The notes beneath the pieces were generated by a model. It ran no database searches. It was given only the letters and a program-made list of their open reading frames with translations, and was not told where the DNA came from. From the IMG/VR virus record IMGVR_UViG_3300018069_000018, positions 1 to 40,794 of that record: 40,794 nt of DNA; one strand, 5' to 3'. Numbering within the stretch: the first letter of the stretch is position 1; every line of letters begins with the position of its first letter. The stretch is from a virus. This document shows positions 1-40,794 of the stretch, piece after piece. The translations under genes and the position numbers were made by a program.

Positions 1-25
1 GGCTACGAGGAAGTACGCGAAGTGC

Positions 26-99
26 GCCGGTATAGCTCAGACTGGTAGAGCGATTCCTTCGTAAGGAATAGGCCAAGGGTTCAAATCCCTTTACCGGCT
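26..99 (+). tRNA. tRNA-Thr: tRNA-Thr (anticodon CGT), integration target, intact
   Basis: Cloverleaf: acceptor GCCGGTA/TACCGGC, D arm GCTC..GAGC, anticodon arm ATTCC-TT CGT AA-GGAAT, T arm AAGGG-TTCAAAT-CCCTT; no encoded CCA. Confidence 0.96.
81..99 (+). repeat. att core, left junction (19 bp)
   Basis: TCAAATCCCTTTACCGGCT is identical to 40696-40714 and runs from the tRNA T-loop to the discriminator base. Confidence 0.95.
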
Positions 100-243
100 T
101 CACGCAGATTGCTTACATGCCAACCCATCGCGGGCTGGCACCACGTCTTCTACTCCTCGTCAGCGGCAGCGTCAGCCCGCTGATGAATCCTATCACGCAA
201 TACACAATAGCGGCGGTGCCGCCACCAACCGAGGTGTCGCGGC

Positions 244-2781
244 GTGAGTGCGTCGGGCCTCACGCTCACCCGGCAGACGCCCGCCGCGCCCGCCGCCACG
301 CTCGTCCTCGACGAGGATTCAACCCCGACGCAGCTTGCCCGCGCGGTGACGACGAACCCCGGGCTGCAGGACGCACTCGTCGCGACCGTCCACGACGCCG
401 CTCGCGGGGAGACTGCGTTAGCGTTCCGCGACACCCTCCTCGGCGCCGGCATCACCCAGCATCAGGAGTTCCTCGCGGACGCCGTCGTCAGCGCTGTCCG
501 CGAGTACCCGCGTGTGGAGATGAAACAAGGGGGTGTACAGGCACTTCTCCGGACGCTCCACGGCCTCGCATCTGGTAGCCACGACGCCGAGGACACCCTC
601 GCAGTCCCACGACTCCTCGCGCTCGACGACACCACGACGCCGACGGTCGCCGTTCGTCTCACGGACGGCTTCCTCTCGAGTGTTCGCCGCAGCCAACGCG
701 AACCCATCTGCCAGTACCTCGCCGAACTCGCCCAGGGCGCCGACGTCCGCGTCGTCGCTTCCGGGCGCGTCCAGCTCAAGCTCTACCACGAGCATCGCGA
801 CGACCTGCCCGTTAGTCGCGACGACATCGCACCCCTCGCACAACCACCCACTACGGAGGACGTCGAGACCGCGGCCACCAGCCTCGACCCCGACGGCCGC
901 CCCGTCCAGATCCTTCGGCAACTCGTCGAGCAGCCCGCCGAGACCTTGTCGTACCACGAGTTGTACGCCGAGGCGTCAGTCTCGAAGAGCCGCGTCCGGC
1001 AAGCCATCGCCGACCTCACCGAGTACGACCTCGTTGCGACCTACACTACTGGCGGCGAGAAGCGTGTCGACCTCCTCAACGCAGGAACCCAGGTGCTGGA
1101 CATCCTCGACGCCGATGCCGGCCAGCAGACGACGCTCGATGACTGCGTTAGCGAAACCCGACAGTCTCCACCACAGGCCGTGTATTCCCGCACGGCCACG
1201 AGGGGGCCCGGGGACGCACGCGGGCCCTACCGCACCGCCTACCTCAACCGAGGACGGCACGCTGCCGCCGCCAGTGCCGCCCCAGACCGCGGCATCGGCG
1301 CGGTCACCCACCCTGTGGACGGTGAGGACAGCCACCTGCGCGGGGTGAGCGTCGACACCGACCGGCGGGAGGTCGTTGCGGAGTGGACGGCGAGTAGTGG
1401 GCTGCAGTACACGGTGTCTGGTGCGCTGGCGTTAGCGAGCCCGCACGTCATCCACGAAGTCCTCGACGATGGCGTCCTCGAGGAGCTGGACGACCCCGCG
1501 GAGATTCTTCGGGGTGCTCGCCAGATCGGCGCGCTCTCCGACGACGCCCTCGACGACGCCGCCGCACTCCGTGAGGCGTTCCTCGACTGGGGCGACGAGG
1601 TCGCAGAGATGACGTCCCGACATCACCGCGGCGAGTACGAGGACCGAGCGCAGCACCGCGGCCAGGTGATGCGGGCGGCCCACGGTCTCCTCGGGAGTCT
1701 CACGCACCTCCTGGATGCCCTCGACTACGAGCTCGTCCGCAGTGTTCGCGTCCCTCGTGGCCTCGACGACGAGCACGTCGAGGAGGTCGCCGACGCCGTG
1801 GCGCACTCCGTGCTCGTCGCGTCAGCCTATGGGGTTCATGCCGGCTACAGGCATCTCTACGAACCACGGGAGGACAAGCGGGAGTCCGCGTGGGGCGTCG
1901 ACGTCGACGCCACTGATCCCTACGGTCGGCTGCTCGGCCGGTTCGTGTTCGTTGGCCAGCGCAGTACGCGGTTCCTCGACGTCCTGGAGGCACGCCTCGA
2001 GGGCCGGGACGTCCACGAGGACGCGCCGGAGTTCGTCGTGCCGTTCCCGGTTCGCAGCGAGCCCACCCAGGGGGCGCTCCGCCAGGCGCTTCGTCGCGTG
2101 CTCCAGTCGAAGGCGCTCCGCGTGACCGACACGGCGGTTCGTCTCCTCGGTGTGTTTGCGGGGAGTCTGTTCGACGCTGTCGAGGCCGTCCACCGTGGGC
2201 TCGCCCCAGAGAACGAGCATCCCGGCCGCGAGATTCGCGTCGACGAAGCGAGGACCGCCCTCGCCACCCTCCCCGCGAGCCGACTCGTTCCCGAGGAGGC
2301 GCCGTCGGTGCAGTCCGCCCTCGGTGTGCTCCTCGCGACAGACCAGCCGCTCGCGAAGACTGAGGTGGCGGAGCGTGCCGGCGTGTCGACGCGGTCGCTC
2401 GGCCGACACCGCAACCGCCTCGAGGCGCTGGATGTCCTCGACGTCACTGACGAGGGGTGGCGGCTCGGCATCGCGTTCGACGACCCTGACGACCAGCGGC
2501 TCCCCGAGTGGGCGACCGGCACGGTGCGGCTGTCGGAGGTCGGCGGCGCGGTCGCGCTCCAGGAGCTCGACGACGAGGCGTACGTCGAGGCGTCGGTTGC
2601 GCTCGGCGCCGCGAGCGGCCCACCAGACTACGGGCCGCTACTCGAGTACGTCCCGCAGCTTCGGGGGTGGCTCGACGCACTCGCGCTGTTCGCGAGCAGC
2701 GAGCCGACCGAGACCACGGTCGAGGTGGGCCCGCAATTGGAGCAGACGCCCATCCGGGGAACGCGGGGTGGTTCGGCGTGA
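244..2781 (+). CDS. Large replication protein, haloarchaeal plasmid RepH-like, with two HTH regions
   Basis: 845 aa; wHTH-like segments (LSYHELYAEASVSKSRVRQAIADL; LAKTEVAERAGVSTRSLGRHRNRL); resembles RepH-type proteins from memory, not search-verified. Confidence 0.55.
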   Translation: MSASGLTLTRQTPAAPAATLVLDEDSTPTQLARAVTTNPGLQDALVATVHDAARGETALAFRDTLLGAGITQHQEFLADAVVSAVREYPRVEMKQGGVQALLRTLHGLASGSHDAEDTLAVPRLLALDDTTTPTVAVRLTDGFLSSVRRSQREPICQYLAELAQGADVRVVASGRVQLKLYHEHRDDLPVSRDDIAPLAQPPTTEDVETAATSLDPDGRPVQILRQLVEQPAETLSYHELYAEASVSKSRVRQAIADLTEYDLVATYTTGGEKRVDLLNAGTQVLDILDADAGQQTTLDDCVSETRQSPPQAVYSRTATRGPGDARGPYRTAYLNRGRHAAAASAAPDRGIGAVTHPVDGEDSHLRGVSVDTDRREVVAEWTASSGLQYTVSGALALASPHVIHEVLDDGVLEELDDPAEILRGARQIGALSDDALDDAAALREAFLDWGDEVAEMTSRHHRGEYEDRAQHRGQVMRAAHGLLGSLTHLLDALDYELVRSVRVPRGLDDEHVEEVADAVAHSVLVASAYGVHAGYRHLYEPREDKRESAWGVDVDATDPYGRLLGRFVFVGQRSTRFLDVLEARLEGRDVHEDAPEFVVPFPVRSEPTQGALRQALRRVLQSKALRVTDTAVRLLGVFAGSLFDAVEAVHRGLAPENEHPGREIRVDEARTALATLPASRLVPEEAPSVQSALGVLLATDQPLAKTEVAERAGVSTRSLGRHRNRLEALDVLDVTDEGWRLGIAFDDPDDQRLPEWATGTVRLSEVGGAVALQELDDEAYVEASVALGAASGPPDYGPLLEYVPQLRGWLDALALFASSEPTETTVEVGPQLEQTPIRGTRGGSA

Positions 2782-2996
2782 CCGACGACCTGCCGGCGGC
2801 GGTGATCGACCACGCCCCATCGCCGGCCCAGATCTACTGCCCGGACTGCGCGTACACGGTGGACATCGACGACGAGCACCAGGAGAACCTCGACGAGTCG
2901 CAGGTCGGGGACTGCGTGATCTGTGATGGCTGCGGCCGCGACATCGCCGAGCGCGACGAGGACGCGGGAACTCGCGCAAGTCGGGGTGGTCGATAG
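2778..2996 (+). CDS. Small zinc-ribbon protein (72 aa)
   Basis: GTGA overlap with the upstream stop; CPDC and CDGC pairs; acidic. Confidence 0.7.
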   Translation: MTDDLPAAVIDHAPSPAQIYCPDCAYTVDIDDEHQENLDESQVGDCVICDGCGRDIAERDEDAGTRASRGGR

Positions 2997-3117
2997 TGGC
3001 GACGTACCGCTGCGACAGCTGTGGTGGCGAGTCCGAGGACTGCTATCGGTGTTCGGAGTGCGGCGCGGACCTCGCGAAGCAGTCGGAGACGACGGCAATT
3101 CGGTGACCAATCCATGA
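2986..3117 (+). CDS. Possible 43-aa hypothetical protein
   Basis: GTG start overlapping the previous stop, stop overlapping the next ATG; fills the gap in a coupled operon. Confidence 0.35.
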   Translation: MVDSGDVPLRQLWWRVRGLLSVFGVRRGPREAVGDDGNSVTNP

Positions 3118-4031
3118 GTGACAACAACAGCAACGAGAACGGCAGCGAGGAGGACCGCCCCGAGGAGGTTGATGCGTTCGTCGACGCGTTCGCCGACTAC
3201 TGCAAACAAGCCGACGACAGCGTGGAAGCGTGCGAGACAGTGAACGCGTACCTCTTCGACGTGTACGCAGCCAGCCGCCTCACCAACCACCCCGAACCGG
3301 ACGCACCCGGTGGCCTCGAGGAGCTGGCCGAGCTCCCGATTGGGTTCGACGACGTCCTCACGCCAGACACTATTGGTCGGTACTTCGACCTGGTAGTCGC
3401 ACGCCTCCACAACAGATCGGCAACCGGCTCGTTCTACACTCCCGGCCCCATCGTCGAGTTCATCGACCAGGAGACAATCCGGCCACGGGTTCGGGATATC
3501 CTCGAAGAGGACGTCGGCGTCGACGACCTCCCGGACGACAACCACGACATCCCCGTCGAGGAGCTCGCCGCCGCGTGTACTCCCGAGCAGGCGAGGGCGG
3601 CGCTCGACGAGCTGGCGTCGTTCTCAATTTGTGACCCGGCGTGTGGCAGCGGCCAGTTCCTCGTCCAGGCCGTCGACGACGTCGCCGAGATCCGGCAGGC
3701 GTTCGCGGACCGGATTGACGCGGACGTTCACCACGCGGCGCACGTGTGGGCGGCCACCCACACCGTCTACGGGGTCGACATCGTTTCCGAAACGGTCCGC
3801 ATGGCGCGGCTGCGAGTGAAACTCCGCGTCGTCGACGCACTCCCAGCCGGCGCCCCCGAGGAAGTTCTTGAGGAGGATCTTCCGCGGATTCGCGAGGGGC
3901 GGCATCTGGAGCACCAGCTCAAGCACGGGAACAGCCTCATCGGCATTACTGATATGGAGAGACTCGAGGACGCACTGAGCGAGGACGAACCGAGTGGCCA
4001 GACGACGCTCGCCGGAGGTGACTGGGCATGA
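3114..4031 (+). CDS. N6-adenine DNA methyltransferase-like protein, SAM-binding half only (305 aa)
   Basis: GSFYTP (motif X), ICDPACGSGQFL (motif I), YGVDI (II), HGNSL (III); ends without an NPPY/DPPY motif IV. Confidence 0.8.
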   Translation: MSDNNSNENGSEEDRPEEVDAFVDAFADYCKQADDSVEACETVNAYLFDVYAASRLTNHPEPDAPGGLEELAELPIGFDDVLTPDTIGRYFDLVVARLHNRSATGSFYTPGPIVEFIDQETIRPRVRDILEEDVGVDDLPDDNHDIPVEELAAACTPEQARAALDELASFSICDPACGSGQFLVQAVDDVAEIRQAFADRIDADVHHAAHVWAATHTVYGVDIVSETVRMARLRVKLRVVDALPAGAPEEVLEEDLPRIREGRHLEHQLKHGNSLIGITDMERLEDALSEDEPSGQTTLAGGDWA

Positions 4032-4921
4032 GCACCCCCGAGTTCACTCGGGAGGACGACGGCGAAACGCGCGCGCTCAACAAGGGCGCGTCTGCGCTCC
4101 AGGAGTTCCTCGACGTCTTCGGCGAGGGCGGCATCACCGAGCAGGACCGCGCGCACATGCAGAAGCTCGTGGACCGCGGCGGCCACGAAAACAAGGTCTC
4201 CCGGCGGCTGTGCGCGGAGATTCGACGGAAGCGCCACTGCGGGCAGTCCTCCCCGGACGTCGCCGAGGAGATCCCCTTCGAGATTTCGACGTCCTCGGTC
4301 GTGTACCATGCTGGCGGGCGCTGCCAGCACTACACGGACATCCCTGCAGTCACCGGAAACGGCCGCGTCACCCAAATCCTGTGTGGCGTGATGCGGCAGG
4401 CCCGCTGGCAGGGACTGCCCCCGAAGGCGATTGCGTGGGCGGTCCCCTGCGAGATCGACCGCGGAAGCGTGAGCTACCACACGATTGGGGACTGCACGCA
4501 CGAGACCGACGTCCCGCCATTCTCCCGGCGGACTGTCTCGGCGGGTGACTGCCGGGACTGGCGAGCGCGCGTCGGCGACGAGACGATGGGAGAGATCGCC
4601 CGGCGGACGCCGTGGACGTACACGACGGTCGCGTCCCACGTTGAGGGACACTGCAACCACGACCACGACACCAACGAGGAATCGGATACGGCGTCAGCCG
4701 GTGTCGGTCGTGAGCAGTGTCGGGCGTGGCGGCGCATCGTCCGAGAGCAGCTCCGCGACCCGGAGGGGGTTGCGGAGGATGGCGGCTTCGAGGAGGAGCT
4801 GGTGCGGCGGCACGTCACTGGGGCGTGCGAGCACGGGTTCGACATCATCGAGGAGATGCCGCTCCGGTACAACGGCGCCGAGTGGATCCCACTGGAGGAC
4901 CTGCTGGGGGTGGACGGCTGA
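4028..4921 (+). CDS. Protein with four tandem C..H-x3-C-x-H / HTH-like repeats
   Basis: Four ~45-aa units, each starting with C and ending YH/RH/SH-x-x-G-x-C-x-H. Confidence 0.75.
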   Translation: MSTPEFTREDDGETRALNKGASALQEFLDVFGEGGITEQDRAHMQKLVDRGGHENKVSRRLCAEIRRKRHCGQSSPDVAEEIPFEISTSSVVYHAGGRCQHYTDIPAVTGNGRVTQILCGVMRQARWQGLPPKAIAWAVPCEIDRGSVSYHTIGDCTHETDVPPFSRRTVSAGDCRDWRARVGDETMGEIARRTPWTYTTVASHVEGHCNHDHDTNEESDTASAGVGREQCRAWRRIVREQLRDPEGVAEDGGFEEELVRRHVTGACEHGFDIIEEMPLRYNGAEWIPLEDLLGVDG

Positions 4922-5241
4922 TGTCTGGCCTAGCAAGTAACAGCACAAACTGGGATACGCACTGTAGTCGGTGTGGCGACGAGTACCCCGTCGACCGCGA
5001 GAACGCGCTCTGTGAGTCCTGCGTGAAGGAAATCCAGGCGTCGAAGCTGATGGACGGCGTGCCGTGCGAGCGGTGCGACGGTGAGGGCTGGGTCTACGGG
5101 ACGTGGTGCGGCCTTGAGCGCGCGATGAACGGTCGCGACACCCGCTGTCCGGAGTGCCACGGCACCGGTCGCGTCGCGTGGGAGCCAGACCCCAGCGACG
5201 TCCACCCCGACCTTCGAGCGGAGGTGAAGGCTCGTGTCTGA
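4921..5241 (+). CDS. Zinc-finger protein with DnaJ-like CxxCxGxG motifs (106 aa)
   Basis: ATG overlapping the upstream stop; CSRC, CESC, CERCDGEG, CPECHGTG. Confidence 0.75.
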   Translation: MSGLASNSTNWDTHCSRCGDEYPVDRENALCESCVKEIQASKLMDGVPCERCDGEGWVYGTWCGLERAMNGRDTRCPECHGTGRVAWEPDPSDVHPDLRAEVKARV

Positions 5242-6175
5242 GGAGTCCGGCCGTGGAGGTACTCACGACCCGCACGTTCCGACGCCGATAGAGCGCGAGC
5301 GTCCCGACGGGTCGCTACGCGTCGTCGAGGACGCCGGGCTCCGGTCGCGGGAACCGTCCCAGCTCGTCGTCGACGCCGGCGACCGCGACCTCTACGCGCT
5401 TCTGTCGGACGTGCTCGCCGACGTCCACGTTCCCGACGTGTTTCCGGCGGCGCTGGCGACGGCGGCCGACGACACCGCCGACGCCCTCGACCGCGTTACG
5501 AGCATCGACCGCGGGTTCATCGACCCGCCACTCCCCGGCGCGAGCTACGCGATGAGCTACGCGCACAACGCGGCCGCCGCGCTTCGGGAGTACCGCGACC
5601 GCGACCCGCTCCGGCTCGCGCTGATGGGGTGTTCCGGGAGCAAGCACGACGTCGACGAGCCGGTGCCGGCGCGCGACCTGTACGCTCGCGGCTACTGGAC
5701 GGTGAAAGAACGCTACGGGTCGGTCGTCGGCGACGACTGGCGCATCCTCTCGGCCGAGCACGCTGTCCTCCACCCCGACGAGGAGATCGACTACTACGAG
5801 CGCGTGCCCAAGGACCTCCGCGGCATCCCGGTCGACTCCGACCAGCGCCTCCCATCTGGCCAGCCCGTTGAGGACCGTCTCGACCACTGGGCGCTGTCCG
5901 TCTACAACGGCCTCACGCGCTGGCTGCACGAGGCTGTCGACGGCGTAGACCCGCGGAACGTTGAGCTTGAGGTCTGCGTCGGCAAGCGGTACCGCGAGAA
6001 GCTCGAAGCTCGCGGCGTCTTCGACCGCCTTGACGCGCCGGCTGGCCTTTCGGTGTCGTTCCCGTTCCAGGAGGAGCCGGCGGCCGCGGGCGGAATGGGG
6101 CCGCAGATGGAGTGGATGAACGGCGTCGTCGACGAGGTCGCCGCGACCGACGGAGGTGAGGCCAGTGGCGAGTGA
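5234..6175 (+). CDS. DUF6884-like domain protein
   Basis: GCSGSK..VPARDLY...WRILSAEHAVLHPDEEIDYYE matches the DUF6884 signature as recalled; acidic, coupled in the operon. Confidence 0.65.
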   Translation: MSEESGRGGTHDPHVPTPIERERPDGSLRVVEDAGLRSREPSQLVVDAGDRDLYALLSDVLADVHVPDVFPAALATAADDTADALDRVTSIDRGFIDPPLPGASYAMSYAHNAAAALREYRDRDPLRLALMGCSGSKHDVDEPVPARDLYARGYWTVKERYGSVVGDDWRILSAEHAVLHPDEEIDYYERVPKDLRGIPVDSDQRLPSGQPVEDRLDHWALSVYNGLTRWLHEAVDGVDPRNVELEVCVGKRYREKLEARGVFDRLDAPAGLSVSFPFQEEPAAAGGMGPQMEWMNGVVDEVAATDGGEASGE

Positions 6176-6176
6176 G
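6151..6176 (+). repeat. 26-bp direct repeat, copy 1
   Basis: CGGAGGTGAGGCCAGTGGCGAGTGAG, identical to 39403-39428. Confidence 0.9.
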
Positions 6177-6521
6177 GACTTCGACCGCGGAGATGGTCGC
6201 GAGGAATCGGACTGGGGAGAGTGCATGAGCAACAGCCCGAACCTCGGACCGCTCGAATCCCTGCGAGTCGCGTGGCGTCGCCTTCGCGCTGACCCGTCGA
6301 GAGAATGCGACCAGAACTGGCATCGCTGCACTCGACACTCCCTGCCCGCGGTCTGCCTCGGCGCCGGCCTCGCTCATCCCCGGTATCGGTGCCCGCGGTG
6401 CTGCCGGCTCGACCCCCAGTTCGGGAGCGACGGGATGACGGTGTACGGCGGGCGGGCGGCGTTCCACGGTCGCGACGACTACCTCGTGGGCCACGAGGCC
6501 GCGGAGGGCATCCAGCTATGA
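6165..6521 (+). CDS. Cys/His-rich hypothetical protein (alternative start ATG 6225)
   Basis: GGAGGTG RBS before the GTG; CDQNWHRC and CPRC motifs; stop overlaps the next ATG. Confidence 0.55.
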   Translation: MASEDFDRGDGREESDWGECMSNSPNLGPLESLRVAWRRLRADPSRECDQNWHRCTRHSLPAVCLGAGLAHPRYRCPRCCRLDPQFGSDGMTVYGGRAAFHGRDDYLVGHEAAEGIQL

Positions 6522-6817
6522 CCCCGAAGTACTCCACCGACAGCGACGACGACAGCACGCAGTGGGACTCGGACACGCACCACGTGCTCGCCGAGTGGAC
6601 GAGCCAGCCGTTCATAGGGGTCGGGCATCGTCGCGAGACGGTCGAGCATCGCGTGGCCATCGAGTACACGCACGAGGTCGGCGTCGACGTCCGCCATGAG
6701 GTCCGCTCGGAGGACACCGAGAAGTTCGCTGGGGAGTGGGAGGCGGTCGAGACTGTGGAGGTCAGGGAGTACGGTGCGCGCTACAACCGGAGTCCGTCAG
6801 CGAGGTACCTCCGATGA
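6518..6817 (+). CDS. Hypothetical protein (99 aa)
   Basis: ATGA-type overlaps at both ends; acidic composition. Confidence 0.7.
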   Translation: MTPKYSTDSDDDSTQWDSDTHHVLAEWTSQPFIGVGHRRETVEHRVAIEYTHEVGVDVRHEVRSEDTEKFAGEWEAVETVEVREYGARYNRSPSARYLR

Positions 6818-7095
6818 GCGAGAGCATCAACACGCGCGGTGTCCCGGATTCGCTGGAGTTCCAGCCGGGTGAGGGCGGGTTCGGGAACAAGGTCTACGAG
6901 TGCACCGTCTGCGAGGCGACCATCTCGGGTACCGAGAACGCGCGCAAGCACACGGGCTGCCCAGTCCCCGGCACGTGTCCTGCCTGTGACTCCTCACGCG
7001 GCCACGTCGATGTCGGGACGGACGGCGGGCGGGTGGATGTCTGCCAGGAGTGCGGGACGCCGTATCGGGAACACATCGACGGAGGGGTGGTCTGA
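6814..7095 (+). CDS. Zinc-finger protein (93 aa)
   Basis: CTVC, CPAC, CQECG motifs; translational coupling. Confidence 0.7.
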   Translation: MSESINTRGVPDSLEFQPGEGGFGNKVYECTVCEATISGTENARKHTGCPVPGTCPACDSSRGHVDVGTDGGRVDVCQECGTPYREHIDGGVV

Positions 7096-7097
7096 GC

Positions 7098-7322
7098 GTG
7101 GAGGTGCCTGAGGAGATCGCGGACGAGCCACCGTCGGTGAAGCTCGTCTACCTAATCCTTGAGGATGAGAAGGGAACGATGAGTCAGCAGGAGGTTGCGG
7201 ACCGCGTCGAGATGGATGTCCGACAGACGCGCGCAGCGCTCGCGACGCTCAACCAGTACGAGGTTGTTGAGGAGCGACCGAACCTACGGGACTTGCGGGA
7301 GAAGCACTACGAAATCGGGTAG
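7098..7322 (+). CDS. MarR-like winged-helix regulator (74 aa)
   Basis: PPSVKLVYLILEDEKGTMSQQEVADRVEMDVRQTRAALATL resembles small haloarchaeal wHTH proteins. Confidence 0.7.
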   Translation: MEVPEEIADEPPSVKLVYLILEDEKGTMSQQEVADRVEMDVRQTRAALATLNQYEVVEERPNLRDLREKHYEIG

Positions 7323-7348
7323 TTTGTGGTCTACTGAGAGTTGTGCAT

Positions 7349-8389
7349 TCAGATTTTTGGGAGGGCTAAGTACATCTCATTACCATTCAGCTGTTGTTGC
7401 GCTTGCGATTCGCCGGCGGCCGTGATCACGTCCCCGTCTCTTTCGATTCGCTCCCATTCATACCACGCCCCACCTTCTTCGAGGTCTGCGTGCACCCACT
7501 CCGCCAGATTCTCGCTGTCAAATTTCCAAGCTCCGTATTGGATTTCCTCCTCAAGGTCAACCGATGTGGCGCCAATAGTTGGTTGGTACTGGGGGTCAAG
7601 TTGTTGAACAAGATCGGCGTTGTCTGAATTATACTCCCAGAGACTGATCGCGTCCTGGATGTCGAGGGCCGCGAGGGCGGCCTCCATGTCGTTGGTTAAT
7701 CCGGACTCCGAACCTGCTCGGGCCTCGAGAATCGTCTCGACGTCTTGGTGGTGCAGGTCGTTTGACGCGGACCTTGCAGAGTTAGAGTAATTCACGCCGA
7801 TTACGACACGATCGGAGCTGACGGCGTAGACTGCGTCCTCGGAGGGGTTCCGATAGATAGCGTAGTCACGGTCGTCTTCGGTAGGTCCTTCGGGGGATTC
7901 GCTTTCGAAGCCTGCTTCCGTGAGTGCTGACGCGACATCGTCGCCAGATACTGTCGCGGGTAGCTGGTCGACTTTCACAGCCGATACTTCTGGTTCGGTA
8001 GTGTATTGGATGACTGTCCGGGGGACACTCCGGGGTGCATAATTAAGCGGTTCGTACGCGACTGCTCCATATTCGTTTTCAGTTACGGTTTCGTTGAGCT
8101 GGTTGTAGACCTTTGGTGGGTGGAATGCGGATACGAAGAGCGCGACATCGTCGTCGGTTTCCTGCAGCCAGAGTGCAGTGAATTCTTGCAGTGGGATTTC
8201 TTGGATGTCGCGGGCTTCTTCGGTTGTTGGTTCGGGAGTGGTTGGCTCTGGGGTGGGTGTCTCGCCGCTACCGCCGCCTTCGTTGTTGTCGCCGCCGGTG
8301 CAGCCGGCGAGGCCCGCGATGGTGGTGGCGCCGAGTGTTTTCAGGAGGGTGCGCCGATTGAATCCCTCGGTGGACGTGTTTTTTCGCAT
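7349..8389 (-). CDS. Tat-exported lipoprotein (346 aa), antisense cargo gene
   Basis: MRKNTSTEGFNRRTLLKTLGATTIAGLAGC: twin-Arg motif plus LAGC lipobox; Pro/Thr linker; visibly more AT-rich than neighbours. Confidence 0.85.
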   Translation of the reverse strand: MRKNTSTEGFNRRTLLKTLGATTIAGLAGCTGGDNNEGGGSGETPTPEPTTPEPTTEEARDIQEIPLQEFTALWLQETDDDVALFVSAFHPPKVYNQLNETVTENEYGAVAYEPLNYAPRSVPRTVIQYTTEPEVSAVKVDQLPATVSGDDVASALTEAGFESESPEGPTEDDRDYAIYRNPSEDAVYAVSSDRVVIGVNYSNSARSASNDLHHQDVETILEARAGSESGLTNDMEAALAALDIQDAISLWEYNSDNADLVQQLDPQYQPTIGATSVDLEEEIQYGAWKFDSENLAEWVHADLEEGGAWYEWERIERDGDVITAAGESQAQQQLNGNEMYLALPKI

Positions 8390-8625
8390 ACTGGTTTTGG
8401 GCGGGGCTGACTTCAAGTAGATTATGGATACCACCGTGTACTGTCGGGCCGTATTACCGGGGCCGGGGGGTGTGTTGGGGGTAATGGCTGTGGCAGTGAA
8501 ACCCCGGACTATACGCCCGGTGTACTCGCGTTTATCATACCGGCGTCCGATGATTCTGGCAAGCACGCACGAGCGCGTGCCCCAGCCTTCTGGTCCTCGT
8601 TGATAGCGAGGGCTACTCGATAGCC

Positions 8626-9336
8626 ATGTCCATCGCCACCAACTCCCCAGGCCACCGTCTCCGCAGTACCACGTACAACTGCGAGCACGACGGCTGCAAG
8701 GGCGTCGTCACCCAGCGGGACGCCGTCGAGGGATCGTACTGTAGTCGCGAATGCTACCATCGATCCCGCGGCCAACGTCTCCTGAACGTCATCAAGCACG
8801 ACCACCGGTACTGCTACACGTGCTTCCGCCCGCTCAAGGACGTCCACCGGCCGTCTGAGGAGTGGCAGGGACGGAAAACCCAGCCCGTCGAGATTGCGCT
8901 CGACCAGGGCGCCGAATTCGCCTCGGGGCCCGACGGCACGCTCGAACTGGATGCGTCCGAGTGCGTCTACCGGAAGGCAATCGACCCGACGTCGGTCATC
9001 GGCTTCCAGCACTGGAGCGAACACGCAACCCGCGGTGAGGTCCGCGTCGAACGCCCCGACGGCGTCCCCGACGACACGCGCATCGGCCTCGTCTGTACGT
9101 GCGGCCAAACTCATCACGCGGACCGCGACGACATCATCCAGAGCGCAGACATCAAAGGCGTCGTCGAACACCTCCACGCGACACTCGAGTCACTCCGCGA
9201 GGAAGGCCAGCACTCCACCCACGTGGACTTCGACGCGCTCGTCGATGTCCTGTACGCACAGTACCAGCACGACCCTGGGTATGACTTCCCGGTCGCGGTT
9301 GGCATCGCCGCTGAAGCTGGTGATCGTGATGCCTGA
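8626..9336 (+). CDS. Zinc-finger protein, possible late-gene regulator
   Basis: CEHDGC, YCSREC, CYTC and CTCGQTH motifs; lies upstream of the late operon. The regulatory role is inferred from position. Confidence 0.7.
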   Translation: MSIATNSPGHRLRSTTYNCEHDGCKGVVTQRDAVEGSYCSRECYHRSRGQRLLNVIKHDHRYCYTCFRPLKDVHRPSEEWQGRKTQPVEIALDQGAEFASGPDGTLELDASECVYRKAIDPTSVIGFQHWSEHATRGEVRVERPDGVPDDTRIGLVCTCGQTHHADRDDIIQSADIKGVVEHLHATLESLREEGQHSTHVDFDALVDVLYAQYQHDPGYDFPVAVGIAAEAGDRDA

Positions 9337-9520
9337 GTTCGAGCCGGACACGATCGTCACCGCGGAGATCGCCGGCGAGGAGGTCCCGGGGATGGTCGTC
9401 GGCGAGGGCGAACTCAAAGCATCCTACGGCCTCGGCCCGGAGCTCTACTATCCGGTGGAGGTGCCGGGTGCTGGCACCTACAACGTCGCCAAGTCGGACA
9501 TCACGGCGCCGACGACGTAG
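9329..9520 (+). CDS. Hypothetical protein (63 aa)
   Basis: ATG overlaps the upstream gene end; acidic. Confidence 0.65.
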   Translation: MPEFEPDTIVTAEIAGEEVPGMVVGEGELKASYGLGPELYYPVEVPGAGTYNVAKSDITAPTT

Positions 9521-9855
9521 TCCAGTCCCCGATGACCCGGTGGTCTGCCAGGACTGCTGGACGGGAAGGGACTGTACCGCACGCACACCGCATCCCGTAC
9601 GTCGCTTCGAGGGCGTCGAGCCAGGGACCGATCCACTGGGGTGGCAGTAGGGCCCGACCATGCGTGGACTACCCCGTGGACAACACGGGCCCCACGCGTC
9701 GGGCGCGGTGCGACTCCGGCCACCCCATTCTCTTTTCCATACCAGAGCACAGCCTCGCCCCGCTTCCAGGCGGCGCGATTCACGATCGAGCGAGGACCTC
9801 CGATGACTCCGCACCGATTCACCAGCCAGCACGCCGCCTGGCTGATGCATGCATC

Positions 9856-10188
9856 ATGAGCACCGACCACGCAGACCGGCCGTGGTACTGCCGGGACGAC
9901 GTCGTCGACGAGTACCGCAGTACGCTGACCACTGGCGGTGAGAGGTTGCCGATGCTCAAAGCCCTCAAAATCCTACGCGCCATCGTCGTCAACCTCGGCC
10001 TCCTCGCACTCACTGGGTACTCGATTCGCCGGGGCGGCGACCCGACCCTACTCGGATTCACCGCGCTGACGGTGATCGGCGCGTACAACGGCCTCGAGCT
10101 CGGCGACTACCTCGCCCTCGTCCAGGCGTACAAGGAAGTCCAGCAGACCACCGCCGACCCCAACGACAGCAACGGAGACAACTCATGA
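9856..10188 (+). CDS. Small membrane protein, holin-like (110 aa)
   Basis: Two hydrophobic helices (ILRAIVVNLGLLALTGYSI; LLGFTALTVIGAY); located before the terminase genes. Confidence 0.6.
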   Translation: MSTDHADRPWYCRDDVVDEYRSTLTTGGERLPMLKALKILRAIVVNLGLLALTGYSIRRGGDPTLLGFTALTVIGAYNGLELGDYLALVQAYKEVQQTTADPNDSNGDNS

Positions 10189-10793
10189 CTCCCGAACGCA
10201 TCATCGCCCAGCTCGTCTCAATCGCCGTAGAGCGCCCCGAACAGACGGCCGGCGTCATCGGCGCACTCGCGACCGTGCTTGTGCACTACCGGAAGACCGG
10301 GAGTGTCCCGCTCGGCCGGCTGCCGTGGCGCTCCATCAAGCAGAGCGTTCGCGAGCTCGGCAACCAGTACTTCGACCGCCCTCGGCCCAAGGGTGTCCCC
10401 GCACTCGTCGTCGACGCGAAGCCCGGCGACCTCGAAGACAAGCTCCGCGACGAGCACTTCGAGTCTGTTGACCTCTACTCCTACGAGTACAAGGATGAGG
10501 CGTGGAACCTCCGCCGCCCCGAGGGCACCCGTTCGCATCCCGAGACGGGCGCCCCAGTCGCGATGGAACTCCACCCGCGGGGGTTCCTAACGTCGGATGG
10601 GCGGACGCTTCTTCCGGCGCACGACGAAGCCTCGAGGTTTGAGGCGTACGGCCCACACCTCAACGAAGTCCTCCTCTCGTGGCAGCGTGGTCGCGACGGG
10701 ATGGTGGAGGTCCTCGACCAGCTGGACGTCGAGTACGAGGAAGTGGAGAGCGAACAGACGGCGGACATCACCGTCGAACCACCAGAAAACTGA
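10185..10793 (+). CDS. Hypothetical protein (202 aa)
   Basis: ATGA overlap; short hydrophobic N-terminal stretch, acidic body. Confidence 0.75.
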   Translation: MTPERIIAQLVSIAVERPEQTAGVIGALATVLVHYRKTGSVPLGRLPWRSIKQSVRELGNQYFDRPRPKGVPALVVDAKPGDLEDKLRDEHFESVDLYSYEYKDEAWNLRRPEGTRSHPETGAPVAMELHPRGFLTSDGRTLLPAHDEASRFEAYGPHLNEVLLSWQRGRDGMVEVLDQLDVEYEEVESEQTADITVEPPEN

Positions 10794-10844
10794 CACATCC
10801 AACGCGTTCCGCCTTCCTGGACAGCCGACGTCCACCCGCCCTAC

Positions 10845-10856
10845 TTAAAGTATAAA
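10845..10856 (+). promoter_or_regulatory. Putative TATA box of the packaging/structural operon
   Basis: TTAAAGTATAAA AT island about 35 nt upstream of ATG 10891. Confidence 0.55.
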
Positions 10857-10890
10857 TTCAGTCGCGACGCCACGCGACACCCCTACCCCC

Positions 10891-11616
10891 ATGTCCAACC
10901 GCGACCGCCGAGTGACGCTCGCCCTGAAGTGGCATCATCTCGACAACCTCTCTCCCAAGGAGGTTCGGGATCGCTTCGAAGCCGAGGGTATCGCGGACCT
11001 CACGGTTTCGACGATTCGGGACTACCTCAACGAGGAGCCCAAGGAGGAGGTCCTGGAGATGATCGAGGCCGAGCACGCGGACGTCCGGCTGCAGGCGGCG
11101 GAGCGTTTCGAACGCCTGTACCAGCAGGCGCGGGAGGATCACGACGAGTTGGCGGTTGAGGATGAGCCGGTGCGGCGGGTCGTCCCGGAGATGACGCGCC
11201 TCCGGGAGAATCGGGACGCGTTCCAGATGCCGAACTGGGAGGTCATCGAGCCGGGGGACGAAGACTGGCCGGCGCACGCCAGCCCGCGGGACCTCCGTAT
11301 TCGGTTCACGGACGAGCGCGTGTTTATCGAGCCGGGCGACAAGTATCCGGTCCGGAACGAGATCGACGGCAGTCCGGTGTACACGACTGAGATGATCGGG
11401 CTTGAGCGGGATGTTCCGGAGTTGTCGCAGCGCCAGTCGGCGCGTGGGGAGATGAGCCAGCACATGCAGGCGAAGGCGGACGTCATGGGTGTCTACAGTA
11501 CGGACATCAACCTCGACGTCGACGGCGAACTCGAGACGTCCGTCTCCCTCGACGAGGAGGCAGCCGCGGCCATCCGGGAGGCGACCAGTCCGACGTCGGG
11601 TGAGAGCGATGAGTAG
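10891..11616 (+). CDS. Terminase small subunit (putative)
   Basis: N-terminal HTH (LSPKEVRDRF..LTVSTIRDYL); directly upstream of and overlapping terL. Confidence 0.7.
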   Translation: MSNRDRRVTLALKWHHLDNLSPKEVRDRFEAEGIADLTVSTIRDYLNEEPKEEVLEMIEAEHADVRLQAAERFERLYQQAREDHDELAVEDEPVRRVVPEMTRLRENRDAFQMPNWEVIEPGDEDWPAHASPRDLRIRFTDERVFIEPGDKYPVRNEIDGSPVYTTEMIGLERDVPELSQRQSARGEMSQHMQAKADVMGVYSTDINLDVDGELETSVSLDEEAAAAIREATSPTSGESDE

Positions 11617-13207
11617 TACCCAGCAGGACGCCGGCGACGGCGTCGAGGTGGAACTCTCCCCCGCGGAGATCCGTGCCGCGTACAATCCCTTCGAGCACGG
11701 GTGCTGGCTGGAGTTCGCGAACAAGCTCACCGAGGGCTACATGGACGCGGAGTTCGACAACTGGAGTCCGCTCGGCGACCACCACGACCAGTGGCTCCGG
11801 CACCTCGCCGGCGAGGCCGACGTCGACGGCGACCTCGCACTCCTCTGCCATAGGGACGGCCTGAAGACCACCATCATCACCGCGTACGCCGTCGCCTGCC
11901 TGGAGTACCTCGACGGCTACCGCGTCATCTGGGCGATGAACACCCAGGACCAGGCCTACGAGAAGGCCGACGATGAACTGAACAAGTTCATCGATCGGAA
12001 CCCGTGGCTCTTGAACCTGAACAAGCCCCGGGAGAAGGACTCCAAGAAGAAAAAAGAGTTCGCGAACGGCAGCAGTCTGACGACCGGCTGGCTCAAGGGC
12101 GCCATCGAGGGTGCGCGCGCACACCTGCTCATCCTCGACGACATCATCACCGAGCAAGGAGACGGGACGACCGAGAGCGTTCTGAACTGGGTGGACGGCG
12201 TCGCCCAGCCGATGGTCAAAGACAACGGCCGCACCGTCATGGTCGGCACGCGCAAGCGCCCGGACGACATCTACAGCCACTACCGTGACTACGAAGGCTA
12301 CGCACTCCGCGAGTTCCCTGCCATCCTGGACGTCTGGGATCAGGAGCACGGCGAGGACGACGACCACCAAGACAGACGGCCCGATGAGGATTTTTACACG
12401 GAGGTCGAGAACCCGTGGAGTTCGGGGACGCTCCAAGTGCTGTGGCCCGAAGTCCGTGGCCCCGAGTGGCTGGCGGGGAAGCGCTCGAAGATGGCGGACT
12501 ACCTCTTCTGGCGCGAGTACACCCTGACGATCCGGGGTGCCAGCGGGAACCTCATCGAGGAGGCGGACGTCAACCGCCTCGTCGACGACGGCGGCTGCAG
12601 CATCCGCGGCCAAGAGCCACCCCGGGAACTGACGCCCGGCGCCGGCGAGGCCACGATCGTCGCGCATGACCCCGCCCAGTCCGACACGGGAGACAACGCG
12701 GCGTTCGTCGCGTTCCGCGTCGGTGCGGATGGACGTCGTCGCCTGCTCGAGGCGAAGGCCGAGAAGGGGATGCAGCCCTCGGCGGTGAAGGCGACGCTGG
12801 CGGACCTCGACGACCGCTACGACCCAGCCGTCGTCGTCATCGAGAGCAATGGGATGCAGCAGTACGTGGCGAACGACGCCGTCGAGTTCTCCGCGTCGCT
12901 GCGCGCGAAGGTCACGGGCATCCCGACGACCGGGAAGAAACACAGCTGGGAGAACGGCATCCCGCGGCTGCGGCGGCTCGTCGAGAATGGTGGCATCCAG
13001 TTCTACCGGGGGCACTCGGGGACCGAGGAGTTCGTGCAGGCGGCGATGAGCCTCACGCTCCAGGACGGGAAGCTGCAGGGTCACACGCCGGACCTCATCG
13101 CGGCGTGGTACATGGCCGAGCAGGGCATCCGCCACCTCGAGGGCATCGGCGCGCTCGACGAGGACAGCGATGACGACGATAGTGGAGGTGCGGTCACCCA
13201 TCTATGA
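11609..13207 (+). CDS. terL: Terminase large subunit (532 aa)
   Basis: Walker A variant HRDGLKTT, Walker B LLILDD, coupling motif VGT, RNase H-like nuclease AHDPA..D and C-terminal PDLIAA. Confidence 0.92.
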   Translation: MSSTQQDAGDGVEVELSPAEIRAAYNPFEHGCWLEFANKLTEGYMDAEFDNWSPLGDHHDQWLRHLAGEADVDGDLALLCHRDGLKTTIITAYAVACLEYLDGYRVIWAMNTQDQAYEKADDELNKFIDRNPWLLNLNKPREKDSKKKKEFANGSSLTTGWLKGAIEGARAHLLILDDIITEQGDGTTESVLNWVDGVAQPMVKDNGRTVMVGTRKRPDDIYSHYRDYEGYALREFPAILDVWDQEHGEDDDHQDRRPDEDFYTEVENPWSSGTLQVLWPEVRGPEWLAGKRSKMADYLFWREYTLTIRGASGNLIEEADVNRLVDDGGCSIRGQEPPRELTPGAGEATIVAHDPAQSDTGDNAAFVAFRVGADGRRRLLEAKAEKGMQPSAVKATLADLDDRYDPAVVVIESNGMQQYVANDAVEFSASLRAKVTGIPTTGKKHSWENGIPRLRRLVENGGIQFYRGHSGTEEFVQAAMSLTLQDGKLQGHTPDLIAAWYMAEQGIRHLEGIGALDEDSDDDDSGGAVTHL

Positions 13208-13320
13208 CTCAGGATACCCAGGACGACTCCCGCGAGAAGCACGGCATCAAAGGCGGCACCGAGACCGTCGACAAACTCCGATCGACACTCGAAGAGGACA
13301 CGGAGGCGGACGATGAGTGA
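13204..13320 (+). CDS. Small acidic protein (38 aa), not in ORF track
   Basis: MTQDTQDDSREKHGIK..; ATGA overlap with the terL stop, and its end overlaps the next ATG. Confidence 0.5.
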   Translation: MTQDTQDDSREKHGIKGGTETVDKLRSTLEEDTEADDE

Positions 13321-13495
13321 GGAAGGCCCGAAGATCTGGATCGAGCACTACGACCTCAACGTCGGCGTCGTCGGCGGTGACAGCGACACCCTCGACGACG
13401 TCAAGGAGGTCTTCGACGAAGAGCTCGAGAAAGCCCTCGAGAACGACCCGAAGATCGGTGAGGGAGACGTCGACGACACTCGGGGGGTGCAGTGA
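13313..13495 (+). CDS. Hypothetical protein (60 aa)
   Basis: Coupled between terL and portal; acidic. Confidence 0.65.
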   Translation: MSEEGPKIWIEHYDLNVGVVGGDSDTLDDVKEVFDEELEKALENDPKIGEGDVDDTRGVQ

Positions 13496-15357
13496 TGAGT
13501 GCCGACGACTCGGGGGACGTCTCCGTCACGGTCTCAAAACTCGGCGACGGCAGCGGCGCCATGTCGAAAGCCAGGGAGACCACCCAACTCGACGAACGCC
13601 ACATCCCCACCGGCCGCGGCTGGGGTATCCGCCCGCCGTACCCGCCGGAGACGCTGGCTGCGTTCACCGAACTCAACGAAACGCACGCCGCGTCCATCCG
13701 CAAGAAGGCGCGCTGGGAAGCCGGCTACGGCTTCAACATCACCCCGCACATGTCGGTCGACCCGGAGGACGCCAGCGACAGCGAGCGCGACACCGTCGAG
13801 GAGTTCTGGTACGGCAGCCGGTCGAAATGGCAGACTGGTCCTGAGCACACGCCGGCGACCACACCGACGGAAGTCCTCGAGCTCGCGCGGATGGACTACC
13901 ACATGATCGGCTGGTGCGCCCTCGAAATCCTCGTCGCCCCCAACGGCACACCCACCGGACTCGCGCACGTCCCAGCGACGACCGTCCGCGTGCGAAAGAC
14001 CGAGACGGAGACCGACGACGGCGAGACAATCGTGACGTCGGGCCACGGCTACGTCCAGCGCCGCCACGGCCAGCGCCGGTACTTCGGCGAGGCCGGCGAC
14101 CGCTACGTCGACGAAGACGACCCCAGCGACGAGCGCGTGTTCGTCGACAAGGAAACCGGGGACGTCGCCCGTGGCAGCGCCGAACCCCTGGACAACGACC
14201 CGGCGAACGAGCTCATCTTCATCCCGAACCCGTCCCCCATCGCGACCTACTACGGGATTCCGGACTGGATCAGCGCGATGGAGACGATGTCGATGGACCA
14301 GGCGGCGAAGCGCTACAACCGAGACAAGCTCGAGCACTTCGGCATCAGCCACTTCGCGGTCATCGTCAAGGGCGGCACCCTCACAGAGGAGTCCAAAGAG
14401 GAGCTCCGGGAGATGCTCGAGGACCTCGAAGACAACCCCCACCGCGCGTCCGTACTGGAGGTCGAGAAGCTCCAGGAGGAAGCGAACGACCTCGCCCTCG
14501 AAGGCGAGAATGGTAGTGATATCGAAGTGGAGTTGCGGCCGCTCGCCGGCGACAACGCCGGCCAGATGGACTACGAGACACTGCGCAAGGAGGCCGAGCA
14601 GGACATCGCGAAAGTCCACGAAGTCCCCCCAATCCTCTACAACCGCCCCGGCCAGTCGAATCGAGGAAACTCGAAAGAACAGGTCCGGGAGTTCGCCGAG
14701 GAAGTCATCGCGCCCGAACAGCAGAAGTTCGAAGCGCGGCTCTACGAGATCCTCCACAAGACGGCGCTTGACGTCACCGACTGGACAATCGAATTCGAGC
14801 TGAAGGGCGCCGATCGCCCCGACCGGGACGCGACGATCGCGCGGAAGCGCATCGGCGCGTCGAACGGCACGCTCACCGTCGACGAGGCGCGGGCCGAGCT
14901 CGACAAGGACCCGCTGCCTGACGAGCACGACGTCGACGGCGACACGCTACTGGCAGACCTCAGTGGCCGCCGGAACGTCTCGGGGCCATCACCAACTGAG
15001 CCACGGCCAGAGGACGCACCGCCGACCGAGAACATGGTCGGCACGCGCCAAGCGGTCGACGTTGACCGGCAGGCCGCCAAGGACGAAGACAACGACGAGG
15101 TCCAGATGCAGGAGTTCGACTCCTCGAATATCCACTCGGCGCTCTACCAGAGCGTGACCGAGGACCTCTACGTCCGCTTCCACGGCCACGATGGCAAGAC
15201 GGACCGGATCTACGTCTACCTCGGCGTCCAAGAGGACGAGTGGGAGTCCTGGCTGGCGGCCGACTCCGCAGGCTCGTACCACTACGAGAACATCCGGATG
15301 TCGTACCCGTACGAGGAGCTGACGAACACGACCGGCTGGCCGCAGATCGGACAGTAA
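13495..15357 (+). CDS. Portal protein with C-terminal KTSC domain
   Basis: Position after terL; portal-type motifs (YYGIPDW, IAKVHEVPP, LTVDEARAEL); C-terminus FDSSNIHS..LYVRFH..YVYLGV..SAGSYHYENIR is KTSC-like. Confidence 0.88.
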   Translation: MSADDSGDVSVTVSKLGDGSGAMSKARETTQLDERHIPTGRGWGIRPPYPPETLAAFTELNETHAASIRKKARWEAGYGFNITPHMSVDPEDASDSERDTVEEFWYGSRSKWQTGPEHTPATTPTEVLELARMDYHMIGWCALEILVAPNGTPTGLAHVPATTVRVRKTETETDDGETIVTSGHGYVQRRHGQRRYFGEAGDRYVDEDDPSDERVFVDKETGDVARGSAEPLDNDPANELIFIPNPSPIATYYGIPDWISAMETMSMDQAAKRYNRDKLEHFGISHFAVIVKGGTLTEESKEELREMLEDLEDNPHRASVLEVEKLQEEANDLALEGENGSDIEVELRPLAGDNAGQMDYETLRKEAEQDIAKVHEVPPILYNRPGQSNRGNSKEQVREFAEEVIAPEQQKFEARLYEILHKTALDVTDWTIEFELKGADRPDRDATIARKRIGASNGTLTVDEARAELDKDPLPDEHDVDGDTLLADLSGRRNVSGPSPTEPRPEDAPPTENMVGTRQAVDVDRQAAKDEDNDEVQMQEFDSSNIHSALYQSVTEDLYVRFHGHDGKTDRIYVYLGVQEDEWESWLAADSAGSYHYENIRMSYPYEELTNTTGWPQIGQ

Positions 15358-15428
15358 CAGTAGCATCCTGATGACCGCGGGCGCGCCCGACGACCCGCGC
15401 GAGGACTACCGGGACGACGGTTCTTACG

Positions 15429-17156
15429 ATGACAGACTACGAGAGTCGCCAGTTCACCAAGCAGGTCGCCATCAAGGCGACCGACGACGCCGAGCAGATA
15501 GCCACGGGGCTTGCGCTCACAGCCGACGAGGTCGACCACCAGCTCGACTTCTTCCGGCCGGACGGGGTCGAAGCGATGTACAACCCCAGTCCGGACCACG
15601 GCGTGATGCACGGCCGGTTCCCGGACGACGATGCCGAGCTCGTCCGGAACGAGGTCCTCGACGAGCCCGAGGAGATCGACGGCGCCGCGTTCGAGGCTGG
15701 CGACTGGGTCGTCCAGCGCCAGTACCACAACGACGACCTCTGGGAGTTCGTCGAGCGCGGCGTACTCAACGGCTACAGCATCGGCGGCCAGGTCACCGAA
15801 GCCATCGAGTACGACTCGGTCGACGACCTGCCGGACGACGTCGACATCCCCGACGTGGTCGACCCCGAGGCGGTCGACGACAAGTACCACCCACCGACAG
15901 AGGTGACGAACGGGTTCGTCAACGAAGTCTCCGACGTCGACATCCCGGCGGTCGTCTCCGCACAGTTCGCGACCACGAAGACTGACAAGTCGATTGTCGA
16001 CGACGTCGCCGGCGAGGACGAGTTCGTCGACGTCATGACCAGCCGTGGTCACGACGAGGCGGACGTCCGCGACCTCTGGAGCTACCTCGAGTCGATTGAA
16101 GCTGGCGACGACAAACATGCAATGACCAAGTCACAGACAGACTCCGACGCCGACGCGCCCGACCTCGACGACGAGGACGTCGGCTTCCTGAAACGCCTCC
16201 GAAAGGCGGTCAGCAAGAGCGACGCCGACTCGGAGCCCGATGACGACGTGAGTCCCCCGCCGGGGCAGTCCGAGGTCTCCGACGTCGCGCTCGCGAAAGC
16301 CCTCGCCGCGACGAAGGAAGGGCGGCCGCTGAACGCCGACAACCGGGAGGCCCTGATGGCGGCCCACGACGCGGTCGAAGCCGCGCTGGCGTCGGACATG
16401 AACCTCGAGACGAATCGGTTTACAGACGACCCCGAGTCGGACTTCGACCTCACCGCGTACGCCGACAAGTTCGGCGGCAACGACGACGACGATGATGATG
16501 GCGAGAAGGCTGCTCCGGTCGAGAAGCTGACCGAGGAGCAAGGCGACCTCGTCGTCAACGCGCTCCAGCGCTTCGTCGACAACCAAGGCGAAGCGCCGTT
16601 CGCGGACTTCTCCTCGTGGATCTGGAAGACGGACGTCCTCGACGACGACACGGCGTTCGCGGCCGACGAGGCCGTCTGGCAGTACCGCGAGTACGTCCGC
16701 CAGCAGCGCGACGAGACGCCGGTCACTGAGGACTTCGCAGACTGGGTGGCCGAAGAGTCCGACACCGACACCGACCTCACCATGAGCAAGAACGACAACA
16801 GCAGCGGCGACGATGGCGATCCGTTCGCTGACGCCCCGGAGTGGGCGAAGGCACTGAAAGAACAGCAGGAACAGAACAGCGACCGCATCGACGACGCGCT
16901 CGACAAGTCCGACGCCGACGGCGGAGCGGACGGCGACGATACGGACAAGGCGTTCGAGGATGCCCCGGAATGGGCGAAGGCGCTGAAAGAACAGCAGGAG
17001 AAGAACGCCGACCGAATCGAGACGATCTCGAAGCAGACCGGCGCGAGCCAGCAGCTCGACGGCGTGGAAAAGGACGGCGAGGACGGCGACCTGTCTGAGG
17101 ATTCGTCGAAGTTCAAGAAGGCGCTCGGCGGCGGCGTTGGCGGAGGTGCCAACTGA
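15429..17156 (+). CDS. Prohead protease (XkdF-like) fused to an acidic scaffold region
   Basis: EQIATGLAL..DEVDHQLD..GVMH..NGYSIGG pattern; duplicated APEWAKALKEQQE helices near the C-terminus; lies between portal and capsid. Confidence 0.82.
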   Translation: MTDYESRQFTKQVAIKATDDAEQIATGLALTADEVDHQLDFFRPDGVEAMYNPSPDHGVMHGRFPDDDAELVRNEVLDEPEEIDGAAFEAGDWVVQRQYHNDDLWEFVERGVLNGYSIGGQVTEAIEYDSVDDLPDDVDIPDVVDPEAVDDKYHPPTEVTNGFVNEVSDVDIPAVVSAQFATTKTDKSIVDDVAGEDEFVDVMTSRGHDEADVRDLWSYLESIEAGDDKHAMTKSQTDSDADAPDLDDEDVGFLKRLRKAVSKSDADSEPDDDVSPPPGQSEVSDVALAKALAATKEGRPLNADNREALMAAHDAVEAALASDMNLETNRFTDDPESDFDLTAYADKFGGNDDDDDDGEKAAPVEKLTEEQGDLVVNALQRFVDNQGEAPFADFSSWIWKTDVLDDDTAFAADEAVWQYREYVRQQRDETPVTEDFADWVAEESDTDTDLTMSKNDNSSGDDGDPFADAPEWAKALKEQQEQNSDRIDDALDKSDADGGADGDDTDKAFEDAPEWAKALKEQQEKNADRIETISKQTGASQQLDGVEKDGEDGDLSEDSSKFKKALGGGVGGGAN

Positions 17157-17157
17157 C

Positions 17158-18198
17158 ATGACTGACATCCAAGACGCACGCGACGCGAACACGCAGGCAG
17201 TACAGAAGCAGACCATCGACACCTCGCAGCTGAACGGCGCACAGCTCCCGCGAGATCTCTTCGAGCGGTTCATCGAGCGCCAGCAGCGCGAAGCCACGCT
17301 GCTGTCGGACGTCCGCGTCGAGACGCTGCCGCGCCTCGAAATGGGCGTCCCGAAGCTCGGCGTCCCCGAGCTCTCCGGGAGCGTCCGGAGCGAGGGCGGC
17401 GAGGACGCCACCGGGACCGACAACGCTGACGCGGAGACGGGGTCGGTGGAGTTCAACGCGACCGGCCAGTCGTACTACATCCAGTACGACCTGGAGCGCG
17501 ACGCGGTGAAGAACGTCATCACCAGCGAGGACGCCGTCGCGGACGTCATCCTCTCGCACTTCGAGCGCGCGTGGGGTAACGACGTCCAGAACATCGGCAT
17601 CAACGCCGGCCGGAGTGGGAGCGGGCTGCCGGCGCAGTTCAACGACACGTTCGACGGCTGGATCTCCATCGCCGAAGGCAACGACACTGCGTCCGACCGG
17701 ATCGGGACGGGCGAAGAGGCGGACGCCTCGACGATGCCGACGTACGACCACTCGGACAGCAACGGGAACGCGCAGCCGGTGAACACCGCGCTGTTCAACG
17801 CGATGATTCAGACGGTGCCCGAGCGGTACCGCGACCCGGACACGCTGCAGTTCCACACCTCGAAGAGCCAGGTCCAGGACTACCTCTACCGGCTCACCGA
17901 GCGTGAGGACGCCCTGGGCGCGGCGGCCGTGATGGGTGACAGCGACATCACGCCCTTCGAGTACGACGTCATCGGCCGGTCGTACTGGCCGGACGACGTC
18001 ATGATGCTCGTCGACCCGCAGAACCTCGTCTACGGGCTCTTCGAGGAGGTCGAGATCACCCAGCTCACGCAGACCGACCAGACGATGGAGCGCCGCCTCC
18101 ACTCGCGGAACCTCCTGGAAGGGCAGTTCGACTTCCAGATCGAGGAGCTGCAGGCGGGCGCGCTCGGCACGAACATCGCGGCGCCGACCACGGTCTGA
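17158..18198 (+). CDS. Major capsid protein (HK97 fold)
   Basis: 346 aa after the protease; LPRDLFERFIE.., FERAWGNDVQNIGING pattern typical of HK97-fold capsids. Confidence 0.85.
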   Translation: MTDIQDARDANTQAVQKQTIDTSQLNGAQLPRDLFERFIERQQREATLLSDVRVETLPRLEMGVPKLGVPELSGSVRSEGGEDATGTDNADAETGSVEFNATGQSYYIQYDLERDAVKNVITSEDAVADVILSHFERAWGNDVQNIGINAGRSGSGLPAQFNDTFDGWISIAEGNDTASDRIGTGEEADASTMPTYDHSDSNGNAQPVNTALFNAMIQTVPERYRDPDTLQFHTSKSQVQDYLYRLTEREDALGAAAVMGDSDITPFEYDVIGRSYWPDDVMMLVDPQNLVYGLFEEVEITQLTQTDQTMERRLHSRNLLEGQFDFQIEELQAGALGTNIAAPTTV

Positions 18199-18209
18199 GG
18201 TGACTCCTG

Positions 18210-18395
18210 ATGGGAACAACCAACAGCAAGGTTCGTGAGGCGTTCGAGGAGCACCGCATCATCCGCCGGGTCGATGCTGACCCGCCCGAGGGGGACCTCG
18301 AGGGCGGTGAGGTGTGGTTCCGGACGGACACCAACGAGTTCCGAGCGTACAACGGCAACAGCTACGGGACGCTCGGCTTCACGGCGGATGCCTGA
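18210..18395 (+). CDS. Small head-associated protein (61 aa)
   Basis: GAGGTGA RBS; PPEGDLEGGEVWFRTDTNEFRAYNG resembles short fibre/decoration motifs. Confidence 0.65.
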   Translation: MGTTNSKVREAFEEHRIIRRVDADPPEGDLEGGEVWFRTDTNEFRAYNGNSYGTLGFTADA

Positions 18396-18406
18396 GGTGA
18401 CCTGAC

Positions 18407-18772
18407 ATGGTATCCATCCGCCACGAGCGTGGCCCTGGCCGATTCGCGCACGCCGCCCTCGACGGTGTCTCCGGGCACGGTGACATCCACGATGTCTCCG
18501 AGGCTGCAGCGGAGTACCTCTGCGATGAGGTGGGGTACTTCGACCGCGCGAACGTGACCGACGTCGAGTACGAAGAAGTCGAGGGAGACGACGAGACCCT
18601 CGAATCGGACGCCGGTCTCGAGTACGAGGAGGTGTCCGCCATCGAGGACCACCTTGACGCCGGCGAGTGCCCCTGGTGCGACGAGTACGAGGGCGACGGC
18701 GTCCCCCAGCACGCCGCCAGCGCGCACGCCGACGAGTGGGAGGCGTACAAGGCGGCTGTCGAGGAGGAGTAA
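18407..18772 (+). CDS. Acidic protein with C-terminal C2H2-like motif
   Basis: GAGGTGA RBS; CPWC..HAASAH. Confidence 0.75.
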   Translation: MVSIRHERGPGRFAHAALDGVSGHGDIHDVSEAAAEYLCDEVGYFDRANVTDVEYEEVEGDDETLESDAGLEYEEVSAIEDHLDAGECPWCDEYEGDGVPQHAASAHADEWEAYKAAVEEE

Positions 18773-18778
18773 CCCGCT

Positions 18779-19522
18779 ATGCCTGAGGGGTACTGCACGC
18801 TCGTCGACGTCCGGAAGGCACTCCGGCAGGCCGACCTTCCGGGTGACGTCAGCCAAGACCCACAGATTGCCGTGAAGGCGATCGTCTCGCAGACGGAGCC
18901 GCTCCGGAAGTCGTTGAAGCGGCACTGGTACGCCACGGAAAGCAGCCAGATTCTCGACGAAGCGACGGAAGTCGACATTCCCACCGAGCCGAAGACGCGG
19001 AATGACGAGTACGACATCCCGACGGGTGGGACGATGATTGCTGGGCAGGCGCCGGCGCCGAAGACCAGCCAAGGGACGTATGCGAAGATCTCACTCGACC
19101 GGCGGGATGCGGACAGCGTGAGCGCGCTCCACGTCCGAACCGAGGACGGGACGTTCGAGGACTGGGCGGCGAGCGCGGACTACTCCGAGGGCGAGTGGCC
19201 GCCGTCGGGCGAGGACTACTATCTGAGAACGAACAACGGCGGCTGGTCGCGGTTGTACCTCGACACGACGAACTTCCTCAAGGAGAATGAGGACGACGAG
19301 TACGTCCTCGACTCGTTCGCGAACGCAGTATATTTGGAGTTCTCGTTCGGCCACGAGGGCATCCCCGAGAACGTCCGCAGGGCGGTTGCCTTCAGGGCGG
19401 CTGCGGACCTCGTCGAGGAACCCAGCTTCCAGATTCCCGACAACGCGAACGTCTACGGCGCCGAGTCGAAAGCCAGCGAGTTGCGCGAACAGGCGGACGA
19501 ACTCCTCGAGGTCTACAAGTGA
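18779..19522 (+). CDS. Head-tail adaptor (putative)
   Basis: YCTLVDVRKAL N-terminus and FGHEGIPENVRRAV C-terminus typical of gp6-like adaptors; position. Confidence 0.7.
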   Translation: MPEGYCTLVDVRKALRQADLPGDVSQDPQIAVKAIVSQTEPLRKSLKRHWYATESSQILDEATEVDIPTEPKTRNDEYDIPTGGTMIAGQAPAPKTSQGTYAKISLDRRDADSVSALHVRTEDGTFEDWAASADYSEGEWPPSGEDYYLRTNNGGWSRLYLDTTNFLKENEDDEYVLDSFANAVYLEFSFGHEGIPENVRRAVAFRAAADLVEEPSFQIPDNANVYGAESKASELREQADELLEVYK

Positions 19523-19529
19523 CCCCCAC

Positions 19530-20054
19530 ATGTCCACAGGGAATCCTGCGGCGACGGTCACCATCGAATTCGAATTGGACCTCACGGCGGACCCGCTGGG
19601 GGCCGTCCTCGAGGTCTCGGTGCCCGACGCGGCGAGCCAGGGGGCGCGGGAGGCGTTCCTCGACAGCGCAGAGGAGGCGCTCGTGGGCGCTCGGGGGAAT
19701 CTCGTCTCCCAGTGTGTTGGGGAGGCGCACGACCAGCTCGCCAGCTACGCGAGCAGTCAGGGCGGCTACGCGTACGACCCCGTCGAAGACAGCTTCCAGG
19801 GCGTCACTGTTGAGCGCGGCCAGCGTGGCCTCACCATCGAGTGGTCGTGGGGGCACGTCGCGGCGGGGCTCTGGGAGTTCGGCGTCCCACCGCACACGAT
19901 TCGGGGCGACCCCCTGCATTTCTACTGGGCCGAACAGGACCAGTGGATTCAGACCGACGAGGTCAACTGGGGGAGCGAGACTGGCGGCATCCCCGAGGCG
20001 CGGTGGGTGCGTGACAGCCTGCATTGGCTCCGCCGGGAGGTGGCGCAGGTATGA
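19530..20054 (+). CDS. Neck/tail completion protein (HK97 gp10-like, putative)
   Basis: LWEFGVPPHTI motif; position after the adaptor. Confidence 0.6.
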   Translation: MSTGNPAATVTIEFELDLTADPLGAVLEVSVPDAASQGAREAFLDSAEEALVGARGNLVSQCVGEAHDQLASYASSQGGYAYDPVEDSFQGVTVERGQRGLTIEWSWGHVAAGLWEFGVPPHTIRGDPLHFYWAEQDQWIQTDEVNWGSETGGIPEARWVRDSLHWLRREVAQV

Positions 20055-20581
20055 CTAGCGAGGTCGACTTCGTTCTCGACCAGTTCGCGGCCGTCGCGGA
20101 CACCATCAGCAACGAGTACACGCTCGAAAGCGGCGACCCCGTACGGCTCGAGCGCGTGAATCGTGACGAGTCCCGCATCCTCGAACAGGACGTCCAATCT
20201 ATCAAGGGCGACCTCGAGAAGGCGGCGTTCGTCGGCGCCACCCACGTCGACACGGTCCGCGATCCGGTCGGCACGGAGTACGACGCCAGCCGGGAGGTTG
20301 TCGTCGGCGTCCGGGTCACGGGGCTTACCTCCCAGGGCTCGTACGGCCACATCGACCCAAGTGGCGAGGACGGCATCCCGTTCGACAACGGGGTCGACGG
20401 GCTTGTGAATCGGCTGAAGGATGCGCTCTGGAGTGAGCGCACGTGGCCCGACGCGGGCCCCGACCCGAGTGTGTACTACACGGACCTCGAGCTGCAGAAT
20501 GAGGCAAACACGAGCGAGCAGTGGGCGGACTTCTGGCGTGCTGACTGGGGTGTCGTTTTCGACGGCTACGAAGAGCTATGA
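20051..20581 (+). CDS. Tail terminator-like protein (putative)
   Basis: 176 aa, ATGA coupling; position before the tail tube. Confidence 0.6.
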   Translation: MTSEVDFVLDQFAAVADTISNEYTLESGDPVRLERVNRDESRILEQDVQSIKGDLEKAAFVGATHVDTVRDPVGTEYDASREVVVGVRVTGLTSQGSYGHIDPSGEDGIPFDNGVDGLVNRLKDALWSERTWPDAGPDPSVYYTDLELQNEANTSEQWADFWRADWGVVFDGYEEL

Positions 20582-20624
20582 GTTACGCAACCACTTCCAC
20601 GACCTGTAGCGGAGGCATCGACCG

Positions 20625-20879
20625 ATGACTACGGACACCACCACGGCAATCGAGGAACTCCTTGACGAAGTGGCGGACGCGACCGCCACCATCGAGGCGG
20701 AACTCCCCGACGAAATCCACGTGACTGGCGTCCAGACCGACCCCTCCTCGCACGACGACATCGCCATCCGCTTCGACGCTCCTGCGCTTGAAGCACAACT
20801 CGAAGACGCCTTCGACGACCTCACTGTCGACGTCGACGCGTCTGGAACGGTCTACGTTCCGACGGAGGACAACGCATGA
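20625..20879 (+). CDS. Hypothetical protein (84 aa)
   Basis: Acidic; stop overlaps the tail tube ATG. Confidence 0.65.
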   Translation: MTTDTTTAIEELLDEVADATATIEAELPDEIHVTGVQTDPSSHDDIAIRFDAPALEAQLEDAFDDLTVDVDASGTVYVPTEDNA

Positions 20880-21781
20880 GCGGCGCCGGCAGCGCGAGCC
20901 TCGCATGGGCGCCCGAAACCGACTACCTCCTGGGCGTCGGGGACACGCCGACGTACCGGGACTTCGGCGCGAACGAAACCGTCGAAACATCCGAACTCTC
21001 GCGGAACCTCCTCGAAATCTACGCGCCCGACGACCCCGAGACCCAGAGCTTCCTCGCTCGAAATCTGGGTGGCCAGCTCGACGTTTCGTTCATCATGCGA
21101 GACGACCAGTTCCACCGCCTCATTTTCGCGGATGGGTTCACGGGGTTCACCTCGGGGCCTGCTCCAAGCGCAGAGGTGTACGCTGGTGTCGACACGATTG
21201 ACGCGACGACGGAACGCCAGTTTATGGGATGGGCACCCGCGACGGCATCGGTCGCTTACAGCGGCTCGACGGAAGCCGTCCGCGTCACCCTCTCCGGAGC
21301 GTACGGCACTGAGAAGAAGAACACGAGCCTCACGCCGGGCACCATCGAATCCGGCAGCGACGAAGTCCCCGGGCACGGCGCCAGTCTCTCCTTTGCGGGG
21401 ACGCCAGTGGAGAAGCTGCAGTCCGCGACGCTGAACTTCGAGGGACTGAGTCGACTGCATCGTGGCCCCCAGCAGGAGCCCGTCGACGCCGTCGTTGGCA
21501 ACGTCTCGACGTCGGTGGACATCCAGTCCATCTACCAAGATCCGACGCACTACGAGCGCATCCTCGGCAGCGCCGGCGCGTCGACGATGGAGGAATCCGT
21601 GGATGAGGTCGCGGCCGAGCTGGCGTTCGACGTCGAGGGATCGACGGTCGCGAGCTACCAGTTCCAGGCGGCGCCAGACACCTACGACTGGGTCGACCTC
21701 GTCAACCCCGACAACGACCTGAACGAGTCCATCAACTACCTCGGCCGGTCGGTCACCGGCAGCGACCCCACCACCGCATGA
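20876..21781 (+). CDS. Tail tube (major tail) protein (putative)
   Basis: 301 aa, beta-rich, directly before the chaperone and tape-measure genes. Confidence 0.7.
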   Translation: MSGAGSASLAWAPETDYLLGVGDTPTYRDFGANETVETSELSRNLLEIYAPDDPETQSFLARNLGGQLDVSFIMRDDQFHRLIFADGFTGFTSGPAPSAEVYAGVDTIDATTERQFMGWAPATASVAYSGSTEAVRVTLSGAYGTEKKNTSLTPGTIESGSDEVPGHGASLSFAGTPVEKLQSATLNFEGLSRLHRGPQQEPVDAVVGNVSTSVDIQSIYQDPTHYERILGSAGASTMEESVDEVAAELAFDVEGSTVASYQFQAAPDTYDWVDLVNPDNDLNESINYLGRSVTGSDPTTA

Positions 21782-22260
21782 CGGACTTCACCTACCCACC
21801 CACGCGAGAGTTCACGCTCGAAGAAGCGCTCGCTGACGTCGAGTCCGAGCTCGCCGACGCCAAACGGCGCGTCGACGAACTCGAGGACGACGAGAACGCG
21901 AAACAGTCCGCGCTTCAGGATGCTCGGTCGGAGCGTGAGGATGCGGCGGGCAAACAGCGCGCGCTCAACTGGGCAATCGGGGAGTTCGGTGAGGACGCCA
22001 CGATCACCATGGAGGCGTTCACCGCGACGACACGAGCGCGGACACTCGACGAGATGCAGTCCTCGACGATGGGTGACGTCGGCGGGATGGAGTCCCGCAT
22101 CTGGCTGCTCGCCGCTGCCCTCCAGGAGGCGCCATGGCTCACCGGCGACGAGGATCTCGCGGAAGCAGCGCGGGTGACGGGCGCTCTTCCGCCAGCGGTG
22201 CAGGACTTCCTCGACGACGAGCTCACCGCGTTGAACGACCTCAGCGAGGGAAACTCGTAA
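21778..22260 (+). CDS. Tail assembly chaperone (G-like)
   Basis: Position; ends GAG GGA AAC TCG TAA, containing a slippery heptamer. Confidence 0.75.
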   Translation: MTDFTYPPTREFTLEEALADVESELADAKRRVDELEDDENAKQSALQDARSEREDAAGKQRALNWAIGEFGEDATITMEAFTATTRARTLDEMQSSTMGDVGGMESRIWLLAAALQEAPWLTGDEDLAEAARVTGALPPAVQDFLDDELTALNDLSEGNS

Positions 22261-22448
22261 CGACGCGGCGACTCGCTGCGGGCGAAGCGATCGACCCGAG
22301 CGTCGAGGACATCATTCGGCATGGGATCATGGCGGCGATTCAGGCGGGCCATGACCCGCGGGAGGTCCGTGAGTGGAGTGAGAGTGACATCATGCATTAC
22401 AGCCAGCACGTCCAGTTCAGCAACCCCCTACGGGACTATCAGTCATGA
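22248..22448 (+). other. -1 frameshift site G GGA AAC (22248-22254) and T-like extension giving a ~223-aa G-T product
   Basis: Heptamer is in the correct phase; the -1 frame is open to TGA 22448, which overlaps the next ATG. Confidence 0.75.
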
Positions 22449-23665
22449 CGGATTTTAGCATCGAGTCCGGGGTTCGGATTCCGGACCGTGAGAAACGAGA
22501 CGCGAAGCGTGACCTCCAGCAGTCCATCGGCGACGTCACCATCGACGTCGACGCAGCCCAGAGCGGCGCCGGCGGGGCGTCGACTGCGGGGCTTGCCGGT
22601 GGGGCTGGCGCGCTCGACGAGCTCAGTGATCAAACGGACTTGCTGCAATCTATCTCGGATGAGTTAGAGAAGATTGGGGTCTCTGGTGGAGGAGGTGGCG
22701 GTGGCGGCGGGGGTAGCCTCCTCGGCGGGACATCCGGGGTCGCCATCGGGAGCGCCCTCACAGGTGGCGGTGGCCTCCTCGGGACCGTCCTCGGGAAGGG
22801 CAAGAGTGGGCTCGGGTCGCTCCTGAAGGGGCGTGGCAGTATCACGGGCGCCATCGGTCGGAGCCCGTTCACGATGCTCTCCCAGACGGCAGGGCGTCGC
22901 GACGTCTCCAGTCGCGCCGGACAGGGGGCGTCGGGGCCTGTGACCGGTGCGATGTCGGACATCGCGACGGGCGACTTCCAGCTCAAGGAGGACTTCTGGC
23001 CCGACCTCTCCCCACCCGAAGACCTCTGGAACGTCGATCTCAGCCCGCCAAAGAGCCTCTGGGGATTCGACCTCTCACCGCCGAATGATCTCTGGGGGTT
23101 CGATTTGAGTCCGCCCGACAACCTCTGGAACGTCGACCTGAGCCCACCGGACGACCTCTGGGGCATTGACCTGAGTCCGCCGGACGATCTCTGGGGCGTG
23201 GATCTCAGCCCACCCGGCGACCTCTGGGGCATTGACCTGAGTCCGCCAGCAGATATCTGGAACGTGGACTTGAGTCCTCCAGATGACTTGTGGCCGTCGA
23301 TCAAACTCCCCACGAGCGGCATCTGGAGCGCACTCAATCCGAACAGCGGCGACAACGGTCGAGTCTCCGAGGGCACGCAGGACGTCCGTGGAAAGACCTC
23401 CGGGCCAACACCTGGCCGGACGTCGATCGAAGGGTTTAGTCCGCCGTCCTCACCGTCGAATCAGTCTTCGACGGCAGCATCACCGGCGCCGTCGAGCGCT
23501 GGGGCAGAACCACGCATCGATGTTGTGGTCCAAGAGGTTGCCGCTCGCATCGACCGTGGTCGCGCGCTTGAGGATGCACTACAGGGGGCGTTAGAGACGG
23601 TGACGCCGGAGATCAAAAACGAGGTCGTCGCCCAGATTCAGGAGGATATGCCAGGCCGCCTCTAA
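22445..23665 (+). CDS. Tape-measure-position protein, short (406 aa), with 11-aa repeats
   Basis: Follows the G/G-T chaperones; Gly-rich region then nine DLSPPxxLWxx units. Confidence 0.7.
   Translation: MTDFSIESGVRIPDREKRDAKRDLQQSIGDVTIDVDAAQSGAGGASTAGLAGGAGALDELSDQTDLLQSISDELEKIGVSGGGGGGGGGGSLLGGTSGVAIGSALTGGGGLLGTVLGKGKSGLGSLLKGRGSITGAIGRSPFTMLSQTAGRRDVSSRAGQGASGPVTGAMSDIATGDFQLKEDFWPDLSPPEDLWNVDLSPPKSLWGFDLSPPNDLWGFDLSPPDNLWNVDLSPPDDLWGIDLSPPDDLWGVDLSPPGDLWGIDLSPPADIWNVDLSPPDDLWPSIKLPTSGIWSALNPNSGDNGRVSEGTQDVRGKTSGPTPGRTSIEGFSPPSSPSNQSSTAASPAPSSAGAEPRIDVVVQEVAARIDRGRALEDALQGALETVTPEIKNEVVAQIQEDMPGRL
23003..23299 (+). repeat. In-frame tandem repeat, 9 x 33 bp
   Basis: Encodes DLSPP(E/K/N/D/G/A)xLW(N/G)x nine times, with synonymous divergence between units. 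Confidence 0.9.
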
Positions 23666-24219
23666 CTCGCTGCCTCAAGTTTCTTCGCAGCGCGCTTCTT
23701 CGCGAAGTACCCGACCGCTGCAAGGATCACGCCGACGATCGCGAACACCACTCCCCAGACGAACACCCCGATGAAACTCCCAACGAATGTCCCGGCTTCA
23801 CTTGCGGTCTGGGGGTCGCCCGTGAGGTTCGGCACGTAGAACAAGACGGGGACCAGCGGGAGTAGCAGGGCGCTGATGTACAGGCCGGAGCCGATGACTT
23901 CACTCACAAGTCGCTTGTTGCGGAGGTATATCGCGGACCCGGCCCAGCCGATGAGGAAGACGATACCGCTGCCGCCGATTGTTCCGAACCCCCAGGCGAG
24001 AAGGCCACCGGGAATGAGGCCCATGAGTGCAGCCGCGATGACAACCGACCACGATGTCTTGTCCTCATCTTCGATGTATGCGCCGTCAAGGTCGGCCGTC
24101 TCATCGTCGACGTCGCCATCTTCAACGCCCTCATTGTCGCCGTTGACGGGGGTACCGCACTCCGGGCAGTATGCGGCGTCCGCGGAGAGTTCTGTTCCGC
24201 AGTCGGTGCAGTAGCTCAT
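23662..24219 (-). CDS. Zinc-ribbon plus multi-pass membrane protein, antisense insert in the tail module
   Basis: MSYCTDCG..YCPECG followed by about four hydrophobic helices and a basic C-terminus. Confidence 0.85.
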   Translation of the reverse strand: MSYCTDCGTELSADAAYCPECGTPVNGDNEGVEDGDVDDETADLDGAYIEDEDKTSWSVVIAAALMGLIPGGLLAWGFGTIGGSGIVFLIGWAGSAIYLRNKRLVSEVIGSGLYISALLLPLVPVLFYVPNLTGDPQTASEAGTFVGSFIGVFVWGVVFAIVGVILAAVGYFAKKRAAKKLEAAS

Positions 24220-24290
24220 AGTCGGCTGTTACTCTGACAGTTGTCAAATAAGTTCGGCCACCCCGAAGCCAGCAGTTTTCCATACAACGC

Positions 24291-24878
24291 ATGCCAGACC
24301 CACTCCCAACACTCCGCATCACCATCGACGGTGAACTCGGCACCGGCGTCTTCGAAACGTACCACACGACCGTCGCCCCATCGCTCCGGACAGGATACGT
24401 CGTCGGCGGCCGCGGCAGCACTGTCAACGCCGTCCTCGGCCAACTCGCCAACGACGGCGAAGACTCCAAACGCAAAGGCGTCTACCTCGACGCCGGCGGC
24501 GGCTCCCTCACCTGGAGCATGGAATTCCGCCAGTGGGAGGGATCCAGCGACGAACACGGCGACCCACTCCAGTGGGGTGACTCCCAAGACCCCACCGTCC
24601 ACACGAAGACATCCGCCACCGGTGCGTCAGCGCTCAGTAAGCTCGAGTGCCTCCTGTATTGGTGGGAGCAGACGACGATCGACTCGGAGAACCCCGCGCT
24701 ATTGGCGTACGGCCAGCACTACGACCAGGGGCTCTACGAGCCGAAGGAGATCGTCTTTGAGGAACCGACAATCCGGGATGTCGCCGAGGACGGCCAACAC
24801 ATCACGGGGTCGATGACACTCGTCAGTGCGGCGAATCTCCGCGATATCCAGGACGCAGCCAACCGCCTCTTCACGTAA
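24291..24878 (+). CDS. Tail protein (distal-tail position)
   Basis: 195 aa, follows the tape measure; acidic. Confidence 0.65.
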   Translation: MPDPLPTLRITIDGELGTGVFETYHTTVAPSLRTGYVVGGRGSTVNAVLGQLANDGEDSKRKGVYLDAGGGSLTWSMEFRQWEGSSDEHGDPLQWGDSQDPTVHTKTSATGASALSKLECLLYWWEQTTIDSENPALLAYGQHYDQGLYEPKEIVFEEPTIRDVAEDGQHITGSMTLVSAANLRDIQDAANRLFT

Positions 24879-24881
24879 CCC

Positions 24882-26015
24882 ATGAGTGACACCTACTTGT
24901 ACCGGCAGGCGATTCCCGAGCAGGCACAGACGCGGACGGGTAGCCAGCAGCGCCGCCAGCTCTCGAAACTTGCGAGTCTCGACAGCGGTAGCAGCGTCGA
25001 AGACCTCGGCGGCGACCCCGGCGAATACACACTCGTCGGCCAGTACCGCGGCAAGTACGCTGAACTGATGGCCGAGGAACTCGAGGAGTTGTTCGGCCCC
25101 GACAACTCGTTTGAGGCGGTCGCGTACTACGCTCAGGATGGCCGGCTCCGGGAGACGGGGTACTACGCGCTGTCGAACATGGACGTCGGGCGGAATGATC
25201 CGCGGCGGGACTCAGTGCAGGACTTCGACGGTCGGTTGACGCGGGAGGGGACGCGGCAGAGTCATCGTCGCAGTCTGGAGGTTTCCCCGCAGCCCGTCCA
25301 CCGCAACGATTTCGGGAACGAGACGACTGCGTTGGTCGCGATCCCATCGGTTGCGGAGAAGCGCACGTGGTTTAGTCGCGAGACGCAGGCGCGTGAGCCG
25401 GTGTCTGTGGTGGAGACGGTCGCGTGTGAGGGGAGTCAAGCCGATGTCGATCTTGTTGATGCTCGTGGGATTGATCTTGCGAAGCCCGAGCTCGTCTATG
25501 ATGTCTCGTATGAGGCGGGTGGGCAGTGTGATGTCGTCCTCTGGGACGACCACAACCGGGCGAAGGTCGACAGTGAGGGCGTGAACTCGTGGCAGTGGGT
25601 GTTTGCCACGTCGCACGAGTATAGCGGGACGCCCGTGATTGATACGGGCCGACTCCGACTACGGCTCGACGAAACCAGTGGTCTCACCGCCGAAACCTAC
25701 AACCCCACCCAAGACACCTGGACCAGCGTCGGCCTCCCAGACTCGGACTGGCAGCTCCGCGACGTCGACATCACGCACGTCAGCCCGATCCGCATCGAAA
25801 CCCAACTCGAATTCTCGCACCCCAGTGAGGGCGTCTTCGCTCTCAATGCGCTGGGGCGGCGTGGCCGCAGTACGATCCAGTTCATCGTCCCCGCAAGCAT
25901 CGAGGCGGCGACCCCGTCGGGGTTGCGCGACTACCTCGATGGGATTGCTGGCGAGTCAGTGCGGCGCCCCACGGCGTCACTCGGCCTTATCGCTCGTGAG
26001 GAGGTCAGACGGTAA
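24882..26015 (+). CDS. Minor tail protein (377 aa)
   Basis: Coupled ORF in the tail module; no specific motif recognised. Confidence 0.65.
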   Translation: MSDTYLYRQAIPEQAQTRTGSQQRRQLSKLASLDSGSSVEDLGGDPGEYTLVGQYRGKYAELMAEELEELFGPDNSFEAVAYYAQDGRLRETGYYALSNMDVGRNDPRRDSVQDFDGRLTREGTRQSHRRSLEVSPQPVHRNDFGNETTALVAIPSVAEKRTWFSRETQAREPVSVVETVACEGSQADVDLVDARGIDLAKPELVYDVSYEAGGQCDVVLWDDHNRAKVDSEGVNSWQWVFATSHEYSGTPVIDTGRLRLRLDETSGLTAETYNPTQDTWTSVGLPDSDWQLRDVDITHVSPIRIETQLEFSHPSEGVFALNALGRRGRSTIQFIVPASIEAATPSGLRDYLDGIAGESVRRPTASLGLIAREEVRR

Positions 26016-26401
26016 TGGTTGTTGCTGCAACCGAGTTGACGGTCGACGACACCGGCTCGGAGTCGATCACGATCTCGTGGACGGTCCGTGCAACAGCCGG
26101 CCAGCAACGCATCATCTACCGACGCGCCGACGACGGCACAGGGCCCGGCGACTGGCAGACCCACAACACGGTCGACATCAACACCTCATCGAGTGTTGTG
26201 GATGGCTTGCTGCACGGGGAGCGGTACGACCTGCGAGTCATCACAATCGACGATGGGCAGGAGGTTGCGGATGAGTCGCTGGCGAGCGGGCAGACAACCA
26301 CAGTGAGTAGCGGCGAGACAACCGAGTTCGTGAAGCCGCACGTAAATTCGGGGGTTGTGGATGTCGCGGGCGTGTTCCAACCAGTTGATACACAATCATG
26401 A
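26015..26401 (+). CDS. Fibronectin type III-like protein
   Basis: SITISW..RIIYRR..GLLHGERYDLRV FN3 pattern. Confidence 0.65.
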   Translation: MVVAATELTVDDTGSESITISWTVRATAGQQRIIYRRADDGTGPGDWQTHNTVDINTSSSVVDGLLHGERYDLRVITIDDGQEVADESLASGQTTTVSSGETTEFVKPHVNSGVVDVAGVFQPVDTQS

Positions 26402-27603
26402 TTGCTGAACCAAACTACCACCTGACAGACGCATCGGGCGACCTAATTGGAACGATCGGCGTCGATAGTAGTGGCGCGGTCGTGATCGATCACGCTGCCT
26501 CCGGCGAACTAGTCACGATTGACGCCGACGGCATCCACGGCGACGCACTCACCATCAGCGACGCCACAATCACCACCGAACTCACCGACCCGGCAGGCGT
26601 CACACACACCAGTGAACTTGCAGAGCTTAGTGACATCCCGGACTCGCTCTCAGACCCCGGCAACGTCCTCGGCGGGTCAACAGGAGAGTCGACCGACACC
26701 GCAGTCCACCCCGACGCGTCTGCAGCCGGCGGCGCTTCTGTCGCTATCTCAAATGCTACTGCAGGAGGATTCGAAGCATCCGCAATCGGTAACCAGACGG
26801 AAGCAACAGCCAGCGGGTCAACCGCAGTCGGAAGTCGTGCCAGTGCAACTGGAACGGACTCGACAGCAATCGGCGTTAATGCAGTCGCTCCAAATGACGA
26901 GGAGGGGGTGCTCGGCGAAGAGCCCGGTTCATTTGCGTCACCGTCATGGGTTGTGCCGGGCGACTTTACGGTACAGGGCTCGAAGAATTTCGAGATAGAC
27001 CACCCTCTGCGGCCTGACACTCACCGTCTTCGCCACGGCAACTACGAGGGCGACGTTTCAGGCGGCCTCATCTACCGGCGTGAGGTTTCAATCACGCTCT
27101 CGGACGGCGCGTCCGAAGGCACGGCGACACTCCAGATGCCCGAGTGGTTCGGTCCACTTGCCACGAACGTTGATGTAGTCGTGCAAGCACAGGGTCACTT
27201 CGGGGATGCCTACGCAGAGCGCGAGGAACCAACTGGCACAGACATCACTGTCACCGCGAACGAATCGGGCGACTACACGGTGGTTATCTATGCCACCCGT
27301 GACGACGAGAACGTCCCGAATCCCAGCGAGCACACTGTTACCCGGCCGAAGGGAGCGGGGTGGGATGGTGAGCCGCGGGCGTACTACCGTAACGCCCGCG
27401 GCGTAGACACCAGCCAGTACGAAGGCGTGAAGCGCGTCGAACAGTTCTTCGACCACACTGCGGAGTGCGACCCGACACCATGCGAGACGGCGTTTGAGGA
27501 GTGGTGCGTGACGCTGGCGGACGGGGAGCGCGTGGACGTGGACGAACCGATGGACGCAGCCCCGTCTGTAGTGATTGCTGCGGCACTGGAGACACACAGG
27601 TAA
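26398..27603 (+). CDS. Tail fibre with YadA/Hep_Hag-like head repeats and chaperone-like C-terminal domain
   Basis: 14-aa repeats ASAIGNQTEA/STAVGSRASA/STAIGVNAVA, then GSKNFEIDHP..LRHGNYEG. Confidence 0.72.
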   Translation: MIAEPNYHLTDASGDLIGTIGVDSSGAVVIDHAASGELVTIDADGIHGDALTISDATITTELTDPAGVTHTSELAELSDIPDSLSDPGNVLGGSTGESTDTAVHPDASAAGGASVAISNATAGGFEASAIGNQTEATASGSTAVGSRASATGTDSTAIGVNAVAPNDEEGVLGEEPGSFASPSWVVPGDFTVQGSKNFEIDHPLRPDTHRLRHGNYEGDVSGGLIYRREVSITLSDGASEGTATLQMPEWFGPLATNVDVVVQAQGHFGDAYAEREEPTGTDITVTANESGDYTVVIYATRDDENVPNPSEHTVTRPKGAGWDGEPRAYYRNARGVDTSQYEGVKRVEQFFDHTAECDPTPCETAFEEWCVTLADGERVDVDEPMDAAPSVVIAAALETHR

Positions 27604-27609
27604 CGAGTC

Positions 27610-30378
27610 ATGCCTGCACAGGGAACCACGACACTCCCAGACGCCACGGCGCCCAGCCTCGGCAACGGCGTCGAAGACGAGGTCGCCGTCACGATCGACG
27701 ACGTCACGAACAACGGCGAGTACCGACTCCAAATCAGGGAGACCGGACAGAGCACCTGGGACTCGAACGCTGTGGGGTTCGCCGAGAAAACCGTTGCCTC
27801 GGACGAGGATGCGTCGGGCACGGTGGAGGCGATCGTCACCGGTCGTGAGGACGGCGAAGAATACGAGGTCCGCATCCGCTCGGAGACCGAGCATCGGACG
27901 GGCGAGTGGACTCAGCCCGTCAGCATCGTCACGGCGTTCCCCGGCGCCGCCAATCCCACCGTCAGCGAGGTCTCGGCGACGAGCGTCCTGATAGATGCGC
28001 AGGACAACGCCGACAACGAATCGGGGTTCCGCTTAGAGCGCGAGGAACGAATCGCTGGTGAGTGGCAGGACCGCCGTGTCGTCACCGAACGCGGCCCACA
28101 CAGCGGCGAAGGCAGCATCACGATCACGGACGACACCGCCAGCCCGGGCGCGGACTATCGCTACAGGGTCGAAGCGTATACAGAGCACACTGCGGCAGCC
28201 TCCAGCTGGACGTCGTCTGTGTCGACGCCGGGGCTCGATGACCCACACCCCGACGCCACCCAGTCAGTCCCCCCGCGGGGCTGGCATATCGAACTCGACC
28301 ACCCCGAAACCGGCCACACACGCACGCTCCGACTCGCCGACACCCCCACCCCGAAACCCCGGCTAAACGCGCGGCCGGAGCTCGACATCCCCGTCCCCGC
28401 CGACAACCACTGGGTTGAGTCCGACGCGTGGGAGGACGCCAGCGTTCGCGCCTACCATCATGGCACCAGAGTCCCGGTCGAGTCAGTCGCTAAAATCAGT
28501 CCCGAGCCCGACCACGTCACCCTCACCGCGCGTGGCGGGAGTCGGCTGCAGGAGCGCGCCAACCACGACTTCAGCGACGTGCGCGTCGAGACTGCTATTG
28601 AGGAGATCCTCACCCAGGATACGGACTACGCGGTGGAGGTCGACGCGCCGCCGGCGACGGAGAATCAACAGTGGCGCACGCTCGACACCGTCGAGGACTT
28701 TGACGTGGTCCCCCGATCTGGCGGGCCGCATGAGGCAACCGGCGATGGTGGGATTGTCCCGCAGCAGACGGCGTGGATTCTCCCCCCGCAAGCATTCTCC
28801 ACGTCGAAGCTTGTGAGTGATACGCGGTATAATTGGACGAGCAGCGAAGCCATCGAACTCCCACTGAATACGTCCACAAGCGCTCCGGTGGAGTTGCCGT
28901 ATCGGATTCCGGATGGGGAGGTGGGGGTTGCTGCGCGCGTTGCAATCGACGGGTTTGGCTTCCTCGAGGCCAACGTCGACAACGAGATTGAGTATGGGAA
29001 TCTGACGGCATCGACGTATGATGATCCGGATACCCGGACGGTCGCCTGGGAGGAGTTGGATGCGAGTGATCTTGGCGGGCTCGCAGCCGGCTCGCATACC
29101 GTGTCGGTGTCGTACGTTGACGGCGGGTACGCGGACGCCGACGGCTCAGGGATCCTCGATTGTGCGATTGTGTTCGACAAACGCTACTGGTCTGCGTCGG
29201 ACTTCACCAACAGTCTCAACGACGCGAATAAGCTCGACGGGCCGCCGGGGTTGTACGCGCCCGTGGATGTCGACTTTGAGGTGGATCCACTCAGGCGGGC
29301 GACTGGCGGCCGCCTCAACGCGACAGTGTCCAGCACCAGCAATGGGCAGGGGCTGGGGTTGTCGATGAGCGGCGACACCTGGACAACCCAAACCGGGACA
29401 ACAACGCTAGAGACGGACTTCGAATCCAGCACGGGGAGCTTCCTCGCAAGGGCGACACTCAGTGGCGTCGACGCCCAATCCCAGGAGACGGACGTGGAGA
29501 CGAGTGTCACCACCTACCGCACACGCCCCCAGGAACTGGACGCGCTCAGCATCGCGTATGATGCAATCTCCAGTCCCGGCGTCAGCGAAACCATCGACGC
29601 AACCGTCGCGGACGCCATCACCAGCCTCTGTGATCGCGGCAACCTGATTTGGGAGCTCCAATACACAGAGAGTGACGGGCTGAAGGTGGTGGTGACGCGT
29701 CCCGGCCAACGCCCCAACCACGACCTCAACGAGAATCTGGTTGATTGGAGTGTTGAGAAGGACGTTGAGGCGAGTCCGACGGCGGCGGTCGTCCACGGCC
29801 GCAACTACTCGGTTGATGGCGAGGAGTTCACGGCAGACCTCAACAACGTCGAGTTGTTGCATGACCCGATTGTCGTCGGCTCGACGACCGTCACAGACGA
29901 TGCTGGGAACGAGTACGAACGCGGGGAGAACGCCGACTACGTTGTCAACCACGTGCTCGGCGAGATCAAGATGCCGGACCTCGGGTCAGGATTGACGCAG
30001 GGAGAATCGTACCAGATTAGTTACGAACGCCAAACCACGGGCGAATACTACGCCGTCGGGGAGACGGGACAGCCCGCAATCCGAGACATCCCCCAGATCA
30101 TCAGCGAGAGCCAAGCCGAACAAGCAGCCCTCTACATCGTCGACGAAAGCGAAGGGCCGGTGATCTCCGCGTCGGCCACCCTCGCGGGATCCCGTATTGG
30201 CTACCAGCTCACCCGCGCCCTCGACCTCGACGGCCTCCCCGACATCGGGAGTCTCCGCATCGAGTCGGTGACCGGGACGGGTGGCCAGGTTGAGTTGGAG
30301 CTTGGGCTCGGGCGGACCGTCGCGGACGTCGTTGGGGAGTTGCAGGGGACGTTGACGGATACGGCTCGGCAGACGTGA
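27610..30378 (+). CDS. Large tail tip/hub protein with N-terminal FN3-like domains (922 aa)
   Basis: GREDGEEYEVRIR and PGADYRYRVEAY FN3 motifs; last gene of the tail operon. Confidence 0.7.
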   Translation: MPAQGTTTLPDATAPSLGNGVEDEVAVTIDDVTNNGEYRLQIRETGQSTWDSNAVGFAEKTVASDEDASGTVEAIVTGREDGEEYEVRIRSETEHRTGEWTQPVSIVTAFPGAANPTVSEVSATSVLIDAQDNADNESGFRLEREERIAGEWQDRRVVTERGPHSGEGSITITDDTASPGADYRYRVEAYTEHTAAASSWTSSVSTPGLDDPHPDATQSVPPRGWHIELDHPETGHTRTLRLADTPTPKPRLNARPELDIPVPADNHWVESDAWEDASVRAYHHGTRVPVESVAKISPEPDHVTLTARGGSRLQERANHDFSDVRVETAIEEILTQDTDYAVEVDAPPATENQQWRTLDTVEDFDVVPRSGGPHEATGDGGIVPQQTAWILPPQAFSTSKLVSDTRYNWTSSEAIELPLNTSTSAPVELPYRIPDGEVGVAARVAIDGFGFLEANVDNEIEYGNLTASTYDDPDTRTVAWEELDASDLGGLAAGSHTVSVSYVDGGYADADGSGILDCAIVFDKRYWSASDFTNSLNDANKLDGPPGLYAPVDVDFEVDPLRRATGGRLNATVSSTSNGQGLGLSMSGDTWTTQTGTTTLETDFESSTGSFLARATLSGVDAQSQETDVETSVTTYRTRPQELDALSIAYDAISSPGVSETIDATVADAITSLCDRGNLIWELQYTESDGLKVVVTRPGQRPNHDLNENLVDWSVEKDVEASPTAAVVHGRNYSVDGEEFTADLNNVELLHDPIVVGSTTVTDDAGNEYERGENADYVVNHVLGEIKMPDLGSGLTQGESYQISYERQTTGEYYAVGETGQPAIRDIPQIISESQAEQAALYIVDESEGPVISASATLAGSRIGYQLTRALDLDGLPDIGSLRIESVTGTGGQVELELGLGRTVADVVGELQGTLTDTARQT

Positions 30379-30431
30379 CCCTCTTGGGTTGTGGCGCGGT
30401 GCTGGAGTGGTGTCTTGTCACTGTCGTATAC

Positions 30432-30438
30432 TTTTATA
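30432..30438 (+). promoter_or_regulatory. TATA box of the lipoprotein cargo gene
   Basis: TTTTATA about 25 nt upstream of ATG 30463, the expected spacing for a leaderless transcript. Confidence 0.65.
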
Positions 30439-30462
30439 CGGGCTGCATCGGTGCGTTTGAGT

Positions 30463-31164
30463 ATGCGATGGACACTCCTCGCAGTCTGCCTCTGTCTTGT
30501 GTTAGCTGGCTGCAGTGGCGGCACCCCAGCCACCCAAACAACAACACCGACGACTGAGGCACCAACACAGACACCAACAGCGACAGCGACACCGACGCCT
30601 ACGGCGACGGAGACGGCGACGGCGACAACAACAGCAGCACCGACGACTGAGGCACCAACACAGACACCAACAGCGACGACCACCCAACCAACAGCGACGT
30701 CGACAACGGCAGCCCCAACAACGACGGCTGCGCCGGAGGACGTCTATGTTGGCCTCGAGGAGTACGGCGAGGTAACCGTGGATGGGACCGACCTCCGAGT
30801 CCGCGTTGATGCGTACCAGCTCCGTGACGAGATCCCGACCGAGGACGGCTCACTTGCAGCGCCGGAGGGCGAACAGTGGGTGGTTGTCGAGTTCACAGCC
30901 GTCTCGAATCCGGGGGATTCGATCCGGTTGGGGTATTCGCAGTGGCAGCTGAATACGCTGGGGTCGCAGTCGCCGCGGCCAGATGATGAAGCGATGCGCA
31001 ATGCTGGATGGTCGACTATTCTCGGGGAGGATGAGGTGCTTCCGCCGAACACACAGGAATCATACCGGGTTGTGTTCGCGGCGGAGTATACGGCTGATAT
31101 GGAGTTCGTGATGGAGTCGTACGGCACTCAGGAGCACGCCACGATCCACTTCGAGACCGAGTAA
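30463..31164 (+). CDS. Lipoprotein with Thr-rich stalk and DUF4352-like Ig domain (233 aa)
   Basis: MRWTLLAVCLCLVLAGC lipobox, ~75-aa T/A/P stalk, then APEGEQWVVVEFTAVS domain. Confidence 0.82.
   Translation: MRWTLLAVCLCLVLAGCSGGTPATQTTTPTTEAPTQTPTATATPTPTATETATATTTAAPTTEAPTQTPTATTTQPTATSTTAAPTTTAAPEDVYVGLEEYGEVTVDGTDLRVRVDAYQLRDEIPTEDGSLAAPEGEQWVVVEFTAVSNPGDSIRLGYSQWQLNTLGSQSPRPDDEAMRNAGWSTILGEDEVLPPNTQESYRVVFAAEYTADMEFVMESYGTQEHATIHFETE
30545..30677 (+). repeat. 40-bp direct repeat within the Thr-rich stalk
   Basis: CACCGACGACTGAGGCACCAACACAGACACCAACAGCGAC at 30545-30584 and 30638-30677. Confidence 0.85.
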
Positions 31165-31218
31165 GACTCACTGAGTGGGGTCGCGGAGAACAGCGGAAGC
31201 GGTGGGCGGCTCCGCGAG

Positions 31219-31263
31219 TTAACCAACAACGCGTTCGAATGGTGTCCCGAGTGTTGGTTAAGG
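31219..31263. promoter_or_regulatory. Inverted-repeat site A (TTAACCAACA-N23-TGTTGGTTAA)
   Basis: Right arm AGTGTTGGTTAAGG is identical to both arms of site B at 34539-34584. Confidence 0.6.
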
Positions 31264-31516
31264 AATTATGGAGTACGCTTACAGCGGATACGGACGTAGC
31301 CGGGAGTGAGCCCAGCTGGGGTGGCTGGGTGTCGAGCCGCGTCGACCATACCCCCTGATGGGTGTGGGGCGCGGAACCCCTCCACTCCATAGACACGACC
31401 TGGTGCTCAAGGGGTGTGTCTACTCCACTCTGCCATCTCTGGGGCTGGTGACCTCGAGGTGGCGTTTTCACTACGGAGGCGTGTTCTCGCAGAAGGTTAC
31501 AGCGGAAACACTGGGG

Positions 31517-31837
31517 TTACTCGCTACGGAGGATTGCAAGAATCTGCTGCAGCTCGTCTTTCGTCAGGGCTGTCGACCGAGACTCAACCCCAAGCTCGCG
31601 TTTCACCGCTACAACCAGATCGCTCCGACCCAGGCCGTTGTGTTCTAAGAGCGCGCAGCACTGTTCGCAGGGCGTCATATCCTCCTTGGCGGCTGTTTCT
31701 GTCGTCGGGATGAGTGTGTTCTCGCCCGTGTCGTTACGGCCGTGGACGACCGTACAATACGGTTCGCCGTCCTCGTCGAGGTAGTGGTAGACGCTACTGC
31801 CACGTTTGAACGCAACGTCGAACGACTCACTCGACAT
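31517..31837 (-). CDS. Hypothetical protein with possible metal site (106 aa)
   Basis: YH..C..CEQC; third gene of the leftward repressor operon. Confidence 0.7.
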   Translation of the reverse strand: MSSESFDVAFKRGSSVYHYLDEDGEPYCTVVHGRNDTGENTLIPTTETAAKEDMTPCEQCCALLEHNGLGRSDLVVAVKRELGVESRSTALTKDELQQILAILRSE

Positions 31838-32240
31838 CTGAACTCACCCGCTCGTTGCCCTCGGAGGCGGTTACCGTGATCGACACGTCAACATCGACAG
31901 CGACACCGTAGTCGCGCTGGACGTCCGCCACAGCAGTCTCAACGATGCTCGATAGCTGGTATTCACTCCCGGCTGCTTTGTAGAGAGCGGCAGCCAGCCC
32001 GATCAGTTCCTCTCGCTGGAGGCTGTCGAGCGTCTCATCGAGGGGGAGGTCGGTGGTGGTTGTGAGGAGAGCGAGATCCAGGACCCCGTTGTGGAGTCGG
32101 TCTTGGATTGTGGAGCGGCGTTTGGAGATCGCGCCGCGGCTGTTCTGCTCGCGGTACGTCTCCGGGTCGCGGAGGTAGTCGCGGTCGCTTGGTGAGAAGA
32201 TCCCGCGGCCGCGCTCCTCAGACGAGTTCTCACCCGGCAT
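31827..32240 (-). CDS. Hypothetical regulatory protein (137 aa)
   Basis: RGIFSPSDRDYL..RSTIQDRLHNGVLDLALL, a pattern recalled from haloarchaeal mobile-element genes beside repressors. Confidence 0.7.
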   Translation of the reverse strand: MPGENSSEERGRGIFSPSDRDYLRDPETYREQNSRGAISKRRSTIQDRLHNGVLDLALLTTTTDLPLDETLDSLQREELIGLAAALYKAAGSEYQLSSIVETAVADVQRDYGVAVDVDVSITVTASEGNERVSSDVE

Positions 32241-32454
32241 GTTTGTCCTCCTCGCGAGGGTCGTCGACCAGCTCGTAGAGGCCGGTTGTAATCTTCTTGA
32301 CCCAGCCAGCCGCGATGAGCTGGTTGAGCGCGTAATTTACTTGTTGGTTGTTGAGGCCGGTGCGTTCTTTCAGGTAGTGAGGCGTGGCTCGCCCTTCCTT
32401 GAGGACGTCGAGGACGTATTCTTCGTTCTCGCTGGGGGTGTAGTCCTCATTCAT
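32230..32454 (-). CDS. PhiH1 repressor-like winged-helix protein (74 aa; alternative GTG 32478)
   Basis: EEYVLDVLKEGRATPHYLKERTG..VNYALNQL..GWVKKITTGLYELVDDP. Confidence 0.8.
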   Translation of the reverse strand: MNEDYTPSENEEYVLDVLKEGRATPHYLKERTGLNNQQVNYALNQLIAAGWVKKITTGLYELVDDPREEDKHAG

Positions 32455-32671
32455 GCGTTCTTGTAGTCGGGTTTTCACAGTACCACCTTGACGGTTACTA
32501 CAATCTCTTGTATGATAGTTCTTCCGACCGACTATACAATAGTCTATTATACAGCCTTTAGAAAACACTAAGTGGGTGGCGCCATAACTACTGAATGTAC
32601 CCGAGGGACGCCACACGCGAGAGAAAGTGGCCCGGCGTCACACCGCCGGACCTCGGGTTCGGAGAGAACCC
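32455..32671. promoter_or_regulatory. Divergent AT-rich control region (lysis/lysogeny switch)
   Basis: Lies between the leftward repressor and rightward early genes; TACAA/TTGTA repeats and an AATAG-T-CTATT palindrome. Confidence 0.6.
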
Positions 32672-33121
32672 ATGTCGACTGAATCACCGCAAACCCAAGA
32701 CCGTAACGCCTCCCCACTCCACCGGGAAACCAACCCCCAGCAAATCCCCACCGAGTGGCTACAGGACGCCCCACGAGCCTCTATCGACGACGGCGAAACC
32801 CCCTACTACGCCGTCCTCGCCACCATCGAACGCACCCTCGCCACCGACCCGGACGTCCTCGCCGGCCACCGGGACGGCCGCGGCGAGGAGTGGACTGTCC
32901 ACGTCCTCTACGTCCGCGCGGACGGCACGCGCCGCATCGAACGGACCTACGACGCCAGCGTCACCGAGACCGCGGACGGACTCGACGTCACGCCGAAGGG
33001 CCTGCAGGCGAGCATCGCCGTCGACGGCGACCACGTCACGCCCCACTCAGCGCCGGTCACCGAGGAGATCACTGAGGCGCTGGACGAGCTGCACGGGATC
33101 ACCGTGGAGGTCGAAGCCTGA
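32672..33121 (+). CDS. Hypothetical early protein (149 aa)
   Basis: First gene of the rightward operon; acidic. Confidence 0.7.
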   Translation: MSTESPQTQDRNASPLHRETNPQQIPTEWLQDAPRASIDDGETPYYAVLATIERTLATDPDVLAGHRDGRGEEWTVHVLYVRADGTRRIERTYDASVTETADGLDVTPKGLQASIAVDGDHVTPHSAPVTEEITEALDELHGITVEVEA

Positions 33122-33423
33122 TGTCCGACGGCCAGCCCCAGTTGCACGTTGGCGACCACGTCCACGACCGCGAGGACGACGACGCCACCTTACTCGTCAC
33201 CGCCATCACTCCCCAATCGGCCAGCGAGTACGACGTCGGCGAGAAGACCGTCGCAGCGTACAACGAGTCGTATCCCGCGGACGACCGCGTCATCGAGGTC
33301 CGCTATCCCCAGCGCACCACCCAGGACGTCGACCGCCTCGACGACTACGCGTTCCCCCGGAGTCGGCTTGAACTGGCCGAGCCGTTGCACGACCGCGACG
33401 ACGGCGAGGAGGTTGATTCCTGA
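33121..33423 (+). CDS. Conserved haloviral hypothetical protein (100 aa)
   Basis: TVAAYNESYPADDRVIEV..YAFPRSRL pattern; TGATG coupling. Confidence 0.75.
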   Translation: MSDGQPQLHVGDHVHDREDDDATLLVTAITPQSASEYDVGEKTVAAYNESYPADDRVIEVRYPQRTTQDVDRLDDYAFPRSRLELAEPLHDRDDGEEVDS

Positions 33424-33599
33424 TGGACGACACGACGAACAAGGAGGGGCTTACAGTTCGCGAACTCGGGTCCGATAGACTCCGCTGCCACTCCTGTGGC
33501 GCGTACAAAGACGAGACGCCGGGCGAGTGGCTCATCGACAGCGGCATCGTCGCGTGCCCAGGCTGCAAGGACGACTACCCGGAGGACAGCGATGAGTGA
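33423..33599 (+). CDS. Zinc-ribbon microprotein (58 aa), not in ORF track
   Basis: MDDTTNKEG..CHSCG..CPGC; TGATG coupling upstream and overlap with the next ATG. Confidence 0.7.
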   Translation: MDDTTNKEGLTVRELGSDRLRCHSCGAYKDETPGEWLIDSGIVACPGCKDDYPEDSDE

Positions 33600-33945
33600 C
33601 CACGAGACCGGCAGCCCCGAGTCCCGGCTCAAGGGCGTGCGCAAGCAGCTGCGGCTCGCGCTCGAGGACGTCGACGACCCGGCGGCTGCCGCTCGCATCC
33701 AAGAGTCGCGTCGGAGTGCCCGAGCAGCACACGACGCGCTCACCTCCGTCCCGATCACGACCCAGCCGATCCCCGAGGACACGACTGGGCAGGCGCTCGT
33801 CGAGTGCACGGTGTGTGGCAAGACCGGGCTTGCCGAGCGCATCCACAGTACGGGGTGCCCGCACGACGGGAGTCTAGCAAGCAACGACGCCCCCGATAGT
33901 GAGAGCCCGGGGATCAGCACGACCATCGTTCAGGAGGACCAGTGA
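33592..33945 (+). CDS. Zinc-finger protein (117 aa)
   Basis: CTVCG..CPH; N-terminal coiled helix. Confidence 0.7.
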   Translation: MSDHETGSPESRLKGVRKQLRLALEDVDDPAAAARIQESRRSARAAHDALTSVPITTQPIPEDTTGQALVECTVCGKTGLAERIHSTGCPHDGSLASNDAPDSESPGISTTIVQEDQ

Positions 33946-34265
33946 TGGCCGCCGTCCAACCAACCCGCTCCCTCGAGGACGTCGAAGTCCGCGCGCTCAC
34001 CGAGAAGATGACTGTCCTCGACGACGTCGGCCGCGCTCGCGACGCTCCCGGCCTGTTCGTGGTTGTCTCGAGCTCGGGCGCCAGCTACCTCGTCGACTAT
34101 CAGGAAGAGCGGTGTGAGTGCCCGAGTCAGTTCTACCGTGGCGGCGAGTGCAAGCACCTCGCCCGCGTCGCCTACGCAACAGGGGAGCGCGACATCCCCG
34201 AATGGGTCCGAGCGGATCGCGTCGACGAGCACCTCGGCGACTACCTCCAGGAGGGTCGCGCATGA
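33945..34265 (+). CDS. SWIM zinc-finger protein
   Basis: CECP..ECKHL (CxC..CxH) preceded by SGASYLVD. Confidence 0.8.
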   Translation: MAAVQPTRSLEDVEVRALTEKMTVLDDVGRARDAPGLFVVVSSSGASYLVDYQEERCECPSQFYRGGECKHLARVAYATGERDIPEWVRADRVDEHLGDYLQEGRA

Positions 34266-34510
34266 ACAACGGCGACGTCGAGCGCCGGGACTTCACTGAC
34301 CCCGAGACGCACTTCCGCCTGCTTCGCAGTCAGACGCCCGTCACCGAGGACGGGTTCAAGAAAGGCGAACTCACTGGCGAAGTCGAATGCGAGGAGTGCG
34401 GCAGTAGTGCGGGGAATATCGACGCGATCAACCACGCGAAAACCTGCAGCCAGCAGACCGTTCACTCTTCGTGGTGGCGGGACACGCATCCGCGCAGCTA
34501 CAAGTCCTAA
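34262..34510 (+). CDS. Zinc-finger protein (82 aa)
   Basis: CEECG..H..C; ATGA overlap; followed by a T-tract at 34526-34532. Confidence 0.7.
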   Translation: MNNGDVERRDFTDPETHFRLLRSQTPVTEDGFKKGELTGEVECEECGSSAGNIDAINHAKTCSQQTVHSSWWRDTHPRSYKS

Positions 34511-34538
34511 CCCCGCTGGAGTCTGCTTTTTCTGTAGT

Positions 34539-34584
34539 CCTTAACCAACACTTGGTCCGATAGCGACAGCAGTGTTGGTTAAGG
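34539..34584. promoter_or_regulatory. Inverted-repeat site B (perfect 14-bp arms, 18-nt spacer)
   Basis: CCTTAACCAACACT-N18-AGTGTTGGTTAAGG, upstream of the cdc6 TATA box. Confidence 0.7.
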
Positions 34585-34611
34585 CCGAGGGGTCGGAAGT
34601 CACCCGGGGTG

Positions 34612-34617
34612 TTTTAT
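34612..34617 (+). promoter_or_regulatory. TATA box of cdc6-like gene
   Basis: TTTTAT about 24 nt upstream of ATG 34641. Confidence 0.6.
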
Positions 34618-34640
34618 CCCGAGGGCGTGCAGCCAGAACC

Positions 34641-35687
34641 ATGATAACGCGGCCTCGGGTCTTCGAGGACGACCACCTCCCTGACAGCCTCCTCCACAGG
34701 CACACGGAGAAACGGGAGCTTGCCCGCGGGTTCGAACCGATCACTCGCGGCAACCCCAGCGAGTACGTCCTCCTATCTGGCCCCAGTGGGGTCGGGAAGA
34801 CTGCGCTCGCAAAGAGTGGTCTCGAGGATGTCAGCGACTTCGGGCAGGTGGATACTGGGTTCGTGCGTGCGATGGGGAAACGCACCGGGTCGATTCTCCG
34901 CGACATCATCCAAGCGCATCCTGCGGACGTGGGCGTGTCGCATTCGACGCCCGTTGAGGATCTTCCTGAGCTGCTCGCGGAGGCAACCCAGCGGCCGTAT
35001 GTGGTGGTTCTCGACGAGGCCGACGACCTCCCCAGCACGGACGTCCTTGATGCACTGTCGCGGTGTCGGTGGGTGTCTGTCGTCGTGGTTACGCACGACC
35101 AAACCCGGTTCGAGTCCCGGACGAGCGCGCCGTTCTCGATTACGCTGCAGGTCGATCGTTTTACCAGCGCGGAGCTGGCGGACATCCTCGAGGCGCGCGC
35201 CCAAGAGGGCTTGCAGGCGGGTGTGGTGTCTCGTGGTCAATTGGAGTCGATTGCGGATACGGTGGCGGGCGTCGCGCGCTGGGGCATCCAATCGTTGCGG
35301 GCGGCCGCCGAAATTGCTGATGAACGCGGGCATCCGACCATCGAACCGGGGGACGTCCAGGACTGCTACCAGCGCGCCCGCGGCCGGATTCGCGCATCGA
35401 ATCTCGAATCGCTGCCAGTGTATCATCACGTCTTGTATGAGATCGTGCGTCGGGCGGGTGCGTGCAGTGGGGGTGAGGTCCACGACCGCTATGACCGCGT
35501 TGCTGATGAGGTGTACGAGGGACTGCCGGTCGCGCCGGTGGGGAAACGCAGCCGGCGGAATAAGCTCGCGAAGCTCGCCGCGTACGACCTCATCGAGATT
35601 ATCGAGGAGCGCAGCCAGCGCCAGTACCGAGTCCTCGATGAGGAGTTGTCGTCCACGGTCGTGGAGCTGCCGTCGGTGCGTGTATAG
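34641..35687 (+). CDS. cdc6: Cdc6/Orc1-like AAA+ ATPase with C-terminal wHTH
   Basis: MITRPRVFEDDHLP..; Walker A GPSGVGKT, Walker B VVVLDEAD; YTxxELxxIL-like FTSAELADIL..R. Confidence 0.9.
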   Translation: MITRPRVFEDDHLPDSLLHRHTEKRELARGFEPITRGNPSEYVLLSGPSGVGKTALAKSGLEDVSDFGQVDTGFVRAMGKRTGSILRDIIQAHPADVGVSHSTPVEDLPELLAEATQRPYVVVLDEADDLPSTDVLDALSRCRWVSVVVVTHDQTRFESRTSAPFSITLQVDRFTSAELADILEARAQEGLQAGVVSRGQLESIADTVAGVARWGIQSLRAAAEIADERGHPTIEPGDVQDCYQRARGRIRASNLESLPVYHHVLYEIVRRAGACSGGEVHDRYDRVADEVYEGLPVAPVGKRSRRNKLAKLAAYDLIEIIEERSQRQYRVLDEELSSTVVELPSVRV

Positions 35688-35816
35688 CCGTATCCCGGCG
35701 TGTATCCCCTGTATACCCCTCTTGTATCAGGGTTCTCCGGTACTCTTATTTGGCTGTGGTGACGAATATGCACCGTTGGCAGCAGGCCATATCCGCATGA
35801 CCACCCTGCCTGCCTG

Positions 35817-35915
35817 TCAACAAATGGGATATAACACTCCCAAGTCGCGCCATGAAGTGAGGTAAGTGACGAAGTAGTTCCCCGAAGTGGCGTGGGGCTG
35901 GGAGATTTCCAGCAT
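35817..35915 (-). CDS. Possible 32-aa peptide, shares leader and MLEIS start with 36004-36141
   Basis: MLEISQPHATSGNYFVTYLTSWRDLGVLYPIC; 17-bp identity with the second copy. Confidence 0.3.
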   Translation of the reverse strand: MLEISQPHATSGNYFVTYLTSWRDLGVLYPIC

Positions 35916-36003
35916 ATATCCTCATCGTCCTTTCAATACCAAAGAATAGCCCTGGGTAGGGCCGTAGGTGGCCTCGACGTGTGTTCGACGTCGAGGGAGT
36001 GGT

Positions 36004-36141
36004 CTACCGCTGCAGGTAGACGTACACCCCGAAGCCCAGGATGACATACGTCAGAGCCCAGAGTGGGTGTCCGAGAGCCAGCGCGCCAAGCGAGGCGCCG
36101 ATGCCTGCGGTTGGGGCTGGCAGATGAGAGATTTCCAGCAT
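36004..36141 (-). CDS. Small hydrophobic membrane peptide (45 aa)
   Basis: MLEISHLPAPTAGIGASLGALALGHPLWALTYVILGFGVYVYLQR; two short hydrophobic segments. Confidence 0.55.
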   Translation of the reverse strand: MLEISHLPAPTAGIGASLGALALGHPLWALTYVILGFGVYVYLQR

Positions 36142-36313
36142 ATAGCGTCGTCCTTCGCCACCCCCGAGTGGGTGACTCGCGCCGTTTCTGACGCTAGCCG
36201 ACATGTGAGGATAGCAGCCTAAAAAGCCCCGAGGTCCACGTGCACGTGTAACTCCAGGAGGCCTCGGAAACCACCCGCCTTTTTACCGTGGTTTGGGCCG
36301 TCGGGTCTCGTGT

Positions 36314-36538
36314 ATGCCGACGCTCGAAACACGCACTGGCGACGCACAGATCACTGAACTCCGGCAAGTCGAGGGCGGCGGCCGCGTCGCCGTCGAACTC
36401 GGCGACCGCAAGTGGCACGTCGACATCCTCGAGCAAGATGGCGTGCAGGTCGTCGCCTCCTGGAAGGGTGGCGAGCTCGCCGATGTCGAACTGCCTGCGG
36501 AGGTGGCAGAACGTCTCGAAGAGTACGCAGGGGTCTAA
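36314..36538 (+). CDS. Hypothetical protein (74 aa)
   Basis: TTTTTA box about 27 nt upstream; acidic. Confidence 0.7.
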   Translation: MPTLETRTGDAQITELRQVEGGGRVAVELGDRKWHVDILEQDGVQVVASWKGGELADVELPAEVAERLEEYAGV

Positions 36539-36546
36539 GGATGGGG

Positions 36547-36711
36547 TTAGCTACTCGCCGCCGCCGGGTTCAGATTTCCCTCGGCATCCTCATCCTCCTC
36601 AAGGAGGCGTTTGATGACATCCTCGAAGCTATCGCCAGGTTCCTTCCGGCGGTTCAGGCGCTTCCACGTGTCGTCGGTGACGCGGATGTGCTTGTCCGCT
36701 TTGCGAGCCAT
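36547..36711 (-). CDS. Ribbon-helix-helix / antitoxin-like DNA-binding protein, paralog 1 (54 aa), not in ORF track
   Basis: MARKADKHIRVTDDTWKRLNRRKEPGDSFEDVIKRLLEE; TTTATA box about 25 nt upstream on the minus strand. Confidence 0.82.
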   Translation of the reverse strand: MARKADKHIRVTDDTWKRLNRRKEPGDSFEDVIKRLLEEDEDAEGNLNPAAASS

Positions 36712-36745
36712 ATCCGAGGTATGGACGGCCCCCGGTATAAACTAT

Positions 36746-36821
36746 TACCCACAGTCGACGTGGTTTACCACGTTAACCATGAAAACGAGAGTAACCTATT
36801 TGTATCGTGCGCGTGTGGGTA
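36746..36821. promoter_or_regulatory. Symmetric operator between the two RHH genes
   Basis: Central ACGTGGT-TT-ACCACGT (36758-36773) flanked by inverted TACCCACA (36746-36753) and TGTGGGTA (36814-36821). Confidence 0.65.
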
Positions 36822-36828
36822 CTGACAG

Positions 36829-36954
36829 ATGGCAGAGACTCAAGAAACACACGCGGTCAAGGTCACCGAGGAGACGTGGCGCGACCTAAACTCGCGTAAA
36901 CACCCCGGAGACACGTTCGATGACGTGATTACGCGACTCCTCGACGAGAATTAG
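36829..36954 (+). CDS. Ribbon-helix-helix / antitoxin-like DNA-binding protein, paralog 2 (41 aa), not in ORF track
   Basis: MAETQETHAVKVTEETWRDLNSRKHPGDTFDDVITRLLDEN aligns without gaps to paralog 1. Confidence 0.82.
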   Translation: MAETQETHAVKVTEETWRDLNSRKHPGDTFDDVITRLLDEN

Positions 36955-37059
36955 ACCGCCCTGTCGCACACCCGCGCTCCACCCTACCAAGAATCGAGCG
37001 CGGGCGTGCGGGGGTGGTCCCGGAATAGCCCAGTCAAACGAGCAACCGATTCCGAGACC

Positions 37060-37245
37060 ATGCAAAGCAACGAACGCACCCGATTAGAAAGCACCGACAC
37101 GAATAGTAAGTCAGCGACTACCACCGAAACCGCGCCCTACGTCTGCACCCGAGATGGCTGCTTCGCCGCGTTCGGCACCACCAGTGCTCGCGACGACCAC
37201 GAGGACAGCGACCACGACGACGAAGAAGCGGAGGTGGCTGCCTGA
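37060..37245 (+). CDS. C2H2-type zinc-finger microprotein (61 aa)
   Basis: YVCTRDGCFAAFGTTSARDDHEDSDH. Confidence 0.7.
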   Translation: MQSNERTRLESTDTNSKSATTTETAPYVCTRDGCFAAFGTTSARDDHEDSDHDDEEAEVAA

Positions 37246-37397
37246 TGTCGGGGGAGAGTGAGGCGTTCCGCGATCAGCTCAACTCGAGCCTGGAGTCCGC
37301 CATCGCCGGCGACCACGACCTCGACGACATCCAGCAAGCCCTCGAAGACGCACACCAGCGCGTCCAGGAAATCCAACGCATCCGGAGTGATGCCTGA
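37245..37397 (+). CDS. Small helical protein (50 aa), not in ORF track
   Basis: TGATG coupling at both ends; MSGESEAFRDQL.. Confidence 0.65.
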   Translation: MSGESEAFRDQLNSSLESAIAGDHDLDDIQQALEDAHQRVQEIQRIRSDA

Positions 37398-37705
37398 TGG
37401 CGGACGCTGCTGGAGACACGGCAGTCAGTCCTCGCTACGGTCGCGGGCAGCTACTGATGATGACAAACACCGGCTGCTACTGGCACGTCGTCAGCCGGTT
37501 CAGAAACATCGACACTGGCGAGGTCTGGTACCGGGTTGCGAACCCGACGCATTCGCAGGACCTCCGCTACCGCGAGGAGGATGTCCCGGCGGCGCTCGAA
37601 GACGTTGGCGTCAGCCTGCCGGTCGGCATCAAGCCCGCCTCCGTGTTCGGTGAGCGCGGCGACGACGGCATTCTTCGCGGGAAGAACGAGGGGGTGAGCG
37701 CGTGA
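37397..37705 (+). CDS. Hypothetical protein (102 aa)
   Basis: Coupled ORF. Confidence 0.65.
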   Translation: MADAAGDTAVSPRYGRGQLLMMTNTGCYWHVVSRFRNIDTGEVWYRVANPTHSQDLRYREEDVPAALEDVGVSLPVGIKPASVFGERGDDGILRGKNEGVSA

Positions 37706-38277
37706 TGTCGGCGAGGACTGCCTCACCGCCGACGATCTACGATGTCGTCGAACTGCCCGCAGCGGAGAAGGGCGGCGAGTGCCAGATGCAAGCCGGACCG
37801 CGCGATGCTCACCACCCGTGCGGGAACCGGGTTGAGTTCGTGTTCGTGTACGCGGCCAGCGAACGCCCCTACGAAGACGACCGACGGAACATGCTCGCCT
37901 GCCGCGAGTGCATCCCCCGCATCTCCCCGGAGGTACAAGCACAACTCCGCGACCAGCCCAGCCGCGTCAACCACGGCACCGTCCCGGAAGCACTCGACGA
38001 GGCGACGCTCACACAGGAGTACGCCGAGCTCAACGAACGCCGGTTCTCCCGCACCGCCAGCGAAGCCGACCGGGAACGCCGTATCGCGGTCTGGAACGAA
38101 CTGCTCGAGCGCACCGACGTCGAGCAACCGGAGTGCCCCGAGTGTGGCAGCCAGCGCTGGGGGTTCACCGACCACACCGAGTGCATGAGCTGTGGCTACG
38201 GGCCGACCGACCCGGAGCTCCTCGGCGAGATTCAGAGTGCGTGGGACCAGGTCATGGCCGCTGGAGGTGACGCCTGA
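37705..38277 (+). CDS. Zinc-finger protein (190 aa)
   Basis: C..HPC..CREC and CPECG..CMSCG motifs. Confidence 0.75.
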   Translation: MSARTASPPTIYDVVELPAAEKGGECQMQAGPRDAHHPCGNRVEFVFVYAASERPYEDDRRNMLACRECIPRISPEVQAQLRDQPSRVNHGTVPEALDEATLTQEYAELNERRFSRTASEADRERRIAVWNELLERTDVEQPECPECGSQRWGFTDHTECMSCGYGPTDPELLGEIQSAWDQVMAAGGDA

Positions 38278-38534
38278 TGGCGGCCACCGACGAGGACCTC
38301 ATCAAAGCCTGCCCCGAATGTGGCGAAGCCGCAGTCCGCGCTCGCCGCCCCAAGAAACCATGCTCGCGAGCCACCGGGAGTGACGCTCGGTACCGCTGCA
38401 GTAGCTGTCAAGCACGCTTCGACGACCCCCTCGAGCGCCCCTCACAGAGCAACACCGGCCCCGGTACCGGGTCGGCGTTGACCGCGAAGCTCGCCGCGAT
38501 GGACCCTGAGGATGTCGGAGGTGGGTCCGCGTGA
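38277..38534 (+). CDS. Zinc-ribbon protein (85 aa)
   Basis: GGAGGTGA RBS; CPECG..YRCSSC. Confidence 0.75.
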   Translation: MAATDEDLIKACPECGEAAVRARRPKKPCSRATGSDARYRCSSCQARFDDPLERPSQSNTGPGTGSALTAKLAAMDPEDVGGGSA

Positions 38535-38893
38535 GCACGCACGAATGCGACGCCTGCGGCGACACCTTCGAGACGCTCACCAGGCTGCGCCTCCACGAGA
38601 AAGACGACTGCCCGCAGCGGAAACAGTACGCCGACATCGACCCCGACGCTCCCGACGTCGGCGACCAAACCGCGGAAGAACTACTCTCGTGCCGGGGCTG
38701 CGGTCGCGAGAACCCCCACGCTGACTTCGAGTTCTCGACCGACTACGACGGCAGCGACTTCCACTACATCGTCGAGTTCGACTGCCAGCACTGTGGGTTC
38801 GAGAACGAAAACCGGGCGGTGATGACTGGCGTCGACGCCAGCGACCTCGACGACCTCCCGCCCCACCTCCAACCCCAGGAGGGGCAGCCATGA
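38531..38893 (+). CDS. Zinc-finger protein (120 aa)
   Basis: HECDACGDTFETLTRLRLHE plus CRGC..CQHC. Confidence 0.75.
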   Translation: MSTHECDACGDTFETLTRLRLHEKDDCPQRKQYADIDPDAPDVGDQTAEELLSCRGCGRENPHADFEFSTDYDGSDFHYIVEFDCQHCGFENENRAVMTGVDASDLDDLPPHLQPQEGQP

Positions 38894-39225
38894 GCGCGAC
38901 CTACCAACCCGGCATCCACACCAGCAGGCACCTCGAAGAGGACCGCTGGCCGCGCCGCGCAACCCTCACACGGGACGTCGACCCCGAAACCGCATGGTGC
39001 CGCGCCCACCCCCTCCAGCTCCCCGAAGGCCACACCACAGGCGCGTACCCCAGGCTCCCCAAGAACGACGAGGCACGCATCGACCCCGAAACACGGACCG
39101 TCATCTTCCGCCGGAACAGCGTGCTCGTGACGTGCTTCGACCTCGACACCGTCACGAGCTATCACGGCCACGCCGTCCGCGCCGCCGTCCAAGAGCAGTA
39201 CCCGGAGCTGATCAACGATGAGTAG
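38890..39225 (+). CDS. Hypothetical protein (111 aa)
   Basis: ATGA overlaps at both ends. Confidence 0.7.
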   Translation: MSATYQPGIHTSRHLEEDRWPRRATLTRDVDPETAWCRAHPLQLPEGHTTGAYPRLPKNDEARIDPETRTVIFRRNSVLVTCFDLDTVTSYHGHAVRAAVQEQYPELINDE

Positions 39226-39427
39226 TACCAACGCTCGCCACCGCGAGTTCGACGACCTCAGCGACCAGGAGGACCGCATCGCAGCTGCCCTCGAGGACGC
39301 TCGCGATGACCTCGAAGCCGTCGCGGACAGCGACACCGCGTTCAGCGACAACGCCCAAGCCGCACTCGACTGGCTCGACACCCACACCAACGACGACGAA
39401 ACCGGAGGTGAGGCCAGTGGCGAGTGA
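39218..39427 (+). CDS. Hypothetical protein (69 aa), convergent with the integrase
   Basis: Ends GGEASGE, like the 5234-6175 ORF. Confidence 0.7.
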   Translation: MSSTNARHREFDDLSDQEDRIAAALEDARDDLEAVADSDTAFSDNAQAALDWLDTHTNDDETGGEASGE

Positions 39428-39428
39428 G
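39403..39428 (+). repeat. 26-bp direct repeat, copy 2
   Basis: Identical to 6151-6176; abuts the integrase stop codon. Confidence 0.9.
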
Positions 39429-40658
39429 TTATTCGTCGGTCTCGAACGCGACGCGAACCCCGGGAACCTCTTCGGTGAGGTCCTTCAGCGCCATCACGGA
39501 CTCGGCGAGCTCGGGATTGTCTGCGATCGCCTGCATCATATCCTGATCCTGGGACGCCGCTTCAGCTGCGGCCTCCGAGGACAACGCCTGCCCACACCAC
39601 ATACACCGCGACTCACGCTGGGGTGTCTCCCGGTCGCACCGCGGACACGTCACAGGCGCGAACTCCGCGCTGTCGTCGTCCTCGGAGACTTCGAGCCCCA
39701 TCAGTTCGGCGTACTCACTGCCGACGTCGTCGTCGAAGATAGCGGTGTAGCGGGCGACGGCATCCGACCCGTGCTTTCGTCCTTGGCGGCGTTCGATGTG
39801 GCGGGCGTTCATCCCCTGCCGGCACAGCCACGCCAGATTCGACTTCCGGAACGCCGTCGGCGTGACGTCCTTCTCGACGTCGGCACGGTTGGCGGGCCGC
39901 TTGAACATATCGAGGTAGGAGTTATAGGAGAGTCGGCTGGGGGACTGCAGGCTCGTCCACAGATAGGTGTCGTCGCCGCTGCCGGGATGGTCGCTGAGCC
40001 AGCGCTGGACGTGCGGCGTCGACGGGATCAAGTCGACGGAGCGCTGCCCGGTCTTCCCGTCGACCTGGACGACGAGACCGTGGTCGGAGTCACTGATGTC
40101 GCCCAAGGTGAGGTCGTAGAGTTCGCCGCCGCGGAGCCCGGCGTCGAACTGCAGCGCGATCGCAGCTTCGTCGCGCGTGTTCCGACACTCCTCGAGCATC
40201 GGTTCGATGTCAACCTCCCAGCGCAGCATCGCGCCCGGGGCGGGGCTCGGGTCGTAGTCATTGGGAAGCGTGGAGTTCACCCAGTCAATCGACGGCGGTG
40301 GGTCGTCTCCGTTCTCGTCGGTGACACGCCGGCCGAAGACGCGGAGCGCGACGCGGTAGTTCTGGTTAGTCTCGGGGGTCTCGCCAAGGTCGTAGGTGTC
40401 GTGAATCCAGCGGACGGCCTCCTCGGTGGCGTCGCGATCCTCAAGCGTCTCGGCAAGTTCCGGTGGTGCGTTTTCGCTGATGCGGACGCAGTGCCGGAGG
40501 AGCTTCTCGTGGCGATGCCAGCCGTAGGTTTCCCGGAGGAGTTTGAGGCGGTCGCTGAACTCGATGAGGATGTCCTGGTCGCGCTGGGTGGGGATGTCGC
40601 GGGTCCCGTCTTGGATGCGTTCGCGGAGATTGTCGACGCGTTCCTGGGGCGTGGACAT
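39429..40658 (-). CDS. int: Tyrosine integrase, SNJ2-like haloarchaeal type, with C-terminal zinc ribbon
   Basis: DAGLRGGEL (R), DGKTGQRSV (K), TPTAFRKS (R), ARY (Y); C-terminal CPRC..CMWC; adjacent to att. Confidence 0.92.
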   Translation of the reverse strand: MSTPQERVDNLRERIQDGTRDIPTQRDQDILIEFSDRLKLLRETYGWHRHEKLLRHCVRISENAPPELAETLEDRDATEEAVRWIHDTYDLGETPETNQNYRVALRVFGRRVTDENGDDPPPSIDWVNSTLPNDYDPSPAPGAMLRWEVDIEPMLEECRNTRDEAAIALQFDAGLRGGELYDLTLGDISDSDHGLVVQVDGKTGQRSVDLIPSTPHVQRWLSDHPGSGDDTYLWTSLQSPSRLSYNSYLDMFKRPANRADVEKDVTPTAFRKSNLAWLCRQGMNARHIERRQGRKHGSDAVARYTAIFDDDVGSEYAELMGLEVSEDDDSAEFAPVTCPRCDRETPQRESRCMWCGQALSSEAAAEAASQDQDMMQAIADNPELAESVMALKDLTEEVPGVRVAFETDE

Positions 40659-40665
40659 ACCCTTT

Positions 40666-40689
40666 CCTTTAACCGTTGGCTGTTAAGGG
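40666..40689. promoter_or_regulatory. Imperfect palindrome holding opposed TATA-like boxes next to att
   Basis: CCTTTAACCG-TTGG-CTGTTAAGGG; the minus-strand box is about 24 nt from the int ATG. Confidence 0.5.
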
Positions 40690-40695
40690 TTTGGC

Positions 40696-40714
40696 TCAAA
40701 TCCCTTTACCGGCT
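40696..40714 (+). repeat. att core, right junction (19 bp)
   Basis: Duplicate of the tRNA-Thr 3' end at 81-99. Confidence 0.95.
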
Positions 40715-40794
40715 CTACGACGCGGGCTCGAAGCCTGCATCCCGTTCTCTGATTTCTACGCGCCGAGCGTGAGCGCCGTCTAACCGGGGCGCTC

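What the first reader, a model, noticed from the sequence alone, without database searches (positions are those of the whole stretch)
36547..36954. Head-to-head pair of paralogous RHH genes around a symmetric operator: a second, minimal genetic switch
Seen: two tiny ORFs missed by the ORF track, on opposite strands 117 bp apart, align without gaps (HIRVTDDTWKRLNRRKEPGDSFEDVIKRLLEE versus HAVKVTEETWRDLNSRKHPGDTFDDVITRLLDE) but differ in the N-terminal beta-strand. The gap holds a perfect ACGTGGT-TT-ACCACGT palindrome flanked by inverted TACCCACA arms, with TATA-like boxes for both directions. No PIN or other toxin gene is adjacent. Known: RHH proteins read DNA through that beta-strand and act as dimers. 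Inference: a CI/Cro-like toggle made from one duplicated fold, with possible heterodimers as a third state. It controls the zinc-finger operon that runs into int, in addition to the PhiH1-type switch.
Basis: partly seen in the sequence, partly recalled or inferred. Interest (0 to 1): 0.8.

Follow-up and report, generated by a model that had tools for sequence, protein, structure and literature searches.

The report
Back-to-back small repressor gene pair
A provirus of a salt-loving archaeon carries two tiny related DNA-binding genes facing away from each other across a repeat-filled control region, most likely a second lysogeny/early-gene switch of a kind that recurs in many such viruses.

Summary
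Two ORFs (54 aa, minus strand; 41 aa, plus strand) lie head to head, 117 bp apart. They are 54% identical, both match Pfam VAPB_antitox/DUF7557, and both show purifying selection.

The pair is not a local duplication. The same head-to-head layout recurs in 18 of 29 metagenome loci, in 6 of the 30 best genome loci, and in the isolated viruses ChaoS9 and HJTV-4. Subfamilies are combined in different ways.

One member always stands alone. The other sits at the head of a same-strand gene row.

It is a tandem array of 9-bp units (GTTWACCAY, core GTTAAC) that runs into the TATA box of the 41-aa gene.

Upstream lie an Orc1/Cdc6 gene and a homologue of SNJ2 Orf7, which converges on the 54-aa gene. This is the topology of the published SNJ2 Orc1-Orf7-Orf4 induction module, with the small protein in the repressor's place.

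No toxin gene is present.

Best reading: a repressor/first-early-gene pair, the archaeal analogue of phage P22 Mnt/Arc. Binding, bistability and heterodimers are untested.

The parts
36547..36711 (-). 'alpha': lone 54-aa RHH-type regulator gene (H-I-R-V-T strand; C-terminal tail EGNLNPAAASS). Proposed maintenance repressor.
   Evidence: Orthologues with the same strand motif occur in 9 loci, each with a divergent partner.
36829..36954 (+). 'beta': 41-aa RHH-type regulator gene, at the head of the rightward gene row. Proposed Arc/Cro-like early regulator.
   Evidence: It groups with L003, L047-L049 and L007 members at 99/97 support.
36712..36828 (.). 117-bp divergent control region.
36736..36741 (-). 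TATA box (TTTATA on the minus strand) about 28 nt before the alpha ATG. This predicts a leaderless mRNA.
   Evidence: Read. An AT-rich box lies at the same place in relatives.
36745..36753 (+). TTACCCACA box directly upstream of the alpha TATA. Its inverted copy at 36814-36821 lies between the beta TATA and the beta ATG.
   Evidence: The left box is conserved in L003, L067 and L068, and weakly in L070. The right copy is not conserved.
36758..36773 (.).
   Evidence: It is not conserved as a palindrome in L003. L073 has the near-palindrome ACGTGGTTAACCAAGT.
36754..36798 (+). Tandem array of five 9-bp units: GTCGACGTG GTTTACCAC GTTAACCAT GAAAACGAG AGTAACCTA. The strong units are at 36763-36780. 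Proposed operator of alpha; the last unit overlaps the beta TATA.
36796..36804 (+). TATA-like box CTATTTGTA about 30 nt before the beta ATG.
   Evidence: Read. AACCTATTT is conserved in L003 and L067.
36954..37019 (+). G+C-rich hairpin / inverted repeat directly after the beta stop codon. Possible attenuator or binding site.
   Evidence: z -5.5, 0 of 200 shuffles fold as well. L003 has a hairpin at the same place (z -2.7).
37060..39427 (+). Row of seven small same-strand genes downstream of beta, several with zinc-finger/zinc-ribbon motifs and of unknown function. The row converges on int.
36314..36538 (+). 74-aa ORF convergent on alpha. Homologue of SNJ2 Orf7, the antagonist of the SNJ2 repressor.
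   Evidence: phrog_15874.
36282..36290 (+). Single operator-like unit TTTACCGTG at the putative TATA (TTTTTA) of the Orf7-like ORF.
   Evidence: 3 matches to TTWACCRYG in 40.8 kb, the other two inside the array.
34572..35687 (+). Orc1/Cdc6 AAA+ gene upstream of the module.
39429..40658 (-). Tyrosine integrase, on the minus strand.
   Evidence: PF00589, 3.3e-14. The overlapping + ORF 39306-40772 has no Pfam hit.

Best explanation
The two ORFs are a divergently transcribed pair of small ribbon-helix-helix-type transcription regulators. They form the second regulatory hub of a temperate tailed haloarchaeal virus.

Alpha (54 aa) is a lone gene. It most likely acts as a repressor of the maintenance type. 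Dimers would bind side by side to a tandem array of 9-bp units (GTTWACCAY, each with a palindromic GTTAAC core). The array fills the space between the two TATA boxes and overlaps the rightward one. Binding would shut off beta and the zinc-finger gene row behind it.

Beta (41 aa) is the first product of the rightward transcript. It most likely feeds back on the same region, as Arc or Cro do.

The Orc1/Cdc6 gene and the Orf7-like gene just upstream converge on alpha. They probably supply the induction signal, as Orc1 and Orf7 do against the wHTH repressor Orf4 in pleolipovirus SNJ2. Here an RHH protein has replaced the wHTH repressor.

Shown:
- the genes are real and under purifying selection;
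- family membership at sequence level;
- the recurring layout;
- the conserved repeat array;
- the Orf7 homology and the shared topology.

Inferred:
- DNA binding;
- which protein binds which site;
- the sign of regulation;
- the induction input.
For: Gene reality
- Coding-type GC pattern in both frames.
- pS 0.65-0.78 against pN 0.16-0.26 in comparisons with L003 and L067.

Family
- PF02697/PF24434 hits.
- All 30 of 30 aligned members hit both families at E<=1.
- COG1753/DUF217 was predicted to have the RHH fold by Makarova et al. 2009 (PMC2701414; passages seen).

Recurrence of the head-to-head layout
- L003.
- L007.
- 6 of the 30 best genome loci, from a search in which 178 of 401 haloarchaeal genomes had a match.
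- 18 of 29 metagenome loci.
- ChaoS9_350/355 and HJTV-4 gp54 with an unannotated ORF.

Lone gene against head-of-row gene
- ORF maps of 9 loci.
- In L007, L047, L048 and L049 the head gene overlaps the next gene, and a tyrosine integrase lies in the same row.

Operator
- GTTWAC occurs 18 times in the nine alpha-type control regions, against 0.60 in shuffles (0 of 2000 reach it).
- Nine pairs lie exactly 9 bp apart, against 0.001 expected.
- TTAACCA is present in all 11 alpha-type locus rows and in 1 of 14 other pair loci.
- Other subfamily combinations carry other repeats, such as ATAGAAC.

SNJ2 slot
- The window's 74-aa ORF against Harhisp1_085: 33% identity over 75 aa, E 1.7e-12.
- L050_81 against SNJ2 gp7: 34% over 67 aa, E 6e-8.
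- A profile built without gp7 finds gp7 at 29.0 bits.
- SNJ2 gene map and the published roles of Orf4, Orf7 and Orf8 (PMC10123103; passages and section 16 seen).
- Of the 30 best Orf7-like loci, 12 have a convergent Orf4-like wHTH gene and 1 has the RHH pair.
Against: - No binding, expression or fold data.
- Beta is below Pfam's cut-offs.
- The direct match of the window's 74-aa ORF to SNJ2 gp7 is weak (E 0.05). The link rests on intermediates and on position.
- 16 of the 30 Orf7-like loci show neither regulator. Many of these look chromosomal.
- The array is assigned to alpha only by co-occurrence. The nine loci are related to each other, so they are not independent.
- A strong hairpin lies between beta and the next gene. 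'First gene of an operon' is therefore less secure here than in L007 and L047-L049.
- The tree has only 57 columns and many unresolved forks.
Confidence: 0.6

Rival explanations
1. Orphan or trans-acting antitoxins. The two proteins are VapB-type antitoxins that neutralise PIN or RelE toxins encoded elsewhere in the host (anti-addiction or defence-related), not switch components.
For: The best Pfam family is VAPB_antitox. One source names a 69%-identical relative 'predicted CopG family antitoxin'. COG1753 is often linked to PIN genes in archaea (PMC2701414, passages seen).
Against: - No PIN or ParE/RelE match in the whole 40.8-kb record, and none in the neighbours.
- The proteins are 41-54 aa and lack the C-terminal extension. 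That extension is present in the 70-83-aa single-copy relatives with the ..LAGFG.. motif. In VapB proteins it is the part that covers the toxin (PMC13488343, passages seen).
- The constant layout of lone gene against head-of-row gene, with TATA boxes and repeat arrays, argues for promoter control.
Confidence: 0.07
2. The repeat array and the TTAACCA sites are Orc1/Cdc6 (origin-type) binding sites. The small proteins play only a minor or different role, for example as copy-number controllers of the CopG type.
For: - TTAACCA also forms two inverted pairs elsewhere in the window, one directly before the orc1 start at 34541/34576.
- Orc1 genes lie near the pair in the window, L049, L050, L051, ChaoS9 and HJTV-4.
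- In ChaoS9 the gene row behind the DUF7557 gene reaches repH.
Against: - The array is found with alpha-type genes in L003 and L045, where no Orc1 match lies within the mapped window of up to about 4.5 kb each side.
- It lies exactly between two TATA boxes.
- Tandem short palindromic units are a known RHH operator style (MetJ met-boxes and omega heptads; both recalled, not checked in any call).
- TTWACCRYG units are confined to this module.
Confidence: 0.1
3. Recombination-directionality or integrase-operon regulators. The pair mainly sets integrase/excision expression (Xis/Cox-like), not a lysogeny switch.
For: - In L007, L047, L048 and L049 the head-of-row RHH gene lies in one row with a tyrosine integrase. 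In L007 its stop overlaps the int start.
- In Humcor2 a single homologue faces an int operon.
- In SNJ2 the equivalent repressor controls PInt (PMC10123103).
Against: - In the window int is on the opposite strand and converges on the gene row.
- L003, L045, L050 and L051 show no integrase match in the row behind the head gene within the mapped stretch.
Confidence: 0.12

Closest known systems
Phage P22 immI region: Mnt and Arc repressors (mnt divergent from arc-ant)
   Same: - Two small homologous RHH repressors are transcribed back to back across shared operators.
- One is a lone gene with an extra C-terminal part. The other is the first gene of the opposite transcript.
- It is a second immunity region besides the main repressor locus.

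What I saw in print: that immI holds the two repressors mnt and arc controlling ant (PMC2629481, passages). The divergent orientation, the RHH homology of Arc and Mnt, and Mnt's C-terminal tetramerisation part are recalled.
   Different: - No detectable sequence relation: no Arc-family Pfam hit for any of the 30 members at E<=1.
- Archaeal TATA promoters.
- The operator is a tandem 9-bp array, not two palindromic operators.
- No antirepressor was recognised behind beta. The putative antagonist (Orf7-like) lies on the other side, convergent on alpha.
SNJ2 Orf4-Orf7-Orf8 lysogeny-induction module (Pleolipoviridae; PMC10123103)
   Same: Same gene order and orientations: Orc1, then the Orf7 homologue, convergent on a lone repressor that faces a divergent gene row.
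   Different: - The repressor slot holds an RHH protein instead of a phiH1-type wHTH. The wHTH is what 12 of the 30 best Orf7-like loci have.
- The divergent gene row starts with a second RHH gene.
- In this window that row does not contain int.
Archaeal VapB antitoxins of COG1753 / PF02697
   Same: The N-terminal DNA-binding domain is homologous.
   Different: No toxin partner and no C-terminal toxin-binding region. The genes occur as divergent pairs in virus control regions.
Lambda CI/Cro
   Same: A lone repressor gene faces the first gene of an early transcript across a shared multi-site operator. A hairpin follows the first early gene, as tR1 follows cro (recalled).
   Different: Different fold, different operator logic (tandem array), and no evidence of mutual repression.
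RHH regulators of crenarchaeal viruses (SSV1 F55, SIRV1 SvtR, AFV6 AvtR)
   Same: Small RHH proteins that control viral promoters. The names are recalled. The review PMC5569661 was seen only in search listings.
   Different: Those are single genes, not head-to-head pairs of relatives. Their hosts and promoter contexts differ.

Membership tests
RHH-type COG1753 / PF02697 / DUF7557 family | Significant match to the family profile | tested here: met
   - Alpha: 41.4 bits against a cut-off of 27.9.
- Beta: 25.6 bits, below the cut-off, but 54% identical to alpha.
- 30 of 30 aligned relatives hit both families at E<=1.
RHH-type COG1753 / PF02697 / DUF7557 family | Beta-strand / helix / G-x-S/T turn / helix fold forming a dimer | not testable with these tools
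The sequence shows an alternating strand (HIRVT), then ..TWKRLN.., PGDS/PGDT, then F.DVI.RLL. The RHH assignment of COG1753 comes from PMC2701414.
Type II VapB antitoxin | Adjacent PIN (or RelE) toxin gene in one operon | tested here: not met
   No PF01850 or PF05016 match in the record. The neighbours have no such domain.
Type II VapB antitoxin | C-terminal toxin-binding region after the DNA-binding domain | tested here: not met
   The window proteins are 41 and 54 aa. The single-copy relatives with the LAGFG-type extension are 70-83 aa.
P22 immI Mnt/Arc-type pair | Two related RHH repressor genes, divergent, with the operator between them overlapping the promoters | tested here: met
   (sequence level only).
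P22 immI Mnt/Arc-type pair | Sequence homology to Arc/Mnt | tested here: not met
   No Arc-family hit among the Pfam matches of the 30 members at E<=1. It is an analogue, not a member.
P22 immI Mnt/Arc-type pair | Controlled transcript encodes an antirepressor | tested here: inconclusive
   The seven downstream genes have no informative matches.
SNJ2-type Orc1-Orf7-repressor module | Orc1/Cdc6 gene followed by an Orf7 homologue convergent on the repressor | tested here: met
SNJ2-type Orc1-Orf7-repressor module | Repressor is an Orf4-like (phiH1-type) wHTH protein | tested here: not met
   The slot holds the RHH protein alpha. Among the 30 best Orf7-like loci, 12 have the wHTH and 1 has the RHH pair.
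SNJ2-type Orc1-Orf7-repressor module | Repressed divergent operon contains the integrase | tested here: not met
   int lies at 39429-40658 on the minus strand. The feature is met in L007 and L047-L049.
Bistable CI/Cro-type toggle | Mutual repression giving two stable states | not testable with these tools
   Needs reporter and knock-out experiments.

The most novel reading that the evidence does not exclude
Haloarchaeal temperate viruses build their immunity/induction hubs from exchangeable half-modules. One half is a lone RHH repressor with its own tandem-repeat operator. The other is an unrelated-specificity RHH gene at the head of the early transcript.

The conserved C-terminal tail EGN(P)...(T/A)AD is the receiver or degron through which the virus-borne Orc1/Orf7 DNA-damage pathway inactivates the repressor. 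The tail is found on alpha-type proteins. It is also found on the otherwise dissimilar proteins ChaoS9_350 and HJTV-4 gp54, which I read as RHH. HJTV-4 gp54 has only weak RHH-family Pfam hits and ChaoS9_350 has none. If this holds, it would be a portable induction tag for archaeal repressors.
Probability: 0.2. Interest if true: 0.75.

Novelty: new variant of a known kind. Interest (0 to 1): 0.6.

Why it matters
Lysogeny control in archaeal viruses is known in detail for very few systems: phiH1/phiCh1, SSV1, SNJ1 and SNJ2.

This module is widespread. The family profile matches in 178 of 401 sampled haloarchaeal genomes, and head-to-head pairs occur in 6 of the 30 best genome loci and 18 of 29 metagenome loci. 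It is also present, but unrecognised, in cultured viruses: ChaoS9_350 and _355 are listed as 'uncharacterized', and the HJTV-4 partner ORF is not annotated. It can therefore be tested at the bench.

It ties the only mechanistically dissected haloarchaeal induction pathway (Orc1, then Orf7, acting against a repressor) to tailed viruses and to a different repressor fold. It also offers a very small, modular set of repressor-operator pairs for haloarchaeal genetics.

Tried and rejected
- **Local duplication rejected.** In the tree, alpha groups with L003 and L045 orthologues (without strong support), and beta groups with L003, L047-L049 and L007 members (99/97). Alpha-type proteins are on average 72% identical to each other. 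Their partners are 55% identical to each other, and each alpha is 52% identical to its own partner (first 42 residues; three alpha starts were chosen too far upstream by the script).
- **Palindrome as the operator rejected.** In L003 the left arm carries two changes, and a different palindrome uses the same central half-site.
- **SNJ2 Orf2/Orf3 integration accessory proteins rejected.** They are a coiled-coil protein and a MarR-type wHTH, not RHH (PMC5861418, passages seen).
- **Searches that gave nothing useful:**
  - PHROGs and NCBIfam for the two proteins.
  - ESM Atlas, which returned only the same families.
  - PDB sequence profile search.
  - The operator pattern in viral and genome collections, which returned only L003's contig plus chance bacterial hits.
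  - The bacterial-type promoter/terminator scan, which is not suited to archaea.
- **No RNA holder listed** for the stretch.
- **Not found in print.** 'DUF7557' gave 0 papers. Searches for RHH with haloarchaeal provirus/virus, lysogeny and repressor listed no paper on head-to-head RHH pairs in haloarchaeal viruses. I judged this from titles and abstract starts only. The ChaoS9 paper's table lists ChaoS9_350 and _355 as uncharacterized (PMC6471424, passages seen).
- **Supplements were closed.** The SNJ2 paper's supplementary Orf7 alignment and its provirus list could bear on the Orf7 family claim.
- **Rows dropped:**
  - L001, L002, L004 and L008 (duplicates of the window or of other loci) were left out of the six-frame scans.
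  - L046 (a second copy in G277) was left out of the tree.
  - L072 and L075 (near-copies of L071) were left out of the nine-locus operator set.
Full report
**What the window is**

The genome search reports the window as one whole virus record of 40,794 bases. It carries these genes:
- a large terminase, a portal and a prohead protease;
- a tRNA-Thr at its left end;
- a MarR-type wHTH gene at 32230-32616;
- an Orc1/Cdc6 gene at 34572-35687;
- a tyrosine integrase on the minus strand at 39429-40658 (PF00589, 3.3e-14).

The overlapping plus-strand ORF 39306-40772 has no Pfam match. The record is G+C-rich (0.58-0.72). Its relatives are haloarchaeal viruses and proviruses.

**The observation**

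- ORF 36547-36711 (-) encodes 54 aa ('alpha'). ORF 36829-36954 (+) encodes 41 aa ('beta'). The ATGs are 117 bp apart.
- BLASTP gives 22/41 identities with one gap in the N-terminal strand.
- Both match PF02697 VAPB_antitox and PF24434 DUF7557. Alpha is above the curated cut-off and beta just below.
- The 7+7 palindrome and the 8-bp inverted arms are as described.
- A palindrome of that quality arises in 246 of 5000 shuffles of the spacer.
- TACCCACA has its only two copies of the 40.8 kb here, against 0.29 expected.
- Both frames show the codon-position G+C pattern of the window's long genes.
- Against the orthologues in L003 and L067, synonymous differences are near saturation (pS 0.65-0.78). 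Non-synonymous ones are few (pN 0.16-0.26). Both are genes under purifying selection.

**Relatives and layout**

A word-seeded protein search found only four close relatives of alpha. Pattern and profile searches found many more.

The head-to-head pair is present in:
- an IMG/VR contig (L003);
- a Halobacteriales MAG (L007);
- 6 of the 30 best loci of a profile search, in which 178 of 401 haloarchaeal genomes had a match at E<=1e-5;
- 18 of 29 metagenome loci. Some of those are near-copies of each other, and several of the 11 single-hit loci sit at contig ends.

In every pair the two hits are divergent, with about 90-145 bp between the start codons.

Single-copy relatives fall into two kinds:
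- short ones of 40-50 aa, such as the one in pleolipovirus Humcor2, which faces a zinc-ribbon/CxxC/integrase operon;
- 70-83-aa proteins with a ..LAGFG.. extension, the usual VapB build.

**Not a local duplication**

In a tree of 47 family members (57 columns, many open forks), beta groups at 99/97 support with members of L003, L007, L047, L048 and L049 and two singles. Alpha groups with L003 and L045 members, without strong support. A third group ('TTVSVS') supplies the partner in L007, L047-L049 and L045.

The pairs are therefore alpha+beta, alpha+gamma and beta+gamma. The metagenome loci add further partner types for alpha.

Alpha-type proteins are on average 72% identical to each other. 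Their partners are 55% identical to each other. Each alpha is 52% identical to its own partner.

**Constant architecture**

ORF maps of nine pair loci were selected by a GC3-GC2 heuristic. They show one member as a lone gene that meets a convergent gene. The other member lies at the head of a row of same-strand genes.
- In L007, L047, L048 and L049 the head gene overlaps the next gene, and the row contains a tyrosine integrase.
- In the window the row is seven small genes (37060-39427), several with zinc-finger/ribbon motifs and none with an informative match. The row ends two bases from the stop codon of the oppositely oriented int.
- Between beta and the next gene lies a strong G+C-rich hairpin (36954-37019; z -5.5, 0 of 200 shuffles). 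L003 has a counterpart (z -2.7). Read-through may therefore be regulated.

**The operator**

The window/L003 alignment conserves GTTTACCACGTT.ACC.TG, but not the left arm of the palindrome.

All nine alpha-type control regions hold runs of two to six phased 9-bp units. At the 4-of-6 core threshold the run sizes are 2, 2, 3, 3, 4, 4, 5, 5 and 6. The consensus is GTTWACCAY, and the core GTTAAC is itself a palindrome.
- Window: GTCGACGTG GTTTACCAC GTTAACCAT GAAAACGAG AGTAACCTA (36754-36798).
- L069: GTTAACGGC GTTAACTTG GTTAACCTC GGTAACTCA GGTAATTCA.
- GTTWAC occurs 18 times in these nine regions, against 0.60 in shuffles (0 of 2000 reach it). Nine pairs lie exactly 9 bp apart, against 0.001 expected.

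The loci are related to each other, so these counts overstate independence.

The array begins a few bases inside the alpha TATA box and ends on the partner's TATA box.

TTAACCA occurs in all 11 alpha-type locus rows and in 1 of 14 other pair loci. The beta+gamma loci instead carry ATAGAAC repeats at 9-11-bp spacing. A third group carries TGCATAC-type boxes.

The repeat type thus changes with the protein types present. Alpha is the constant partner of the GTTAAC array. That is the basis, by inference only, for assigning the array to alpha.

Tandem short palindromic units bound by rows of RHH dimers are known from MetJ and omega (recalled, not checked here).

**Link to the SNJ2 induction module**

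The 74-aa ORF 36314-36538 (+) converges on alpha.
- It is 33% identical over 75 aa to Harhisp1_085 (E 1.7e-12 in a seven-sequence database).
- It is weakly similar to an 81-aa ORF at the same position in L050.
- That L050 ORF and Harhisp1_085 match SNJ2 gp7 (Orf7) at 34% over 67 aa (E 6e-8) and 33% over 58 aa (E 6e-7).
- A profile built without gp7 finds gp7 at 29.0 bits.
- The direct match between the window ORF and gp7 is weak (E 0.05).

In SNJ2 the gene order is Orc1 (gp8), then Orf7 (gp7), convergent on the wHTH repressor Orf4 (gp4, with a HicBA pair in between). Orf4 faces the orf3-orf2-int operon.

The paper shows three things (PMC10123103; passages and section 16 seen):
- Orf4 represses PInt.
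- Orc1 responds to mitomycin-C damage and turns on orf7.
- Orf7 counteracts Orf4.

The window has the same topology: Orc1, Orf7-like, then alpha convergent on it, with alpha in Orf4's place. Harhisp1 has the wHTH version.

Of the 30 best Orf7-like loci (from 67 of 401 genomes with a match), 12 have a convergent Orf4-like wHTH gene and one (G253 = L050) has the RHH pair. Most of the rest look chromosomal.

A single operator-like unit (TTTACCGTG, 36282-36290) sits on the putative TATA of the Orf7-like ORF. TTWACCRYG occurs only three times in the window, and the other two are in the array. This hints that alpha also holds down its own antagonist. It is a lead only.

**Cultured viruses**

The tailed viruses with the closest Orc1 proteins show the same hub.
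- In ChaoS9, Orc1 is followed by ChaoS9_350 (minus strand, 75 aa, no Pfam hit) facing ChaoS9_355 (51 aa, DUF7557 at 5.8e-6). ChaoS9_355 heads a gene row that reaches repH.
- In HJTV-4, gp54 has weak hits to many RHH families. It faces an unannotated ORF that matches PF02697 at 1.6e-5.
- ChaoS9_350, HJTV-4 gp54 and the lone members of the alpha type and of a third group share a C-terminal tail EGN(P)...(T/A)AD. The window's alpha ends EGNLNPAAASS.
- The ChaoS9 paper lists ChaoS9_350 and _355 only as uncharacterized.
- BJ1 has the wHTH/PadR version of the same layout.

These viruses and the window also have an earlier wHTH-headed region upstream of Orc1. 'Second switch' therefore describes a conserved plan.

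**Antitoxin reading**

- No PIN or ParE/RelE match exists in the record.
- The proteins lack the C-terminal part that VapB proteins use against the toxin (PMC13488343, passages).
- COG1753 is described as an archaeal RHH antitoxin family often next to PIN genes (PMC2701414).

The family name therefore explains the fold, not the role here.

**Verdict**

The best-supported reading is a repressor/first-early-gene pair built from two RHH-type proteins. It is an analogue of P22 Mnt/Arc: not a homologue, and the detailed features of that system are recalled. It is placed in the repressor slot of an SNJ2-like Orc1/Orf7 induction circuit.

DNA binding, the sign of regulation, bistability, heterodimers and the role of the tail are untested.

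An earlier follow-up of this scan on another genome (e1-3285147) described a divergent RHH pair with shared 8-bp boxes and made the same P22 comparison. I had noted that comparison before seeing it. That note is not independent evidence.

Noticed in passing
window 36547-36590 (C-terminus of alpha); L003 4001-4165; L045 5881-6075; L050 5940-6122; L051 6214-6393; L054 5144-5371; L057 4574-4768: A conserved C-terminal tail EGN(P)...(T/A)AD ends the lone regulator in many loci. It also ends ChaoS9_350 and HJTV-4 gp54, whose N-terminal domains are of a different type (weak RHH-family hits for gp54, no Pfam hit for ChaoS9_350). A regex over all held loci found it only on these regulators. Its function is unknown; it may be an interaction or degradation tag.
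   Followed up: partly
window 31219-31261 and 34541-34582; L003 4198-4240; L034 2248-2289: Inverted pairs TTAACCAACA...TGTTGGTTAA with about 36-bp start-to-start spacing. One lies directly before the orc1 start. TTAACCA occurs 6 times in the window against 0.51 expected. The core is the same as that of the alpha operator unit, so these could be remote alpha sites or Orc1 sites.
   Followed up: partly
window 35893-35926 and 36112-36152: Two copies of GGGGCTGG.AGAT..GAGATTTCCAGCATATA lie 226 bp apart between orc1 and the Orf7-like ORF. They resemble origin-recognition boxes (recalled). In SNJ2 the Orc1-responsive promoter of orf7 lies in the equivalent spacer (PMC10123103).
   Followed up: no
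window 36954-37019: Very stable hairpin right after the beta stop codon (-53.5 kcal/mol for the 116 nt folded, z -5.5). It has a counterpart in L003 and is not followed by a T-run. It may be an attenuator or a protein-binding palindrome.
   Followed up: partly
L057 4792-5028 (+), Haloarchaeal virus HJTV-4: An ORF that is not annotated in the record matches PF02697 (1.6e-5) and DUF7557. It lies divergent from gp54.
   Followed up: yes
L003 4246-4512 (-); L007 3122-3364 (-); L047 5671-5928 (+); L014 1479-1715 (-); L055 5817-6020 (+): A small zinc-ribbon family (..DRWRF.CP.GH..W.....H.WC..C..) repeatedly sits convergent on the lone regulator, or in the int operon, in the place where the window has the Orf7-like ORF.
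   Followed up: no
window 39306-40772 (+) versus 39429-40658 (-): The long plus-strand ORF is a shadow of the integrase gene, which lies on the minus strand.
   Followed up: yes
L045 and L046 (G277 C1 about 573.4-573.8 kb and 634.2-634.6 kb): The same pair occurs twice in one genome, about 61 kb apart, with identical scores. This may be two related proviruses or a large duplication.
   Followed up: no
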